Source: a virus
Taxonomy: Duplodnaviria > Heunggongvirae > Uroviricota > Caudoviricetes
IMG/VR virus record: IMGVR_UViG_2657245439_000019
Length of the DNA: 21,105 nt
Reading direction: 5' to 3' (one strand)
The notes beneath the pieces were generated by a model. The model saw only the letters and a program-made list of their open reading frames with translations, was not told the DNA's origin and searched no databases. Below are positions 1 through 21,105 of the stretch, piece by piece. The position numbers were made by a program, and so were the translations under genes. Numbering within the stretch: the first letter of the stretch is position 1; the number at the start of each line of letters is the position of its first letter.

Positions 1-981
1 TTATAACGTCACTCCGCCTTTTAGTGGATTCAGAGCGACGGCATTTTGCAGATAGTCAGGCGCAAGGTGCGCATAGGCCATCGTCTGCTGAATGCTCGCA
101 TGTCCCAGAATCTGTTGCAGTGCGATTATATTGCCCCCATTCATCATGAAATGGCTTGCGAATGTATGCCGCAGGATGTGGGTTGCCTGATTGGGTGGTA
201 TATCAGGTTTCACTCTGCGTAAAATCCCGCAAAATTTCTCATAATCAACTTTGAATAATTTGGCGCTGGCCTCCTCTTTAACTTTTTTCTCCAGTTCCTC
301 AGAAATCGGCACGATTCGCTTTTTACCGTTTTTGGTTTTCAGGAAGGTAACCCTGCAATTTGTAATCTGTGCTGGTTTTAGCGTGGCAACTTCCGTCCAT
401 CTTCCTCCGGTGCTCAGACATAAAAGCGCGACAAGTAAGTCATCACCAGCCAAAACATTTAACAGTTTTTCGATTTCTGCTTTTTCCAGGAACGTCATTT
501 CAGGGGTGGCCTCCGCCAGTGGCGGCAGTCCGTGAATTGGGTGTTGCCCGGAAAATTCATCCAATTGAATTAATTTTGTGAACATGCCGGATAATCGGTA
601 CATGTCACGGTTTATCGTTGCGGCACTGATACCATCACGTAGTCGCATGGAACGATAATCCATCAAAGCCCTTTTGCTCATCCTGCTCACTGGTATATCA
701 CCTATGCCGCTGATGGTTTTGAGTAGATGATTAAACTCTTTTGTTCCATGCTCGTGGTTTTGCCCGTGATATTTCCACCAGATGTCCAGCAACTCACTCA
801 AAGTCCGGCGGTCTGCTCGCTGGCCTCCCCATTCTTTCTGACTGGCATTGGCGATTGTGTATCGCTCAAATGCTAGTGCTTCAGCTTTTCTTTCGAATTT
901 CCTGCGGATGCGTTTTCCGTCGCGACCGCGAGGTCTAATGTCCACTTCATAGCGACCATCATCGAGCTTCTTAATTGCCAT
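1..981 (-). CDS. int: Tyrosine integrase, P2 Int family
   Basis: ORF 1..1011(-). Best start is the Met at 979-981 (MAIKKLDDGRYEVDIRP...), preceded by a GGAGGG Shine-Dalgarno. C-terminal region has the catalytic signature HILRHTFASHF...GHASIQQTMAYAHL (His-x-x-Arg and Tyr). Stop codon is at 1-3, so att should lie just left of the window. Confidence 0.9.
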   Translation of the reverse strand: MAIKKLDDGRYEVDIRPRGRDGKRIRRKFERKAEALAFERYTIANASQKEWGGQRADRRTLSELLDIWWKYHGQNHEHGTKEFNHLLKTISGIGDIPVSRMSKRALMDYRSMRLRDGISAATINRDMYRLSGMFTKLIQLDEFSGQHPIHGLPPLAEATPEMTFLEKAEIEKLLNVLAGDDLLVALLCLSTGGRWTEVATLKPAQITNCRVTFLKTKNGKKRIVPISEELEKKVKEEASAKLFKVDYEKFCGILRRVKPDIPPNQATHILRHTFASHFMMNGGNIIALQQILGHASIQQTMAYAHLAPDYLQNAVALNPLKGGVTL

Positions 982-1050
982 AAGAAAGCCCTCCGGCGCT
1001 GTATTCACCATCTTGGTAGCAAATGGTGAAAATGTAATCTTTATATAGAG

Positions 1051-1344
1051 TTAGCCAATCCTTTTCGCGGAGTGGTTGGACTCTGTTGACTCTGGCCCAA
1101 TGTGCGCGAGAGCCGGTGCGATTTGTCCTGCGTCCGGCGCGGTTTTATCTGTCATAAGCCATAGAGCATATTTTTGGAATGTGGGATGCATAGTGATTTT
1201 TAGCAAAGCTGTGCCACCGGGTTCAAAGTTTCCTCCTTCATATTTTTTAAGTGTGCTTAGCGGTAACTCTATGATTTCACAGAATTTTGATTGGCTTAGC
1301 CCTTCAGCCTCACGCAAGGCCTTAATCTTTTCGCTTAATTTCAT
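1051..1344 (-). CDS. C: Immunity repressor, P2 C type
   Basis: 97-aa ORF divergent from cox. Contains ...QIAPALAH... which I recall from P2 C. Position between int and cox matches P2 synteny. Confidence 0.8.
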   Translation of the reverse strand: MKLSEKIKALREAEGLSQSKFCEIIELPLSTLKKYEGGNFEPGGTALLKITMHPTFQKYALWLMTDKTAPDAGQIAPALAHIGPESTESNHSAKRIG

Positions 1345-1402
1345 TTGACATGGTGCCTATATAGGGACTAAATTCCCTCAAAACTGGAACCTATATAGGT
1401 TC
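1344..1402. promoter_or_regulatory. Pe/Pc switch region: candidate Pe promoter with two copies of a palindromic operator decamer
   Basis: TTGACA at 1344-1349, 18-bp spacer, TAAATT at 1368-1373. CCTATATAGG occurs at 1355-1364 and 1389-1398, flanking the -10. The second copy sits inside a perfect 18-bp palindrome GGAACCTATATAGGTTCC (1385-1402). Confidence 0.55.
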
Positions 1403-1465
1403 CATTGATTTGAGAATAAACCAGCATCTAAACGGTTTTGAGTGGTTTAGAAAGGGCTGGATCCT

Positions 1466-1753
1466 ATGAGGGTACCATATATGGACGCTGAAAATTATGT
1501 GATTCAGTATCCGCTTGATGCGGTTCATGTGGATAAATTTGCTGATTTATTAGGGAAGCCAAAGACAGCCGTCAGTGAAATGGTGAAGGCAAATAAATTA
1601 CCAATTATTGAATTGCGTGATCCTTGCAAACCGAAGGCTCGTGCCGGTGAAAAATGGGTTTTCATTCCTGAGTTTAATCGCGCTGTACGTGAGGCGTTTT
1701 ATAACCGACCGGTTGAACAGCGTGATGCATGGCTTTTGTGGATGGGGTTGTGA
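1466..1753 (+). CDS. cox: Cox-like excisionase / transcriptional switch protein
   Basis: 95-aa ORF immediately right of the C/Pe region, similar in size and position to P2 Cox. An alternative start is the Met at 1481. C-terminal ...RDAWLLWMGL resembles the P2 Cox C-terminus as I recall it. Confidence 0.7.
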   Translation: MRVPYMDAENYVIQYPLDAVHVDKFADLLGKPKTAVSEMVKANKLPIIELRDPCKPKARAGEKWVFIPEFNRAVREAFYNRPVEQRDAWLLWMGL

Positions 1754-1926
1754 TTATGAATGAGCCGCGTTGTATTGCTCAGTTATTGCGTAACGAAAGC
1801 CCCAGGGCGATTGACTTCACCATCACCCACGGTAAGGGGCGTAAGGGAATCATTATCCGCACCAAAAAACAGAGTCCGTTAAAAAAGGCTCTGACCTTTC
1901 TGAAAAGCCGGAGGGTATGGAAATGA
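1729..1926 (+). CDS. Hypothetical small early protein (P2 orf78 position)
   Basis: 65-aa ORF overlapping the cox 3' end and the B start. An alternative start is the Met at 1756. No recognisable motif. Confidence 0.35.
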   Translation: MAFVDGVVIMNEPRCIAQLLRNESPRAIDFTITHGKGRKGIIIRTKKQSPLKKALTFLKSRRVWK

Positions 1927-2423
1927 CAGTGATGACGCTCAATCTCGTTGAAAAACAGCCAGCAGCTATGCGCCGGATAATTGGCAAGCATCTTGCCGTC
2001 CCTCGCTGGCAGGATACATGTGATTATTATAATCAGATGATGGAGCGCGAACGGCTAACGGTTTGCTTTCATGCACAGTTAAAACAGCGTCACGCAACGA
2101 TGCGTTTTGAAGAAATGAACGACGTCGAACGTGAACGACTGGTTTGTGCAATTGATGAATTGCGTGGCGCATTCTCAAAACGCCGTCAGGTCGGCGCAAG
2201 TGAGTATGCATATATTAGTTTTTTAACAGTCAGTCAGCGTCGTACTTTATTTATGCATGCGGGATTGACAGAAAAAGAATTCAATCAGCCGTACTGGCGA
2301 ATTAATGAAGAATCATGTTACTGGCGTGATGCTTTATTCCGTGCATTACGTGAATTATTCAGTCTTTTTGAGTATGCACCGACAATTCTGACGTCGGTAA
2401 AACCAGAGCAATATCTGCATTAA
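1917..2423 (+). CDS. B: P2 gpB-like replication accessory protein
   Basis: 168-aa ORF after cox/orf78, same size and position as P2 B. Family assignment is from synteny and recall, not a search. Confidence 0.6.
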   Translation: MEMTVMTLNLVEKQPAAMRRIIGKHLAVPRWQDTCDYYNQMMERERLTVCFHAQLKQRHATMRFEEMNDVERERLVCAIDELRGAFSKRRQVGASEYAYISFLTVSQRRTLFMHAGLTEKEFNQPYWRINEESCYWRDALFRALRELFSLFEYAPTILTSVKPEQYLH

Positions 2424-2444
2424 ATAATTAACCAGAGTTTTTAA

Positions 2445-2473
2445 CGCACTTAATCGTGCGGGGCTTCTTTTTG
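2445..2473 (+). terminator. Weak hairpin plus T-tract between B and the next ORF (possible attenuator)
   Basis: CGCAC-TTAATC-GTGCG stem-loop (2445-2460) followed by GGGCTTCTTTTT. Stem is only 5 bp. Confidence 0.3.
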
Positions 2474-2486
2474 CCTGGAGAAAGTC

Positions 2487-2711
2487 ATGCATACAGTTTC
2501 TGAAAATCAGTGCGGTAAATACGCATTACTGCTGCAACAGGCCAGAACCGAAGCACAGGCCGACGCTGCGACGTGCTTTTCTTCTCATCTTGACGCCATG
2601 ATTCGCCACATCACAAAGGCGGAGTTATCCCGCGTGGAGATAGTTGAGCTGCTCAGTCAGGAGTCGGAAAAATTTCACAATATCGGATTGTCTCGCGGGG
2701 AGGTGCTTTGA
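2487..2711 (+). CDS. Hypothetical early protein (P2 orf80 position)
   Basis: 74-aa ORF with RBS-like GGAGAAAG upstream. Stop overlaps the next start (ATGA-type coupling). Confidence 0.5.
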
Positions 2712-3013
2712 TGTCCTGTTCTCGTTCGGTTGTATTACTGAATAACGCCTTAAAAATCGCTGTTATGGAAAATGGCGATTTGTCTCTTATTCAACTTGGT
2801 CTTGATAAAGAAAAGCGCGACATAACTGAATCTGTTATCGCGATTTATCAGAGCGAATTAAACCTCCTGTCTGATGTGATCAATTTACTTGTGAAACGCG
2901 CTGTATTTCACAGGCAAATTTCCTCAGTGGATGAACTGACAAAATTAACGACAGAACTCGCCAGCTATTGCGCTGATGAATTTAAGAAACTGAACGACAA
3001 AAGGAACTGGTAA
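2708..3013 (+). CDS. Hypothetical early protein (P2 orf81 position)
   Basis: 101-aa ORF, translationally coupled on both sides. Confidence 0.5.
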
Positions 3014-3237
3014 TGCCGGACAACGTAGATTTCATTCAGGAACAACAGGCTGAATTACTGGAGCGCCAGATTAACGCGGCAAGGGTAAAACATTGCGGTG
3101 TTTCTGCGCTGGTTTGCGAAGAGTGTGACGCGCCAATACCTGCTGCCCGTCGTGCGGCTTATCCGTCAGCCACGCGTTGTGTTTCCTGCCAGTCAGTCTT
3201 TGAAGCAAAAAACAAACATTACCGGAGAACGGCATGA
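3013..3237 (+). CDS. TraR/DksA-family C4 zinc-finger protein (P2 orf82 position)
   Basis: 74-aa ORF with Cys pairs in CEECDAPIPAARRAAYPSATRCVSCQ (CxxC...CxxC). Confidence 0.6.
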   Translation: MPDNVDFIQEQQAELLERQINAARVKHCGVSALVCEECDAPIPAARRAAYPSATRCVSCQSVFEAKNKHYRRTA

Positions 3238-3509
3238 GTATTCGTATTGAAATTGGCAAACGTTATGTCGTTACCAGTGACAGCTTTCAGTTTATTCTCC
3301 ACGAGAAAAAGAGAGCGGAAAGCGGTAAAAACGCCGGTCAGGAATGGCTGGCGGTGGTTGGTTATTACCCGAAATTAGGCCAGCTCGTTTCCGGCCTGAT
3401 GCATCACGATATTCTGACCGGAAGCGCAAAATCTTTTGCTGATTTAAACGCGCAGGTTGAGCAACTCAGCAAGCGTTGTTCAGAGGCTTTTGGCTCATAT
3501 GGCCGTTAA
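3234..3509 (+). CDS. Hypothetical early protein (P2 orf83 position)
   Basis: 91-aa ORF, coupled to the zinc-finger ORF upstream and overlapping the A start. Confidence 0.5.
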   Translation: MSIRIEIGKRYVVTSDSFQFILHEKKRAESGKNAGQEWLAVVGYYPKLGQLVSGLMHHDILTGSAKSFADLNAQVEQLSKRCSEAFGSYGR

Positions 3510-5775
3510 AGCCTCCGGGCGTTTTGTCCCTCCGTCAGCATTTACCGCAGGCACCGGTAAGGCGTTTACCGGTGCTTATGCATGGAACGCGCCACGCGAG
3601 GCTGTCGGGCGCGAAAGACCTCTTACACGTGACGAGATGCGTCAGGTGCAAGGTGTTTTATCCACGATTAACCGCCTGCCTTACTTTTTGCGCTCGCTGT
3701 TTACTTCACGCTATGACTACATCCGGCGCAATAAAAGCCCGGTGCACGGGTTTTATTTCCTCACATCTACTTTTCAGCGTCGTTTATGGCCGCGCATTGA
3801 GCGTGTGAATCAGCGCCATGAAATGAACACCGACGCGTCGTTGCTGTTTCTGGCAGAGCGTGACCACTATGCGCGCCTGCCGGGAATGAATGACAAGGAG
3901 CTGAAAAAGTTTGCCGCCCGTATCTCATCGCAGCTTTTCATGATGTATGAGGAACTCTGCGATGCATGGGTTGATGCGCATGGTGAAAAAGAATCGCTGT
4001 TTACGGATGAGGCGCAGGCTCACCTGTATGGTCATGTTGCTGGCGCTGCACGTGCTTTCAATATTTCCCCGCTCTACTGGAAAAAATACCGTAAAGGACA
4101 GATGACCACGAAGCAGGCATATTCTGCCATTGCCCGCCTGTTTAACGATGAGTGGTGGACTCATCAGCTTAAAGGCCAGCGTATGCGCTGGCATGAGGCG
4201 TTACTGATAGCTGTCGGGGAGGTCAATAAAGACCGTTCTCCTTATGCCAGTAAACACGCCATTCGTGATGTGCGTGCGCGCCGCCAGGCAAATCTGGAAT
4301 TTCTTAAATCGTGTGACCTTGAAAACAGGGAAACCGGCGAGCGCATCGACCTTATCAGTAAGGTGATGGGCAGTATTTCTAATCCTGAAATTCGCCGGAT
4401 GGAGCTGATGAACACCATTGCCGGTATTGAGCGTTACGCCGCCGCAGAGGGTGATGTGGGGATGTTTATCACGCTGACCGCGCCGTCAAAGTATCACCCG
4501 ACACGTCAGGTCGGAAAAGGCGAAAGTAAAACCGTTCAGCTTAATCACGGCTGGAACGATGAGGCATTTAATCCAAAGGATGCGCAGCGTTATCTCTGCC
4601 GTATCTGGAGCCTGATGCGCACGGCATTCAAGGATAATGATTTACAGGTCTACGGTTTGCGAGTCGTCGAGCCACACCACGACGGAACGCCGCACTGGCA
4701 TATGATGCTTTTTTGTCATCCACGCCAGCGTAACCAGATTATCGAAATCATGCGTCGCTATGCGCTCAAAGAGGATGGCGACGAAAGAGGAGCCGCGCGA
4801 AACCGTTTTCAGGCAAAACACCTTAACCGGGGCGGTGCTGCGGGATATATCGCGAAATACATTTCAAAAAACATCGACGGCTATGCACTGGATGGTCAGC
4901 TCGATAACGACACCGGCAGGCCGCTGAAAGACACTGCAGCGGCTGTTACCGCATGGGCGTCAACGTGGCGCATTCCGCAATTTAAAACGGTTGGCCTGCC
5001 GACAATGGGGGCTTACCGTGAACTACGCAAATTGCCTCGCGGCGTCAGCATTGCTGATGAGTTTGACGAGCGCGTCGAGGCTGCACGCGCCGCCGCAGAC
5101 AGTGGTGATTTTGCGCTGTATATCAGCGCGCAGGGCGGGGCAAATGTCCCGCGCGATTGTCAGACTGTCAGGGTCGCCCGTAGTCTGTCGGATGACGTTA
5201 ACGAGTACGAGGAAGAAGTCGAGAGAGTGGTCGGCATTTACGCGCCGCATCTCGGCGCGCGTCATATTCATATCACCAGAACGACGGACTGGCGCATTGT
5301 GCCGAAAGTTCCGGTCGTTGAGCCTTTGACTTTAAAAAGCGGCATCGCCGCGCCTCGGAGTCCTGTCAATAACTGTGGAAAGCTCACCGGTGGTGATACT
5401 TCGTTACCGGCTCCCACACCTTCTGAGCACGCCGCAGCAGTGCTTAATCTGGTAGATGACGGTGTTATCGAATGGAGTGACCCGGAGGTCGTGATGGCGC
5501 TCAGGGGCGCATTAAAACACGGACTGAGAACACCAAATCGTCAGCAAAGAAACGGAATCCCGTTAAAACCGCATGAAATTGCACCATCTGCCAGACTGAC
5601 CAGGTCTGAACGATTGCAAATTACCCGTATCCGCGTTGACCTCGCTCAGAACGGTATCAGGCCGCAACGATGGGAGCTTGAGGCGCTGGCGCGTGGCGCG
5701 ACCGTAAATTATGACGGGAAAAAATTCACGTATCCGGTTGCTGATGAGTGGCCGGGGTTCTCGTTACCCATTTGA
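3499..5775 (+). CDS. A: Replication initiation endonuclease gpA (rolling-circle initiator)
   Basis: ORF 3457..5775. Chosen start is the Met at 3499 (MAVKASGRFVPP...). HUH-type motif HWHMM is encoded at 4692-4706 and a YxxxY motif (AGYIAKYISK) at about 4840-4870. Long stretches match my recollection of P2 gpA. Confidence 0.9.
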   Translation: MAVKASGRFVPPSAFTAGTGKAFTGAYAWNAPREAVGRERPLTRDEMRQVQGVLSTINRLPYFLRSLFTSRYDYIRRNKSPVHGFYFLTSTFQRRLWPRIERVNQRHEMNTDASLLFLAERDHYARLPGMNDKELKKFAARISSQLFMMYEELCDAWVDAHGEKESLFTDEAQAHLYGHVAGAARAFNISPLYWKKYRKGQMTTKQAYSAIARLFNDEWWTHQLKGQRMRWHEALLIAVGEVNKDRSPYASKHAIRDVRARRQANLEFLKSCDLENRETGERIDLISKVMGSISNPEIRRMELMNTIAGIERYAAAEGDVGMFITLTAPSKYHPTRQVGKGESKTVQLNHGWNDEAFNPKDAQRYLCRIWSLMRTAFKDNDLQVYGLRVVEPHHDGTPHWHMMLFCHPRQRNQIIEIMRRYALKEDGDERGAARNRFQAKHLNRGGAAGYIAKYISKNIDGYALDGQLDNDTGRPLKDTAAAVTAWASTWRIPQFKTVGLPTMGAYRELRKLPRGVSIADEFDERVEAARAAADSGDFALYISAQGGANVPRDCQTVRVARSLSDDVNEYEEEVERVVGIYAPHLGARHIHITRTTDWRIVPKVPVVEPLTLKSGIAAPRSPVNNCGKLTGGDTSLPAPTPSEHAAAVLNLVDDGVIEWSDPEVVMALRGALKHGLRTPNRQQRNGIPLKPHEIAPSARLTRSERLQITRIRVDLAQNGIRPQRWELEALARGATVNYDGKKFTYPVADEWPGFSLPI

Positions 5776-5990
5776 GTAAAAACACAACGTGATTTGATAT
5801 GGCATTGAATGGCTTATGCGGAGCAGTTATGGGGCAGCAGAAGGTCAATAGCATGCTGAATTAGAAGGCTAAATGCTATTGAGTGACTAGCATGTCGGTA
5901 AGGACAGCCGTTTGATCCGGGTCATAAAAGGCCATCCATTTAGTCTAATAAAATCATTGCGGGTAACCTTATGTCGACGCATAATTCGTC

Positions 5991-6005
5991 TTGAGCGAAG
6001 TCTTG
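5991..6005. repeat. 15-bp exact direct repeat, copy 1 (TTGAGCGAAGTCTTG)
   Basis: Identical 15-mer recurs at 6255-6269. The two copies bracket the bidirectional terminator and the small minus-strand ORF. Confidence 0.6.
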
Positions 6006-6035
6006 TCAGTCTTTCATCGTATTGATGATGGGCGC

Positions 6036-6069
6036 AAAAAAACCACCCTGGCAGGTGGTTTTTTTGTTT
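6036..6069. terminator. Bidirectional rho-independent terminator
   Basis: A-run (6036-6042), stem AACCACC (6041-6047), loop CTGGCA, stem GGTGGTT (6054-6060), then T-run (6059-6065). Symmetric A/T flanks allow termination on both strands. Confidence 0.65.
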
Positions 6070-6077
6070 GAAGCATA

Positions 6078-6191
6078 TTAAAGCATAATGCTGACATTGA
6101 TATTACTGACGTTTACTGACAAACCACTCGGACTACCGTTTGGATAGCCAAAGAGGGCCAGAACGAGAATGCAGTAATAGCATTTCTTCAT
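6078..6191 (-). CDS. Hypothetical small protein, 37 aa (MKKCYYCILVLALFGYPNGSPSGLSVNVSNINVSIML)
   Basis: ATG at 6189-6191 (minus) with AGGAGG Shine-Dalgarno 4 nt upstream. Stop at 6078-6080, followed by the bidirectional terminator. Hydrophobic N-terminal segment. An in-frame upstream ATG at 6344 would give 88 aa but has no RBS. Confidence 0.3.
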   Translation of the reverse strand: MKKCYYCILVLALFGYPNGSPSGLSVNVSNINVSIML

Positions 6192-6254
6192 ATTGCCTCC
6201 TGTAAGTAGAGGGCAACTTCCACCGGTATATGCGCTTCTTAGGTGGAATGACTT

Positions 6255-6269
6255 TTGAGCGAAGTCTTG
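6255..6269. repeat. 15-bp exact direct repeat, copy 2 (TTGAGCGAAGTCTTG)
   Basis: Identical to 5991-6005. Lies in the 5' leader region of the small minus-strand ORF. Confidence 0.6.
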
Positions 6270-6669
6270 CCCTGAAATAATGCTCTGTTTAAACGCAAAG
6301 TGATTTGGCATATCACCGAACAGAGAGCCGGAAAAACACAACATATAGTATGTCGTTGTTTCTAGACATACATTCTATGTTGTGTAACAAGGGCTTTGCA
6401 TTAAACATGTTTGAGATTTTATTGATGTAGCTCAAAGTAAAAAACAGAGACTACGGATGATAAGGTCTTGAAAGCAATGTAAATTTTTTAAGGTTGCCAA
6501 TTGCTTAAAAATGTACAGTTGCGGTATGGCGTACTTAAAAAGCTATGCATGCAACAAGTGAATGTTTTTGCATGCGTTGGGGATGTCCGTTCAGGCTGCG
6601 TGCGGTCAGGACTGGTGCGGATCCATAGTATCTATGCAACTGCATTAAAACCGCCCCGTGAAGCGGGCG

Positions 6670-6688
6670 GGCGAGGCGGGGAAAGCAC
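6670..6688. other. cos cohesive-end sequence (P2/P4 type)
   Basis: GGCGAGGCGGGGAAAGCAC at 6670-6688 matches the 19-nt P2 cohesive end as I remember it. It sits between the A-distal cargo and Q, where cos lies in a P2 prophage, with GC-rich dyad CCGCCCCGTGAAGCGGGCGG just upstream. Confidence 0.6.
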
Positions 6689-6830
6689 TGCGCGCTGGCG
6701 GTGGTGCTGATTTTATTTTTTCAGCGTCTCAGCGCGTCGTAATGGCGTTTAGATTGTGCGCCGGGGCGTTGGTTTGTCTGCGGGCTGTTTTGCGCGGTGG
6801 TGAGCGTGTGAGGGCGTGATGACGGGGTGT

Positions 6831-6852
6831 AAAAAAGCCGCCCGCAGGCGGC
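6831..6852 (-). terminator. Rho-independent terminator downstream of Q (minus strand)
   Basis: On the minus strand, stem GCCGCC, loop TGCG, stem GGCGGC, then TTTTTT, directly after the Q stop codon. Confidence 0.55.
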
Positions 6853-6857
6853 GATGT

Positions 6858-7892
6858 TCAGCCGTTGTCAGTGTCCAGTGAGTAGTTTTTAAAGCGGATG
6901 ACCTCCTGACCGAGCCAGCCGTTTATTTCCCGAATCCTGTCCTGTAACGGGATAAGCTCATTGCGGACAAAGACCTTTGCCACTTTCTCAATATCACCCA
7001 GCGACCCGACGTTCTCCGGCTTGCCGCCCATCAACTGAAAGGGGATGCGGTGCGCGTCCAGCAGGTCTGCGGCGCTGGCTTTTTTGATATTAAAAAAATC
7101 GTCCTTCGTTGCCACTTCACTGAGCGGGATAATTTTAATGCCGTCGGCTTTCCCCTGCGGGGCATAGAGAAACAGATTTTTAAAGTTATTGCGGCCTTTT
7201 GACTTAACCATGTTTTCGCGGAGCATTTCGATATCGTTGCGATCCTGCACGGCATCAGTGACGTACATGATGTATCCGGCATGTGCGCCGTTTTCGTAAT
7301 ACTTGCGGCGGAACAGCGTGGCCGACTCATTCAGCCAGGCAGAGTTAAGGGCGCTGAGATATTCCGGCAGGCCGTACAGCTCCTGATTAATATCAGGCTC
7401 CAGCAGGTGAAACACGGAGCCGGGCGCGAAAGCTGTCGGCTCGTTGAAGGACGGCACCCACCAGTAAACATCCTCCTCCACGCCACGACGGGTATATTTG
7501 GCCGGTGAGGTTTCCAGTCTGATGACCTTACCGGTGGTGCTGTAACGCTTTTCCAGAAACGCATTACCGAACACCAGAAAATCCAGCACAAAACGGCTGA
7601 AATCCTGCTGGGAAAGCCACGGGTGCGGGATAAACGTTGAAGCCAGAATATTACGTTTGACGTAAATCGGTGAACTGTGATGCACGGCAGCACGCAGACT
7701 TTTTGCCAGACCGGTAAAGCTGACCGGCGGCTCATACCATCTGCCGTTACTGATGCATTCGACGTAATCCAGAATGTCACGGCGGTCGAGTACCGGCACC
7801 GGCTCGCCAAAGGTGAATGCCTCCATTTTCGGGGCGCTGGCGGTCATTGTTTTTGCCGCAGGTTGCGGTGTTTTCCCTTTTTTCTTGCTCAT
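6858..7892 (-). CDS. Q: Portal protein gpQ
   Basis: 344-aa ORF starting MSKKKGKTPQPAAKTMTA..., which matches P2 Q as I recall it. Start ATG overlaps the P stop (ATGA). Confidence 0.9.
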   Translation of the reverse strand: MSKKKGKTPQPAAKTMTASAPKMEAFTFGEPVPVLDRRDILDYVECISNGRWYEPPVSFTGLAKSLRAAVHHSSPIYVKRNILASTFIPHPWLSQQDFSRFVLDFLVFGNAFLEKRYSTTGKVIRLETSPAKYTRRGVEEDVYWWVPSFNEPTAFAPGSVFHLLEPDINQELYGLPEYLSALNSAWLNESATLFRRKYYENGAHAGYIMYVTDAVQDRNDIEMLRENMVKSKGRNNFKNLFLYAPQGKADGIKIIPLSEVATKDDFFNIKKASAADLLDAHRIPFQLMGGKPENVGSLGDIEKVAKVFVRNELIPLQDRIREINGWLGQEVIRFKNYSLDTDNG

Positions 7893-9664
7893 CAGTAAAA
7901 CTCCAGAATGGTGGATGTCAGCGGGGTGCTGATACCGGCGGTGAGTGGCTCATTTAACAGGGCGTGCATGGTCGCCCAGGCGAGGTCGGCGTGGCTGGCT
8001 TCCTCGCTGCGGCTGGCCTCATAGGTGGCACTGCGTCCGCTGCTGGTCATGGTCTTGCGGATAGCCATAAACGAACTGGTGATGTCGGTGGCGCTGACGT
8101 CGTATTCCAGACAGCCACGGCGGATAACGTCTTTTGCCTTGAGCACCATTGCGGTTTTCATTTCCGGCGTGTAGCGGATGTCGCGCGCGGCGGGATAGAA
8201 CGAGCGCACGAGCTGGAACACGCCGACACCGAGGCCGGTGGCATCAATTCCGATGTATTCGACGTTGTATTTTTCGGTGAGTTTGCGGATGGATTCAGCC
8301 TGGGTGGCAAAGTCCATGCCTTTCCACTGGTGACGCTCAAGTATTCTGAATTTGCCACCGGCCACCACCGGTGGTGCCAGCACCACGCATCCGGCGCTGT
8401 CGCCACGGTGTGACGGGTCGTAACCAATCCATACCGGGCGGGAGCCGAACGGATTCGCGGCAAACGGCGCATAGTCTTCCCATTCTTCCAGCGTGTCGAC
8501 CATGCAGCGTTGCAGCTCCTCGAACGGGAACACCGACGCCTTGTCGTCAACAAATTCACACATGAACAGGTTTTTAAAATCGTCGGCGCTGTTTTCGCGT
8601 TTGAGCTGCTCAATGTCGAACAGCGTGCAGCCACCTTTCAGGGCGTCCTCAATGGTGACAATCTGTCGCCACTGGCCGTCCGCACAGAGAAGCCCACCGG
8701 CAAGGGCGTTATGACTGACGTCGATTTCCACGCGTTCGGCGGCGCTGGCGCGTCCCCGGTTAAACAGTTCACCCGACCAGAACGGGTAGGCGTCGTGCGC
8801 CAGCGTGGACGGGGTGGAGAAATAGGTCGAGCGCAGGTGGCTCTGTGAGGCCATACCTGATGCCACCTTACGCAGTACCTGAAAATTCGGGATCCAGAAA
8901 ATCTCATCGACGTACAGGTCGCCGTTATGGCTCTGCGCGGTGTTGGAGTTGGTGCCGAGAAAAATCAGTTTTGCGCCGTTATTGCCCAGGACAATCGGGT
9001 CACCGGTAAGGTCAACGTCAACCAGACGGGCAAAGGCGATGATGTATTCGCGGAACACATACGCCTGCGTTTTACTGGCCGACAGAAAAATCTGGTTATG
9101 ACCGGTTTTCAGGGCGCGCAGCAGCGCCTCGCGGGAAAAATAAAACGTCGCGCCAATCTGGCGGGATTTCAGGATATCGCGGATGCGGTGCTCAAGCCCG
9201 GCGCGATACCAGTGCAACTGATAGTCGAAAGACTGCTCAAAGAAAATCTGCTCCAGCTTTTCGATGGCCTCGTCACTGAAAAAATTCTTTTTCGGTTTGC
9301 GACGCCCGCCTTTGTTGCGGTTAGCGACGTTCGGATTAAGGTCTGCCTCGTTGCCGGTCTGACTGTAGCGGTTTACCCGTGCCAGTCGTTCAATCTGGCG
9401 TCCCAGCAGGTCAATTTCCTTGAAGTCACCGCCGGTTTTCTGCGGTTTGATGATGAGCTGGGTCAGCCGCGCTTCCAGACTCATTTCGACACGGCTGATG
9501 GGGGCAACGCTGTCCCAGCCGTCGCGCTGTTTCCAGCTCTGCACCGTCGGGCGTTTCATCTGCAACATGGCGGCAATCTGCGGCACGGAAAACCCCTGCC
9601 AGTACAGCAGCGCCGCCTGACGACGCGGGTCGTGCAAAAGAGTGGTGTCTGTGGTGATGGTCAT
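7892..9664 (-). CDS. P: Terminase large (ATPase) subunit gpP
   Basis: ORF 7892..9694(-). Chosen start is the Met at 9662-9664 (MTITTDTTLLHDPRRQ...), with GAGG 8 nt upstream, giving 590 aa like P2 P. Confidence 0.9.
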   Translation of the reverse strand: MTITTDTTLLHDPRRQAALLYWQGFSVPQIAAMLQMKRPTVQSWKQRDGWDSVAPISRVEMSLEARLTQLIIKPQKTGGDFKEIDLLGRQIERLARVNRYSQTGNEADLNPNVANRNKGGRRKPKKNFFSDEAIEKLEQIFFEQSFDYQLHWYRAGLEHRIRDILKSRQIGATFYFSREALLRALKTGHNQIFLSASKTQAYVFREYIIAFARLVDVDLTGDPIVLGNNGAKLIFLGTNSNTAQSHNGDLYVDEIFWIPNFQVLRKVASGMASQSHLRSTYFSTPSTLAHDAYPFWSGELFNRGRASAAERVEIDVSHNALAGGLLCADGQWRQIVTIEDALKGGCTLFDIEQLKRENSADDFKNLFMCEFVDDKASVFPFEELQRCMVDTLEEWEDYAPFAANPFGSRPVWIGYDPSHRGDSAGCVVLAPPVVAGGKFRILERHQWKGMDFATQAESIRKLTEKYNVEYIGIDATGLGVGVFQLVRSFYPAARDIRYTPEMKTAMVLKAKDVIRRGCLEYDVSATDITSSFMAIRKTMTSSGRSATYEASRSEEASHADLAWATMHALLNEPLTAGISTPLTSTILEFY

Positions 9665-9837
9665 GAATACCTCGCCGTGATGAATACACGGCAAGGCTAC
9701 TGAGTCGCGCCCCGCGATTCGCTAAGGTGCTGTTGTGTCAGTGATAAGCCATCCGGGACTGATGGCGGAGGATGCGCATCGTCGGGAAACTGATGCCGAC
9801 ATGTGACTCCTCTAATCACTATTCAGGACTCCTGACA
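9665..9837. promoter_or_regulatory. Divergent late-promoter region between P and O
   Basis: 173-bp intergenic region between divergently transcribed P and O. In P2 this holds the Ogr-dependent late promoters PP and PO. I could not pin down a clean TGT-N12-ACA element by eye. Confidence 0.35.
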
Positions 9838-10692
9838 ATGGCAAAAAAAGTCTCAAAATTCTTTCGTATCGGCGTTGAGGGTGACACCTGTGACGGGCGT
9901 GTCATCAGTGCGCAGGATATTCAGGAAATGGCCGAAACCTTTGACCCGCGAGTCTATGGTTGCCGCATTAACCTGGAACATCTGCGCGGCATCCTGCCTG
10001 ACGGTATTTTTAAGCGTTATGGCGATGTGGCCGAACTGAAGGCCGAAAAGATTGACGATGATTCGGCGCTGAAAGGCAAATGGGCGCTGTTTGCGAAAAT
10101 CACCCCGACCGATGACCTTATCGCGATGAACAAGGCCGCGCAGAAGGTCTATACCTCAATGGAAATTCAGCCGAACTTTGCCAATACCGGCAAATGTTAT
10201 CTGGTGGGTCTGGCCGTCACCGATGACCCGGCAAGCCTCGGCACGGAATACCTGGAATTCTGCCGCACGGCAAAACACAACCCCCTGAACCGCTTCAAAT
10301 TAAGCCCTGAAAACCTGATTTCAGTGGCAACGCCCGTTGAGCTGGAATTTGAAGACCTGCCTGAAACCGTGTTCACAGCCCTGACCGAAAAGGTGAAATC
10401 CATTTTTGGCCGCAAACAGGCCAGCGATGACGCCCGTCTGAATGACGTGCATGAAGCGGTGACCGCTGTCGCTGAGCATGTGCAGGAAAAACTGAGCGCC
10501 ACTGAGCAGCGCCTTGCTGAGATGGAAACCGCCTTTTCCGCACTTAAGCAGGATGTGACTGACAGGGCGGATGAAACCAGCCAGGCATTCACCCGCCTGA
10601 AAAACAGCCTCGACCACACCGAAAGTCTGACCCAGCAGCGCCGCAGCAAGGCCACCGGCGGTGGCGGTGACGCCCTGATGACGAACTGCTGA
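9838..10692 (+). CDS. O: Capsid scaffolding protein gpO
   Basis: ORF 9772..10692. Chosen start is the Met at 9838 (MAKKVSKFFRIGVEGDT...), giving 284 aa like P2 O. The longer N-terminal extension is probably not translated. Confidence 0.85.
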   Translation: MAKKVSKFFRIGVEGDTCDGRVISAQDIQEMAETFDPRVYGCRINLEHLRGILPDGIFKRYGDVAELKAEKIDDDSALKGKWALFAKITPTDDLIAMNKAAQKVYTSMEIQPNFANTGKCYLVGLAVTDDPASLGTEYLEFCRTAKHNPLNRFKLSPENLISVATPVELEFEDLPETVFTALTEKVKSIFGRKQASDDARLNDVHEAVTAVAEHVQEKLSATEQRLAEMETAFSALKQDVTDRADETSQAFTRLKNSLDHTESLTQQRRSKATGGGGDALMTNC

Positions 10693-10750
10693 CCGGCGTC
10701 AGTCAGTCCGGGAAAACCTTCACGATTAACCCTTAATTTCAGGAAAAACT

Positions 10751-11824
10751 ATGCGCCAGGAAACCCGCTTTAAATTTAATGCCTATCTGTCCCGTGTTGC
10801 CGAACTGAACGGCATCGACGCCGGTGATGTGTCGAAAAAATTCACCGTTGAACCGTCGGTCACCCAGACCCTGATGAACACCATGCAGGAGTCCTCTGAT
10901 TTTCTGACCCGCATCAACATTGTGCCGGTCAGCGAAATGAAAGGGGAAAAAATAGGTATTGGTGTCACCGGCTCCATCGCCAGCACCACCGACACCGCCG
11001 GTGGCACCGAGCGTCAGCCGAAGGACTTCTCGAAGCTGGCGTCAAACAAGTACGAATGCGACCAGATTAACTTCGATTTTTATATCCGCTACAAAACGCT
11101 TGACCTGTGGGCGCGTTATCAGGATTTCCAGCTCCGTATCCGTAACGCCATTATCAAACGCCAGTCCCTTGATTTAATCATGGCCGGTTTTAACGGCGTG
11201 AAGCGTGCCGAAACCTCTGACCGCAGCAGTAACCCGATGCTGCAGGATGTGGCGGTCGGCTGGCTGCAGAAATACCGCAATGAAGCCCCGGCGCGCGTGA
11301 TGAGCAAGGTTACTGACGAGGAAGGTCACACCACCTCTGAGGTTATCCGCGTGGGTAAGGGCGGTGATTATGCCAGCCTCGATGCACTGGTGATGGATGC
11401 GACCAACAACCTGATTGAACCGTGGTATCAGGAAGACCCTGACCTTGTGGTGATTGTGGGGCGTCAGCTACTGGCGGACAAGTATTTCCCCATCGTTAAC
11501 AAGGAACAGGACAACAGCGAAATGCTGGCCGCTGACGTCATCATCAGCCAGAAACGCATCGGTAACCTGCCGGCGGTACGCGTCCCGTACTTCCCGGCGG
11601 ATGCGATGCTCATCACGAAGCTGGAAAACCTGTCCATCTACTACATGGATGACAGCCATCGCCGCGTGATTGAGGAAAACCCGAAACTCGACCGCGTGGA
11701 GAACTACGAGTCAATGAACATTGATTACGTGGTGGAAGACTACGCCGCCGGTTGTCTGGTGGAAAAAATCAAGGTCGGTGATTTTTCCACACCGGCTAAG
11801 GCGACCGCAGAGCCGGGAGCGTAA
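10751..11824 (+). CDS. N: Major capsid protein gpN
   Basis: 357-aa ORF (MRQETRFKFNAYLSRVAELNG...) following O, same length as P2 N. Confidence 0.9.
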   Translation: MRQETRFKFNAYLSRVAELNGIDAGDVSKKFTVEPSVTQTLMNTMQESSDFLTRINIVPVSEMKGEKIGIGVTGSIASTTDTAGGTERQPKDFSKLASNKYECDQINFDFYIRYKTLDLWARYQDFQLRIRNAIIKRQSLDLIMAGFNGVKRAETSDRSSNPMLQDVAVGWLQKYRNEAPARVMSKVTDEEGHTTSEVIRVGKGGDYASLDALVMDATNNLIEPWYQEDPDLVVIVGRQLLADKYFPIVNKEQDNSEMLAADVIISQKRIGNLPAVRVPYFPADAMLITKLENLSIYYMDDSHRRVIEENPKLDRVENYESMNIDYVVEDYAAGCLVEKIKVGDFSTPAKATAEPGA

Positions 11825-11827
11825 CCG

Positions 11828-12571
11828 ATGACGAGTCCCGCACAGCGCCACATGATGCGGGTCTCGGCAGCGATGACCGCGCAGCGGGAAGCCGCCCCGC
11901 TGCGACATGCAACTGTCTATGAGCAGATGCTGGTCAAGCTGGCCGCAGACCAGCGCACACTGAAAGCGATTTATTCAAAAGAGCTGAAGGCCGCGAAAAA
12001 ACGCGAACTGCTGCCGTTCTGGTTGCCGTGGGTGAACGGCGTGCTGGAGCAGGGCAAAGGCGCACAGGATGACATTCTGATGACGGTCATGCTGTGGCGT
12101 CTGGATACCGGCGATATTGCCGGTGCGCTGGAGATTGCCCGTTATGCCCTGAAGTACGGTCTGACCATGCCGGGTAAACACCGCCGCACCCCGTCGTACA
12201 TGTTCACCGAGGAGGTGGCGCTTGCGGCCATGCGCGCTCACGCTGCCGGTGAGTCTGTGGATACCCGCCTGCTGACGGACACCCTTGAACTGACCGCCAC
12301 GGCTGACATGCCTGATGAAGTGCGCGCAAAGCTGCACAAAATCACTGGTCTGTTTCTGCGTGACGGTGGTGATGCCGCAGGTGCGCTGGCGCACCTGCAA
12401 CGTGCGACACAGCTCGACTGTCAGGCAGGCGTCAAAAAAGAGATTGAACGACTGGAGCGGGAGCTGAAACCGAAGCCGGAGCCGCAGCCAAAAGCGGCCA
12501 CCCGCGCCCCGCGTAAGACCCGGAGCGTGACACCGGCAAAACGTGGACGCCCGAAAAAGAAAGCCAGTTAA
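11828..12571 (+). CDS. M: Terminase small (endonuclease) subunit gpM
   Basis: 247-aa ORF after N with a basic, Lys/Arg/Pro-rich C-terminal tail. Size and position match P2 M. Confidence 0.85.
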   Translation: MTSPAQRHMMRVSAAMTAQREAAPLRHATVYEQMLVKLAADQRTLKAIYSKELKAAKKRELLPFWLPWVNGVLEQGKGAQDDILMTVMLWRLDTGDIAGALEIARYALKYGLTMPGKHRRTPSYMFTEEVALAAMRAHAAGESVDTRLLTDTLELTATADMPDEVRAKLHKITGLFLRDGGDAAGALAHLQRATQLDCQAGVKKEIERLERELKPKPEPQPKAATRAPRKTRSVTPAKRGRPKKKAS

Positions 12572-12670
12572 CAACCGAATGCGCCCCGCGCCAGGGCGGC
12601 ACGCCGGTCAGTGAGGGTGAATCACCTGACACTGCACCGGCGTCCACCGCCCGACTTTTCAGAGGTAGTC

Positions 12671-13180
12671 ATGATGACGCTGATTATTCCGCGAAAGGAG
12701 GCTCCTGTATCCGGTGAGGGTACGGTGGTCATCCCGCAACCGGCAGGCGACGAGCCGGTGATTAAAAACACGTTCTTTTTTCCCGATATCGACCCGAAGC
12801 GCGTCCGGGAACGTATGCGCCTTGAGCAGACCGTCGCCCCCGCCCGTCTGCGTGAGGCCATCAAGTCAGGCATGGCGGAGACGAATGCGGAGCTGTACGA
12901 GTACCGCGAACAGAAAATTGCCGCCGGTTTTACGCGTCTGGCGGACGTTCCGGCGGACGGCATCGACGGTGAAAGCATCAAAGTTTTTTACTACGAGCGC
13001 GCCGTGTGTGCGATGGCGACCGCGTCGCTTTATGAGCGTTATCGCGGCGTGGATGCCAGTGCGAAAGGCGACAAGAAGGCTGACAGCATTGACAGCACCA
13101 TTGATGAACTTTGGCGGGATATGCGCTGGGCGGTGGCGCGTATCCAGGACAAGCCGCGCTGCATCGTGAGTCAAATCTGA
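12671..13180 (+). CDS. L: Head completion / stabilisation protein gpL
   Basis: ORF 12611..13180. Chosen start is MMTLIIPRKEAPV... at 12671, with GAGGTAG RBS upstream, giving 169 aa like P2 L. Confidence 0.8.
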   Translation: MMTLIIPRKEAPVSGEGTVVIPQPAGDEPVIKNTFFFPDIDPKRVRERMRLEQTVAPARLREAIKSGMAETNAELYEYREQKIAAGFTRLADVPADGIDGESIKVFYYERAVCAMATASLYERYRGVDASAKGDKKADSIDSTIDELWRDMRWAVARIQDKPRCIVSQI

Positions 13181-13383
13181 TGAAGACCTTTGCGCTACAG
13201 GGCGACACGCTCGATGCCATTTGTGTCCGGTATTACGGGCGCACTGAGGGCGTGGTTGAGACCGTGCTCGCCGCAAATCCGGGACTGGCTGAACTGGGGG
13301 CGGTGCTGCCGCACGGCATCGCCGTCGAACTGCCAGACGTTCAGACCGCGCCCGTGGCTGAAACTGTCAATCTGTGGGAGTAA
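13180..13383 (+). CDS. X: Tail protein gpX
   Basis: 67-aa ORF starting at the ATG overlapping the L stop (TGATG): MKTFALQGDTLDAICVRYYGRTEG.... Confidence 0.75.
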   Translation: MKTFALQGDTLDAICVRYYGRTEGVVETVLAANPGLAELGAVLPHGIAVELPDVQTAPVAETVNLWE

Positions 13384-13386
13384 CGC

Positions 13387-13668
13387 ATGACAGCAGAAGA
13401 AAAAAGCGTCCTGTCGCTTTTCATGATTGGGGTGCTGATTGTTGTCGGCAAGGTGCTTGCCGGTGGTGAACCCATCACCCCGCGTCTGTTTATCGGGCGC
13501 ATGTTGCTCGGTGGTTTTGTCTCGATGGTTGCCGGTGTTGTTCTGGTGCAGTTTCCTGACCTGTCACTGCCTGCGGTGTGCGGTATCGGCTCCATGCTGG
13601 GTATCGCCGGTTATCAGGTGATTGAGATTGCCATTCAGCGCCGCTTTAAGGGCAGGGGGAAACAGTAA
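13387..13668 (+). CDS. Y: Holin gpY
   Basis: 93-aa ORF with hydrophobic transmembrane-like segments and a charged C-terminus (RRFKGRGKQ). First gene of the lysis cassette. Confidence 0.8.
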   Translation: MTAEEKSVLSLFMIGVLIVVGKVLAGGEPITPRLFIGRMLLGGFVSMVAGVVLVQFPDLSLPAVCGIGSMLGIAGYQVIEIAIQRRFKGRGKQ

Positions 13669-14165
13669 TGCCGGTAATTAACATGCATCAGAATATCGCC
13701 GCCTTTCTCGACATGCTGGCCGTGTCCGAAGGGACGGCGAACCATCCGCTGACGAAAAACCGGGGCTATGACGTGATAGTCACCGGACTGGATGGAAAGC
13801 CGGAAATCTTCACCGACTACAGTGACCACCCGTTCGCACATGGTCGACCGGCGAAGGTGTTTAACCGTCGCGGTGAAAAATCCACGGCCTCCGGTCGCTA
13901 TCAGCAGCTTTACCTGTTCTGGCCGCATTACCGCAAACAGCTTGCCCTGCCGGATTTCAGTCCGTTGTCACAGGACAGACTCGCCATTCAGTTGATCCGC
14001 GAACGCGGTGCGCTGGATGACATCCGGGCGGGACGCATTGAGCGCGCCATTTCACGCTGTTGCAATATCTGGGCGTCCCTGCCGGGTGCCGGTTACGGTC
14101 AGCGTGAGCATTCACTGGAAAAACTGGTCACCGTCTGGCGTACCGCTGGCGGCGTACCGGCTTAA
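13668..14165 (+). CDS. K: Endolysin (lysozyme) gpK
   Basis: 165-aa ORF with an E...D...T arrangement (AVSEGT...YDVIVTGLDG) typical of phage lysozymes. TAATG overlap with Y. Confidence 0.85.
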   Translation: MPVINMHQNIAAFLDMLAVSEGTANHPLTKNRGYDVIVTGLDGKPEIFTDYSDHPFAHGRPAKVFNRRGEKSTASGRYQQLYLFWPHYRKQLALPDFSPLSQDRLAIQLIRERGALDDIRAGRIERAISRCCNIWASLPGAGYGQREHSLEKLVTVWRTAGGVPA

Positions 14166-14179
14166 ACGGAGTAAACACC

Positions 14180-14605
14180 ATGAAGAAATTATCCCTTTCA
14201 CTGATGTTGAACGTGTCGCTGGCGCTGATGCTGACACTGTCCCTGATTTACCCGCAGAGCGTGGCCGTCAATTTTGTCGCCGCCTGGGCGATTCTGGAGA
14301 CGGTTATCTGTGTGGTTGCCGGTGGTGTCGGGGTGTATGCCACTGAGTATGTGCTGGAACGCTACGGGCGGGAGCTGCCGCCGGAATCGCTGGCCGTGAA
14401 GATTGTCACGTCGCTGTTTTTGCAGCCGGTACCGTGGCGCAGACGGGCGGCGGCTCTGGTGGTTATGGTGGCGACGTTTATCTCGCTGGTCGCTGTCGGG
14501 TGGATTTTTACCGCGCTGATTTATCTCGTGGCGTCGGTGTTCTTCCGGCTGATACGTAAAGCCTGTCGTCAGCGTCTTGAGGGGCGGGAACCATGTCAAA
14601 GCTGA
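14180..14605 (+). CDS. lysA: LysA, membrane protein of the lysis cassette
   Basis: 141-aa ORF with several hydrophobic helices, GGAG RBS, immediately after K. Confidence 0.7.
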   Translation: MKKLSLSLMLNVSLALMLTLSLIYPQSVAVNFVAAWAILETVICVVAGGVGVYATEYVLERYGRELPPESLAVKIVTSLFLQPVPWRRRAAALVVMVATFISLVAVGWIFTALIYLVASVFFRLIRKACRQRLEGREPCQS

Positions 14606-15018
14606 TGATTGTGCTGGTCGTGTTGTTATCGCTGGCGGTGACAGGTCTGTTTCTGGCGAAGCATGAAAACGCCAGCCTGCGCGCCTCGCTGGACAGGGCG
14701 AACAACGTCGCCAGCGGGCAGCAGACGACCATCACCATGCTGAAAAATCAGCTTCATGTTGCCCTCACCAGAGCAGACAAAAACGAGCTGGCGCAGGTGG
14801 CACTGCGTCAGGAACTGGAGAACGCCGCGAAGCGTGAAGCACAGCGCGAGAAAACCATCACGAGGTTACTCAATGAAAACGAAGATTTTCGCCGCTGGTA
14901 CGGCGCTGACCTGCCTGATGCTGTGCGCCGGTTGCACCAGCGTCCGGCCTGCACTGACGCCAGTGATTGTCCACAACGCCTGCCCGAAAGTGAGTCTTTG
15001 CCCGATGCCGGGCAGTGA
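14593..15018 (+). CDS. lysB: LysB, Rz-like inner-membrane spanin
   Basis: 141-aa ORF with an N-terminal transmembrane segment (MSKLMIVLVVLLSLAVTGLFLA) followed by a charged, coiled-coil-like region. Confidence 0.7.
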   Translation: MSKLMIVLVVLLSLAVTGLFLAKHENASLRASLDRANNVASGQQTTITMLKNQLHVALTRADKNELAQVALRQELENAAKREAQREKTITRLLNENEDFRRWYGADLPDAVRRLHQRPACTDASDCPQRLPESESLPDAGQ

Positions 15019-15163
15019 CCCGGAGACGAACGGCGATTTAAGTGCCGATATCCGGCAGCTTGAGAACGCGCTGGCACGCTGTGCCAGCCAGGTAAAAATG
15101 ATTAAACACTGTCAGGACGAAAACGATGCTCAAACCCGACAGCCTGCGCAGGGCGCTGACTGA
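14873..15163 (+). CDS. lysC: LysC, Rz1-like outer-membrane lipoprotein spanin embedded in lysB
   Basis: ATG at 14873 within ORF 14756..15163, in a different frame from lysB. Product starts MKTKIFAAGTALTCLMLCAGCTSVRP (signal peptide with Cys-containing lipobox-like motif); 96 aa. Confidence 0.6.
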   Translation: MKTKIFAAGTALTCLMLCAGCTSVRPALTPVIVHNACPKVSLCPMPGSDPETNGDLSADIRQLENALARCASQVKMIKHCQDENDAQTRQPAQGAD

Positions 15164-15593
15164 TGCCGTCACGGTGCTGAAAACCAGTCCAGAGATGCTG
15201 CGGATATTCGTGGATAACGGGAGTATTGCCTCCACACTGGCGACGTCGTTGTCATTCGAAAAGCGTTACACGCTCAATGTGATTGTGACCGACTTTACCG
15301 GTGATTTTGACCTGCTCATCGTGCCGGTGCTGGCGTGGCTGCGGGAAAATCAGCCCGACATCATGACCACCGACGAAGGCCAGAAAAAGGGCTTCACGTT
15401 TTATGCAGACATCAACAATGACAGCAGCTTTGATATCAGCATCAGCCTGATGCTGACCGAGCGCACGCTGGTCAGTGAGGTTGACGGTGCGCTGCATGTG
15501 AAGAATATCCCGGAACCTCCGCCGCCGGAGCCGGTCACCCGCCCGATGGAGCTTTATATCAATGGTGAACTGGTGAGCAAGTGGGATGAATGA
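15126..15593 (+). CDS. R: Tail completion protein gpR
   Basis: 155-aa ORF, same size and position as P2 R. Confidence 0.8.
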   Translation: MLKPDSLRRALTDAVTVLKTSPEMLRIFVDNGSIASTLATSLSFEKRYTLNVIVTDFTGDFDLLIVPVLAWLRENQPDIMTTDEGQKKGFTFYADINNDSSFDISISLMLTERTLVSEVDGALHVKNIPEPPPPEPVTRPMELYINGELVSKWDE

Positions 15594-16038
15594 GTTTAAG
15601 CGTTTTGAAGACCGGCTGGCCGGACTGATTGAGTCGCTGTCACCGTCAGGGCGTCGGCGACTGAGTGCCGAACTGGCGAAACGTCTGCGGCAGAGTCAGC
15701 AGCGCCGGGTGATGGCACAGAAAGCCCCGGATGGCACACCCTATGCGCCACGCCAGCAGCAGAGCGCCAGAAAAAAGACTGGTCGTGTTAAGCGAAAAAT
15801 GTTTGCGAAACTTATCACCAGTCGTTTTTTGCATATCCGCGCCAGCCCGGAACAGGCATCAATGGAGTTTTACGGCGGGAAGTCACCGAAAATCGCCAGC
15901 GTGCATCAGTTCGGTCTGTCGGAAGAAAACCGGAAAGACGGTAAGAAAATTGATTATCCGGCGCGTCCTCTGCTCGGCTTTACCGGTGAGGATGTGCAGA
16001 TGATTGAAGAGATTATTCTGGCTCACCTCGACCGTTAG
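15586..16038 (+). CDS. S: Tail completion protein gpS
   Basis: 150-aa ORF overlapping the R 3' end, same size and position as P2 S. Confidence 0.8.
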   Translation: MNEFKRFEDRLAGLIESLSPSGRRRLSAELAKRLRQSQQRRVMAQKAPDGTPYAPRQQQSARKKTGRVKRKMFAKLITSRFLHIRASPEQASMEFYGGKSPKIASVHQFGLSEENRKDGKKIDYPARPLLGFTGEDVQMIEEIILAHLDR

Positions 16039-16104
16039 TTGTGCCATTCCTGACACCTCATCGTCACATTGCCGCCGGTATGACCCGGCGGCATCCTTCC
16101 CGTT

Positions 16105-16740
16105 ATGAACACTCTCGCAAATATTCAGGAACTCGCGCGCGCACTGCGTAACATGATCCGCACCGGCATTATCGTCGAAACCGACCTTAACGCCGGTCGC
16201 TGCCGTGTGCAGACCGGCGGCATGTGCACCGACTGGCTTCAGTGGCTGACCCATCGCGCCGGTCGTTCGCGCACATGGTGGGCACCTTCCGTGGGGGAAC
16301 AGGTGCTGATTCTGGCCGTGGGCGGTGAACTCGACACGGCATTCGTTCTGCCGGGGATTTATTCCGGCGATAACCACGCGCCGTCTGCGTCGGCGGATGC
16401 CCTGCATATCCGTTTCCCTGACGGGGCGGTGATTGAGTATGAACCCGAAACCAGTGCACTCACGGTAAGCGGAATCAAAACGGCCAGCGTGACGGCTTCT
16501 GATTCTGTTACCGCCACGGTGCCGGTGGTCATGGTGAAAGCGTCAACTCGCATCACCCTGGACACACCGGAGGTGGTCTGCACCAACAGGCTGATTACCG
16601 GCACGCTGGAAGTACAGAAGGGCGGGACGATGCGCGGCAACATTGAACACACCGGCGGTGAACTCTCATCAAACGGTAAGGTACTGCATACCCATAAACA
16701 CCCCGGCGACAGCGGCGGCACAACCGGGGGACCTCTATGA
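16105..16740 (+). CDS. V: Baseplate spike protein gpV
   Basis: 211-aa ORF (MNTLANIQELARALRNMIRTGII...), same length as P2 V. Confidence 0.85.
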   Translation: MNTLANIQELARALRNMIRTGIIVETDLNAGRCRVQTGGMCTDWLQWLTHRAGRSRTWWAPSVGEQVLILAVGGELDTAFVLPGIYSGDNHAPSASADALHIRFPDGAVIEYEPETSALTVSGIKTASVTASDSVTATVPVVMVKASTRITLDTPEVVCTNRLITGTLEVQKGGTMRGNIEHTGGELSSNGKVLHTHKHPGDSGGTTGGPL

Positions 16741-17084
16741 CTGCGCGTTATCTCGGAATGAATCGCAGTGATGGCCTGACTGTCACTGACCTTGAGCATA
16801 TCAGCCAGAGTATCGGCGATATCCTGCGCACACCGGTCGGCTCACGGGTGATGCGTCGTGATTACGGCTCGTTGCTGGCGTCAATGATTGACCAGCCGCA
16901 GACCCCGGCGCTTGAGTTGCAGATTAAGGTCGCCTGTTACATGGCGGTGCTGAAATGGGAACCACGCGTCACCCTGTCATCCGTCACCACGGCGCGCAGT
17001 TTTGACGGGCAAATGACGGTCACGTTAACCGGTCAGCACAACGACACCGGCCAGCCACTTTCGTTAACCATTCCTGTGAGTTGA
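16737..17084 (+). CDS. W: Baseplate wedge protein gpW
   Basis: 115-aa ORF coupled to V, same size and position as P2 W. Confidence 0.85.
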   Translation: MTARYLGMNRSDGLTVTDLEHISQSIGDILRTPVGSRVMRRDYGSLLASMIDQPQTPALELQIKVACYMAVLKWEPRVTLSSVTTARSFDGQMTVTLTGQHNDTGQPLSLTIPVS

Positions 17085-17088
17085 AACC

Positions 17089-17997
17089 ATGCCGATTATC
17101 GACCTGAACCAGCTACCCGCACCGGATGTGGTCGAGGAGCTGGACTTTGAAACCATTCTCGCCGAACGCAAGGCGACACTGATTTCCCTTTACCCGGAAG
17201 ACCAGCAGGAGGCGGTCGCCCGTACCCTGACGCTGGAATCCGAGCCTCTCGTCAAACTGCTGGAGGAAAATGCGTATCGCGAGCTTATCTGGCGTCAGCG
17301 TGTGAATGAGGCTGCACGGGCGGTGATGCTGGCCTGTGCAGCCGGTAATGACCTTGATGTGATTGGTGCCAATTACAACACCACGCGCCTGATTATCACC
17401 CCGGCAGATGATTCGACCATCCCGCCGACACCGGCAGTAATGGAATCTGACACTGATTATCGTCTGCGTATTCAGCAGGCGTTTGAAGGTTTAAGCGTCG
17501 CCGGGTCGGTGGGTGCCTATCAGTATCATGGCCGCAGTGCCGACGGGCGTGTCGCGGATATCTCTGTCACCAGTCCGTCTCCGGCCTGTGTCACCATCTC
17601 TGTGCTGTCACGTGAAAATAACGGTGTCGCTTCCGAAGACCTGCTGGCGGTGGTGCGTAACGCCCTGAATGGCGAGGACGTCAGACCGGTGGCCGACCGC
17701 GTGACCGTGCAGTCTGCCGCCATCGTTGAATACCAGATAAACGCCACGCTGTATCTTTACCCTGGTCCCGAAAGCGAACCCATTCGCGCTGCCGCCGTGA
17801 AAAAACTGGAAGCGTATATCACGGCACAGCACCGGCTGGGGCGCGACATCCGTCTGTCTGCCATTTATGCCGCTTTGCATGTGGAAGGCGTGCAGCGTGT
17901 CGAACTGGCTGCACCGCTGGCCGACATCGTGCTCAACAATACGCAGGCGTCTTTCTGTACCGAATACCGCGTCGTGACCGGAGGCTCGGATGAGTGA
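17089..17997 (+). CDS. J: Baseplate protein gpJ
   Basis: 302-aa ORF, same size and position as P2 J. Confidence 0.85.
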   Translation: MPIIDLNQLPAPDVVEELDFETILAERKATLISLYPEDQQEAVARTLTLESEPLVKLLEENAYRELIWRQRVNEAARAVMLACAAGNDLDVIGANYNTTRLIITPADDSTIPPTPAVMESDTDYRLRIQQAFEGLSVAGSVGAYQYHGRSADGRVADISVTSPSPACVTISVLSRENNGVASEDLLAVVRNALNGEDVRPVADRVTVQSAAIVEYQINATLYLYPGPESEPIRAAAVKKLEAYITAQHRLGRDIRLSAIYAALHVEGVQRVELAAPLADIVLNNTQASFCTEYRVVTGGSDE

Positions 17998-18601
17998 TTC
18001 GCGACTGCTGCCGACCGGCTCATCACCGCTTGAAGTCGCCGCCGCAAAAGCCTGTGCGGAAATTGAAAAAACGCCGGTCAGTATTCGTGAGCTGTGGAAC
18101 CCGGATACCTGTCCGGCAAATCTGCTGCCGTGGCTGGCGTGGTCATTTTCGGTTGACCGCTGGGATGATAAATGGCCGGAAGCGACAAAACGCGCTGTTA
18201 TCCGCGATGCGTATTTCATTCACTGCCATAAGGGCACTATAGGCGCAATCCGGCGTGTGGTGGAGCCGCTCGGCTATCTGATTGAGGTAAGGGAGTGGTG
18301 GCAGCTCAACGAGGAGCCGGGGACGTTCCGTATCGTTGTTGGTGTGCTTGAGCAGGGTATTACCGAGGAAATGTATCAGGAGCTGGAGCGCCTCGTTGCT
18401 GATGCAAAACCGGCAAGCCGCCATCTGACGGGACTGGCTATCAGCTTAAGTACAACCGGCAACATTTTTGCCGGTGCGGGATGCTATCACGGCGACGCCC
18501 TGACGGTTTATCCCTACACCCCGGAGGCCATTATTGTCGGAGGGGATTATTTCCCGGCCTCGGCCATTCATTTAATTGATAACCTGAGAGTAAACGCATG
18601 A
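17990..18601 (+). CDS. I: Baseplate protein gpI
   Basis: 203-aa ORF between J and the tail fibre gene, overlapping both. Confidence 0.8.
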   Translation: MSDSRLLPTGSSPLEVAAAKACAEIEKTPVSIRELWNPDTCPANLLPWLAWSFSVDRWDDKWPEATKRAVIRDAYFIHCHKGTIGAIRRVVEPLGYLIEVREWWQLNEEPGTFRIVVGVLEQGITEEMYQELERLVADAKPASRHLTGLAISLSTTGNIFAGAGCYHGDALTVYPYTPEAIIVGGDYFPASAIHLIDNLRVNA

Positions 18602-20112
18602 CAGTGAAATACTACGCCATTCTGACTAATCAGGGCGCAGCACGGCTGGCTAACGCGACGATGCTCGGCAGTAAGCTGAATCTGACGCAAATGGCCGTTG
18701 GTGATGCGAATGGTGTCTTGCCGACACCAGACCCGGCACAGACAAAACTGATTAACCAGAAACGCATCGCGCCGCTGAATCTTCTGAGTGTTGACCCGAA
18801 CAACCAGAGCCAGATTATTGCGGAGCAAATCATCCCTGAGAACGAGGGCGGATTCTGGATCCGTGAGATTGGGCTTTATGATGATGAAGGCGTACTCATT
18901 GCGGTGGCGAACTGCCCGGAAACGTACAAACCGCAGTTACAGGAAGGCAGTGGTCGTACCCAGACTATCCGCATGATTCTGGTTGTCACGAATACCGAAG
19001 CCATCACGCTGAAAATCGACCCGTCGGTGGTACTGGCGACCCGTAAATACGTGGATGATGAAGTCCTGGAATTAAGGCTGTATGTGGATGACCAGATGAG
19101 AAACCACATTGCCGCACAGGATCCTCATACCCAGTATGCACAGAAACATAATCCGACATTTACCGGAGAACCAAAAGCGCCGACGCCTGCCGCAGGGAAT
19201 AACACCACGCGGATTGCGACCACTGAGCTTGTTCAGGCCGCTATTACCGCTCTGATTAACGGCGCGCCAGCCACGCTGGACACACTGAAAGAAATTGCCG
19301 CAGCCATTAACAATGACCCGAAATTCAGCACCACCATTAACAATGCGCTGGCACTGAAAGCGCCGCTGTCGAGTCCCGCACTTACCGGAACGCCAACAGC
19401 ACCTACTGCGGCACAGTCGGTCAACAATACACAGATTGCCACCACGGCTTTTGTGAAATCAGCAATTGCGGCAATGGTGGGTTCTGCCCCTGCGGCACTG
19501 GATACACTGAATGAACTGGCGGCGGCGCTGGGGAATGACCCTAACTTTTCAACAACAGTGCTTAATGCACTGGCAGGCAAACAACCGCTGGACAATACGC
19601 TTACTAATTTGAGTGGAAAGGATGTGGCTGGTCTTCTCGCATACCTTGGTTTGGGAGAAGGTTCTGCGTTGCCTGTTGGCGTACCAGTTCCTTGGCCTTC
19701 AGCTACGCCGCCGACAGGCTGGCTGAAATGCAACGGGGCTGCTTTTTCGGCTGAAGAATACCCGGAGCTGGCAAAGGCTTACCCGACAAATAAATTGCCT
19801 GATTTACGCGGTGAATTTATTCGTGGCTGGGATGACGGACGTGGAGTGGATGCCGGGCGACAATTATTATCTTCACAGGGGGATGCAATAAGAAATATTG
19901 AGGGATTCGCAGATGGCGGGATCGGCATGTCTTTTGATGCAATCAGAGGGGCTTTTTACGATGCAGGAACACGATCAGCGACAATGGCGAATAACACAAC
20001 TGCTATAGGCAAAACCGATGACCTTGGATTCGACGCCTCTCGTGTCGTGCCAACAGCTAATGAAAACCGTCCACGTAACATCGCCTTTAATTATATTGTG
20101 AGGGCTGCATAA
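18598..20112 (+). CDS. H: Tail fibre protein gpH, with a probable switchable C-terminal domain
   Basis: 504-aa ORF. N-terminus MTVKYYAILTNQGAARLANA... is typical of P2 H / Mu S fibres. Internal repeated motif NNT-x-IATT...LDTL...NDP-x-FSTT. Hin/Gin-like crossover site at codons ~346-354. Confidence 0.85.
   Translation: MTVKYYAILTNQGAARLANATMLGSKLNLTQMAVGDANGVLPTPDPAQTKLINQKRIAPLNLLSVDPNNQSQIIAEQIIPENEGGFWIREIGLYDDEGVLIAVANCPETYKPQLQEGSGRTQTIRMILVVTNTEAITLKIDPSVVLATRKYVDDEVLELRLYVDDQMRNHIAAQDPHTQYAQKHNPTFTGEPKAPTPAAGNNTTRIATTELVQAAITALINGAPATLDTLKEIAAAINNDPKFSTTINNALALKAPLSSPALTGTPTAPTAAQSVNNTQIATTAFVKSAIAAMVGSAPAALDTLNELAAALGNDPNFSTTVLNALAGKQPLDNTLTNLSGKDVAGLLAYLGLGEGSALPVGVPVPWPSATPPTGWLKCNGAAFSAEEYPELAKAYPTNKLPDLRGEFIRGWDDGRGVDAGRQLLSSQGDAIRNIEGFADGGIGMSFDAIRGAFYDAGTRSATMANNTTAIGKTDDLGFDASRVVPTANENRPRNIAFNYIVRAA
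19634..19659. other. Candidate DNA-invertase crossover site (hix/gix-like) inside H
   Basis: TTCTCGCATACCTTGGTTTGGGAGAA is a 26-bp imperfect palindrome (TTCTC...GAGAA arms, ACC-TT-GGT core). It matches hixR (TTATCAAAAACCTTGGTTTTCAAGAA, from memory) at 19 of 26 positions. Confidence 0.5.
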
Positions 20113-20705
20113 TGAAACCTGTTTTTGATGAAAATGGGCTGGCTACAGTACCGGGTAATATGCGTTGTTTTTATTATGAGGCAGTTACGTATGAATATAC
20201 TGGCTGGTCTGATGAATATATTAATACTGGCGTAAGTATGCCCGCTTGTTCCACTGGTATTGACCCGGGCGAATACATTCCGGGAAGAGTGGCAGTATTT
20301 ACGGGTAAGGGATGGAGCCATGAAGAAGACCATCGCAATGAGACTGTTTACTCAACAGAAAATGGCGCAGCTGTTACAGTGGATTATATCGGTGCCATCA
20401 AAGACGGTTATGTCACGCTTTCACCGTTAACGCCATACGATAAATGGGATGGTGAGAAATGGGTGACGGATACCGAGGCACAGCATAGCGCCGCACTAGA
20501 CGCGGCAGAAGCACAGCGCCAGTCACTGATTGATGCAGCAATGGCTTCCATTAGTCTGATTCAGCTGAAATTACAGGCCGGACGGAAACTGACTCAGGCA
20601 GAAACAACCCGACTTAACGCCGTGCTGGATTACATTGACGCGGTGACGGCAACAGATACCAGCACCGCGCCGGATGTCATCTGGCCTGAACTGCCGGAGG
20701 CGTAG
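20112..20705 (+). CDS. G: Tail fibre assembly protein gpG (Tfa)
   Basis: 197-aa ORF coupled to H (TAATG). C-terminus ...[16 protein letters not shown] is the conserved Tfa tail. Confidence 0.8.
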
Positions 20706-21105
20706 GCCATTCAATATCGGGTGCTGTTGAAGTATCAACACGCATCAGCAGCACACGGTATTTCTTCCATTCGGTGAGAGTTGAAGTTTCTTCATCAGTT
20801 GCGATATCAGCATCAACAGCATCCTGACGCCAGGATATTTCACTGTCAGCTTTTTCCCGTAATTGGGATTTTTTAACTTCAGCAATAGCTATTAATTCCT
20901 TTTTGGTCGGCTGAGGAATATCTATCAGTGCTGGTTTTCCATTCAGTGTTCCAATCTGTTTTCCTGGTGGAATATCCATAAATAACTTTTTATGTTCTTC
21001 CTCACTGACTATTACACCATCATCAGGCCACAGACCTGATGCCTCAAATTTTTCTTTCTCCGATATGGGGAAAAAGCCATTTGCTTTAGCGCTCCATACG
21101 TACAT
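20677..21105 (-). CDS. Second, inverted tail fibre assembly protein (alternative Tfa); start at or beyond the window edge
   Basis: Minus-strand ORF ending ...[31 protein letters not shown], close to the lambda Tfa C-terminus as I recall it. It converges on G and overlaps it by 29 bp. The first ATG is at 21103-21105, so the true start may lie outside the window. Confidence 0.75.

What the first reader, a model, noticed from the sequence alone, without database searches (positions are those of the whole stretch)
5776..6669. Variable cargo slot between A and cos holds a miniature module instead of tin/old
In P2 the interval between A and cos carries the tin and old exclusion genes, and this position is a known hotspot for anti-phage cargo in P2-like prophages. 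Here it is under 0.9 kb, visibly more AT-rich than the flanking genes, and has no ORF over about 90 codons. What it does have is a bidirectional terminator, a tiny minus-strand ORF with a strong RBS, exact 15-bp direct repeats and several dyad symmetries. It is either a decayed hotspot or an unusually small system based on a peptide or RNA.
Basis: partly seen in the sequence, partly recalled or inferred. Interest (0 to 1): 0.7.

Follow-up and report, generated by a model that had tools for sequence, protein, structure and literature searches.

The report
Small peptide and antisense-RNA cassette
The "empty" gap between the replication gene and the packaging site of this P2-like prophage holds an unannotated, mobile 0.55-kb cassette: a 37-residue membrane peptide gene on a borrowed anaerobic (nrdDG-type) promoter plus a small RNA that pairs with its mRNA, which looks like a new type I toxin-antitoxin family.

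Summary
The interval from the A stop (5775) to cos (6670-6688) is 894 nt and AT-rich. It has no ORF above 88 codons. It contains a bidirectional terminator, a 37-codon minus-strand ORF with a GGAGG ribosome-binding site, and an exact 15-nt direct repeat.

It is not debris. About 5945-6490 is a conserved cassette. It occurs in roughly 155 of 5,426 complete E. coli genomes, about 390 Klebsiella plasmids, Enterobacter and Citrobacter, an N15-like phage-plasmid and inovirus-like prophages. It is almost never annotated.

Every lineage keeps these features:
- two convergent promoters;
- the 37-38-codon ORF (dN/dS 0.1-0.4);
- an ~80-nt plus-strand sRNA with a covarying stem;
- a 14-bp sRNA:mRNA duplex about 63 nt upstream of the AUG, where every variant stays paired.

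The peptide's promoter is a copy of the E. coli nrdDG promoter, with FNR sites at -64.5 and -33.5.

Best reading: a new type I toxin-antitoxin-like module. Toxicity, expression and any anti-phage role are untested. Relatives carry ordinary defence cargo beside the module, so it neighbours the cargo rather than replacing it.

The parts
5776..5944 (.). Spacer between the A stop and the cassette. Found only in P2-type copies. No conserved ORF.
   Evidence: About 80% identical between the two P2 clades and absent from the plasmid homologues. The 21-codon ORF at 5799-5864 is interrupted in clade 2.
5957..5985 (+). Predicted sRNA promoter: -35 TTGCGG (5957-5962), 17-nt spacer, -10 CATAAT (5980-5985). 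Transcription start about 5992.
   Evidence: The hexamers are invariant and the spacer is variable but of fixed length, in all 62 complete loci.
5991..6073 (+). Predicted ~80-nt sRNA (candidate antitoxin): 5' seed at 5991-6007, stem-loop 1 at 6009-6033, then an intrinsic terminator with a U-tail.
   Evidence: Fold z-scores are -2.5 to -3.9. Five of the 7 stem-loop 1 pairs show compensatory changes, 98.6% of cells are paired, and 0 of 500 shuffles reach this. The G-U pairs fit the plus strand only.
6035..6066 (.). Bidirectional intrinsic terminator shared by the sRNA, the peptide mRNA and probably the early (A) operon.
   Evidence: 13-bp perfect arms with A7/T7 flanks. 90-100% conserved in all lineages.
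6078..6191 (-). 37-codon ORF (stop included) for a small peptide with an N-terminal hydrophobic anchor: MKKCYYCILVLALFGYPNGSPSGLSVNVSNINVSIML.
   Evidence: Length is kept at 37-38 codons in every variant. dN/dS is 0.1-0.4 between lineages. No hit in Pfam, NCBIfam, PHROGs, PADLOC or PDB.
6196..6200 (-). Shine-Dalgarno GGAGG, 4 nt before the ATG. Predicted to be mostly base-paired with an upstream C-rich stretch (6207-6215).
   Evidence: Read directly from the sequence. The probability that the SD is unpaired is 0.02-0.29 in all lineages. One compensatory pair (U-A to C-G) occurs in the hairpin.
6220..6246 (-). 5'-UTR hairpin, CCACC/GGTGG.
   Evidence: A-U changes to G-C by a compensatory change in the other lineages.
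6255..6271 (-). Target site of the sRNA seed in the mRNA 5' UTR (second copy of the repeat), 63 nt upstream of the AUG.
   Evidence: The exact 15-nt repeat extends to 17 nt with one U-G pair. The position relative to the AUG is constant. The 14-bp core is paired in 154 of 154 cells across 11 lineages.
6283..6326 (-). Highly conserved nested hairpin in the 5' UTR (CUCUGUU...AACAGAG around GGUGAU...AUCACU). Function unknown.
   Evidence: 83-98% identical across lineages that are otherwise 74% identical. One A-U to G-U to G-C series occurs.
6336..6385 (.). Two NrdR-like 16-mers flanking the -10 and the transcription start: 6336-6351 (14/16 matches) and 6370-6385 (13/16).
   Evidence: The chance expectation for 13/16 or better is 0.016 per 340 nt. 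They are present in P2-type copies only and their spacing differs from nrdDG, so this assignment is tentative.
6364..6400 (-). Promoter of the peptide mRNA: -35-like TGCAAA (6400-6395), -10 TAGAAT (6377-6372), transcription start about 6364. Predicted mRNA 6364 to about 6030, roughly 330 nt.
   Evidence: Conserved in all 62 loci. Homologous to the nrdDG core promoter. The mRNA fold z-score is -5.0.
6391..6435 (.). FNR boxes inherited from nrdDG. Site 2 at -64.5 (6422-6435, TTGAGCTACATCAA on the minus strand) is identical to E. coli nrdDG. Site 1 at -33.5 (6391-6404) is degraded in this copy.
   Evidence: The published nrdDG 54-mer and site positions are in PMC10425943.
6336..6490 (-). Segment homologous to the E. 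coli/Salmonella nrdDG promoter region, about -125 to +30.
   Evidence: 80% identity over 126 nt to the Salmonella nrdD-treC intergenic region. Alignment with K-12 nrdD upstream DNA.
6540..6688 (.). cos-proximal packaging region and the 19-nt cohesive end (6670-6688). Ordinary P2 sequence, not part of the cassette.
   Evidence: 93-100% identical in many P2-like phages that lack the cassette.

Best explanation
The slot has no protein cargo. About 60% of it (roughly 5945-6490) is a self-contained, horizontally mobile cassette that is built like a type I toxin-antitoxin locus.

**Shown by sequence comparison**
- Two convergent transcription units share one bidirectional terminator.
- On the minus strand, a promoter copied from the anaerobic ribonucleotide reductase operon nrdDG should drive a ~330-nt, highly structured mRNA. 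The promoter has FNR boxes at -64.5 and -33.5 and, in P2-type copies, NrdR-like boxes. The mRNA's only conserved ORF is a 37-residue peptide with a signal-anchor-like N-terminus.
- On the plus strand, a conserved sigma-70-type promoter should drive an ~80-nt sRNA made of a 5' seed, a covarying stem-loop and a terminator.
- The seed is complementary over 14-18 nt to the mRNA 5' UTR, 63 nt upstream of the AUG. This is why the DNA shows a 15-nt direct repeat.

**Inferred**
- The sRNA keeps the peptide mRNA untranslated or unstable. It could do this by blocking a ribosome standby or loading site, or by triggering cleavage. The SD is also held in a hairpin.
- Peptide is made when mRNA outruns sRNA. 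That could happen on FNR activation in anoxia, on NrdR release under dNTP stress, after loss of the element, or on transcription shut-off.
- The peptide then inserts into the inner membrane and harms or arrests the cell.
- The likely benefit is stabilisation of the carrier element (prophage, plasmid, phage-plasmid), and possibly abortive exclusion of other phages.
For: 1. **The cassette is a conserved unit in unrelated mobile elements.**
   - P2-like prophages in two clades, 99% and about 85% identical.
   - About 390 Klebsiella IncF plasmids at about 74% identity, plus Enterobacter and Citrobacter.
   - An N15-like protelomerase phage-plasmid.
   - Inovirus-like prophages in Kluyvera and a metagenome.
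   - A tandem pair on one contig.
2. **The ORF is real.** It has 37-38 codons in every variant, with no frameshift. dN/dS is 0.1-0.4, and 18 columns are invariant.
3. **Both promoters behave like promoters.** The hexamers are invariant and the spacers are variable but of fixed length, in all 62 complete loci.
4. **The sRNA stem-loop covaries.** Five of 7 pairs show double changes, and 0 of 500 shuffles reach the observed value. Four further lineages have new stem sequences. The G-U pairs fit the plus strand only.
5. **The intermolecular duplex is maintained.**
   - The 14-bp core is paired in 154 of 154 cells over 11 lineages.
   - All 9 variant cells keep pairing: 8 are wobbles of the polarity expected for plus-strand sRNA against minus-strand mRNA, and one is a C-G to U-A double change. 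None is broken.
   - The two repeat copies are 82-94% identical across lineages (their 13-nt cores nearly invariant), while stem-loop 1 and the spacers in the plasmid lineages are 11-67% identical.
6. **The target position is constant**, 63-66 nt from the AUG.
7. **RNA structure fits.** The SD is predicted to be mostly paired, and the mRNA folds far better than shuffles (z = -5.0).
8. **The promoter is homologous to nrdDG**, and the FNR site that experiments showed to be necessary and sufficient is identical.
9. **Family behaviour is typical of type I TA loci:** tandem duplication, residence on plasmids and prophages, and gene callers that miss it.
Against: - There are no expression data. Neither RNA has been observed, and both transcription starts are inferred from promoter matches and from homology to nrdDG.
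- Toxicity of the peptide is untested.
- The hydrophobic stretch is only about 13 residues and is followed by a polar, beta-like tail. This differs from classic pore-forming type I toxins, which have a ~20-residue helix and a charged C-terminus.
- A simple thermodynamic test did not show that occupying the target site changes SD accessibility. The repression mechanism is therefore open.
- Covariation in the mRNA 5' UTR is weak: 3 compensatory pairs, not significant against shuffles.
- The whole-helix shuffle test for the intermolecular duplex is also not significant, because the core is almost invariant.
- In this window the -33.5 FNR site is degraded, and the two NrdR-like boxes are 34 bp apart centre to centre, against 31 bp in nrdDG.
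- Several lineages were retrieved with patterns derived from the peptide or the seed. This biases conservation estimates for those parts. The Klebsiella and Enterobacter copies came from plain BLASTN.
Confidence: 0.6

Rival explanations
1. The cassette is a regulated accessory gene, not a toxin-antitoxin pair. The 37-aa protein would have a physiological role in the envelope under anoxia or nucleotide stress, for example modulating a transporter or enzyme as many small membrane proteins do. The sRNA would fine-tune its level. Even the closest known system, TimP, is tolerated at native levels.
For: - The nrdDG-type, FNR-dependent promoter implies programmed induction under a common physiological condition, which is odd for a pure killer gene.
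- The peptide has a signal-anchor-like N-terminus and a polar tail rather than a classic pore-forming helix.
- The TimP paper reports that endogenous TimP expression on timR deletion permits growth (PMC7667032).
Against: - The cassette is found almost only on mobile elements, in four unrelated kinds, and once as a tandem pair. That is the distribution of addiction or defence modules, not of housekeeping accessories.
- There are several layers of translational restraint: a sequestered SD, a long structured UTR and a dedicated sRNA. This is typical of toxic products.
Confidence: 0.25
2. The slot is a decayed or empty hotspot. The ORF, repeat and dyads would be relics of recombination with no present function.
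For: - No protein cargo is present, although relatives carry defence-like genes at the same place.
- Nothing is annotated here in the RefSeq E. coli records returned by BLAST.
- A recent survey regards small intergenic remnants in P2 and P4 defence loci as recombination debris (PMC13586616).
Against: - Purifying selection on the ORF.
- Invariant promoter hexamers with variable spacers.
- A covarying sRNA stem.
- A maintained intermolecular duplex.
- Retention at 56-74% identity in plasmids, N15-like phages and inoviruses.

Neutral debris would not keep these features.
Confidence: 0.05
3. The 15-nt direct repeats act at the DNA level rather than through RNA pairing. They could be binding sites for a regulator or recombinase, or ends of a mobile unit. 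The plus-strand 'sRNA' would simply be the 3' end of the A operon.
For: - The repeats are direct and flank the ORF plus terminator.
- A has no terminator of its own before 6035, so early transcripts must read through the first copy.
Against: - Copy 1 begins exactly at the predicted start of a transcript with its own conserved promoter.
- Every difference between the two copies is of the kind that gives G-U in the predicted duplex, and one is fully compensated. A protein site has no reason to follow that rule.
- The homology of the cassette extends well outside the repeats on both sides, so they are not its ends.
Confidence: 0.05

Closest known systems
timP/TimR (ryfA/ryfB) type I toxin-antitoxin system of Salmonella and E. 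coli
   Same: - A ~40-aa peptide with a positively charged start and a CxC-containing hydrophobic signal-anchor N-terminus. TimP begins MKIRCFCIVLIV; here the peptide begins MKKCYYCILVLA or MNRVCLCILVLT.
- A long structured 5' UTR of about 145-175 nt.
- A separate ~80-100-nt sRNA whose 5' end pairs with the 5' UTR tens of nucleotides upstream of the SD rather than at the SD.
   Different: - No detectable homology. The NCBIfam TimP model NF040796 gives no hit. hhalign probability is 10.6%, over 11 residues only. The Rfam RyfA model gives no hit. TimP does not appear in an exhaustive phmmer search.
- TimR is encoded upstream and divergently. Here the sRNA is downstream and convergent, and shares the terminator.
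- timPR is a chromosomal core locus. This cassette rides on mobile elements and uses an nrdDG-derived promoter.
tisB/istR-1, shoB/ohsC, zorO/orzO and dinQ/agrB class of enterobacterial type I TA loci
   Same: - The antitoxin is a separately transcribed sRNA with a short (about 15-30 nt) stretch of complementarity to the toxin 5' UTR far upstream of the AUG, at a standby-type site.
- The primary mRNA is predicted to be translationally inert.
- Tandem duplication occurs.

These class features are from my own knowledge of the class and from Fozo et al. 2010 (PMC2887945, listed).
   Different: - In those systems the sRNA gene is divergent and upstream of the toxin gene.
- The toxins are single amphipathic transmembrane helices.
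- tisB and dinQ are LexA-controlled. Here control is predicted to be through FNR, and perhaps NrdR.
- No sequence similarity.
Bacillus txpA/RatA and bsrG/SR4 type I TA loci (convergent, 3'-overlapping)
   Same: The toxin and antitoxin genes are convergent, and the two RNAs overlap at their 3' ends. Here both RNAs end in the same terminator hairpin (6035-6066), so their 3' ends are complementary.
   Different: In the Bacillus systems the 3' overlap is the main interaction (own knowledge). Here the conserved, selected complementarity is between the sRNA 5' end and the mRNA 5' UTR. The overlap is limited to the terminator. The systems are from a different phylum and are not homologous.
nrdDG promoter of E. 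coli/Salmonella (class III ribonucleotide reductase)
   Same: About 150 bp of homologous DNA that includes the -10, FNR site 1 (-33.5) and FNR site 2 (-64.5) at the same spacing. Site 2 is identical to the E. coli one.
   Different: - It drives a 37-aa peptide gene instead of nrdD.
- The sequence downstream of about +30 is unrelated.
- The NrdR boxes are displaced in P2-type copies and absent in plasmid-type copies.
- FNR site 1 is degraded in this window.
P2 tin/old and other P2 hotspot defence cargo
   Same: The same genomic position, next to cos in a P2-like prophage, and the same AT-rich, horizontally acquired character.
   Different: - No protein of defence size is present, and there is no PADLOC match.
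- The cassette co-occurs with, rather than replaces, defence-type cargo in relatives.
- No evidence of an anti-phage phenotype.

Membership tests
Type I toxin-antitoxin systems (general class) | Small (under about 60 aa) hydrophobic or membrane peptide encoded by a real, selected ORF | tested here: met
   37-38 codons in all variants, dN/dS 0.1-0.4, and an N-terminal hydrophobic segment with Kyte-Doolittle hydropathy up to 3.0-3.2.
Type I toxin-antitoxin systems (general class) | Antitoxin is a small non-coding RNA from the same locus that base-pairs with the toxin mRNA | tested here: met
   In silico only. There is a conserved promoter and terminator, a covarying stem, and a 14-18-nt complementarity maintained through wobble and compensatory changes. 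No transcript data.
Type I toxin-antitoxin systems (general class) | The peptide is toxic when expressed without the RNA, and the RNA neutralises it | not testable with these tools
   Needs induction and rescue experiments.
TimP/TimR (RyfA/RyfB) | Peptide belongs to the TimP family (NCBIfam NF040796) | tested here: not met
   E. coli TimP scores 86.8 bits. The peptides tested here give no hit at E up to 10. hhalign probability is 10.6%.
TimP/TimR (RyfA/RyfB) | mRNA matches the Rfam RyfA model (RF00126) | tested here: not met
   No RyfA match at E up to 1 in 5500-7000.
TimP/TimR (RyfA/RyfB) | sRNA gene upstream of, and divergent from, the toxin gene | tested here: not met
   In K-12, timR lies about 400 nt upstream on the opposite strand. 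Here the sRNA is downstream and convergent, and shares the terminator.
Hok/Sok | Hok-family peptide (Pfam) with an overlapping mok reading frame and a cis-antisense Sok at the 5' end | tested here: not met
   No Pfam hit. No overlapping leader ORF is conserved. The sRNA is not cis-antisense to the 5' end.
SOS-controlled type I TA (tisB/istR-1, dinQ/agrB) | LexA box at the toxin promoter | tested here: not met
   Inspection of the promoter region (6336-6490) finds no CTGT-N8-ACAG box. It is homologous to the FNR-dependent nrdDG promoter instead.
FNR-activated nrdDG-type promoters | Two FNR boxes centred at -64.5 and -33.5 relative to the transcription start | tested here: met
   Boxes at exactly these offsets occur in all lineages, assuming the same distance from the -10 to the start as in nrdDG. 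In this window, site 2 scores 9/10 and is identical to E. coli, while site 1 scores below 7/10. FNR dependence itself was not tested.
NrdR regulon | Pair of 16-bp NrdR boxes about 31-32 bp apart at the promoter | tested here: inconclusive
   Boxes scoring 13/16 and 14/16 lie 34 bp apart in this window and 32 bp apart in clade 2. None scoring 12/16 or better was found in the Klebsiella and Enterobacter copies. The consensus used is from memory (Rodionov and Gelfand 2005).
P2 hotspot anti-phage defence systems | Located in the variable region next to cos, and variable among related phages | tested here: met
   The position is confirmed. The cassette is present in about 155 of 1,682 E. coli genomes that carry a P2-like A gene.
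P2 hotspot anti-phage defence systems | Homology to a known defence family, or a demonstrated phage-resistance phenotype | tested here: not met
   No PADLOC hit. The phenotype is not testable here.

The most novel reading that the evidence does not exclude
The cassette is a previously unrecognised family of type I toxin-antitoxin modules that has pirated the nrdDG promoter. Toxin transcription would then be wired to oxygen (FNR) and, in the P2-type copies, to the dNTP/ATP state of the cell (NrdR).

In prophage defence hotspots, plasmids, phage-plasmids and inoviruses it would act as a minimal 0.55-kb addiction or abortive-infection device. It would fire when an invading phage drains dNTP pools or shuts off host transcription, because the short-lived sRNA would be lost. 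That would make it the smallest occupant of the P2 hotspot, and an RNA-based one.
Probability: 0.15. Interest if true: 0.8.

Novelty: new variant of a known kind. Interest (0 to 1): 0.6.

Why it matters
If the reading holds, several things follow.

- **A new family.** It adds a type I toxin-antitoxin (or sRNA-controlled small membrane protein) family to the enterobacterial list. Annotation pipelines miss it almost completely. PGAP annotates nothing here in the E. coli genomes examined, and only seven protein clusters turn up among 1.84 billion representatives.
- **Medical and ecological reach.** The family sits on clinically important Klebsiella IncF resistance and virulence plasmids, in about 3% of complete E. 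coli genomes, and in three different kinds of temperate phage. It could affect plasmid and prophage stability.
- **Hotspot surveys.** A P2 defence hotspot that protein-centred surveys would score as empty can still hold a functional RNA/peptide cassette. Such surveys would need to take this into account.
- **Promoter capture.** The capture of a host housekeeping promoter (nrdDG, FNR-dependent) by a mobile toxin cassette is a concrete, testable case of regulatory piracy. It predicts oxygen-dependent behaviour of the module in the gut.

Tried and rejected
- **Rfam scan of 5500-7000 at E up to 1.** Only sub-threshold hits to RNAI and Phe_leader, caused by the generic terminator.
- **Pfam, NCBIfam, PHROGs, PADLOC and PDB searches with the peptide and with the 88-aa and 69-aa ORFs.** Nothing useful.
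- **The 88-aa ORF (6078-6344) as the real gene.** Rejected. Only its last 37 codons are conserved, and they have their own SD. The upstream part overlaps the conserved UTR structures.
- **The search for homologous proteins and the search for related loci with the 37-aa peptide.** A padded query found only two clusters.
- **First genome contigs pattern scan.** No hit. The second gave one Citrobacter hit.
- **Homology to TimP.** Tested and rejected as unsupported.
- **A structural-switch model.** The idea was that sRNA binding frees the C-rich anti-SD so that it closes on the SD. The a:b:c complementarities exist, but partition-function calculations showed no consistent change in SD accessibility when the target is blocked. 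I do not claim this model.
- **LexA, CRP, IHF and P2 Ogr-type sites in the conserved blocks.** Inspection found no convincing match.
- **A possible link between the 486-nt gene after the cassette in the Salmonella phage and a 486-nt gene after it in the Enterobacter plasmid.** There is no similarity.
- **Literature searches for the peptide and seed sequences.** Nothing relevant.
- **Structure prediction.** Not run. Only a single 37-residue sequence could be submitted, and such a model would be uninformative.
Full report
**1. Context and check of the observation**

The window is a P2-like prophage. The gene order is integrase (1-1011, minus), C-type repressor (1051-1344, minus), Cox (1466-1753), early genes, A (3457-5775), the slot, cos, then Q (6858-7892, minus), P, and the head, lysis and tail genes.

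- A stops at 5775.
- The 19-nt P2 cohesive end GGCGAGGCGGGGAAAGCAC lies at 6670-6688 and matches the right end of P2.
- GC falls to 0.38-0.44 in the slot, against 0.51-0.61 in the flanking genes.
- The longest ORF is 88 codons.
- The terminator has 13-bp arms at 6035-6047 and 6054-6066, with A7 and T7 flanks.
- The small minus-strand ORF runs from the ATG at 6191 to the stop at 6078, with GGAGG 4 nt upstream.
- The exact 15-nt direct repeat is at 5991-6005 and 6255-6269.
- A repeat that long appears in 2 of 1000 dinucleotide-preserving shuffles of the slot.
- P2 itself has orf91, tin and old in this interval.

**2. The slot is conserved as a unit, and part of it travels alone**

The whole 894 nt recurs at 97-100% identity in many complete E. 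coli genomes, with nothing annotated.

A second P2 clade keeps 5776 to about 6540 at about 85% identity and then carries extra genes. Examples are Salmonella phage MET_P1_103_31, 'P2DC1' and E. coli E24377A.

A BLASTN search in distant mode with 5940-6330 found the core at about 74% identity on about 390 Klebsiella pneumoniae IncFIB/IncFII plasmids. It found 77.5% identity on an Enterobacter hormaechei plasmid. Both are again unannotated. A pattern scan added Citrobacter freundii.

A seed-plus-terminator pattern then found a 72%-identical copy between repA and the protelomerase gene of an N15-like phage-plasmid.

An exhaustive phmmer search found 56-59%-identical peptides in Kluyvera georgiana and in a metagenome contig. 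Both lie next to inovirus secretin (Kluyvera also has Zot), and both carry the complete cassette. One metagenome contig has two paralogous cassettes 2.9 kb apart.

In E. coli the cassette is in about 155 of 5,426 complete genomes. A P2-like A gene is in 1,682. It is therefore neither common P2 backbone nor debris.

**3. Anatomy that survives comparison**

All 62 loci that are complete across the region keep the following features.
- A plus-strand promoter, TTGCG[GA]-17-CATAAT (5957-5985).
- A minus-strand promoter, TGCAAA-17-TA[GA]AAT (6400-6372).
- The ORF.
- The terminator.

In both promoters the hexamers are invariant, while the 17-nt spacers vary.

The ORF always has 37 codons (38 in Kluyvera). 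The conserved pattern is M..(x3)CILVL.LFGYP.GS.SG.S..VS, with 18 invariant columns. dN/dS between lineages is 0.1-0.4.

The predicted plus-strand RNA (about 5992-6073) has three parts: a 5' seed, a stem-loop and the terminator.
- The stem-loop sequence is only 33-41% identical between the phage and Klebsiella copies. Even so, 5 of its 7 pairs show compensatory double changes.
- 98.6% of cells are paired, and 0 of 500 column shuffles reach the observed value.
- Four further lineages have yet other stem sequences.
- The many G-U pairs would be A-C mismatches on the other strand. The structure therefore belongs to the plus-strand transcript.

Identity by feature in the plasmid lineages (Klebsiella and Enterobacter), relative to the window, is as follows.

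| Feature | Identity |
|---|---|
| Seed copies | 88-94% |
| Terminator | 90-93% |
| SD region | 82-91% |
| Hairpin at 6283-6326 | 83-91% |
| ORF | 69-79% |
| Stem-loop 1 and the two short spacers (6074-6077, 6270-6282) | 11-67% |

**4. The direct repeat is RNA-RNA complementarity**

The two copies lie on the same DNA strand, but they are predicted to be transcribed in opposite directions. The sRNA 5' end is therefore complementary to the mRNA 5' UTR.
- The duplex is 14-18 bp in every lineage.
- Its distance to the AUG is constant at 63-66 nt.

In an alignment of 11 distinct sRNA/target pairs, the 14-bp core is paired in 154 of 154 cells. Nine cells differ from the commonest pair.
- Eight are G-U or U-G wobbles of the polarity expected for plus-strand sRNA against minus-strand mRNA.
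- One is a full C-G to U-A exchange, and the window itself holds the U-G intermediate.
- None is broken.

The whole-helix shuffle statistic is not significant, because the core hardly varies. The support comes from the direction of the changes: at least five or six independent events, all compatible with pairing. This is modest in statistical terms, but it agrees with everything else.

**5. The AT-rich, dyad-rich right half is a captured nrdDG promoter**

Searching with the N15-type copy unexpectedly hit the Salmonella nrdD-treC intergenic region, at 80% identity over 126 nt.

Alignment with K-12 shows homology from about -125 to about +30 of the nrdDG promoter. Compare the two sequences:
- window, minus strand: TACTTTGAGCTACATCAATAAAATCTCAAACATGTTTAATGCAAAGCCC
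- published nrdDG fragment: TACTTTGAGCTACATCAAAAAAAGCTCAAACATCCTTGATGCAAAGCAC (PMC10425943)

Clade 2 is nearly identical to the E. coli sequence.

All lineages have FNR-like boxes at exactly -64.5 and -33.5.
- In this window, site 2 is identical to the E. coli site. That paper, citing Roca et al. 2008, says this site is necessary and sufficient for activation.
- Site 1 is degraded in this window.

P2-type copies also have two NrdR-like 16-mers around the -10 and the transcription start, scoring 13/16 and 14/16. The chance expectation is 0.016. Their offsets differ from those in nrdDG, and the plasmid copies lack them, so NrdR control is only a possibility.

The inferred transcription start (about 6364) gives a ~330-nt mRNA. 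It folds much better than shuffled sequences (z = -5.0). Its SD is predicted to be mostly paired in every lineage.

**6. What it most likely is and does**

The architecture is that of a type I toxin-antitoxin locus.
- A small membrane-anchored peptide.
- A long structured leader.
- A sequestered SD.
- A dedicated sRNA that pairs far upstream of the AUG.
- Residence on plasmids and prophages, with a tendency to duplicate.

I therefore commit to the following mechanism. The sRNA prevents translation of the peptide, or destabilises its mRNA. The peptide is produced when mRNA exceeds sRNA, and it acts on the inner membrane.

Shown:
- conservation of both transcription units;
- selection on the ORF;
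- the sRNA structure;
- maintenance of the intermolecular complementarity;
- homology of the promoter to nrdDG.

Inferred:
- actual transcription and the exact transcript ends;
- FNR dependence;
- toxicity;
- the mode of repression;
- the biological role.

I tested one attractive switch model, in which the sRNA releases an anti-SD segment. It was not supported computationally.

The main rival is a non-toxic, sRNA-tuned small membrane protein for anoxic conditions. The decay hypothesis and a DNA-site role for the repeats are poorly compatible with the comparative data.

**7. Relation to the hotspot**

Relatives carry cargo at two places.
- Between the cassette and cos: for example a CapP/RmrA-like protein plus an unknown gene.
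- Between cos and Q: for example a PDC-M29-like AAA ATPase pair.

In every clade-1 copy, the clade of this window, the cassette abuts cos directly. In this window the cos-Q side is also empty, with 170 nt between them. The cassette is thus a semi-conserved left-hand neighbour of the cargo site, and here it is the only thing in the region.

A 2026 survey found no P2-like phage with both main hotspots gene-free, and it treats small intergenic remnants as recombination debris (PMC13586616). This case shows that a 'gene-free' slot can hold a functional small cassette.

**8. Comparison with known systems and novelty**

The closest known system in design is timP/TimR.
- Similar: peptide size, N-terminal motif, and an sRNA 5' end that pairs with the leader.
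- Membership tests fail: the NCBIfam TimP model, hhalign, the Rfam RyfA model and the gene arrangement.

The cassette also resembles two other groups.
- The tisB/shoB/zorO/dinQ class, in the location of the target site.
- The Bacillus convergent systems, in gene orientation.

It has no sequence similarity to the enterobacterial toxin families represented in Pfam/NCBIfam. I found no paper that mentions the peptide or seed sequences.

I therefore file it as a new variant of a known kind: a candidate new type I TA family. Its unusual features are the convergent, terminator-sharing layout and a promoter pirated from nrdDG.

Interest is moderate to high for people working on small proteins and RNA, plasmid stability and phage defence. 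It is limited by the complete lack of experimental evidence.

Noticed in passing
window 20112-21105: Right after the tail-fibre assembly gene G (20112-20705, plus) lies a second tail-fibre assembly gene on the opposite strand (20677-21105, minus; Pfam Caudo_TAP, E = 1e-33). The window ends exactly at its start codon. This suggests an alternative or invertible tail-fibre cassette.
   Followed up: partly
L001 3637-4788; L069 4114-5861; loci L005, L010, L012 and others: Related prophages carry defence-type cargo at two different sites around cos. One site is between the cassette and cos (a CapP/RmrA-like protein plus an unknown gene). The other is between cos and Q (a PDC-M29-like AAA ATPase pair). 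The 'cos hotspot' therefore has two insertion points.
   Followed up: partly
L058 3331-3950 and 6253-6870: One metagenome contig carries two paralogous copies of the cassette 2.9 kb apart. Their peptides and sRNA stems have diverged. This tandem duplication is typical of type I TA loci.
   Followed up: partly
L070 (N15-like); L073 and L074 (inovirus-like): The cassette also occurs between repA and the protelomerase gene of an N15-like phage-plasmid. It also sits beside secretin/Zot genes of filamentous prophages, including Kluyvera georgiana ATCC 51603, where the peptide is annotated only as 'hypothetical protein M989_02339'.
   Followed up: partly
L034 (plasmid pJ53-KPC_Vir) 1-6570: On this Klebsiella-type hybrid plasmid the cassette lies between an IS110 element and an annotated DinQ-type type I toxin. 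A nucleotidyltransferase/ThiF/JAB-MPN gene cluster and a 3'-5' exonuclease are next to it. This may be a small defence or TA island.
   Followed up: no
window 5780-5809 and 6291-6320: An imperfect 30-nt direct repeat (73% identity). One copy is just after the A stop, and the other is inside the conserved 5'-UTR hairpin. The similarity is weaker in clade 2, so it may be chance. Unexplained.
   Followed up: partly
window 5981-6009 (minus strand): A promoter-like site, CTGACA-17-AATTAT, lies antisense to the sRNA start and points back into the 3' end of A. It is kept in four of six lineages checked and lost in clade 2. It is probably a by-product of the near-palindromic -10 region.
   Followed up: partly
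window 6651-6670 (minus strand): A GC-rich hairpin followed by TTTT lies immediately next to the cohesive end. It is terminator-like on the Q/P strand, although Q already has its own terminator at 6837-6852.
   Followed up: no
L003 (NZ_CP039403.1), slot between locus tags E4311_RS01165 and E4311_RS01175: The RefSeq locus-tag numbering skips one value across the slot. An earlier annotation round may have called, and later dropped, a feature here.
   Followed up: no

Follow-up and report, generated by a model that had tools for sequence, protein, structure and literature searches.

Organization of the gpA-gpQ Region

The window, that is, the whole 21,105-nt stretch of DNA that was analysed, represents a P2-like prophage. 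Its replication endonuclease gene A ends at position 5775 on the plus strand, and the relatives of this gene begin with the sequence MAVKASGRF, which corresponds to window position 3499. The portal gene Q is located at 6858-7892 on the minus strand. The cos-like sequence GGCGAGGCGGGGAAAGCAC, found at 6670-6688, is one that we take to be the P2 cohesive end. In P2-like prophages, the cos-proximal region between gpA and gpQ is a hotspot and reservoir of anti-phage systems (Rousset et al., PMC9122126). In the window this hotspot is devoid of any gene of annotated size, and a 37-codon ORF, together with the elements surrounding it, lies there, between gpA and gpQ and close to cos. The following features were found or predicted at this locus:

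5945..6486, both strands: the whole portable module of about 500 bp, given by the extent of homology to copies outside P2
6400..6372, minus strand: putative promoter of the peptide mRNA, with TGCAAA at 6400..6395, a 17-nt spacer and the -10 element TAGAAT at 6377..6372
6364..6192, minus strand: predicted 5'UTR of about 173 nt, structured in the consensus fold of nine lineages
6325..6319 with 6289..6283, minus strand: helix H1 of the 5'UTR
6317..6312 with 6304..6299, minus strand: helix H2 of the 5'UTR
6271..6255, minus strand: predicted sRNA target site GGCAAGACUUCGCUCAA in the 5'UTR, one copy of a direct repeat
6248..6242 with 6224..6218, minus strand: helix H5 of the 5'UTR
6216..6208, minus strand: anti-Shine-Dalgarno segment UUGCCCUCU in the 5'UTR
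6201..6196, minus strand: Shine-Dalgarno (SD) sequence AGGAGG, 4 nt before the ATG
6191..6078, minus strand: 37-codon ORF including the stop codon, MKKCYYCILVLALFGYPNGSPSGLSVNVSNINVSIML, with ATG at 6191..6189 and TAA at 6080..6078
6035-6066, both strands: bidirectional intrinsic terminator common to the mRNA and the sRNA, an inverted repeat forming a perfect 13-bp stem with a 6-nt loop
5957-5985, plus strand: putative sRNA promoter, with the -35 element TTGCGG at 5957-5962, a 17-nt spacer and the -10 element CATAAT at 5980-5985
5992-6066, plus strand: candidate sRNA (candidate antitoxin) of about 74 nt, comprising a seed (5992-6007), a middle hairpin (6009-6033) and the terminator (6035-6066)

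The ORF with its AGGAGG ribosome-binding site (RBS) and the intrinsic terminator right after its stop codon had both been recognized in the original prediction, and both are present at this locus. The terminator stem starts 11 nt past the stop codon.

Coding Status of the 37-Codon ORF

AGGAGG followed by ATG at a distance of 3-9 nt occurs once in the window, while shuffled sequences contain 0.67 such motifs on average and at least one in 51 of 100 cases; taken alone, the motif does not exceed chance. The ORF was judged to be real because of the comparison among homologues, and not because of the motif alone. In 38 homologous P2-type loci it contains 14 variable sites, distributed 11/3/0 over codon positions 3/1/2; for 11 or more of the 14 to fall at a named codon position, a hand calculation gives a binomial probability of about 7e-4. 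Between lineages, pS amounts to 0.39-0.84, pN to 0.16-0.28 and omega (dN/dS) to 0.08-0.41, and the start codon, the stop codon and the length of 37-38 codons are kept across 8-9 lineages. Conservation of the frame and the balance of synonymous and non-synonymous change had been proposed earlier as a way to verify the ORF, and both point to a genuine conserved gene under purifying selection. The GGAGG core of its SD sequence is invariant in the first eight lineages and reads GGUGG in L070, the N15-like member. Elsewhere in the 5776-6500 region neither 3-base periodicity nor other small ORFs were found.

In databases the peptide appears as a hypothetical protein only, for example ECW_m2278 of E. 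coli W, and one deposited variant is a 68-aa ORF that reads through the terminator. Searches against Pfam and NCBIfam (both at E<=10) and against PHROGs yielded no matches to the peptide.

Properties of the Encoded Peptide

Thirteen residues of the peptide are invariant (M1, C7, I8, L9, V10, L11, L13, G15, Y16, P17, S22, S25, and S29). With GRAVY values of 0.66-0.95, a net charge of 0 to +2 and a length well within the limit of about 60 aa, the peptides are small hydrophobic proteins; the window peptide contains no charged residues past position 3. The hydrophobic N-terminal stretch, originally estimated at about 13 residues, does exist as an apolar N-terminal segment, but its longest uninterrupted apolar run is 6-11 residues. 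The absence of a canonical lipobox was confirmed: no Cys follows the hydrophobic segment, and the invariant motif at this place is L-x-G-Y-P. Neither a lipobox of the L-[AS]-[GA]-C type nor an A-X-A cleavage site was found in the peptide after an h-region of 7-15 residues. The N terminus resembles a short Sec signal or anchor and may act as a short uncleaved signal-anchor.

In the C-terminal half, the alternation phphphpphphph is nearly constant in the eight peptides compared despite changes of the residues themselves, with L065 departing from it at one position, and a charged C-terminal tail is absent. The AlphaFold2 single-sequence model of the peptide has a pLDDT of 60 and is uninformative. 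The short apolar run, the uncharged tail and the beta-patterned C-terminal half characterize a peptide that is atypical for a type I toxin.

Predicted Transcription Signals and mRNA Structure

Upstream of the ORF, the arrangement TGCAAA-17 nt-TA(G/A)AAT is invariant in 10 lineages, with a diverged spacer. Transcription from this putative promoter would start near 6364, giving a 5'UTR of about 173 nt. At the other end, the hairpin at 6035-6066 lies between an A-run and a T-run, and is therefore predicted to terminate transcription on both strands. The terminator loops of the two transcripts, UGCCAG in the mRNA and CUGGCA in the sRNA, are complementary to each other. Both stem and loop are identical across lineages, except for one loop base in L053.

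The consensus structure of the 5'UTR, derived from nine lineages, is paired in 98.5% of cells. Compensatory double changes were observed at seven pairs, compared with 1.8 +/- 1.1 in shuffled alignments (none of 500 reaching this number) and 0-3 in slid controls. In one helix, CUCUGUU/AACAGAG is replaced by CUCUGCC/GGCAGAG or UCCUGUU/AACAGGA, and in another UUCCACC/GGUGGAA is replaced by UCCUUCAG/CUGAAGGA. Compensatory changes were also noted by inspection in a helix that joins the bases just 5' of the sRNA target to the segment just 5' of the SD sequence: AGGGCAA:UUGCCCU in the window, GGUGACA:UGUCACC in L044 and GGUGGCA:UGCCGCC in L053. The window mRNA is unusually structured, its fold having a z-score of -4.56. 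In minimum free energy (MFE) structures of the full-length mRNA, the SD sequence is predicted to be base-paired in all eight lineages folded, with partners that differ between them; in some lineages the SD region is predicted to pair at long range with the 3' end of the mRNA.

A Candidate Convergent sRNA Gene

Downstream of the ORF, on the strand opposite to it, the sequence TTGCGR-17 nt-CATAAT is present in nine of nine lineages, the spacers of which cannot be aligned, and likewise in L070. Six or seven bases past CATAAT begins the sequence (U)GAGCGAAGUCUUG, and this seed is also found in L070. Like the putative promoter of the mRNA, the putative sRNA promoter matches 8 of 12 consensus positions, and neither was picked up by the promoter scan. 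Another plus-strand promoter was sought within the repeat, with TTGAGC as the -35 element, and was rejected since by eye no acceptable or conserved -10 element accompanies it.

The candidate sRNA has a fold z-score of -4.16 in the window, and its length of 70-74 nt and its terminator are kept in all nine lineages. The middle stem-loop is predicted in seven of the nine lineage folds and varies in sequence. In P2-type loci, two substitutions, C>U at 6018 and G>A at 6030, preserve pairing on the plus strand only. These observations suggest that a previously unnoticed convergent gene for an sRNA partners the ORF. A search for an antisense sRNA on the strand opposite to the ORF had originally been proposed. 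An sRNA gene is indeed predicted on that strand, but as a convergent neighbor overlapping the mRNA at the terminator only; it would pair with the 5'UTR and is not antisense to the ORF.

Predicted Pairing of the sRNA With the 5'UTR

A 15-nt exact direct repeat occurs at 5991-6005 and 6255-6269, and the 5' end of the candidate sRNA is the reverse complement of the conserved block in the 5'UTR of the ORF (6271..6255). The predicted duplex comprises 16 bp in the window, with a dG of -29.1 kcal/mol, and 14-19 bp over all lineages, with -25 to -34 kcal/mol. Outside the terminator, the best interaction between the window sRNA and the mRNA falls at this target site (-39.1 kcal/mol, against -27.7 +/- 3.4 kcal/mol for shuffled sRNAs, none of 500 reaching the observed value). 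The target is situated about 55-75 nt upstream of the RBS, the duplex ending 54 nt upstream of the SD sequence.

Over 18 seed-target positions in eight distinct lineage pairs, 91.7% of cells are paired. Three flanking positions vary and remain paired, as G:C/G:U, C:G/U:A/U:G and C:G/U:G, and an A>G substitution in the core of the target of the N15-like member yields a U:G wobble. Double changes number two, a value also reached in 50 of 500 shuffles; covariation between seed and target is weak because the cores of both are nearly invariant. The case for pairing is thus one of conserved complementarity and compatible changes, not of strong covariation. When the target was blocked in silico, the predicted accessibility of the SD sequence fell in three of six lineages (L003, L045, and L053) and was unchanged in the window, L001 and L044. 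A switch in which binding of the sRNA would free the anti-SD segment is thus backed by folding in three of these six lineages. At the sequence level, the adjacent RNA gene appears able to base-pair with the peptide mRNA, as the RNA of a type I system does with its toxin mRNA.

Distribution of the Module

In blastn comparisons of window positions 5600-6800 with L053, L045, L062, L065, and L044, homology at 70-75% identity extends from 5912/5947 to 6443/6487, and positions 5776-5944 are confined to the P2 context and backbone. The span of homology, from about 5945 to 6443-6487, therefore defines the unit as a portable cassette of about 500 bp. The ORF had originally been noted to run in the orientation of P2 cargo genes; strictly, the element is no P2 cargo gene but a portable cassette that is found on plasmids, in inoviruses and in an N15-like phage as well.

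The region downstream of gene A is present in 191 of 5426 complete E. coli genomes (about 3.5%) and in three phage records, namely Salmonella phage MET_P1_103_31 and a single genome entered twice under the label Peduovirus P2. Among these phage records the 37-aa CDS is annotated only in MET_P1_103_31, and PGAP annotates nothing in the E. coli region. This region of about 720 bp adjoins varied cargo: ImmA/IrrE with hypothetical proteins, an AAA ATPase with a hypothetical protein, or none. The 38 P2-type loci fall into two haplotypes, with about 86% mutual identity, plus mosaics.

An exhaustive phmmer search with the 37-aa peptide retrieved distant peptides, 56-69% identical, in loci outside P2. 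Two copies, one on a metagenome contig and one in Kluyvera georgiana, adjoin inovirus genes (Secretin, Zot, and DUF2523). Further copies came from DNA-pattern and BLAST searches. One lies on a contig of Citrobacter freundii with 99.8% identity to a plasmid of Enterobacter hormaechei, and that of the N15-like phage-plasmid sits between a Toprim RepA-like gene and the protelomerase gene. In PLSDB, 414 plasmids carry the module, of which 394 are from Klebsiella and 351 are conjugative; a pLVPK-type IncHI1B/IncFIB plasmid is among the carriers. A degenerate back-translated pattern of the ORF had no matches in genome contigs, and in metagenomes it retrieved the same two P2 haplotypes and nothing else. 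A gapped pattern of the two repeats matched eight loci in genome contigs, of which two (Kluyvera and Citrobacter) are true copies of the module; the other six, from unrelated taxa and without the terminator, were discarded.

Comparison With Known Type I Systems

Rfam search of the window (E<=1) gave just sub-threshold matches to RNAI and the Phe leader, driven by the terminator, and in four other loci nothing on the module except a terminator-driven sub-threshold RNAI match in L045. No model similarity was found to the known enterobacterial families Hok/Sok, Ldr/Rdl, TisB/IstR, ShoB/OhsC, ZorO/OrzO, Ibs/Sib, DinQ/AgrB, SymE/SymR, and RyfA-TimP, and a literature search under the peptide, seed or terminator sequences found no description of the module. 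On a Klebsiella plasmid, a dinQ/agrB type I locus located 1 kb away from the module is recognized by both Rfam and PGAP, and the module is not.

The closest architecture is that of par of pAD1 from Enterococcus faecalis (Fst/RNA II). In par and its Firmicutes relatives, the promoters are convergent, a bidirectional terminator is shared and the hairpins are complementary (PMC7472228); in par of pAD1, moreover, direct repeats are read both ways and an intramolecular stem pairs the SD sequence (PMC7472228). The module resembles par in its convergent promoters, its shared bidirectional terminator with complementary hairpins and its direct repeat, which, transcribed in opposite directions, would yield a second complementary region. 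It also has an SD-pairing stem, a small hydrophobic peptide (37 aa, against 33 aa in par) and a location on plasmids and phages. The differences are, however, several. The module has one repeat, whereas par has two (DRa and DRb), and the repeat of the module lies 55-75 nt upstream of the SD sequence, whereas those of par cover the translation initiation region; repeats overlapping the initiation region, so that pairing would occlude the RBS directly, were not found in the module. Its predicted sRNA, at about 74 nt, is longer than the par antitoxin RNA (about 40 nt) and has an extra hairpin. Its peptide lacks a charged C-terminal tail and any similarity to Fst/Ldr, and it is hosted by Enterobacteriaceae. 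That its terminator loops kiss is a prediction from their complementarity.

With zorO-orzO (E. coli O157) and timP-timR (the Salmonella ryfA locus) the module shares the coding of a small toxin-like peptide, and TimP has been described with an N-terminal signal-like sequence; there is no sequence or Rfam/Pfam similarity. The genes of zorO-orzO and timP-timR are divergent neighbors. Those of the module, in contrast, are convergent and share a terminator. The resemblance extends to an adjacent, separately transcribed sRNA with a short seed pairing far upstream of the RBS (for zorO, PMC5397157), which is predicted for the module, and to a long 5'UTR, 174 nt in zorO against a predicted length of about 173 nt in the module. 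The two systems are described as chromosomal (for zorO, PMC5397157), whereas the module is found on mobile elements.

The niche of the module, comprising conjugative plasmids and prophages, is that of hok/sok, and an mRNA locked by extensive structure, predicted for the module, is another common trait, along with the pairing of the SD region to the mRNA 3' end that is predicted in some lineages. The antitoxin RNA Sok is cis-antisense to hok, whose mRNA it overlaps in the 5' part, and a leader ORF mediates its action. In the module, on the other hand, the two RNAs would overlap only at the terminator, and there is neither homology to Hok nor a second ORF. Overall, the module most likely works in the manner of type I toxin-antitoxin systems, with an architecture of the par type, and stands outside Fst/RNA II and the named enterobacterial families.

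Proposed Function and Alternative Explanations

We consider it fairly probable that the ORF forms the protein-coding part of a self-contained module, about 500 bp long, with the construction of a type I toxin-antitoxin or addiction system. The moderately weak promoter on the minus strand would produce an mRNA of about 330 nt, consisting of the 5'UTR of about 173 nt, the structured SD sequence, the ORF and the terminator, and the convergent promoter on the plus strand would produce an sRNA of about 74 nt ending at the common bidirectional terminator. The sRNA could block synthesis of the peptide either through refolding of the 5'UTR that keeps the SD sequence paired or because the duplex is cleaved. 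The peptide would be made once the element is lost or sRNA synthesis is blocked, and this small uncharged hydrophobic product could then harm the cell envelope. In this way the module could stabilize its carrier, whether a P2-like prophage, an inovirus, an N15-like phage-plasmid or a Klebsiella plasmid, or kill infected cells. Both RNAs with their predicted ends, the repression by the sRNA and the toxicity of the peptide are what we infer from the sequence. The original comparison with type I toxins has gained ground through the predicted partner sRNA gene with its conserved complementarity and through the long, structured, SD-pairing 5'UTR; the peptide itself is atypical. Spread over unrelated mobile elements, beside varied cargo or none, is typical of addiction modules.

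A non-toxic function in the envelope or in exclusion is a serious alternative because type I toxins do not usually have so short an apolar segment or an uncharged tail with a beta pattern. According to this explanation, which we regard as rather unlikely, the peptide is an accessory membrane or secreted protein (for superinfection exclusion, anti-phage action or envelope modulation) whose synthesis is tuned by the sRNA, and the module spreads by benefit and not by addiction. The position in the cos-proximal gpA-gpQ hotspot of P2-like prophages (PMC9122126) would suit such a protein, as would the N terminus resembling a Sec signal or anchor and the conserved amphipathic beta-like C-terminal half, unlike the helical type I toxins. 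TimP, itself an sRNA-controlled small protein, is tolerated and may be non-toxic at native levels. However, PADLOC found no match to a known defence protein model for three peptides of the family, and the module persists beside other defence cargo without replacing it. The predicted tight post-transcriptional lock, with a paired SD sequence, a dedicated sRNA and a long 5'UTR, is typical of addiction modules, and so is a range of carriers that comprises conjugative plasmids, inoviruses and a phage-plasmid.

The distance of 11 nt between the stop codon and the terminator stem, and the deposited 68-aa variant reading through the terminator, could indicate a leader or regulatory ORF, in which ribosomes at the stop codon influence termination, and with it the transcription that reads through antisense to gene A; the sequence of the peptide would then not matter. 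Purifying selection on the peptide, with its 13 invariant residues and conserved hydropathy pattern, makes this very improbable, and the form of the module is unchanged where no equivalent of gene A lies downstream. Least probable of all is that the true product is the 88-aa protein starting from the ATG at 6344, or that the ORF is a chance frame where gene A has its 3' untranslated sequence and terminator. Gene callers frequently give the 88-aa form, chance alone would place an ATG behind AGGAGG 0.67 times per window, and the locus has no PGAP annotation. The in-frame 88-aa ORF (6344..6078) mentioned in the original prediction does exist, but it was rejected as the product: the variable sites of its upstream extension are distributed over the codon positions as 8/6/7, with no coding periodicity, and the extension coincides with the covarying RNA helices of the 5'UTR and the predicted sRNA target. 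Moreover, the N-terminal extensions differ wholly between lineages, while the frame of 37-38 codons with its start and stop is kept at pS values of up to 0.8.

Returning to the type I reading of the module, a wider proposal can be made tentatively: that it represents an undescribed par(pAD1)-style type I family native to Enterobacteriaceae, with a kissing site in the shared terminator and with a toxin made of a short hydrophobic segment and an amphipathic beta-type tail, and not of a transmembrane helix. Mobile elements of four unrelated classes, among them virulence and resistance plasmids of Klebsiella and the defence hotspot of P2, could use it as a general cassette for addiction or abortive infection. 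If the type I reading is true, about 3.5% of the complete genomes of E. coli and more than 400 plasmids, mostly large conjugative Klebsiella plasmids including those of the pLVPK type, carry a complete peptide and sRNA module that has remained unannotated. Enterobacteria would then share the convergent shared-terminator architecture described for par loci of Gram-positive bacteria, and P2 hotspots that are seemingly empty in protein-based surveys could harbor RNA-regulated small genes. Such modules affect the persistence of plasmids and prophages and can cause abortive infection, so that this one would be a candidate target for plasmid curing. Since both RNAs, the seed and the start codon have been predicted precisely, the hypothesis lends itself to direct testing. 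In pKPN3 of K. pneumoniae MGH 78578, a strain studied by dRNA-seq, the module was absent from the first 150 of 176 kb, which were examined. Plasmids of the pKPN3 type also carry hok.

Recombination and sequence variation within the module

Two E. coli loci, L004 (strain 446) and L005 (strain BroCaecum-55), are recombinants between the two P2-type versions (haplotypes) of the module, with crossover inside the module itself. The haplotype switches near window position 6076 in L004 and near 6300 in L005, so that the sRNA half and the mRNA half differ in origin; in both recombinants the complementarity between the two halves is still intact. A few deposited E. coli variants of the peptide (P0003, P0013, and P0014) have lost the stop codon, giving a 68-aa ORF that runs through the terminator; these readthrough forms are probably rare mutants.

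The bidirectional terminator (6035-6066) is nearly invariant in stem and loop among lineages that differ by 25-30% elsewhere, a degree of conservation that exceeds the need of termination alone. It resembles the 3' hairpin of ColE1 RNAI, and Rfam RNAI matches, sub-threshold at 24-45 bits vs. a gathering score of 47, were obtained both in the window and in locus L045 (1075-1174).

Spacer between gene A and the module

Comparison of the two haplotypes revealed about 30% variable sites and zero indels in the P2-specific spacer (5776-5944), considerably more than gene A shows at its synonymous sites (pS of approximately 0.08-0.10). On the plus strand, positions 5787-5819 are predicted to pair with 5979-6006, comprising the -10 region and the seed of the sRNA. 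Within this helix, the pair 5787:6006 is altered on both sides, and three further pairs are altered compatibly, on one side each. Should transcription of gene A continue as far as the terminator at 6035-6066, the 3'UTR of its transcripts would include the sRNA seed and could mask it. The spacer also contains one copy of a second direct repeat, which is imperfect (73% over 30 nt):

5780-5809, copy 1, AAACACAACGTGATTTGATATGGCATTGAA, in the P2 spacer directly after gene A
6291-6320, copy 2, AAACGCAAAGTGATTTGGCATATCACCGAA, corresponding to helix H2 of the 5'UTR of the ORF mRNA

The 12-mer in unrelated genomes

The 12-mer AAGACTTCGCTC is repeated 246-276 nt apart in the unrelated genomes of Brocadia, Haloglomus, an archaeal MAG, Bacteroidia, and Salinimicrobium (loci L048, L049, L050, L052, L054, and L055), some of these loci carrying three copies. 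The terminator is absent from all six, and the recurrence of the 12-mer may reflect unrelated repeats of their own genomes.

Genomic surroundings of the module

The module on the Klebsiella virulence-type plasmid has a dinQ/agrB type I toxin-antitoxin locus as a neighbour, at a distance of about 1 kb. PGAP and Rfam (AgrB, 45 bits) both detect this neighbour, while the module has no annotation:

L064 2938-3075, dinQ/agrB locus
L062 3325-3412, dinQ/agrB locus

In the window, GGCGAGGCGGGGAAAGCAC (6670-6688) is taken to be the P2 cohesive end, 19 nt in length. Close to cos, the segment 6535-6657 matches many other P2-like phages, including Yersinia phages and P2-EC67, at about 95% identity, and these phages are without the module. 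An inverted repeat is located between the module and cos:

6547-6575, inverted repeat I7, arms GCATGCAACAA and TTTTTGCATGC

What the first reader, a model, noticed from the sequence alone, without database searches (positions are those of the whole stretch)
19634..19659. Hin/Gin-type crossover site inside tail fibre gene H
A 26-bp imperfect palindrome with the ACC-TT-GGT core of hix/gix/cix sites sits in frame within H at about codon 346. This is the arrangement used by Mu gin and P1 cin to swap tail-fibre C-termini and host range. The sequence downstream of this point would be the invertible segment. The second site and the invertase gene should lie past the window end.
Basis: partly seen in the sequence, partly recalled or inferred. 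Interest (0 to 1): 0.65.

Follow-up and report, generated by a model that had tools for sequence, protein, structure and literature searches.

The report
Invertible tail-fibre switch in P2-like prophage
The 26-bp palindrome is a real DNA-invertase crossover site that lets this P2-like E. coli prophage flip a 1.76-kb segment and swap the tip of its tail fibre, which is a well-known kind of host-range switch and not a new one.

Summary
The observation and the interpretation both hold. Window 19634-19659 (TTCTCGCATACC-TT-GGTTTGGGAGAA) lies in frame in tail-fibre gene H (18598-20112). It spans codons 346-354, and the TT core falls in Leu-350. A pattern built only from the phage Mu gix sites hits this position and nowhere else in the window, with 0 hits expected.

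The window comes from contig JHTH01000018.1 of GCA_001266385.1, which runs 517 nt past the window end. There it carries the predicted second site (TTCTCCAAAACC-AA-CGTTTTATGGAA) in inverted orientation, 1757 bp away core to core. Flipping the segment in silico gives an intact 447-aa alternative H.

The closest complete genome is E. coli elppa4 (99.8% over the window). It has an intact 197-aa serine invertase about 650 bp beyond the second site: 78% identical to Mu Gin and 88% to e14 PinE.

Natural inversions confirm the crossover point. Assemblies of strain ST2747 differ by an exact 1911-bp inversion with half-site exchange at the core. Two near-identical soil isolates differ by an exact 1905-bp inversion.

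This is a Pin/Gin-type system, already documented for P2-like prophages. It is a new member of a known kind and of low interest. Activity in this particular genome was not shown.

The parts
18598..20112 (+). Tail-fibre gene H in the orientation now expressed (504 aa)
   Evidence: ORF. Pfam Phage_tail_fib (residues 1-150) and Collar (361-408). Annotated 'phage tail protein' in elppa4, downstream of tail protein I.
18598..19647 (+). Constant part of H (codons 1-350), kept in both orientations
   Evidence: The in-silico flipped ORF and the real LP50-1 protein share this part. Many genomes match up to the site and then diverge.
19634..19659 (+). Left 26-bp crossover site (pix/gix type), TTCTCGCATACC-TT-GGTTTGGGAGAA, with the core dinucleotide at 19646-19647
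   Evidence: It is 23/26 identical to the left site of e14. Half-site exchange at this site is seen in LP50-1 versus LR-21-1 and in ST2747.
19648..20112 (+). Variable C-terminus Hv (codons 351-504, Collar domain); first part of the invertible segment
   Evidence: Found inverted next to the right site in ST2747 CP007392, MEI2O1-23 and four other genomes.
20112..20705 (+). Tail-fibre assembly gene (197 aa, P2 G-like), the chaperone paired with Hv; inside the invertible segment
   Evidence: Pfam Caudo_TAP. Annotated 'tail fiber assembly protein'.
20677..21105 (-). Second tail-fibre assembly gene (142 aa) in inverted orientation, paired with the alternative C-terminus; not downstream of H in this orientation
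   Evidence: Pfam Caudo_TAP. The same protein accession, WP_000289820.1, lies directly downstream of H in the flipped prophage of LP50-1.

Best explanation
The site is the left recombination site of a Pin/Gin/Cin/Hin-family DNA inversion switch in a P2-like (Peduoviridae) prophage.

The invertible segment is 1757 bp. It runs from the TT core at window 19646-19647 to an AA core that would sit at about window 21401-21402 on the source contig. It contains four elements: the C-terminal 154 codons of H (Collar type), its assembly gene, an inverted second assembly gene, and an inverted alternative 97-codon H C-terminus (gp53-like type).

The proposed mechanism is as follows. A small serine invertase is encoded just beyond the right site. 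It binds both 26-bp sites and cuts both strands at the central dinucleotide. One pair of subunits rotates by 180 degrees and the ends are rejoined. The matching TT/AA overhangs allow rejoining only as an inversion. The constant 350 codons of H, read from the late operon upstream, are thereby fused to one or the other C-terminus. Only the assembly gene on the same strand sits downstream of H. The phage therefore makes particles with one of two receptor-binding tips.

Shown here: the two sites, their orientation and matching cores; both alternative ORFs intact; an intact Gin-family invertase in the nearest complete relative; and natural inversions whose breakpoints map to the site core.

Inferred from knowledge of the family: dependence on Fis and an enhancer in the 5' end of the invertase gene, the cleavage chemistry, and the effect on host range.
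For: - **Site and chance.** The site is real and matches a Mu-derived pattern far beyond chance.
- **Source contig.** The source contig (L005) is identical to the last 7508 nt of the window. It holds a second match, TTCTCCAAAACCAACGTTTTATGGAA, at L005 7792-7817 with the complementary core.
- **Alternative ORF.** In-silico inversion gives an intact 447-aa H'. Its C-terminus matches the real 447-aa tail protein of LP50-1.
- **Flipped relative.** LP50-1 carries the same two module pairs in mirror order. Its sites are exactly the half-site recombinants predicted from the LR-21-1/window arrangement.
- **ST2747.** Assemblies CP007394 and CP007392 have the same left outer half-site as the window, the same right outer half-site as the window's source, and an intact invertase. 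They differ by a 1911-bp segment that is 100% identical as a reverse complement. A single-base marker in the inner half-sites swaps sides as predicted for crossover at the core.
- **Soil isolates.** MEI2O1-23 and MEI1A-0323 have chromosomes of 4,849,042 and 4,849,041 bp. Over 7364 nt they are identical except for an exact 1905-bp inversion bounded by the sites.
- **Invertase.** The elppa4 invertase has Resolvase plus HTH_7 domains and scores E = 6e-94 against Gin structure 3UJ3. It is 77.7% identical to Gin, 87.8% to PinE and 98.5% to the 'hin' of Salmonella phage MET_P1_103_31. It matches phrog_125, 'DNA invertase'.
- **Family-specific residues.** It has a catalytic Ser-9, basic residues K46, K47 and R50, and the EQAGRLL motif shared with Gin. 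These correspond to the positions that PMC3798978 describes as contacting Fis and the enhancer and as conserved only in DNA invertases.
- **Literature.** P2-like prophage tail-fibre inversions in E. coli were shown experimentally (PMC4272514).
Against: - The invertase gene was not seen in the window's own genome. The source contig ends 517 nt past the window, before the invertase position.
- In this lineage a cassette of about 650 bp replaces the outer flank of the right site, starting 5 nt beyond the core. The outer half-site therefore differs (CGTTTTATGGAA versus CGTTTATGAAAA), and the invertase start lies 654.5 bp from the core where relatives have 68.5 bp.
- In the MEI isolates the adjacent invertase gene is disrupted, so that inversion may have been catalysed in trans.
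- The candidate Fis sites were placed only by homology and by memory of the Hin enhancer. They were not tested.
- No read-level data were available to show both orientations within this one strain.
Confidence: 0.9

Rival explanations
1. The site is a genuine Pin-type crossover site, but in this particular genome the switch is locked. The invertase would be lost or inactive, or the altered right outer half-site would no longer be bound, leaving only the Collar-type fibre.
For: The invertase was not observed on the source contig. The right outer half-site was replaced by cassette sequence. The related MEI prophages carry a frameshifted invertase. elppa4 has a +1 frameshift in the alternative C-terminus, which shows that parts of these switches do decay.
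Against: ST2747 has the same right outer half-site, the same cassette and an intact invertase, and it occurs in both orientations. The nearest relative, elppa4, has an intact invertase. In the source contig both alternative C-termini and both assembly genes are intact. Invertases of this family act in trans on each other's sites (established knowledge of Gin, Cin, Pin and Hin).
Confidence: 0.08
2. The inversions seen in related genomes arise by general (RecA-dependent) homologous recombination between short inverted repeats, and the resemblance of the palindrome to gix/pix sites plays no part.
For: The two sites share a 14-23 bp inverted repeat, so homologous exchange cannot be excluded in principle.
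Against: Repeats of 14-23 bp are very poor substrates for RecA. In ST2747 the exchange point maps to the 8 bp that include the core. In LP50-1 versus LR-21-1 it maps between the two half-sites. A Gin-family invertase gene is always adjacent. The sites are 23/26 identical to those of e14. The e14 P segment was described as Pin-invertible by Plasterk and van de Putte 1985, and its inversion was re-confirmed by sequencing and PCR in PMC4272514.
Confidence: 0.015
3. The palindrome is only a by-product of coding for a conserved peptide (LLAYLGLGE) and has no function at the DNA level.
For: The site is entirely coding, and the peptide is conserved among H homologues.
Against: A second copy in inverted orientation lies exactly at the start of the alternative C-terminus. 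Homology blocks in phages and in more than a thousand E. coli genomes break at this site. Exact inversions are bounded by it.
Confidence: 0.005

Closest known systems
P segment / PinE of the defective prophage e14 of E. coli K-12 (Plasterk and van de Putte 1985; inversion re-confirmed by sequencing and PCR in PMC4272514)
   Same: The left site is 23/26 identical (CTCTCGAAAACCTTGGTTTGGGAGAA in e14). The cores are the same TT/AA. The e14 right site is identical to that of the related P2-like phage MET_P1_103_31. PinE is 87.8% identical to the elppa4 invertase. The layout is the same: stf constant part, variable part, tfa, inverted tfa, inverted variable part, invertase.
   Different: e14 is a decayed lambdoid remnant with a pseudogenised stfE. 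Here the switch sits in an apparently complete P2-like prophage, and both alternative fibres are intact in the source contig. This lineage also has an extra 105-codon gene between the right site and the invertase.
G segment / Gin of phage Mu
   Same: Two 26-bp gix sites sit at the constant/variable junction of tail-fibre gene S. There are two variable ends and two assembly genes (U, U'), and the invertase lies just outside the right site. The core-to-ATG distance is 67.5 bp in Mu and 68.5 bp in related P2-like loci. The invertase is 77.7% identical to Gin.
   Different: The core dinucleotide is TC/GA in Mu and TT/AA here. The Mu segment is about 3 kb and this one is 1.76 kb. The phage backbone differs (Mu versus P2). 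In the window's lineage the invertase is displaced to 654.5 bp.
Invertible tail-fibre loci of the P2-like prophages of EPEC E2348/69 (PMC4272514), and the DNA invertases noted in the P2 Z/fun hotspot (bioRxiv 10.1101/2024.10.15.618418)
   Same: The phage family is the same, and so is the position between the tail-fibre genes and the sheath gene FI. The same mechanism was reported: an invertase plus inverted repeats giving alternative fibre C-termini. Both orientations were shown to coexist in cultures.
   Different: I did not compare those loci at the sequence level. One EPEC locus has three repeats and four variants, whereas only two sites are found here.
Hin / H segment of Salmonella and Cin / C segment of phage P1
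   Same: Same recombinase subfamily and same 26-bp site architecture. The invertase-specific residues that contact Fis and the enhancer (PMC3798978) are conserved.
   Different: Hin flips a promoter and not a coding end. The similarity to the hix and cix sites rests on sequences I recalled from memory, so it is only a lead.

Membership tests
Gin/Cin/Pin/Hin (Fis-dependent) DNA inversion systems | Two 26-bp recombination sites, each made of two imperfectly symmetric 12-bp half-sites around a 2-bp core | tested here: met
   The left site is in the window. The right site is on the source contig at L005 7792-7817. Both match a pattern built from the Mu gix sites with at most 3 mismatches, against 0 expected.
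Gin/Cin/Pin/Hin (Fis-dependent) DNA inversion systems | The sites are in inverted orientation and have identical core dinucleotides, so that religation gives an inversion | tested here: met
   On the same strand the core is TT at the left site and AA at the right site. The inner half-sites form the inverted repeat (I2).
Gin/Cin/Pin/Hin (Fis-dependent) DNA inversion systems | An adjacent small serine recombinase (Resolvase catalytic domain with an N-terminal Ser, C-terminal HTH_7) of the invertase subclass | tested here: inconclusive
   Met in elppa4, the 99.8%-identical prophage: 197 aa, Resolvase plus HTH_7, E = 6e-94 against Gin, Ser-9. It could not be seen in the window's own genome, because the contig ends before that position.
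Gin/Cin/Pin/Hin (Fis-dependent) DNA inversion systems | A recombinational enhancer with two Fis sites in cis, and dependence on Fis | not testable with these tools
   There are only indirect signs. The 5' end of the invertase gene is homologous to that of gin. The residues reported to contact Fis and the enhancer are conserved (PMC3798978). The distance from the core to position +29 of the gene is 96.5 bp in four related loci and 95.5 bp in Mu, but 682.5 bp in this lineage. No binding or fis-mutant data are available.
Gin/Cin/Pin/Hin (Fis-dependent) DNA inversion systems | The segment is found in both orientations, with the exchange at the core | tested here: met
   Not shown within the source strain itself. 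Shown for prophages with the same sites: ST2747, the MEI pair, and LP50-1 versus LR-21-1. For this module pair, 53 genomes carry the window's junction and 4 carry the flipped junction.
Phage tail-fibre host-range switches (Mu S/U, P1 S/U type) | Inversion fuses one constant N-terminal part to alternative C-termini, each with its own assembly chaperone gene | tested here: met
   The two products are 504 aa (Collar type) and 447 aa (gp53-like type), both intact in the source contig. The two Caudo_TAP genes are on opposite strands.
Phage tail-fibre host-range switches (Mu S/U, P1 S/U type) | The two forms adsorb to different receptors or hosts | not testable with these tools
   Inferred only from the unrelated C-terminal domains (PF07484 versus PF21882).

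The most novel reading that the evidence does not exclude
In this lineage a cassette of about 650 bp, carrying an uncharacterised 105-codon gene (WP_025210643.1), begins inside the outer half of the right crossover site. It pushes the invertase gene, and with it the presumed enhancer, from about 97 bp to about 683 bp from the site.

The most novel reading not excluded is that the cassette was captured by invertase-mediated recombination at the crossover site itself, so that inversion sites double as entry points for cargo genes in the P2 Z/fun hotspot. A second part of this reading is that the longer site-to-enhancer loop changes how the switch is controlled.

Related to this, the MEI isolates inverted even though their own invertase gene is broken by an expanded 8-nt repeat. 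That would fit control of the switch in trans, or a repeat-length on/off state of the invertase.
Probability: 0.1. Interest if true: 0.45.

Novelty: new member of a known kind. Interest (0 to 1): 0.15.

Why it matters
For annotation, it explains three things: why two tail-fibre assembly genes face each other, why an apparently orphan fibre fragment follows them, and why draft assemblies tend to break here. It also predicts that lysogens of this prophage release two particle types with different receptor-binding tips. This matters for anyone inferring host range from a single assembled orientation. It does not open a new question. The mechanism has been textbook knowledge since the work on Mu, P1, e14 and Salmonella Hin, and it has been shown for P2-like prophages of E. 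coli.

Tried and rejected
- **Circular pattern.** My first pattern was derived from the site itself, so I replaced it with one derived only from Mu gix.
- **Fis-site regex.** A simple Fis consensus regex on the 5' ends of the invertase genes found one shared match at +71 to +85 in Mu gin, elppa4 and MET, but none in LR-21-1, LP50-1 or phage 500465-2. That is too weak to claim an enhancer. The eLife paper gave positions only indirectly.
- **Source of the window.** I looked for an exact source among complete E. coli genomes, and the best was elppa4 at 99.8%. An exact-protein look-up of H then found the real source contig, but that contig stops before the invertase.
- **The 105-aa gene.** I tried to identify the extra gene with Pfam, NCBIfam, PHROGs and PADLOC, and by tblastn against phages and plasmids. 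There was nothing except one weak hit on a Kosakonia plasmid.
- **Third site.** I searched for a third crossover site, which would indicate a multiple-inversion system. None was found at up to 4 mismatches.
- **RNA families.** An Rfam scan of the window found nothing.
- **Recalled site sequences.** The similarity scores to hix, gix and cix used sequences recalled from memory, and I did not rely on them.

Full report
**What is at the coordinates**

Window 19634-19659 reads TTCTCGCATACCTTGGTTTGGGAGAA. It consists of two 12-bp arms that are complementary at 10 of 12 positions, around a central TT. It lies inside the 504-codon ORF 18598-20112. It begins at the second base of codon 346, and the TT forms positions 2-3 of Leu-350.

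The ORF has the N-terminal tail-collar fibre domain and a Collar domain. It follows homologues of P2 genes V, W, J and I. The whole window is the left two thirds of a P2-like prophage, which in the closest complete genome is integrated next to cpxP. Calling the ORF 'gene H' is therefore correct.

To test the site against chance without circularity, I read the two gix sites from the Mu record. I turned their half-sites into the degenerate pattern TTMYYSWAAACCNNGGTTTWSRRKAA. With up to three mismatches this pattern hits the window once, at exactly these coordinates, and hits none of 100 shuffles.

**What lies past the window end**

An exact-sequence look-up of the H protein found a single contig, JHTH01000018.1 of GCA_001266385.1. 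Its sequence is identical to the last 7508 nt of the window and continues for 517 nt more.

In that extension the Mu-derived pattern finds a second site, TTCTCCAAAACCAACGTTTTATGGAA. It lies 284-309 nt beyond window position 21105. Its core is AA on the strand where the first site has TT, so the two sites are inverted relative to each other with matching cores. The segment between them is 1757 bp.

The segment holds four elements:
- the last 154 codons of H;
- a 197-codon assembly gene (20112-20705);
- a 142-codon assembly gene on the other strand (20677-21105);
- beyond the window, an inverted 97-codon C-terminus of the gp53-like type.

Inverting the segment in silico joins codon 350 of H in frame to that C-terminus and gives an intact 447-aa protein.

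**The recombinase**

The source contig ends before any recombinase gene. The prophage of E. coli elppa4 is 99.8% identical over the whole window and 100% identical over its last 2106 nt. It has a 197-codon gene on the + strand about 650 bp beyond the second site, followed by the sheath gene FI.

The protein has the following properties:
- a Resolvase domain plus HTH_7;
- a match to the Gin structures 3UJ3 and 4M6F at E = 6e-94 over residues 1-182;
- 77.7% identity to Gin and 87.8% to PinE of e14;
- 98.5% identity to the annotated 'hin' of the P2-like Salmonella phage MET_P1_103_31;
- a match to the PHROG 'DNA invertase' family;
- Ser-9 in the GYVRVS motif, and the basic residues and the EQAGRLL motif shared with Gin. 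PMC3798978 describes the corresponding Hin positions as contacts with Fis and the enhancer that are conserved only among DNA invertases.

**Do such segments actually invert at this site?**

Three natural comparisons say yes.

(a) LR-21-1 has the window's arrangement. LP50-1 has the mirror arrangement, with the 142-aa assembly protein (same accession as in the window) directly after a 447-aa H. The LP50-1 left site is the window's left outer half joined to the reverse complement of the right inner half, exactly as predicted for exchange at the core.

(b) Two assemblies of strain ST2747 carry the same left outer half-site as the window. They also carry the same right outer half-site as the window's source, and an intact invertase. 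They differ by a 1911-bp segment that is 100% identical as a reverse complement. A single-base difference between the inner half-sites moves with the segment. This places the exchange within the 8 bp that include the core.

(c) Two soil isolates have chromosomes that differ by 1 bp in length. Over 7364 nt they are identical except for an exact 1905-bp inversion bounded by the sites.

Across 5426 complete E. coli genomes, the window's junction for this module pair is found full-length in 53 genomes and the flipped junction in 4. The site is also a mosaic boundary. Phage and genome matches to H stop or start within a few bases of it.

**Mechanism**

I take the mechanism to be the one established for this family. 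Invertase dimers bind the two sites and assemble with a Fis-bound enhancer on supercoiled DNA. Both strands are cut at the central dinucleotide, one subunit pair rotates by 180 degrees, and the ends are religated. The TT/AA overhangs allow only inversion.

Transcription enters from the late operon through the constant part of H. Only the variable end and assembly gene that face the same way are therefore expressed.

Of this chain, four links are shown here: the sites, the ORFs, the invertase homologue and the natural inversions. The rest is inferred: Fis dependence, the cleavage chemistry and the host-range consequence.

**Comparison with known systems**

The nearest classical system is the P segment of e14. 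Its left site is 23/26 identical to the window's, the cores are the same, and the invertase is 88% identical. The layout is also that of the Mu G segment.

Inversion of tail-fibre segments in P2-like prophages of E. coli has been demonstrated by sequencing and PCR (PMC4272514). DNA invertases with inverted neighbours have been noted in the P2 Z/fun hotspot (bioRxiv 10.1101/2024.10.15.618418). This locus is therefore another member of a known kind.

**What is particular to this lineage**

Four related loci have their invertase start 68.5 bp from the core, and Mu has 67.5 bp. In elppa4, ST2747, the MEI isolates and the window's source the distance is about 655 bp. The cause is a cassette of about 650 bp that begins five bases beyond the core of the right site.

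The cassette carries a 105-codon gene on the minus strand. That gene has no match in Pfam, NCBIfam, PHROGs or PADLOC. It has no match in 50,697 phage records and only one weak plasmid match. ST2747 shows that the switch still inverts with this cassette present. What the gene does is unknown.

**Limits**

Activity in the source strain itself was not shown. Its invertase gene was not seen and no reads were available. The enhancer was not demonstrated.

Noticed in passing
L002 8408-9055 (elppa4); the first part is also on the source contig at L005 7809-8025, just past the window end: A cassette of about 650 bp with a 105-codon minus-strand gene (WP_025210643.1) sits between the right crossover site and the invertase. 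It begins 5 nt beyond the core, so it replaces most of the outer half-site. It moves the invertase start from 68.5 bp to 654.5 bp from the core. It has no hit in Pfam, NCBIfam, PHROGs or PADLOC, none in the phage collection, and one weak hit on a Kosakonia plasmid.
   Followed up: partly
L008 4361-4986 and L009 4170-4795 (E. coli MEI2O1-23 and MEI1A-0323): The invertase gene is disrupted by an expansion of the 8-nt unit TCTGGTAG (5 copies versus 1, adding 32 nt). It also carries an Arg-7 to His change in the GYVRVS motif. Even so, these two near-identical isolates differ in the orientation of the segment. Either another invertase acted in trans or the gene was inactivated recently.
   Followed up: partly
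L002 8290-8300 (elppa4), beyond the window end: In elppa4 the alternative H C-terminus has one extra C in a C-run (6 versus 5), which frameshifts it. The window's source contig, LR-21-1 and LP50-1 all have 5 C and an intact frame. This could be a real mutation or a homopolymer sequencing error.
   Followed up: partly
window 5776-6857: About 1.08 kb between the replication endonuclease gene (P2 gene A type) and the portal gene has no annotated gene in elppa4. It has no ORF longer than 88 codons and no Rfam match. In P2 this interval holds cos and a variable cargo region.
   Followed up: partly
window 13108-14061: From window position 13000 onwards, 22 of the 23 differences between the window and elppa4 cluster in this stretch of about 950 bp in the lysis-gene region. 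The last 1877 nt are identical. This looks like a small recombination patch.
   Followed up: no
window 19646-19660: Homology to other phages and prophages switches at the crossover site. Phages S164 and pro483 match H only up to window position 19660, and phage SKA5 matches only from 19646 onwards. O157:H7 prophages are 99.8% identical up to the site and then diverge. The site is therefore also a boundary for module exchange between phages.
   Followed up: partly

What the first reader, a model, noticed from the sequence alone, without database searches (positions are those of the whole stretch)
20112..21105. Two convergent tail-fibre assembly genes overlapping at their 3' ends
G on the plus strand and a second tfa on the minus strand both end in the conserved DTSTAPD-x-x-WP motif and overlap by 29 bp, tail to tail. 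This mirror arrangement is what is seen inside invertible tail-fibre cassettes and independently supports the shufflon-like reading of the H region. The two chaperones differ substantially in their N-terminal parts, implying two distinct fibre tips.
Basis: partly seen in the sequence, partly recalled or inferred. Interest (0 to 1): 0.55.

Follow-up and report, generated by a model that had tools for sequence, protein, structure and literature searches.

The report
Invertible tail-fibre switch of a P2-like prophage

Summary
G (20112-20705, +) and a second tfa (20677-21105, -) are both full-length Caudo_TAP chaperones. Both end in DTSTAPDxxWP, and they overlap tail to tail by 29 nt.

A 26-bp crossover site lies inside H at 19634-19659. 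The window's own source contig runs 517 nt further. That stretch holds an intact alternative fibre tip with no start codon (gp53-like) and the inverted partner site.

In the closest complete genome (E. coli elppa4, 99.78% identical) a serine invertase follows. It is 88% identical to e14 PinE and 81% to Mu Gin. Related prophages carry the same cassette flipped, with exactly the half-site exchange expected from recombination at the central dinucleotide.

The layout, including the 29-nt overlap, matches the e14 P segment. It mirrors the Mu G segment. It is a two-state serine-invertase switch, not a multi-segment shufflon. Inversion in P2-like prophages has already been shown experimentally (PMC4272514).

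Verdict: real, correctly read, already known, low interest.

The parts
18598..20112 (+). Tail-fibre gene H (504 aa) in its current orientation. Residues 1-350 are the constant part and 351-504 the exchangeable tip.
   Evidence: ORF. Pfam Phage_tail_fib N-terminal (1-150) and Collar (361-408). P2 gene order V-W-J-I-H-G.
19634..19659 (.). Left crossover site, TTCTCGCATACC TT GGTTTGGGAGAA. It is 26 bp, an imperfect palindrome, with central TT at 19646-19647 in codon 350 of H.
   Evidence: It is the only such site in the window, and none was found in 200 shuffles. It pairs as an inverted repeat with the site beyond the window. Its inner half is identical to the published e14 P-segment repeat TTGGTTTGGGAGAAGG. 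It has the same geometry as Mu gix.
19648..20112 (+). Hv, the currently expressed variable fibre tip (tail-collar type, StfE-like).
   Evidence: Pfam Collar PF07484. It is 61% identical to K-12 e14 StfE and near-identical over the first ~70 residues.
20112..20705 (+). G, the tail-fibre assembly chaperone cognate to Hv (TfaE type, 197 aa). Its ATG overlaps the H stop codon (TAATG).
   Evidence: Caudo_TAP E=1.2e-27. phrog_105. It is 63.5% identical to K-12 TfaE, with an almost identical C-terminal ~90 residues (one substitution).
20677..20705 (.). The 29-nt tail-to-tail overlap of the two chaperone genes. It encodes the residues after the WP of G and the last nine codons and stop of tfa'.
   Evidence: The overlap has the same length in L002, L004, L005, L007, K-12 e14 and nine of the ten contexts.
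20677..21105 (-). tfa', the silent-orientation chaperone (142 aa) cognate to the alternative gp53-like tip that lies just beyond the window.
   Evidence: Caudo_TAP E=1e-33. phrog_188. Its C-terminal domain matches Mu Tfa (U), PDB 5YVQ. The identical protein WP_000289820.1 is annotated in elppa4, LP50-1 and WP8-S17. In the large collection it is listed in 2689 blocks, in both orientations.

Best explanation
The two convergent tfa genes are the core of a ~1.76-kb invertible segment in a P2-like prophage. It is of the same kind as the e14 P segment, the Mu G segment and the P1 C segment.

The late operon V-W-J-I-H-G reads into the segment. The first 350 codons of H are fixed. A 26-bp crossover site sits at codons 346-354.

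In the orientation seen in the window, H continues into a tail-collar-type tip (Hv) and is followed by its chaperone G. The other half of the segment lies backwards and silent. It holds tfa' plus a 97-codon gp53-like tip (H'v) that has no start codon or promoter of its own.

A Gin/Pin-family serine invertase is encoded just outside the segment. It exchanges strands at the central TT/AA dinucleotide of the two inverted sites and flips the segment. The constant part of H then fuses in frame to H'v, giving a 447-aa fibre, and tfa' is co-transcribed.

Each chaperone has a divergent N-terminal domain that fits its own tip and a shared C-terminal domain. A lysogen population therefore releases phage with either of two receptor specificities.

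Shown here by sequence: the anatomy, the frame continuity, the sites, the invertase homology, and both orientations in nature with reciprocal half-site exchange.

Inferred: expression from the P2 late promoter, Fis/enhancer dependence, chaperone-tip specificity, the change in host range, and activity in this particular strain.
For: - Sites: the left site is at window 19634-19659. The right site is in inverted orientation at L006 8792-8817, equivalent to window 21389-21414. The central dinucleotides are TT and AA. Each locus has exactly two sites, and none appeared in shuffles.
- Source contig: L006 is identical to the last 8508 nt of the window. It shows H'v open from the site to a TGA one nucleotide before the tfa' ATG, with stop codons just outside the site and no start codon of its own.
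- Frame continuity: simulated inversion gives a 447-aa H'. H genes of 447 aa are annotated in the flipped genomes.
- Invertase: in elppa4 it has Resolvase and HTH_7 domains and Ser9. It scores E=6e-94 against the Gin structure 3UJ3, and is 88% identical to K-12 PinE and 81% to Mu Gin.
- Flipped genomes: LP50-1 carries G, tfa' and H'v inverted at 97.5% identity. Its hybrid sites are TTCTCGCATACC TT GGTTTTGGAGAA and TTCTCCCAAACC AA CGTTT..., which is the reciprocal exchange of inner half-sites expected.
- Both states occur in e14-like elements and in P2-like prophages.
- The architecture is the same as in K-12 e14 (stfP-tfaP / tfaE-stfE-pinE, 29-nt overlap) and Mu (S-U / U'-S'-gin).
- Literature: inversion was shown by reads and PCR in e14 and in P2-like prophages of EPEC (PMC4272514). 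The e14 P segment has the same repeat (PMC12529663).
Against: - The invertase gene and the right site are outside the window.
- The source contig ends before the invertase gene, so its presence in the window's own genome is inferred from elppa4, which is 99.78% identical.
- In elppa4 and in the source contig, a ~650-nt insert carrying an orphan 105-aa ORF separates the right site from the invertase gene.
- In elppa4 the alternative tip has an extra C (C6 instead of C5), which truncates H' to 398 aa. The source contig has C5.
- A recombinational enhancer with Fis sites could not be identified convincingly.
- No read-level data were available to show switching within one culture.
Confidence: 0.9

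Rival explanations
1. Locked fossil. The segment once inverted but is now frozen in this strain, so the minus-strand tfa' and its tip are unexpressed leftovers.
For: The invertase is not seen on the source contig. A 650-nt insertion lies between the right site and the invertase gene. The sister strain elppa4 has a frameshift in the silent tip. Some related loci have truncated invertases, for example a 42-aa Resolvase fragment in L017.
Against: Both sites are intact. tfa' is identical at protein level to copies in the expressed orientation. H'v is intact in the source contig. The elppa4 invertase is full length with its catalytic Ser. Enhancers of this invertase family are known to act at a variable distance (my own knowledge, not tested here).
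Confidence: 0.07
2. Host-serving switch. The inversion mainly serves the bacterium, by producing a gp53-like-tipped fibre protein that blocks adsorption of other phages, as reported for e14 StfE2.
For: The alternative tip is a gp53-like_C domain, as in StfE2. The same module occurs at 98.6% identity in an e14-like element.
Against: Over the ~31 kb examined here, the prophage looks complete, with int, replication, head, tail and lysis genes. Fibre switching for the phage's own host range is therefore the simpler reading. The tip in this window shows no BLAST similarity to K-12 StfP.
Confidence: 0.02
3. Multi-segment shufflon (R64 Rci type or p15B Min type) that generates more than two fibre variants.
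For: A four-variant shufflon exists in another P2-like prophage of EPEC.
Against: There are exactly two crossover sites and two cassettes in this locus and its relatives. The recombinase is a serine invertase, not a tyrosine recombinase.
Confidence: 0.01

Closest known systems
e14 P segment with PinE (E. coli K-12: stfP-tfaP / tfaE-stfE / pinE)
   Same: The order and orientation of the parts are the same, and the chaperone genes overlap by the same 29 nt. The inner half-site TTGGTTTGGGAGAAGG is identical. The segment lengths are close: 1756 nt centre to centre here, against a published 1797 bp. G is 63.5% identical to TfaE, Hv 61% to StfE, and the invertase 88% to PinE. The tail of tfa' ([15 protein letters not shown]) is identical to that of TfaP.
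   Different: Here the segment sits in an apparently complete P2-like prophage, fused to a P2-type H with a Phage_tail_fib N-terminus. In K-12 it sits in a defective element with a Mu-like baseplate. tfa' is only 33% identical to K-12 TfaP, and the gp53-like tip is not detectably similar to the K-12 StfP tip. Other e14-like elements do carry the same module at 98.6% identity. An extra 650-nt insert lies before the invertase gene.
Mu G segment with Gin (S-U / U'-S' / gin)
   Same: The layout is the mirror-image one, with a constant fibre part outside the segment and two tip-plus-chaperone cassettes converging. The sites are 26 bp with an AAACC-NN-GGTTT core. The invertase is 81% identical to Gin. 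The C-terminal domain of tfa' aligns with Mu U.
   Different: Mu U and U' do not overlap; there is a 27-nt gap between them. The Mu segment is ~3 kb. The central dinucleotide is TC/GA rather than TT/AA. The tips are unrelated in sequence.
Invertible tail-fibre loci of P2-like prophages in EPEC E2348/69 (Goldberg et al. 2014, PMC4272514)
   Same: The host phage type is the same, and the paper shows a simple two-variant inversion experimentally with reads and PCR.
   Different: I did not compare the sequences directly. One of the EPEC loci is a four-variant shufflon, which this locus is not.

Membership tests
Gin/Hin/Cin/Pin-type invertible tail-fibre segment | An adjacent small serine recombinase with an N-terminal resolvase domain, a catalytic Ser near residue 9-10 and a C-terminal HTH. 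| tested here: met
   Seen in elppa4, outside the window. PF00239 and PF02796 match and Ser9 is present. E=6e-94 to Gin 3UJ3, 88% identity to PinE and 81% to Gin. It is not visible on the source contig, which ends too early.
Gin/Hin/Cin/Pin-type invertible tail-fibre segment | Two 26-bp imperfectly palindromic crossover sites in inverted orientation with matching central dinucleotides. | tested here: met
   Window 19634-19659 and L006 8792-8817, with central TT and AA. Each locus has exactly two sites and shuffles gave none.
Gin/Hin/Cin/Pin-type invertible tail-fibre segment | One site lies inside the fibre gene, so that inversion swaps the C-terminal tip in frame. | tested here: met
   The site covers codons 346-354 of H. 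Simulated inversion gives an in-frame 447-aa H', matching the annotated 447-aa H in flipped genomes.
Gin/Hin/Cin/Pin-type invertible tail-fibre segment | Two convergent cassettes, each a fibre tip plus its own Tfa chaperone, with the silent one lacking a start codon. | tested here: met
   Hv-G and tfa'-H'v. H'v has stop codons just outside the site and no initiation codon of its own.
Gin/Hin/Cin/Pin-type invertible tail-fibre segment | Both orientations occur, with reciprocal exchange of half-sites. | tested here: met
   Shown across genomes, not within one culture: L001, L002 and L006 against L004 and L007, and the e14-like loci L011, L016 and L018 against L017 and L019.
Gin/Hin/Cin/Pin-type invertible tail-fibre segment | A Fis-bound recombinational enhancer in the 5' part of the invertase gene. 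| tested here: inconclusive
   A loose scan for the Fis consensus found candidates at nt 94 and 131 of the elppa4 gene. Only one of them is shared with pinE, and their spacing (37 nt) differs from the 48 bp I recall for the Hin enhancer.
Gin/Hin/Cin/Pin-type invertible tail-fibre segment | Switching within a clonal population (phase variation). | not testable with these tools
   This needs raw reads or PCR. It has been shown for e14 and for P2-like prophages in PMC4272514.
Shufflon (R64 Rci type, or multi-segment) | A tyrosine recombinase (Rci) and three or more recombination sites bounding several segments. | tested here: not met
   The recombinase is of the serine type, and there are only two sites.
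Caudo_TAP tail-fibre assembly chaperones (PF02413) | A match to the family profile above the gathering threshold, with a conserved C-terminal domain. | tested here: met
   G scores 97 bits and tfa' 116.7 bits against a cut-off of 22.1. The C-terminus of tfa' aligns with Mu Tfa in 5YVQ. G has no PDB sequence match.
P2-like (Peduovirus-type) prophage | The P2 gene order: int-C-cox...A, Q-P / O-N-M-L-X-lysis-R-S-V-W-J-I-H-G ... FI-FII-E-T-U-D-ogr. | tested here: met
   RefSeq annotation of the 99.78%-identical elppa4 prophage between cpxP and fieF. Pfam families along L006 agree.

The most novel reading that the evidence does not exclude
The evidence does not exclude two readings. First, in this complete P2-like prophage the flip to the gp53-like tip might also protect the lysogen against other phages by blocking adsorption, as reported for e14 StfE2. 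Second, the ~650-nt insert with an orphan 105-aa gene, wedged between the right crossover site and the invertase gene at the P2 Z/fun moron position, might be an undescribed accessory or defence gene whose expression is coupled to the switch.
Probability: 0.07. Interest if true: 0.4.

Novelty: already known. Interest (0 to 1): 0.15.

Why it matters
For annotation, it shows that the gene callers' 'extra' tfa and the short 'gp53-like' or 'hypothetical' fragment belong to one functional switch. It also shows that the fibre gene of this prophage has two alternative 3' ends, giving products of 504 aa or 447 aa. For biology it adds nothing new. Tail-fibre inversion by Gin/Pin-type invertases has been known since the 1980s and has been demonstrated in P2-like prophages.

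Tried and rejected
- An exact 40-mer of the window's H allele searched in IMG/VR viral contigs gave no match. The source was found instead by exact-protein look-up of H.
- NCBIfam has no specific model for either chaperone, for H or for the orphan ORF. For the invertase it gave only sub-threshold hits to other serine recombinases.
- A PDB sequence search with G found nothing.
- The promoter and terminator scan over H through the right site was no richer than shuffles (5 against 4.9 and 5 against 3.1). It gives no evidence for an independent promoter for tfa'.
- The Fis-site scan was inconclusive.
- Rfam found nothing in the whole window.
- The shufflon (multi-site) reading was rejected because only two sites exist.
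- The pseudogene reading of tfa' was rejected because the protein is full length and identical to copies in the expressed orientation.
- I considered whether the elppa4 C6 frameshift applies to the window's genome. It does not, because the source contig has C5.

Full report
**Observation**

The window's last kilobase holds two ORFs. G runs 20112-20705 on the + strand (197 aa). A second tfa runs 20677-21105 on the - strand (142 aa), with its ATG at the last three bases of the window. They share 20677-20705, which is 29 nt.

G ends [16 protein letters not shown] and the second protein ends [19 protein letters not shown]. Both match Pfam Caudo_TAP (PF02413) at E=1.2e-27 and 1e-33. Pairwise they align only over the C-terminal ~80 residues (30% identity, E=3e-6). 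They belong to different PHROG families, phrog_105 and phrog_188.

**Context and source**

The window is the left two thirds of a P2-like prophage: int, C, cox, A, Q, P, O, N, M, L, X, lysis genes, R, S, V, W, J, I, H, G. It is 99.78% identical, with 47 mismatches and no gaps, to a prophage of E. coli elppa4 that lies between cpxP and fieF.

An exact-protein look-up of H found NCBI assembly GCA_001266385.1, contig JHTH01000018.1 (locus L006). Its sequence is identical to the last 8508 nt of the window and continues 517 nt further before the contig ends. I treat it as the window's own source.

**What lies around the pair**

A 26-bp imperfect palindrome, TTCTCGCATACC TT GGTTTGGGAGAA, sits inside H at 19634-19659 (codons 346-354). 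It is the only such site in the window, and 200 shuffles produced none.

Its inverted partner, TTCTCCAAAACC AA CGTTTTATGGAA, lies at L006 8792-8817. That is 284-309 nt past the window's end.

Between tfa' and that site, on the minus strand, the source contig has an open frame of 97 codons: GFGEGANWVMLPGG...IIAVGY. It runs from the site to a TGA one nucleotide before the tfa' ATG. Stop codons lie immediately outside the site, and the frame has no start codon of its own. In a relative it is annotated as a gp53-like domain protein and matches PF21882.

In elppa4 a 197-aa serine recombinase follows, then the P2 sheath gene FI. It has Resolvase and HTH_7 domains and Ser9. It scores E=6e-94 against the Gin structure 3UJ3, and is 88% identical to K-12 PinE and 81% to Mu Gin.

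**Does it invert?**

I simulated exchange at the central dinucleotide. This fuses H residues 1-350 in frame to the alternative tip and gives a 447-aa fibre followed by tfa'.

A search with that simulated junction found genomes with exactly this arrangement over the whole query: LP50-1, 28A18CPO003A and WP8-S17-ESBL-05, at 97-98% identity. In LP50-1 and WP8-S17-ESBL-05, the two I fetched, H is annotated as 447 aa and tfa' is the identical protein WP_000289820.1.

In LP50-1 the G, tfa' and H'v part of the segment is 97.5% identical to the window's, but inverted. The sites there are TTCTCGCATACC TT GGTTTTGGAGAA and TTCTCCCAAACC AA CGTTT.... The outer half-sites are kept and the inner half-sites are swapped, as reciprocal recombination predicts.

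The exact tfa' protein is very common, being listed in 2689 blocks of the collection. In nine of the ten contexts shown it converges on a 197- or 200-aa Caudo_TAP gene with the same 29-nt overlap; L010 shows no convergent partner gene. A Resolvase/HTH_7 gene is alongside in nine of the ten. P2-like prophages and e14-like elements each occur with tfa' in either orientation.

**Comparison with known systems**

K-12 e14 has stfP-tfaP converging on tfaE-stfE, followed by pinE, and tfaP and tfaE overlap by 29 nt. The published e14 repeat, TTGGTTTGGGAGAAGG, is contained in the window's site.

G is 63.5% identical to TfaE, with an almost identical C-terminal ~90 residues (one substitution). Hv is 61% identical to StfE. 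tfa' shares TfaP's C-terminal tail but is only 33% identical overall.

Mu shows the same mirror layout (S-U / U'-S' / gin). There U and U' are separated by 27 nt, and the gix sites have the same 26-bp geometry.

Inversion has been demonstrated by sequencing and PCR in e14 and in P2-like prophages of EPEC. Those include both a simple two-variant locus and a four-variant shufflon (PMC4272514).

**Mechanism**

Transcription of the late operon enters the segment from H. Whichever tip-plus-chaperone cassette faces H is expressed, and the other is silent. The invertase flips the 1756-nt segment between the two sites. The conserved C-terminal domain of the chaperones explains the shared DTSTAPDxxWP ending.

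From my own knowledge of the Mu fibre-Tfa work behind PDB 5YVQ, the divergent N-terminal domains are the parts that contact the fibre tip. That fits two different tips, tail-collar and gp53-like.

The following steps are inferred and not shown here: promoter usage, Fis/enhancer dependence, chaperone specificity and the change in host range.

**Caveats**

- The right site, the alternative tip and the invertase all lie outside the window.
- The source contig stops before the invertase gene.
- A ~650-nt insert with an orphan 105-aa ORF separates the right site from the invertase gene in elppa4 and in the source. It is absent in LR-21-1.
- elppa4 has an extra C that frameshifts the silent tip. The source does not.
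- The enhancer scan was inconclusive.
- 'Shufflon-like' is imprecise. This is a two-site, serine-invertase, two-state switch.

**Verdict**

The finding is real and correctly interpreted. It is an ordinary member of a long-known system. Interest is low.

Noticed in passing
window 5776-6857: About 1.08 kb lies between the replication gene A (3457-5775, +) and the portal gene (6858-7892, -), with no annotated gene in the near-identical elppa4 record. It holds only an 88-aa ORF (6078-6344, -) with no PHROG hit, and there is no Rfam hit. This is the P2 old/tin accessory-gene position.
   Followed up: partly
L001 11417-12057 (just beyond the window; window-equivalent ~21416-22056): A ~650-nt insert lies between the right crossover site and the invertase gene. 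It is present in elppa4 and the source contig and absent in LR-21-1. It carries a 105-aa orphan ORF (L001 11543-11860, -, WP_025210643.1) with no Pfam, NCBIfam or PHROG match. A 15-bp, 93%-complementary hairpin lies at L001 11505-11536.
   Followed up: partly
L001 ~11309 (alternative fibre tip, beyond the window): Strain elppa4 has a run of six C where the source contig, LR-21-1, LP50-1 and EC1515 have five. This truncates the flipped fibre to 398 aa. It is either a real inactivating frameshift or a homopolymer sequencing error.
   Followed up: yes
window 12061-14061: 40 of the 47 differences between the window and elppa4 cluster in this 2 kb, which covers the capsid, small terminase and head-completion genes. 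That suggests a recombination patch between otherwise near-identical prophages.
   Followed up: no
window 1 and 21105: The window begins at the stop-codon end of the integrase gene and ends exactly on the start codon of tfa'. It was therefore cut at gene boundaries, which removed the half of the invertible segment that proves the case.
   Followed up: yes
L013 (GCA_045583585.1) and L011/L016-L019: The identical 142-aa tfa' and its convergent partner occur in three different tail-module backgrounds: P2-like, e14-type with a Mu-like baseplate, and a third type with Phage_Wedge1 and Sheath_initiator genes. The cassette therefore moves as a unit between unrelated myovirus-type elements.
   Followed up: partly
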